From Calditrichaceae bacterium (GTDB lineage: Bacteria > Calditrichota > Calditrichia > Calditrichales > JBFXGD01): a stretch of 11,632 nt of DNA. A model generated the notes under the pieces. The model made no database searches, had not been told where the DNA came from, and was given only the letters and a program-made list of their open reading frames with translations. This document shows, piece by piece, positions 1 through 11,632 of the stretch. A program made the position numbers and the translations under genes. Location: contig JBFXGD010000111.1 of assembly GCA_050178385.1 (NCBI GenBank), positions 1 to 11,632 on the forward strand, in the 5' to 3' direction. Every line of letters starts with the position of its first letter. Position 1 is the first letter of the stretch.

Positions 1-251
1 ACAGCATCGGGCGGTGCGCTGAACAGAAAAAAACTGCTGTCGGAAACCATAACAAGTTCAAGGGAGATGATCAAAACCGATGTCGCGAAAATGGGTATGG
101 GTTCCAGTACCCAGAAAAGAGTCGCCATGACAAAGATAGCGATAAGCCGCTGTTCAACAACAGATATATTATCAATCGGAATCCATTGGCCGGGCATAAT
201 CAGAATCAATACCGGAATGATAATCGCAATGGCTGGTTTGATATAACGCAT
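1..251 (-). CDS. DASS/SLC13-family Na+/anion (dicarboxylate/sulfate) symporter, N-terminal fragment running off the window edge
   Basis: Hand translation from ATG at 251-249 (GGAG at 260-257) gives MRYIKPAIAIIIPVLILIMPGQWIPIDNISVVEQRLIAIFVMATLFWVLEPIPIFATSVLIISLELVMVSDSSFFLFSAPPDA with no stop. LFWVLEPIPIFATS matches the WxxExxP N-terminal signature of DASS transporters. Not in the supplied ORF track. Confidence 0.85.
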   Translation of the reverse strand, partial: MRYIKPAIAIIIPVLILIMPGQWIPIDNISVVEQRLIAIFVMATLFWVLEPIPIFATSVLIISLELVMVSDSSFFLFSAPPDA

Positions 252-321
252 ACAGACTCCGTTTTTTACTTATAATGTGCAGCAAGGCGGTGAATTTAAA
301 TAGAAATATAATATTCAACAA

Positions 322-339
322 GGATTAATAAATTAATCC
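322..339. promoter_or_regulatory. Perfect inverted repeat, possible operator in the divergent promoter region
   Basis: GGATTAAT-AA-ATTAATCC: 8-bp arms, 2-bp spacer, between the divergent transporter and hppD. Function is inferred. Confidence 0.35.
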
Positions 340-560
340 CGCATACCATCCATAAACTATGTTTTCTGAACTCAGATTAAAGATAGTCAGAACTCTGATT
401 TACATGATTAGATGAATACTCTGATATTCACTTCTTAATTATCTCCATCATTGAATCATAGTTCAGATATTTTCCCTTCTTCAATTCCTAATTCTTACTT
501 TCTTCCTGCTCGAACAGAAAATTCGCCCCGAAGAATCTTATTTCCTCAATCCTTCCGTGA

Positions 561-588
561 TTGACAATAGCTCACAGCATACTATAGC
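561..588 (+). promoter_or_regulatory. Possible sigma70-type promoter for hppD
   Basis: Consensus -35 TTGACA at 561-566, but only a poor -10 candidate (TATAGC at 583-588, 16-bp spacer). Confidence 0.25.
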
Positions 589-593
589 TCTTC

Positions 594-683
594 TCTTTTT
601 TCTTTTATCTTTTTTCTTTTATCTTATCTTTCCTACTTCCTACTTCTTACTTTTTACTTCTTCCTCATTTTTCTCATTCCTCA
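594..683 (+). repeat. Degenerate pyrimidine-rich heptamer tandem repeats
   Basis: TCTTTTT-TCTTTTA twice (594-621); TTCCTAC, TTCCTAC, TTCTTAC, TTTTTAC (630-657); TTCCTCA (661-667), TTTCTCA (670-676), TTCCTCA (677-683). No G from 588 to 685. Confidence 0.8.
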
Positions 684-708
684 CAGAATAAAATCGCCCC
701 TCTGTGAG
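680..708. promoter_or_regulatory. Hairpin/inverted repeat in the hppD leader
   Basis: CTCACAGA (680-687) and TCTGTGAG (701-708) form a perfect 8-bp stem with a 13-nt loop, ending 45 nt before the hppD ATG. No long U-tract follows. Confidence 0.45.
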
Positions 709-753
709 TTAAGAAAGGTACATTTTGATAAAAGTAAATTCAGGAGTATTTGC

Positions 754-1845
754 ATGAAAGCGCCATTCGAAATAATGGGTATCGATCATGTAAGTTTTAT
801 CGTGGGAAACGCCAGACAAGCGGCCCATTATTATCAAACACAATTCGGTTTCGAGCCGGTGGCCTACAGCGGGCTGGAGACCGGAAACAGGGACAGCGTA
901 TCCTACGTTCTTCAGCAGAGTAAAATTCGTTTTATACTATCATCACCTTTAAGCGCTGATTCAGAATTAAATGAACATATCAGACTGCACGGCGACGGAG
1001 TCAAAAACGTTGCCTTTTGGGTGAATGATGCCCGGGCCGCGTGGGAGTACGTCACGGGTAACGGGGCAGTCTCAACACTGCACCCAACTGTTGCCGATGA
1101 TGAAAATGGAGAAGTCAAGATCGCAACGGTGAAAACCTTTGGGGACACCGTGCACAGTTTTGTTGAACGAAAATCATATAACGGTGTGTTTCTGCCGGGA
1201 TATTTTCCGTATCGTTCGGCGCTGCGCACTGAACCCGTGGGCTTGAATTACATCGATCATTTTGTGGGCAATCAACCGGAAGGTGAAATGACCAGAGTAG
1301 CGGAATGGTATGAAAAGGTTTTCGGATTTCACCGTTTCTGGTCAGCGGATGACAAAGACATTTCCACCGAACACTCGGCTCTTAGATCGGTTGTGGTCGC
1401 GAATGAGAACGAACGCGTAAAAATGCCTATAAACAGACCCGCGGCGGGGCTTCGCAAATCTCAGATAGAGGAATTTGTGGAATATTACTCGGGGCCGGGT
1501 ATTCAGCATATCGCCATGGAGACAAAAGATATTGTTCGTACAGTTGGTAAATTGGCCGCAAACGGCGTTGAATTTTTGGATGTGCCCGGATCGTATTATA
1601 ACGAACTACCGGATCGGGTCGGAAAAATAGATGAAGATCTCACCGCGCTTTCAAAGCTGGGGATACTCGTGGATAAGGATGAGTCAGGCTATATGCTGCA
1701 AATTTTTACAAAACCTGTCCAGGATCGCCCGACATTATTTTTTGAAATCATCCAGCGAAAAGGATCACAGAGTTTTGGCAAGGGAAATTTCAAAGCGTTG
1801 TTTGAAGCCATTGAAAGAGAACAGGACCGCAGAGGAAATCTGTAA
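754..1845 (+). CDS. hppD: 4-hydroxyphenylpyruvate dioxygenase
   Basis: 363 aa. Fe facial-triad motifs IDHFVGN, GIQHIA and LFFEIIQR; C-terminal FGKGNFKALFEAIEREQ; HGDGVK; SQIEEF. RBS AGGAG at 742-746. Confidence 0.97.
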   Translation: MKAPFEIMGIDHVSFIVGNARQAAHYYQTQFGFEPVAYSGLETGNRDSVSYVLQQSKIRFILSSPLSADSELNEHIRLHGDGVKNVAFWVNDARAAWEYVTGNGAVSTLHPTVADDENGEVKIATVKTFGDTVHSFVERKSYNGVFLPGYFPYRSALRTEPVGLNYIDHFVGNQPEGEMTRVAEWYEKVFGFHRFWSADDKDISTEHSALRSVVVANENERVKMPINRPAAGLRKSQIEEFVEYYSGPGIQHIAMETKDIVRTVGKLAANGVEFLDVPGSYYNELPDRVGKIDEDLTALSKLGILVDKDESGYMLQIFTKPVQDRPTLFFEIIQRKGSQSFGKGNFKALFEAIEREQDRRGNL

Positions 1846-1866
1846 AAATATTTTTTCAGTTTTTTT
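1840..1866. promoter_or_regulatory. Near-perfect palindrome over the hppD stop followed by T7 (operator-like or weak terminator)
   Basis: CTGTAAAAATATTTTTTCAG (1840-1859, one mismatched pair), then seven T (1860-1866). The core reads TGTAAA-N6-TTTTCA. Confidence 0.3.
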
Positions 1867-1985
1867 GATACATTGAATCTATTAGTTTACAGATTAATCC
1901 GGTTCCCCATAAGCGCTGTATCTGATTTACAGACTCTGTTAAGTTTATCGTCAGATTTAAATTCACTTTTGCAGATAAAAAATAT

Positions 1986-2969
1986 ATGAAATTACTTTCA
2001 TTTTCTAATAAGAAAGATAACAGACAGCGCGCGGGGATATTTCTTCATGACCGGGTTATTGATCTGGAGAAAGCGGCGGTTTGGGCAAAAGTCCAAAACA
2101 ACTACAGTGCCGATCTTACCCCGCCTGTGACCGTGAACGCGTTGTTAAAGGAATGGAGCAGTTCTTTTCCAAAACTGACAGGTTTATTGGAAATTTTGTT
2201 AAATGTTAATCCTGCTGACCTAAACGTCGATGGTCAGTCCGCTGTTGTTCAATCATCTGATGTGATATTTCATCCTCCTGTATCAAATCCGCCATCATTC
2301 AGGGATTTCTACGCTTTTGAACAGCATGTAAAAACGGCGCGCGCGCTCAGGAAATTGCGAATGATTCCGGAGTGGTACGAATTTCCCGTTTTTTATTTTT
2401 CAAATCCAAACGCCTTTCTCGGTCATGGTCAGAGCCTGCGGAAGCCAGAATATACGCGGGAACTGGATTATGAACTTGAAATCGCCTGTATCATCGGCAG
2501 GCAGGGCAGGGATATTCAACCGGAAAATGCCGCGGATTATATCGCCGGTTACTCGATATTAAATGACTGGTCAGCGAGGGATATTCAAAGACAAGAAATG
2601 CGCGTGGGACTGGGACCGGCAAAGGGAAAAGATTTTGCATCGAGCCTTGGGCCATACCTTGTCACACCGGATGAAATAGAGGGTTTGCGTAAAAACAAAG
2701 GATATCTTCTAAAAATGACCGCGAAACGAAACGGACGGTTGCTTTCTGAAGGTAACTTCGCGGATATTACATACAGTTTTGAAGAAATGATCGCCCGCGC
2801 CTCACAGGGAGTTACCTTGTTCCCGGGTGATGTTATCGGATCGGGAACCGTGGGAACAGGGTGTATTCTGGAATTGAGACCGGAGCAGGCAGGCGGATGG
2901 ATAGAGAAAGGGGATCTCGTTGAGCTTGAAATTGACCGATTAGGAATTTTAAGTACTCTTGTGGATTAA
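1986..2969 (+). CDS. fahA: Fumarylacetoacetate hydrolase family protein (probable fumarylacetoacetase of the homogentisate pathway)
   Basis: 327 aa. FAH motifs RDFYAFEQH, PVFYFSN, LDYELE, NDWSARD, KGKDF and GDVIGSGT; located between hppD and hmgA. Confidence 0.88.
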   Translation: MKLLSFSNKKDNRQRAGIFLHDRVIDLEKAAVWAKVQNNYSADLTPPVTVNALLKEWSSSFPKLTGLLEILLNVNPADLNVDGQSAVVQSSDVIFHPPVSNPPSFRDFYAFEQHVKTARALRKLRMIPEWYEFPVFYFSNPNAFLGHGQSLRKPEYTRELDYELEIACIIGRQGRDIQPENAADYIAGYSILNDWSARDIQRQEMRVGLGPAKGKDFASSLGPYLVTPDEIEGLRKNKGYLLKMTAKRNGRLLSEGNFADITYSFEEMIARASQGVTLFPGDVIGSGTVGTGCILELRPEQAGGWIEKGDLVELEIDRLGILSTLVD

Positions 2970-3013
2970 ATTGTGTTAATTATCGCATGTCGGCATGAAA
3001 AATAGGAGTTAAC

Positions 3014-4123
3014 ATGAAATTCTTTTACATCATGATTCTTTTCCTGGTTTTGAGTTCATCTGCCGCTGAATTTAAAAGCGGAGAGTCCGTGAAAGTTGTT
3101 AACGGTGATACCATGTTGACGGATTTATTCGCCGGAGCCGGTAGTGTCGATATCCGGGGATATATTAAAGGTGATCTCTATACGGGTTGTGAAACAGTAA
3201 ACATTGAGGGTGTAATTGAAGATGATGTCATCGCGGGTTGCCGTCGGTTAATCTTGACCGGAAAAGTCAATGATATGGTAATTAGCGGCGGGGAAAGTGT
3301 CGTTATTGACGGTGAAGTCGGAGGCGATGTTCTTGTGTACAGCGGCAGTCTCAAGATTACGGATCGCGGATTAATCAGGGGAAATGTAATCACCGGTTCC
3401 GGTGAGTTCCGGCTGGAAGGCGGGCGGATTAATGGATCTGTTCGTGGAAGTTCCCGGAATTCTTTTTTAAACGGATTTATAGGCGAAGGTGTCGATCTTG
3501 AAGCCCACAATATTGATTTTGGTCCTGATTATTCGTCCCCGATGGGTACAAAATTAACAGTAACGAGAAAAATGGATATCGATAAAATTCCGTTTCGTCC
3601 GGGGGATCTTGAAATTATTATCAAACCGGAATCATCCTTCTATCAGACAAAGTTTTTTTATTGGGGAATTTTGGCCATGTTTGTTGTCGGGATCATCCTT
3701 AGTTTGTTTTTTAAGCCATTTTTAAAAAATTTAACAAGCTCGATGACCGAAAGAGTGGGTTACGGCTCCGGTATAGGATTTCTTTTTCTTGTATTGACGC
3801 CACTGACGATTACAATACTGCTGGTCTTGATCATTACCATCCCTGCGGCTCTGATTTTAGCGGCGGTTTACCTTATTACAGTATATATCGGAATTATCAT
3901 TACAGGTTTATTCATCGGAAATTATTTACAAAAATTGCTGATAAAAGGAGAAGAACCGGGAAATTTGATTCTTTCAATGCTCATAGGTATCGTTTTAATC
4001 GCGCTGTTCCGGGAGATACCCAGAATAGGATGGTTGATTGATGTGGGCGCGGTCTGTCTGGGCGCCGGAAGTCTATTATTGTATTTGTGGGATCTGACGC
4101 AGACAGGTGTCCGAAAAGCTTGA
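3014..4123 (+). CDS. Membrane protein with signal peptide, bactofilin-like (polymer-forming cytoskeletal) beta-helix repeats and a C-terminal multi-TM domain
   Basis: 369 aa. N-terminal MKFFYIMILFLVLSSSAA is signal-peptide-like. About 7 repeats of ~17 aa (e.g. GDLYTGCETVNIEGVIE, DDVIAGCRRLILTGKVN, DMVISGGESVVIDGEVG). About 5 hydrophobic helices after residue ~210. RBS AGGAG at 3004-3008. Confidence 0.75.
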   Translation: MKFFYIMILFLVLSSSAAEFKSGESVKVVNGDTMLTDLFAGAGSVDIRGYIKGDLYTGCETVNIEGVIEDDVIAGCRRLILTGKVNDMVISGGESVVIDGEVGGDVLVYSGSLKITDRGLIRGNVITGSGEFRLEGGRINGSVRGSSRNSFLNGFIGEGVDLEAHNIDFGPDYSSPMGTKLTVTRKMDIDKIPFRPGDLEIIIKPESSFYQTKFFYWGILAMFVVGIILSLFFKPFLKNLTSSMTERVGYGSGIGFLFLVLTPLTITILLVLIITIPAALILAAVYLITVYIGIIITGLFIGNYLQKLLIKGEEPGNLILSMLIGIVLIALFREIPRIGWLIDVGAVCLGAGSLLLYLWDLTQTGVRKA

Positions 4124-4242
4124 CGGAATCCGCGGCAATGCGTTAAAGGATAGATAAACAATGGGAATTTTAAGAGGAAGGCGAAACATTGAGATTCTAA
4201 AGATGGTTCAATGTAGAAAATGAAGGTAAATGAAGGAAACAT

Positions 4243-5400
4243 ATGCCATATTATATAAAAAGAGGTGAAATCCCCCCGAAGAGGCATATTCAGCATCGTG
4301 GCTCAGACGGAAGTTTAAGATACGAGGAACTGATAAGCCGGGAGGGTTTTTCGAATATCTATTCAAATGCCTATCACATTTATCCTCCAACCCGGATAAA
4401 AAAAGTCGGGTCATTTAAACCGGTTAAAATGACCCCTGCAACAGATTCTACGCACCGGCACAGACATCTCGAAACATTTAAATATGCACCATTTGGAGAC
4501 TGGATTAGTGGGCGCCGGCTGCTTGCCTATAATAACGATGTCGTAATGTCAACCATCTGTCCTGAAACAAACGCGGACTTTTTTTACAGAAATGGGAATG
4601 CGGATGAAGTAATATTCGTACATCGCGGGCGGGGAATGCTGAAAAGTCAGTTTGGAGACCTGCCGTTTGAAGACGGTGATTATATTGTCATTCCGGGCGG
4701 TACGCTTTATCAGTTTAAGTTTGAAAGTGATGATACACGTCTGCTGGTCATCGAATCGTTTGGTCCGGTTGAGCCTCCAAAGCGGTATGTCAATAAATTC
4801 GGGCAGCTTCTTGAGCACGCCCCCTATTGTGAACGTGATATTATTGTGCCGGAATTTTCAGGCCCGATTGATGAAACCGGGGATTTTAAGATTTTGTTGA
4901 AACTCAGAACCGGAATCCAGGAGTACACTCTCGCGCATCACCCTTTTGATCTTGTAGGGTGGGATGGTTATTATTATCCCTGGATTTTAAACATTGGTGA
5001 CTTTATGCCAATCGTAGGGAAGCTGCATCAGCCTCCTCCGGTACACCAAACCTTTGCCGGACCTGGATTTGTAATCTGCTCTTTTGTCCCGAGGCTGTTC
5101 GATTTTCACGAATTATCCATCCCGGCGCCATACAATCACAGCAATGTGGATAGTGATGAAGTGCTGTATTATGTAGAAGGTGATTTCATGAGCCGCAAAG
5201 GTGTCAGTCAGGGATCAGTCACCATCCATCCCGCGGGTATTCCGCATGGCCCGCACCCGGGTCGCTATGAGGAGTCAATCGGAAAGAAAAAAACCGAAGA
5301 GCTGGCGGTGATGCTGGATACATTCAAACCGCTTATAATTGCCAAAGATGCGGATGAAATTGATGATCCGGCTTACCCCTTAAGCTGGCTTGAAGGATAA
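4243..5400 (+). CDS. hmgA: Homogentisate 1,2-dioxygenase (short type)
   Basis: 385 aa. HPFDLVGWDG, HQPPPVH, Fe-ligand motifs PYNHSNVDSDEVLYY and HPAGIPHGPHPG, ELAVMLDT; clustered with hppD and the FAH gene. Confidence 0.95.
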   Translation: MPYYIKRGEIPPKRHIQHRGSDGSLRYEELISREGFSNIYSNAYHIYPPTRIKKVGSFKPVKMTPATDSTHRHRHLETFKYAPFGDWISGRRLLAYNNDVVMSTICPETNADFFYRNGNADEVIFVHRGRGMLKSQFGDLPFEDGDYIVIPGGTLYQFKFESDDTRLLVIESFGPVEPPKRYVNKFGQLLEHAPYCERDIIVPEFSGPIDETGDFKILLKLRTGIQEYTLAHHPFDLVGWDGYYYPWILNIGDFMPIVGKLHQPPPVHQTFAGPGFVICSFVPRLFDFHELSIPAPYNHSNVDSDEVLYYVEGDFMSRKGVSQGSVTIHPAGIPHGPHPGRYEESIGKKKTEELAVMLDTFKPLIIAKDADEIDDPAYPLSWLEG

Positions 5401-5436
5401 ACAGGTACAATAAACTGAACAGACCGGAAGGCAATA

Positions 5437-6057
5437 ATGATAATTGATCCAAAGAAGCAGACATTTAAAGAAAATTACAAGTTGATGATCGGAAGTATTT
5501 TACCTCGACCGATCGCATTTGTCTCTACGATTTCGCCGAATGGCGTCACAAATCTGGCGCCATTCTCATTTTTTACCGGAATAACATCGCAGCCGCCAAC
5601 CATATGTTTTTCACCGACCCGCAGGGGAAACGACGGACATAAAAAGGATACTTTGAATAATATCGAACAGACCGAAGAATTTGTAGTCAATATTGTGACG
5701 GAGGGAATCATTGAGCAGGTAAATGACGCCGCGACCGAATTCCCTCCCGAGATCAGCGAGTTTGAACAAACGGGACTCACGCCTGTAAAGTCAGAGATGG
5801 TTAAACCGCCGAGAGTAAAGGAATCACCCATAAGCTTTGAATGCAAATTGTATAGGATCATTGAAATCGGACCCGCTGAACAGGGCGGAGGATTCTTAGT
5901 GATTGGTGAAATTGTGCTCTTTCATGTGGATGATGAGCTCCTAAAGAACGGTCGGATCGACACAGGGCTGTTAATGCCGGTAGGGCGATTGGCCGGGGCT
6001 GAGTACACGACACTCGGCAGGCGTTTTTCATTGGAACGTAAAATATATAAACCATGA
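5437..6057 (+). CDS. Flavin reductase-like FMN-binding protein (DIM6/NTAB/flavoredoxin type)
   Basis: 206 aa. PRPIAFVST, NLAPFSFF, KKDTLNNI, EFVVNIV, SEFEQTGLT, PPRVKESPISFEC and GRLAGAEY are typical of this split-barrel family. Confidence 0.92.
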   Translation: MIIDPKKQTFKENYKLMIGSILPRPIAFVSTISPNGVTNLAPFSFFTGITSQPPTICFSPTRRGNDGHKKDTLNNIEQTEEFVVNIVTEGIIEQVNDAATEFPPEISEFEQTGLTPVKSEMVKPPRVKESPISFECKLYRIIEIGPAEQGGGFLVIGEIVLFHVDDELLKNGRIDTGLLMPVGRLAGAEYTTLGRRFSLERKIYKP

Positions 6058-6169
6058 GGTTCGAACGATAGCTCATGTTCTATGGAAAATTCTGATGAAT
6101 TTAATTCGATGAGCCGATCGGATCCGATAATTCTCAGAGATCATTTATGTAATTAATCTGGAGAATCTT

Positions 6170-8146
6170 ATGCCCGGCAGACAGAATCAGCCGTTGTCTT
6201 TTCCTTTTGATCAGAAAATAGTTTGGAAACCGGTAAAAAAATGGATGGCAGAGAGCAATCTGCAGAAATTCATGAACAAACACGATATTGCTGACTATGA
6301 TCACCTTATGGAACGTTCCATAAACGATGCGTCATGGTTTTGGGACGCGGTGATACATGATCTGGAAATCGACTTCTATAAACCGTATTCGAATGTACTG
6401 GATACAAGCGGCGGTATGGAGCTGCCGGTTTGGTGTGCTGACGGCAAAATGAATATCATACATAATTGTCTCGATAAATGGCAGAAAACAAAAGCGCGTC
6501 ATCAGGCGGCAATTCGCTGGGAAAATGAACAAGGAACAGTAAAAATTCTCACCTATGAAGAACTGTACCATGAAGTAAACCGCTGCGCCAACGGACTGCG
6601 TTCACTGGGGCTTGGAAAAGGTGATTCTGTCGGATTGCTGATGCCGATGATACCGGAGCTGGTCATCGCCTTTCTGGCGGTTTTGAAAATCGGAGGTATG
6701 ATACTTCCATTATTCAGCGGATACGGCCCTTCTGCAATATCAAGCCGTCTGAACGATTGCCGCGCCAAGGCAATTGTAACAGCAGACGGATACTATCGCA
6801 GGGGAAAAAGTATCGGTATGAAAGCCATCGCTGATGAGGCCTTGCTTGAGTCCCCTTCGGTAAAAAAGATGATTGTCGTGGACTATATCTCCAGAAAAAA
6901 TATAAACTGGGTTGAAGAAAGAGATCACTGGTGGCATGAGCTAATTCCAAGGCAATCGGATAAAGCGGTCACCGAAGAAACCGGCGCGGAAGATGTGGCG
7001 ATGCTCATATACACAAGCGGGACTACCGGGAAGCCGAAAGGCGCGGTGCATACGCATTGCGGATTTCCGGTCAAAGCAGCCATGGATATGTTTTACGCCA
7101 TGGATTTAAAACCCGGAAATGTCATGTATTGGATGACGGATATGGGCTGGATGATGGGTCCGTGGGAAGTATTCGGCACGCTGATTCTCGGAGCCACCAT
7201 GGTGTTTTATGAAGGAGCGCCTGATTATCCTGAACCTGATCGCCTATGGTCTCTGATAGAAAATCATCATATCACGCATCTGGGGCTTTCTCCGGCCCTC
7301 ATACGGACACTTAAAACCCATGGATCTGGGGTTGTCAAAAAACATGATGTAACCTCTTTACGGATGGCCGGGTCAACCGGCAGTCCCTGGGATCCGGATT
7401 CGTGGCTTTGGTTATTCAAAAATGTATTAAATAGTGAAAAACCGATACTAAATTATTCAGGCGGCACAGAAATAAGCGGCGGAATTATTTCCGGAAACTT
7501 TTTTAAACCGCTGAAACCATGCTCCTTCTCAGGTCCGGTAATCGGAATGGATGCGGATGTGGTCAATGAAAAGGGTGAGCCTGTTCGCGGTGAGGTAGGC
7601 GAGCTGGTAATCCGAAAACCCTGGATCGGGATGACACGCGGTTTTTGGAATGACCGTCAGCGATATCTGGATACTTACTGGAGTCGGTTCGGTAACATGT
7701 GGCTTCATGGCGATTTTGCGGCGATTGACGATGAAAATCTATGGTTTATCCTCGGCCGAAGCGATGATACGATAAAAATAGCAGGAAAACGTCTGGGACC
7801 GGCTGAAGTTGAGTCAATCCTGAACAGTCATCCGGCTGTCACGGAATCCGCGGCCATCGGTATCCCTCATCCGATAAAAGATCAGGAAGTTATAGGATTT
7901 TGCGTGCTGAAAGAAGGTTATAAACCCGATGAAAAAGTAAGATCGGAGCTGCAGGAATTGGTAACCACCGGTCTTGGAAAAGCTTTGAAACCAAAAGAAG
8001 TTCGTTTTGTAAAAGCGCTTCCTAAAACCAGGAATGCCAAGGTGATGCACCGGATTATCAGGGCGGCGTATTTGCAGGAGGCGATGGGTGATCTGAGCGG
8101 TCTGGAGGATCCGGGAGCGGTCAACGCCATTCAAAACTCAATGTGA
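6170..8146 (+). CDS. AMP-forming short-chain acyl-CoA synthetase (acetoacetate/acetate-CoA ligase-like)
   Basis: 658 aa. P-loop YTSGTTGKPKG, NYSGGTE, HGDFA, GRSDDTIKIAGKRLGPAEVE, catalytic-Lys motif LPKTRNAK. GGAG RBS. Substrate is not certain. Confidence 0.88.
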   Translation: MPGRQNQPLSFPFDQKIVWKPVKKWMAESNLQKFMNKHDIADYDHLMERSINDASWFWDAVIHDLEIDFYKPYSNVLDTSGGMELPVWCADGKMNIIHNCLDKWQKTKARHQAAIRWENEQGTVKILTYEELYHEVNRCANGLRSLGLGKGDSVGLLMPMIPELVIAFLAVLKIGGMILPLFSGYGPSAISSRLNDCRAKAIVTADGYYRRGKSIGMKAIADEALLESPSVKKMIVVDYISRKNINWVEERDHWWHELIPRQSDKAVTEETGAEDVAMLIYTSGTTGKPKGAVHTHCGFPVKAAMDMFYAMDLKPGNVMYWMTDMGWMMGPWEVFGTLILGATMVFYEGAPDYPEPDRLWSLIENHHITHLGLSPALIRTLKTHGSGVVKKHDVTSLRMAGSTGSPWDPDSWLWLFKNVLNSEKPILNYSGGTEISGGIISGNFFKPLKPCSFSGPVIGMDADVVNEKGEPVRGEVGELVIRKPWIGMTRGFWNDRQRYLDTYWSRFGNMWLHGDFAAIDDENLWFILGRSDDTIKIAGKRLGPAEVESILNSHPAVTESAAIGIPHPIKDQEVIGFCVLKEGYKPDEKVRSELQELVTTGLGKALKPKEVRFVKALPKTRNAKVMHRIIRAAYLQEAMGDLSGLEDPGAVNAIQNSM

Positions 8147-8151
8147 TTTGT

Positions 8152-8160
8152 TGTTATAAT
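8152..8160 (+). promoter_or_regulatory. Extended -10 promoter element upstream of the prenyltransferase fusion gene
   Basis: TGTTATAAT is a perfect TGnTATAAT ending 25 nt before the ATG at 8186. No good -35. Confidence 0.45.
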
Positions 8161-8185
8161 AATTTTTCATTGCGACGGAGAGCAA

Positions 8186-9730
8186 ATGGAGAATAATTTA
8201 GATGAACTTGATCTAAGGATAGGAAGATTGTTGGACGGTGCGGACAGGATGGTAATCGCCACGTCCGTTGACAATAACAGTTCCGGGGCGTCTGTCTTCT
8301 TCGCCAGGGATAACCGGGATCTTGTTTTTTTTACATTTAATCCCACCCGTAAAGCAGAACAGATTCGTATTAATCCCAAAATTCAGGCTGTTATCTGGCC
8401 GGCCGGTCATCAAGGAATCCGTGGTATTCAGGTAGAGGGGATTTGTCACCTGATCAAAGATAAAACCGACGAAGAACGCGTCCATGATCTTATTTTGGCA
8501 AAAACGACCGCATTCAGGGAATACATGGATGACCAGTTTCTGATCAAGAACAAGGTGGTCGGCTATTATCGGATTAAGCCTACCCGTGTCAAGTACGTTG
8601 ATTTTTATGCGGATGAAAAATTTGAATGGCGTGAATATCCTGAAAACCAGGTGCATGTCATGGTGGACCTGATCCAGTCCGTATACTCCAGAATTGGACT
8701 GTGGTTAAGAGCGGTCAGGGCTCCGTTTTTTACGGCGGCGATTGTGCCGGTCATACTTGGCGGAGTAATCGCGTGGAACGATCTGCTTGACAGAGGCGCG
8801 TCTGATACCTGGAGTTGGTCGATGTTTTGGCTTATTCTCGCGGGCGCTATATTAGCTCAGGCCGGAACAAATATGGGCAATGATTATTTCGATCATACCA
8901 GCCGGGCTGATGAGTATAACAAAGTTTTCAGCCCATTTAACGGCGGCAGCCGGATGATACAGGCGGGTTTGATGGCGCCATGGAAAGTTCTTTTCGCCAC
9001 CGTACTTTCCTTTGGCGCGACAATTTATATCGGATTAAAATTAAATATGATCATCACCGGCGCTTATTTTGGGAACAGCCCGCTTTTGTGGGTTGGTTTT
9101 TTTGGGATCGCGCTGGGAATATTCTACACCTGGAATCCGGTTCGTCTCTCCTATCACGGCTGGGGAGAGCCGGCAATCGCGCTGGGATTCGGTCCGGTGA
9201 TGGTGTTGGGCACACACTATGTGTTGACCGCTCCGTATCTTAATGCCAACAGTCTGGGCTGGAGCTGGCAAATGCCGTTTCTTGCGTCCATACCGGTCGC
9301 AATTTTGATTATGCTGGTGGTTTGGATCAATCAATTTCAGGATTTACAATCGGATAAACAAGCCGGAAAAATTACCTGGGTGGTAAGGCTTGCCGGTTAT
9401 AAGGATGATCATGTTTTGTATGAACGGCCTTTTAAATACTATGCTATTTTTAATTATATGAGTTTTGCGTTTATTTTTATGCTGGGTATCATTGGGTTTT
9501 TCCGTCCCGCCCTTGCTACGCCGTTTGTACTGATTTCATTGATTCCGCTGATACTTGTTAGACATGCGGTCAAATGGGGTGAAGAGTGGATAAATCGCTG
9601 GAACAGAGTCGATGCGGACCGTCAAAGATTGCCGTATGAATTGTTAAAGGTCAATGCTTCAACTGTCGGAATTCATTTCCTTACCGGCAGTCTGATGATC
9701 CTCGGTTACTGGCTTCATACCGTCTGGTAG
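8186..9730 (+). CDS. Fusion of a PNPOx-like split-barrel flavin-binding domain and a MenA-type (UbiA superfamily) prenyltransferase
   Basis: 514 aa, one ORF. Residues ~1-150 (MVIATS..ASVFFA..LVFFT..TRKAEQIRINPKI..RGIQVEG..YYRIKPTRVKYVD) are PNPOx-like. Residues ~170-514 carry RAPFFTAAIVPVILG, NDYFD, GGSRMIQ, YHGWGE and NQFQDLQSDKQAGKITWVVRL (both Asp-rich motifs) plus about 8-9 TM helices. Confidence 0.85.
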   Translation: MENNLDELDLRIGRLLDGADRMVIATSVDNNSSGASVFFARDNRDLVFFTFNPTRKAEQIRINPKIQAVIWPAGHQGIRGIQVEGICHLIKDKTDEERVHDLILAKTTAFREYMDDQFLIKNKVVGYYRIKPTRVKYVDFYADEKFEWREYPENQVHVMVDLIQSVYSRIGLWLRAVRAPFFTAAIVPVILGGVIAWNDLLDRGASDTWSWSMFWLILAGAILAQAGTNMGNDYFDHTSRADEYNKVFSPFNGGSRMIQAGLMAPWKVLFATVLSFGATIYIGLKLNMIITGAYFGNSPLLWVGFFGIALGIFYTWNPVRLSYHGWGEPAIALGFGPVMVLGTHYVLTAPYLNANSLGWSWQMPFLASIPVAILIMLVVWINQFQDLQSDKQAGKITWVVRLAGYKDDHVLYERPFKYYAIFNYMSFAFIFMLGIIGFFRPALATPFVLISLIPLILVRHAVKWGEEWINRWNRVDADRQRLPYELLKVNASTVGIHFLTGSLMILGYWLHTVW

Positions 9731-9747
9731 TGTAAAGCAGTTCACAA
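9730..9747. promoter_or_regulatory. Rex-operator-like site upstream of the pnt genes
   Basis: GTGTAAA-GCAG-TTCACAA versus Rex consensus TTGTGAA-N4-TTCACAA (12 of 14 positions match). Confidence 0.35.
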
Positions 9748-9912
9748 CCGGCGGCGCACGGCCGAAGGATTCTACAGAAATTTATTGAAGTCTGTTGGTA
9801 TTATTTTTATAAAATTTTCATGCCAAGAAATATTGTTTGTAACATATTCAGTTCATCTTTTTCAAATGAATAGAATATTAAATGGAAAACTAAAATAACA
9901 GGGGAGGTAAAA

Positions 9913-11046
9913 TTGAAATTCGGAATTCCCAGGGAAATTACAAAAGGTGAGACGCGTGTGGCAGTTATTCCATCAATGATCAGCGCGCTCACCCGCAATA
10001 ATCATGAGGTATTGATAGAATCAGGCGCTGGGGTATCCGCTTCTTTTAGCGATGAGCAATATAAAGAAGCCGGAGCCCAAATTATTAAAGATACCACGGA
10101 ATTGTACAAGGCGGCGGATGTCATCATTAAAGTACAGGTACCACAGCTGCAAGAAGTTGAACTGATAAAAAATGGCGGTCATCTTATATCCTACCTCGCG
10201 CCATTTAACAATCTTGATGTCATCCAAAAATTGGCGGACCGTAAAATTACGTCATTCGCAATGGAATTTATCCCAAGAATAACCCGTGCTCAAAGTATGG
10301 ACTCGCTAAGTTCCATGGCGACGCTTGCCGGTTATAAAGCCGTGCTGCTTGCAGCCAATCATTTAGGCAAGATTTTTCCGTTAATGATGACTGCCGCGGG
10401 TACTATTCCTCCTGCCGGCGTGTTCGTGCTCGGGGCGGGTGTGGCAGGCTTGCAGGCGATAGCGACGGCAAAACGGCTCGGCGCGAAGGTCGAAGCGTTT
10501 GATCCGCGCGCCGCTGTCAGGGAACAGGTTCAGAGTCTCGGAGCGCAGTTTGTGGAAATGGAGATGCCGGAGGACGCTGAAACATCGGGCGGATACGCGA
10601 AAGAACAATCCGATGAATTTCTCAAAAAAGAACAGGAAGCCATTGGAGCCCGTCTGCCAAAGATCGATGCCGTAATAACCACGGCTCAGATATTCGGCAA
10701 AAAAGCGCCGATTCTTATTACGGAAGAAATGGTGAAAATGATGAAACCCGGTTCTGTTATTATTGATCTTGCGGCGGAACAGGGAGGAAACTGTGAGCTT
10801 ACCCAGGCAGATAAGATTATTGAAAAAAACGGAGTTATTATCAACGGTACGGTAAATTTGCCGGCGACCCTTCCCGTTCACGCTAGTCAGATGTATTCCA
10901 AAAATATTACAAATCTGTTAAAACATCTTTATCAGAATGAACAATTTGATTTTGATGACGAAATTACAAAGGGCGCGTGCATCACCCATGATGGAAAAAT
11001 CCTTAATGATGCGATCGCAAATGCAGTAAAAAGCGGAGGAAAATAG
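9913..11046 (+). CDS. pntAA: NAD(P) transhydrogenase subunit alpha part 1 (soluble NAD(H)-binding domain I)
   Basis: 377 aa. TTG start with GGAGG at 9903-9907. GETRVA, PRITRAQSMDSLSS, GAGVAG, GGYAKE and DLAAEQGGNC motifs. Confidence 0.96.
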   Translation: MKFGIPREITKGETRVAVIPSMISALTRNNHEVLIESGAGVSASFSDEQYKEAGAQIIKDTTELYKAADVIIKVQVPQLQEVELIKNGGHLISYLAPFNNLDVIQKLADRKITSFAMEFIPRITRAQSMDSLSSMATLAGYKAVLLAANHLGKIFPLMMTAAGTIPPAGVFVLGAGVAGLQAIATAKRLGAKVEAFDPRAAVREQVQSLGAQFVEMEMPEDAETSGGYAKEQSDEFLKKEQEAIGARLPKIDAVITTAQIFGKKAPILITEEMVKMMKPGSVIIDLAAEQGGNCELTQADKIIEKNGVIINGTVNLPATLPVHASQMYSKNITNLLKHLYQNEQFDFDDEITKGACITHDGKILNDAIANAVKSGGK

Positions 11047-11047
11047 A

Positions 11048-11350
11048 ATGAATGATGTGATAATGGTTTCACTATATGTGTTCGTTTTGGCAATGTTTGT
11101 GGGTTTTGAAGTCATCACAAAAGTACCGCCGCTACTGCATACTCCTCTAATGTCAGGGTCAAACGCGATCTCCGGTATCACGCTGGTTGGTTCGTTGATA
11201 AGCGCCGGGAGCGGATTTGATGAGCTTGGAAAAATCCTGGGAATGCTCGCCGTGATCAGCGCCACGATTAATGTGGTCGGAGGATTTATGGTTACGGACC
11301 GGATGCTGGAAATGTTTAAAAAGGACAAAGAAAAGAAGGGGAGCAACTGA
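11048..11350 (+). CDS. pntAB: NAD(P) transhydrogenase subunit alpha part 2 (membrane)
   Basis: 100 aa. VPPLLHTPLMSGSNAISG and NVVGGFMVTDRMLEMF motifs; starts 1 nt after the pntAA stop. Confidence 0.96.
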   Translation: MNDVIMVSLYVFVLAMFVGFEVITKVPPLLHTPLMSGSNAISGITLVGSLISAGSGFDELGKILGMLAVISATINVVGGFMVTDRMLEMFKKDKEKKGSN

Positions 11351-11632
11351 TGGTAACGATTACAAATGGGGTTTATCTGATTGCTGCAGCGCTTTTTATT
11401 TTCGGACTGAAAAAGCTGAGCTCGCCAAAGACCGCAAGACAGGGGAATCTGCTGGCCATGATCGCAATGCTTCTGGCCGTGGTTATGACTTTGCTTGACA
11501 GGTCCATTCTGGACTTCACATATATCATCGCCGGTCTGATTATTGGCGCGGCCATTGGCGGAATTGCCGCAAAAAAGGTTGAAATGACGCAAATGCCGCA
11601 GATGGTGGCGCTTTTCAACGGGGTTGGAGGGG
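11350..11632 (+). CDS. pntB: NAD(P) transhydrogenase subunit beta, N-terminal fragment
   Basis: ATG at 11350 overlaps the pntAB TGA (TGATG). Translates MVTITNGVYLIAAALFIFGLKKLSSPKTARQGN...KKVEMTQMPQMVALFNGVGG, open to the window end. Not in the ORF track. Confidence 0.95.
   Translation, partial: MVTITNGVYLIAAALFIFGLKKLSSPKTARQGNLLAMIAMLLAVVMTLLDRSILDFTYIIAGLIIGAAIGGIAAKKVEMTQMPQMVALFNGVGG

Follow-up and report, generated by a model that had tools for sequence, protein, structure and literature searches.

The window, by which we mean the whole 11,632 nt stretch of DNA analysed here, was read on the forward strand of contig JBFXGD010000111.1 from a Calditrichaceae bacterium (GCA_050178385.1). 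Positions 8186 to 9730 (+) encode a single protein in which a PNPOx-like domain is followed by a MenA-like prenyltransferase of the UbiA fold. As an earlier note on this DNA had described, the open reading frame is uninterrupted, running from an ATG start through 514 aa plus stop with no internal stops. Its N-terminal split-barrel (PNPOx-like) domain covers residues 1-150 (8186..8635, +), as delimited by Pfam PNPOx_N, Foldseek and the AF2 secondary structure, and its MenA/UBIAD1-like membrane prenyltransferase domain of nine long helices covers residues 177-514 (8714..9727, +), as delimited by PF01040, NCBIfam and PDB matches. The limits proposed in the earlier note (about 8186-8640 and 8700-9730) lie within a few codons of these re-derived ones. 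The two domains are joined by a linker (8636..8713, +) with a conserved P152 and N154, in which a helix at residues 158-176 runs into the first membrane helix (alignment and AF2 model).

Structure prediction had been suggested as a check on this layout, and the AF2 model of the 514-aa fusion (mean pLDDT 90.9, pTM 0.86) reproduces the two-domain architecture, with a beta-rich domain at residues 1-150, the helix at 158-176 and then the nine long helices. Across the aligned family, which spans seven phyla, mean pairwise identity is 58.6% in the N-terminal domain and 59.9% in the C-terminal domain, with the linker the least conserved part at 41.3%. Both halves of the fusion are under equal constraint.

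The C-terminal domain carries the features of the UbiA superfamily: a Pfam match to UbiA PF01040 at residues 208-459 (73.9 bits against a cutoff of 34.2), two Asp-rich motifs and an all-helical fold of about nine helices. In alignment with E. coli MenA, the first motif, N229-x-x-N232-D233-x-x-D236-H237 (8870..8896, +), pairs with NLANDYGD and the second, N382-Q-F-Q-D386-x-x-x-D390 (9329..9355, +), with NNLRDINSD; each also pairs with the corresponding motif of UBIAD1. Residues N229, N232, D233, D236, H237, N382, D386 and D390 are invariant in all 43 aligned members; the earlier note had observed that both motifs are retained. A family-specific S-P-F-N-G-G-S-R segment follows motif 1 at residues 249-256 (8930..8953, +; alignment of 43 members, AF2), with P250, F251, G253, G254, S255 and R256 again invariant in 43/43. 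In the AF2 model it belongs to a loop of lower confidence between membrane helices 2 and 3 (residues 241-260, pLDDT 64-68).

Comparison with known structures placed the protein close to UBIAD1. Foldseek returned 8djk, 4tq4, 6m31 and 7bpu as fold matches, indicating a fold like that of UBIAD1 and AfUbiA, and UBIAD1 (8djk) was the top PDB match both by sequence (E 2e-4) and by fold (TM by target 0.73). The best NCBIfam matches were MenA models, all below cutoff (TIGR00751, 75.4 against 102.15; NF004751, 112.7 against 264). This held for all ten of the 1,4-dihydroxy-2-naphthoate prenyltransferase models matched (nine equivalogs and one subfamily), and no MqnP model was among the fusion's NCBIfam matches. 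Identity to E. coli MenA (b3930) is 27% over 263 aa (E 1e-14).

A FastTree phylogeny of C-domains was built without the fragments P0122 and P0147 and without representatives of less than 295 aa. In it the fused proteins form a clade of 37 tips (support 0.90) which, with UbiA/MqnP as outgroup, falls inside the MenA-like radiation. This clade excludes E. coli MenA and five menB-linked MenAs, which together make up a canonical MenA clade of 6 tips (support 1.0). Unfused members of the fusion's clade exceed the TIGR00751 cutoff, at 117.1 and 113.3 bits against 102.15. Profile, sequence and fold all put the C-domain nearest to MenA/UBIAD1, in keeping with the MenA-like label first given to it. To call it a complete MenA is nevertheless too strong, since the protein reaches none of the MenA cutoffs and characterised MenA forms a clade to which it does not belong. 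Judging by the same cutoffs, the substrate may not be DHNA.

In the full protein, the N-terminal domain matches PNPOx_N (PF01243) at residues 16-107 with a score of 25.6 bits, below the cutoff of 28.1, whereas the isolated domain scores 29.1 bits; the Pfam matches of the domain are PF01243/PF12900. At E<=0.01 the PNPOx_N profile is matched by 25 of 26 family N-domains (best 6.8e-13), and Foldseek finds the split-barrel fold in 2i02, 3ec6 and 3db0 (TM by target 0.81, 0.84 and 0.84, respectively), a fold that agrees with the PNPOx-like assignment of the earlier note. The Foldseek matches also include the heme-binding split barrels 6m0a, 5bnc and 3gas.

Profile alignment to E. coli PdxH (1dnl/1g76) pairs the segment T54-R55-K56-A-E-Q-I-R-x-N63-P64 (8345..8377, +) with SRKAHQIENNP, a stretch of PdxH that contacts the FMN phosphate. 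Conservation of this segment is high, with R55 kept in 42/43 members, K56 in 38/43 and A57, Q59, I60 and N63 in 43/43, and no His is conserved in the N-domain across the 43 aligned members, leaving no candidate for HugZ-type heme ligation. The cofactor could be FAD, F420, heme or nothing at all. When the N-domain was modelled as a homodimer with FMN included, the score was 0.82 and that of the best control 0.11; the mark applied is one that 20 of 30 solved same-chain pairs and 1 of 23 single chains attain. This high score may be due simply to resemblance to known dimer structures of the PNPOx type. At least 95% of contacts are shared between the homodimer runs, and partner pLDDT is at least 85. 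Because two membrane helices come between the N-domain and motif 1 in the AF2 model, the N-domain and the Asp-rich active site are predicted to lie on the same (cytoplasmic) face.

The fusion is not a peculiarity of one assembly. The earlier note had named a junction artefact among the things that would refute its reading, and this can be ruled out: tblastn reads through the junction in a single frame at all 80 retrieved loci, which come from many independent assemblies, and the ORF is complete at 79 of them, the exception (L027) being cut by a contig end. The architecture is encoded in 214 species-level genomes, and both Pfam domains are present in 117 of 120 among the homologues listed, one of which is labelled 'Calditrichota bacterium LG25' and lies on a 4.9 Mb contig. 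Far from rare, the fusion is common in databases under automatic names; metagenome annotation now calls the family plain MenA or UbiA, and a protein atlas lists it under generic PNPOx names only. The earlier note knew of no characterised protein with this architecture, and our full-text literature search, which covered papers outside subscription-only access, likewise found no publication on a PNPOx-UbiA/MenA fusion. The one co-mention of UbiA and PNPOx that it turned up is in a paper on S. pombe Coq11/Coq12 (PMC10279924), and menaquinone synthesis is not a subject of the available portion of the paper on the Caldithrix abyssi genome (PMC5317091).

The neighbourhood of the gene offers one recurrent partner. 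A UbiE/COQ5-family (MenG/UbiE) gene lies directly downstream on the same strand at 48 of 79 loci, 47 of them actinobacterial and one from Fidelibacterota, and the UbiE neighbours at further Fidelibacterota loci score 200.6, 184.2 and 189.6 bits with TIGR01934 (cutoff 158.35). In genomes G001-G004 this downstream neighbour is the best UbiE-family match genome-wide. The adjacency represents two or three independent lineages, not 48, and de novo neighbour clustering found no other partner shared across phyla. Gene neighbourhood is what suggests that the fusion works upstream of the MenG/UbiE methyltransferase.

Other neighbours vary with lineage. The small-genome Fidelibacterota locus L118 has housekeeping neighbours, and distant fused forms adjoin DinG-like helicase or peptidase genes. 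PntAB was considered as a functional partner and set aside as lineage synteny, since it lies syntenically downstream in only 6 of 80 loci, all of them Calditrichota-type records (one labelled Caldisericaceae). A promoter/terminator scan of positions 5900-10100 did no better than shuffles (10 against 7.7; 7 against 4.1) and gave no operon boundary. Upstream of the fusion, on the same strand, the window also holds a homogentisate cluster (HPPD/FAH/HgmA-like) that the earlier note did not mention, with HPPD at 450 bits against a cutoff of 277.

Genome content was then compared between fusion carriers. Profile scans (Pfam/NCBIfam) confirmed that the window holds no other men or mqn gene, as originally remarked. 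The window's own genome encodes the futalosine route with a separate MqnP and has no MenB over cutoff; the MqnP-like gene, on contig C147, scores 315.9 bits against 180.8 with TIGR01475 and sits beside an MqnA/D-family gene. The fusion is therefore an extra enzyme in this genome.

The situation in Ca. Actinomarina is different. In three of three genomes of about 1 Mb, the UbiA-family genes are heme O synthase and the fusion only, making the fusion the sole quinone-type prenyltransferase. MenB over cutoff and MqnA/D were each found in 0 of 61 Actinomarina-family genomes, 55 of which carry the fusion. Among the five complete fusion genomes, MenB over cutoff was found in 0/5 and MenD over cutoff in 0/5. 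None of MenB, MenD and MqnA/D is present in two closed chromosomes or in three Actinomarina genomes that are near-complete on a single contig. A Fidelibacterota chromosome (G004) has, besides the fusion, UbiA-family genes like those for heme O synthase (208.2 bits against the TIGR01473 cutoff of 210.3), DGGGP synthase and DPPR synthase. Both the Actinomarina trio and G004 encode NuoH and a polyprenyl diphosphate synthase, and these genomes therefore need a quinone.

In Fidelibacterota as a whole, MenB or MqnA/D occurs in 0 of 42 genomes bearing the fusion's clade, compared with 53/109 (MenB) and 7/109 (MqnA/D) in the other genomes of the phylum. This mutual exclusion has a Fisher p of 3.3e-10, a value that is uncorrected for phylogeny, and the pattern may stem from only one or two evolutionary events. 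MenB-positive Fidelibacterota have a different, canonical MenA of a separate clade adjoining menB in five of five genomes checked. Unfused clade members account for 13 of the 42 clade-bearing genomes, and MenB is absent there too; lack of the head-group pathway is therefore linked to the clade rather than to the N-domain in particular. Nor is the fusion confined to pathway-less genomes, as MqnA/D is present in 12/20 and MenB in 3/20 of the other fusion genomes. Taken together, in several abundant uncultured marine bacteria the known ring routes are absent and no enzyme other than the fusion seems capable of building a respiratory quinone. The rarity of MenB (0/42, 0/61, 3/20 and 0 in the window's own genome), along with MenG/UbiE downstream in two phyla, lends indirect genomic support to the naphthoquinone salvage that the earlier note had put forward.

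To the observed architecture, conservation, family placement, gene neighbourhood and co-occurrence pattern we add an inferred substrate, flavin cofactor, reductase role and salvage. Our preferred reading, held tentatively and with a little less than even confidence, is that the protein is a MenA-type prenyltransferase for a naphthoquinone head group that the cell does not make, with the flavin domain keeping the ring reduced. As a member of the MenA/UBIAD1 branch within the UbiA superfamily, the membrane-bound fusion would put a polyprenyl chain on a naphthoquinol-type head group, and MenG/UbiE would then C-methylate the product to give a menaquinone-type quinone. The N-terminal split barrel, probably FMN-binding and homodimeric and placed on the active-site (cytoplasmic) face, would act on the head group, or on the prenylated product, in its quinone form and reduce it to the quinol needed for prenylation and methylation. 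On this proposal the family would serve cells that do not make their own DHNA. In Ca. Actinomarina and part of Fidelibacterota the fusion would be the sole quinone prenyltransferase and the ring would be scavenged from outside, while in the Calditrichaceae genome it would form a side entry to a main route of futalosine plus MqnP.

The strongest alternative leaves the prenyltransferase reading unchanged and makes the N-domain a ligand-binding or sensing module for flavin, heme or quinone, which would gate activity allosterically or capture the aromatic substrate. Some relatives of the C-domain carry a PAS domain in place of the N-domain (P0157, P0250) and others an unassigned N-terminal region of about 120-200 residues; the PAS swap fits sensing as well as a redox role. 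The heme-binding split barrels that accompany flavoproteins among the Foldseek matches point the same way, and to our knowledge many PNPOx-like proteins have no known catalysis. Contrary to this, the R-K segment characteristic of flavin-phosphate binding has been preserved, a conserved His for HugZ-type heme ligation is lacking, and the N-domain is conserved like the catalytic domain, which fits an active site and is no proof of one. We consider such a ligand-binding or sensing role rather unlikely.

A more doubtful possibility is that the N-domain is an FMN-dependent oxidase/aromatase, of the type represented by PdxH and PhzG, which makes the final aromatic ring of a third head-group route and hands it over directly, in which case Actinomarina and Fidelibacterota would not be auxotrophs. 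It would account for lineages that respire, as NuoH, heme O synthase and polyprenyl synthase indicate, and that lack MenB, MenD and MqnA/D and yet keep the fusion and MenG, and the characterised PNPOx-family enzymes known to us are oxidases. A weak AroQ-like gene (73 bits, below cutoff) also lies divergently upstream at one Fidelibacterota locus. However, no extra biosynthetic neighbour recurs across phyla, genomes of about 1 Mb leave little space for an unknown multi-step pathway, the unfused clade members (13/42) live in equally pathway-less genomes, and a complete futalosine route coexists with the fusion in Calditrichota.

It is less probable again that the protein is an ordinary MenA orthologue with a minor accessory domain, the missing head-group genes being explained by incomplete genomes or divergent Men enzymes. 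MenA models are its best matches, unfused clade members pass the TIGR00751 cutoff, and many of the genomes searched are incomplete MAGs or SAGs. Nevertheless, MenB at 0/61 and 0/42 is too consistent for incompleteness, which cannot explain these counts because 53/109 sister genomes of similar quality score 422-480 bits. The near-complete and closed genomes without MenB, MenD and MqnA/D, and an N-domain as well conserved over seven phyla as the catalytic domain, also speak against it.

Finally, a homogentisate (or other benzoquinol) prenyltransferase acting with the adjacent HPPD cluster towards a plastoquinone- or tocopherol-like product, which a UbiE-type methyltransferase would also fit, is very improbable and largely refuted: HPPD and the homogentisate-pathway genes adjoin the fusion in only 1/80 loci (that of a 90%-identical relative), HPPD is over cutoff in 1/5 complete fusion genomes with zero matches in the 3 Actinomarina, and the C-domain matches MenA models and not homogentisate prenyltransferases.

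Actinomarina and Fidelibacterota (SAR406) are two of the ocean's most abundant uncultured bacterial groups. In the boldest form of the preferred reading, which we think unlikely as a whole, Ca. Actinomarina and a large part of Fidelibacterota cannot make the respiratory quinone ring and live on naphthoquinone head groups from other microbes, with the fused flavin domain re-reducing the scavenged ring at the mouth of the prenyltransferase in oxic water. If this were true, seawater microbes would trade quinone head groups as a public good, much as they do B vitamins, and such head groups would be a missing growth factor for cultivating both groups. On the preferred reading itself, one fused enzyme would combine reduction and prenylation of a quinone head group, which is undescribed for MenA/UbiA in the literature searchable here. 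The testable statement is that major uncultured marine lineages respire and keep the last two menaquinone steps without either known ring route. They would be either head-group auxotrophs, which would recommend DHNA or naphthoquinones for isolation media, or the holders of an undiscovered third biosynthetic route; both outcomes would alter how quinone biosynthesis is annotated in metagenomes.

Comparison with known systems helps to place the proposal. The N-domain shares its fold and R-K segment, and may share a homodimeric state, with PNPOx-like flavoproteins (PdxH, 1dnl/1g76; general stress protein 26, 3ec6; the COG3871 protein 2i02), which are soluble and stand-alone, whereas the N-domain is linked to a membrane enzyme; profile E-values of 0.003-0.05 to these proteins mark it as a distant subfamily. 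Another candidate analogue is the group of F420H2-dependent split-barrel quinone reductases of mycobacteria. NDC1/NdbB, a type II NAD(P)H dehydrogenase with the fold of two-dinucleotide-binding-domain flavoproteins, is a separate protein of unrelated fold, whereas the flavin-type domain of the fusion is covalently joined. As a flavoprotein reducing prenylated naphthoquinone it is nonetheless a functional analogue of the proposed N-domain role, and the available text of PMC8133638, citing Fatihi et al. 2015, describes how, in plants and cyanobacteria, the flavin NAD(P)H quinone oxidoreductase NDC1 acts after MenA and before MenG. A precedent for the genomic pattern of Actinomarina and Fidelibacterota comes from Porphyromonas/Tannerella strains, in which the upstream men genes are gone and menA and menG kept; according to the part of PMC9704088 available, strains reduced to these last two genes of the menaquinone pathway depend on DHNA from outside and grow when it is supplied. 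These are anaerobic, host-associated bacteria, in contrast to the oxic-ocean plankton that carry the fusion.

MenA itself (E. coli b3930; TIGR00751, NF004749-54) shares with the fusion the UbiA fold, the aligned Asp-rich motifs and, in many genomes, MenG/UbiE downstream. The fusion differs from it in the extra 176-residue N-terminal part (flavin-type domain plus linker) and the SPFNGGSR loop, in its sub-cutoff scores and separate clade, and in occurring mostly in genomes without MenB. The best PDB match, human UBIAD1 (menadiol geranylgeranyltransferase, 8djk), is only 17% identical in the structural alignment and, unlike the fusion, is eukaryotic, about 300 aa long and without a fused redox domain. 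UBIAD1 uses a pre-formed reduced naphthoquinone head group, not DHNA from the Men pathway, and this use of a ready-made reduced ring is the logic that we propose for the fusion.

The earlier note had read positions 8186-9730 of the forward strand as a split barrel fused to a MenA-like membrane domain with both Asp-rich motifs, and this description, coordinates included, is confirmed by the reading frame, Pfam, a structural model and the motifs themselves. The ORF is uninterrupted, starts with ATG and encodes 514 aa. The Pfam matches are UbiA over residues 208-459 (73.9 bits, cutoff 34.2) and PNPOx_N over residues 16-107, for which the full protein scores 25.6 bits, under the 28.1 cutoff, and the N-domain alone 29.1 bits; 25 of the 26 N-domains of the fusion family match PNPOx_N. 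The structure prediction that the note had proposed, an AlphaFold2 model built from a 43-sequence alignment, gives the same two-domain architecture with confidence (mean pLDDT 90.9, pTM 0.86): a beta-rich domain (1-150), a helix (158-176) and nine long helices up to the C-terminus. The helical part resembles UBIAD1 (8djk) and archaeal UbiA homologues in fold, and the N-domain matches the small PNPOx-like proteins 2i02, 3ec6 and 3db0 (TM by target 0.81-0.84). Asp-rich motif 1 (N229/N232/D233/D236/H237) and motif 2 (N382/D386/D390) are invariant in 43/43 aligned members and line up with those in E. coli MenA and UBIAD1.

The best NCBIfam matches of the fusion are all MenA models, each far below its curated cutoff (112.7 vs 264 for the best; 75.4 vs 102.15 for TIGR00751), and E. 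coli MenA shares 27% identity with it across 263 residues (E 1e-14). In a FastTree analysis of the C-domain (152 tips, 297 columns; two fragments dropped, representatives shorter than 295 aa left out), the fusion subfamily groups as one clade (support 0.998; 16 tips, 12 fused), which unites with more distant fused forms from Fidelibacterota in a clade of 37 tips (29 fused, 8 unfused; support 0.90). E. coli MenA and five menB-linked Fidelibacterota MenAs form a clade outside it with support 1.0, and eight PNPOx-fused sequences sit elsewhere within the MenA-like radiation. Given these sub-cutoff MenA matches and the separate clade, the C-domain is predicted to work like a MenA-type enzyme, yet lies outside the MenA equivalog families by curated tests.

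Among proteins of solved structure, the best matches to a profile of 26 N-domains are general stress protein 26 and E. coli PdxH (E 0.003-0.006). The N-domain segment TRKAEQIRxNP lines up with SRKAHQIENNP of PdxH, which we take to be a flavin-phosphate contact, and R55, K56 and C87 are conserved in 42, 38 and 39 of 43 members. No conserved His was found among the 43 aligned members, which argues against HugZ-type heme ligation. A predicted N-domain homodimer, with FMN riding along, scored 0.82 against 0.11 for the best control, a pass that may show mere likeness since dimers of this fold are already solved; the mark was reached by 20/30 solved same-chain pairs and 1/23 single chains. At least 95% of contacts are shared between the homodimer runs, and partner pLDDT is 85 or more. 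In the model two membrane helices lie between the N-domain and motif 1; by helix parity, the N-domain would face the same side of the membrane as the two Asp-rich motifs.

The architecture is widespread. A word-indexed protein search returned 397 matches at E<=1e-3 among 8000 scored candidates, with PF01243 and PF01040 both present in 117/120 among the matches listed (495-662 aa). The earlier note had also raised taxonomic spread and a possible assembly artefact; a pattern scan with each prokaryotic species represented by one genome confirmed 214 fusion relatives across several phyla, so the junction is not artefactual, nor is the PNPOx-MenA fusion rare. The 80 loci retained come from Calditrichota, KSB1, Fidelibacterota, Bacteroidota, Chlorobiota, Gammaproteobacteria and, most numerously, Ca. 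Actinomarina; the closest relative is from a Calditrichaceae MAG (90% identity). When 1.84 billion cluster representatives were searched exhaustively with HMMER, 4484 matched at E<=1e-3 (122 at E<=1e-30), including distant fused forms that likewise carry PNPOx_N and UbiA (445-525 aa, 30-46% identity) and unfused relatives of ~300-350 aa with C-domain identity up to 51%. Two MenA-like relatives (P0157, P0250) have an N-terminal PAS domain where the fusion has its PNPOx-like domain, and in six others (P0154, P0155, P0201, P0215, P0234, P0240) that domain is replaced by ~120-200 aa with no Pfam match; N-terminal cytoplasmic add-ons seem a recurring theme of this MenA-like branch. The architecture is already present in databases with automatically assigned names, for instance 'UbiA family prenyltransferase' and '1,4-dihydroxy-2-naphthoate octaprenyltransferase / NimA-like flavoprotein', and we found no published description or characterisation of it in the full-text literature available without subscription.

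DHNA is the substrate of MenA-type enzymes, and what fusion genomes appear to have in common is that the enzyme making it is nearly absent, not that every quinone pathway is. Three Actinomarina genomes (~1 Mb) hold only two UbiA-family genes, namely the fusion and a heme O synthase that passes its cutoff; they also have genes for two subunits of the NuoH type and a single polyprenyl diphosphate synthase, so these organisms respire and need a quinone. Neither MenB nor MenD is over cutoff in these three, and MqnA/D has no match. Across a sample of 61 genomes of the Actinomarina family the fusion is present in 55, and MenB and MqnA/D each in 0; the six fusion-less genomes are 0.6-0.9 Mb assemblies. 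In a sample of 151 Fidelibacterota genomes, the profile of the fusion family has matches at E<=1e-50 in 42 (12 subfamily, 17 distant fused, 13 unfused), and none of these overlaps the 53 with MenB or the 7 with MqnA/D over cutoff; the exclusion has a Fisher p of 3.3e-10, not corrected for phylogeny. In MenB-positive genomes a canonical MenA (209-238 bits) adjoins menB in 5/5 checked. A further 49/151 lack MenB, MqnA/D and the clade, which could reflect incompleteness or another quinone solution. In 20 fusion genomes of other phyla, MqnA/D is over cutoff in 12, three of which also have MenB; the other 8, gammaproteobacteria included, have neither. One gammaproteobacterium has a true UbiA in addition to the fusion.

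The genome to which the window belongs (3.89 Mb, 320 contigs, 94% complete) has no MenB over cutoff. It has three MqnA/D-family matches, one sharing a contig with an MqnP/UbiA_other gene (315.9 bits vs 180.8); the organism thus has the futalosine route and a separate prenyltransferase for it, and the fusion is an extra enzyme. Its 11 UbiA-family matches (L001-L011, on contigs including C74, C25, C80, C311, C14, C203, C92, C104 and C118) include three heme-O-synthase-like, two DGGGP-synthase-like (unusual in bacteria), one DPPR-synthase-like and two unclassified genes, together with a second, weak MenA-like gene on a long branch (L011, 319 aa).

De novo clustering of five ORFs either side of the fusion at 79 loci yielded a sole cross-phylum partner, a ~207-232 aa protein whose gene immediately follows the fusion in the same orientation at 48 loci (47 actinobacterial, one Fidelibacterota). 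It is a methyltransferase of the UbiE/COQ5 family (Pfam 154.6 and 92.7 bits) and is the best UbiE-family match genome-wide in four genomes. At three scanned of five large-genome Fidelibacterota loci it exceeds the MenG/UbiE cutoff of 158.35 (200.6, 184.2 and 189.6 bits); a fourth has an equal-sized ORF at that position, which at one gammaproteobacterial locus is occupied by a generic class-I methyltransferase. The adjacency counts as two, perhaps three, independent lineages. In Ca. Actinomarina (L034 and 44-47 other actinobacterial loci) a divergent exporter-fold ABC half-transporter pair lies upstream (-1 in 45 loci, -2 in 43), and a thioredoxin-fold AhpC/TSA-like gene, a DsbB-like gene (DsbB is a quinone user) and a rhodopsin follow the fusion and UbiE. 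At two gammaproteobacterial loci a same-strand two-domain cytochrome c gene (L088, 9299-9949; L090, 9302-9964) ends just before or overlaps the fusion start, and on the Olavius Gamma 3 symbiont scaffold (L088) a NosZ-like gene follows at 11643-13964.

The reading we favour, tentatively and at rather less than even confidence, is that the C-domain would prenylate a head group of the naphthoquinol type, one not made by the cell as DHNA, and MenG/UbiE would methylate the product. The N-domain, a split barrel that would bind flavin as a dimer where the active site opens to the cytoplasm, would return the oxidised head group or prenylated quinone to quinol, the form both transferases need. Architecture, conservation, family placement, the neighbouring gene and co-occurrence are observed, and substrate, cofactor, redox role and salvage are inferred. 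Accounts specific to the N-domain are weakened by unfused clade members in equally MenB-less genomes. That the N-domain is instead a non-catalytic ligand-binding or sensing module is favoured by the PAS-bearing relatives, and we rate it unlikely but worth weighing. Improbable, in our judgement, is a third head-group pathway with the N-domain acting as an oxidase; a weak type II 3-dehydroquinate-dehydratase-like gene (L113, 932-1444, reverse strand; 73 bits vs cutoffs 130-195), which lies upstream of a fusion-MenG pair in Fidelibacterota and is divergent from it, could hint at a shikimate branch for such a pathway. A plain MenA with a minor appendage seems less credible still; mean pairwise identity is 58.6% in the N-domain, 59.9% in the C-domain and 41.3% in the linker, and the N-domain is under as much constraint as the C-domain.

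Upstream of the fusion, positions 754-8146 (forward strand) hold a non-canonical tyrosine/homogentisate cluster: 4-hydroxyphenylpyruvate dioxygenase (HPPD; 450 bits vs cutoff 277), a gene of the fumarylacetoacetate hydrolase family, an ORF of 369 aa (3014-4123) that matches nothing in Pfam or NCBIfam, a divergent cupin with weak similarity to homogentisate 1,2-dioxygenase (47.7 bits vs 510.75), a flavin reductase and an acetyl- or acetoacetyl-CoA-synthetase-like ligase that reaches neither the acetate nor the acetoacetate cutoff. The cluster has no evident maleylacetoacetate isomerase, a role that the 369-aa ORF could fill. Its position suggested homogentisate as the substrate, but we reject this connection and find a homogentisate prenyltransferase very hard to credit, as the cluster adjoins the fusion in 1/80 loci only, namely the 90%-identical relative, and HPPD is over cutoff in 1/5 complete fusion genomes, with no match in the three Actinomarina. 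Directly downstream, at 9913-11631 on the forward strand, lies a split proton-translocating transhydrogenase (PntAA, PntAB of 100 aa with 4 TM, PntB); PntAB adjoins the fusion in 6/80 loci, all Calditrichota-type records (one labelled Caldisericaceae).

The most interesting consequence is ecological, in that two very abundant uncultured marine groups appear either to scavenge the quinone ring or to produce it through an undescribed pathway. Both parts of the favoured reading have precedents: bacteria with just menA and menG grow on exogenous DHNA (PMC9704088), which parallels the proposed head-group salvage, and in plants and cyanobacteria a flavin NAD(P)H quinone oxidoreductase is an obligatory step between MenA and MenG (PMC8133638), the counterpart of the reduction proposed for the N-domain.
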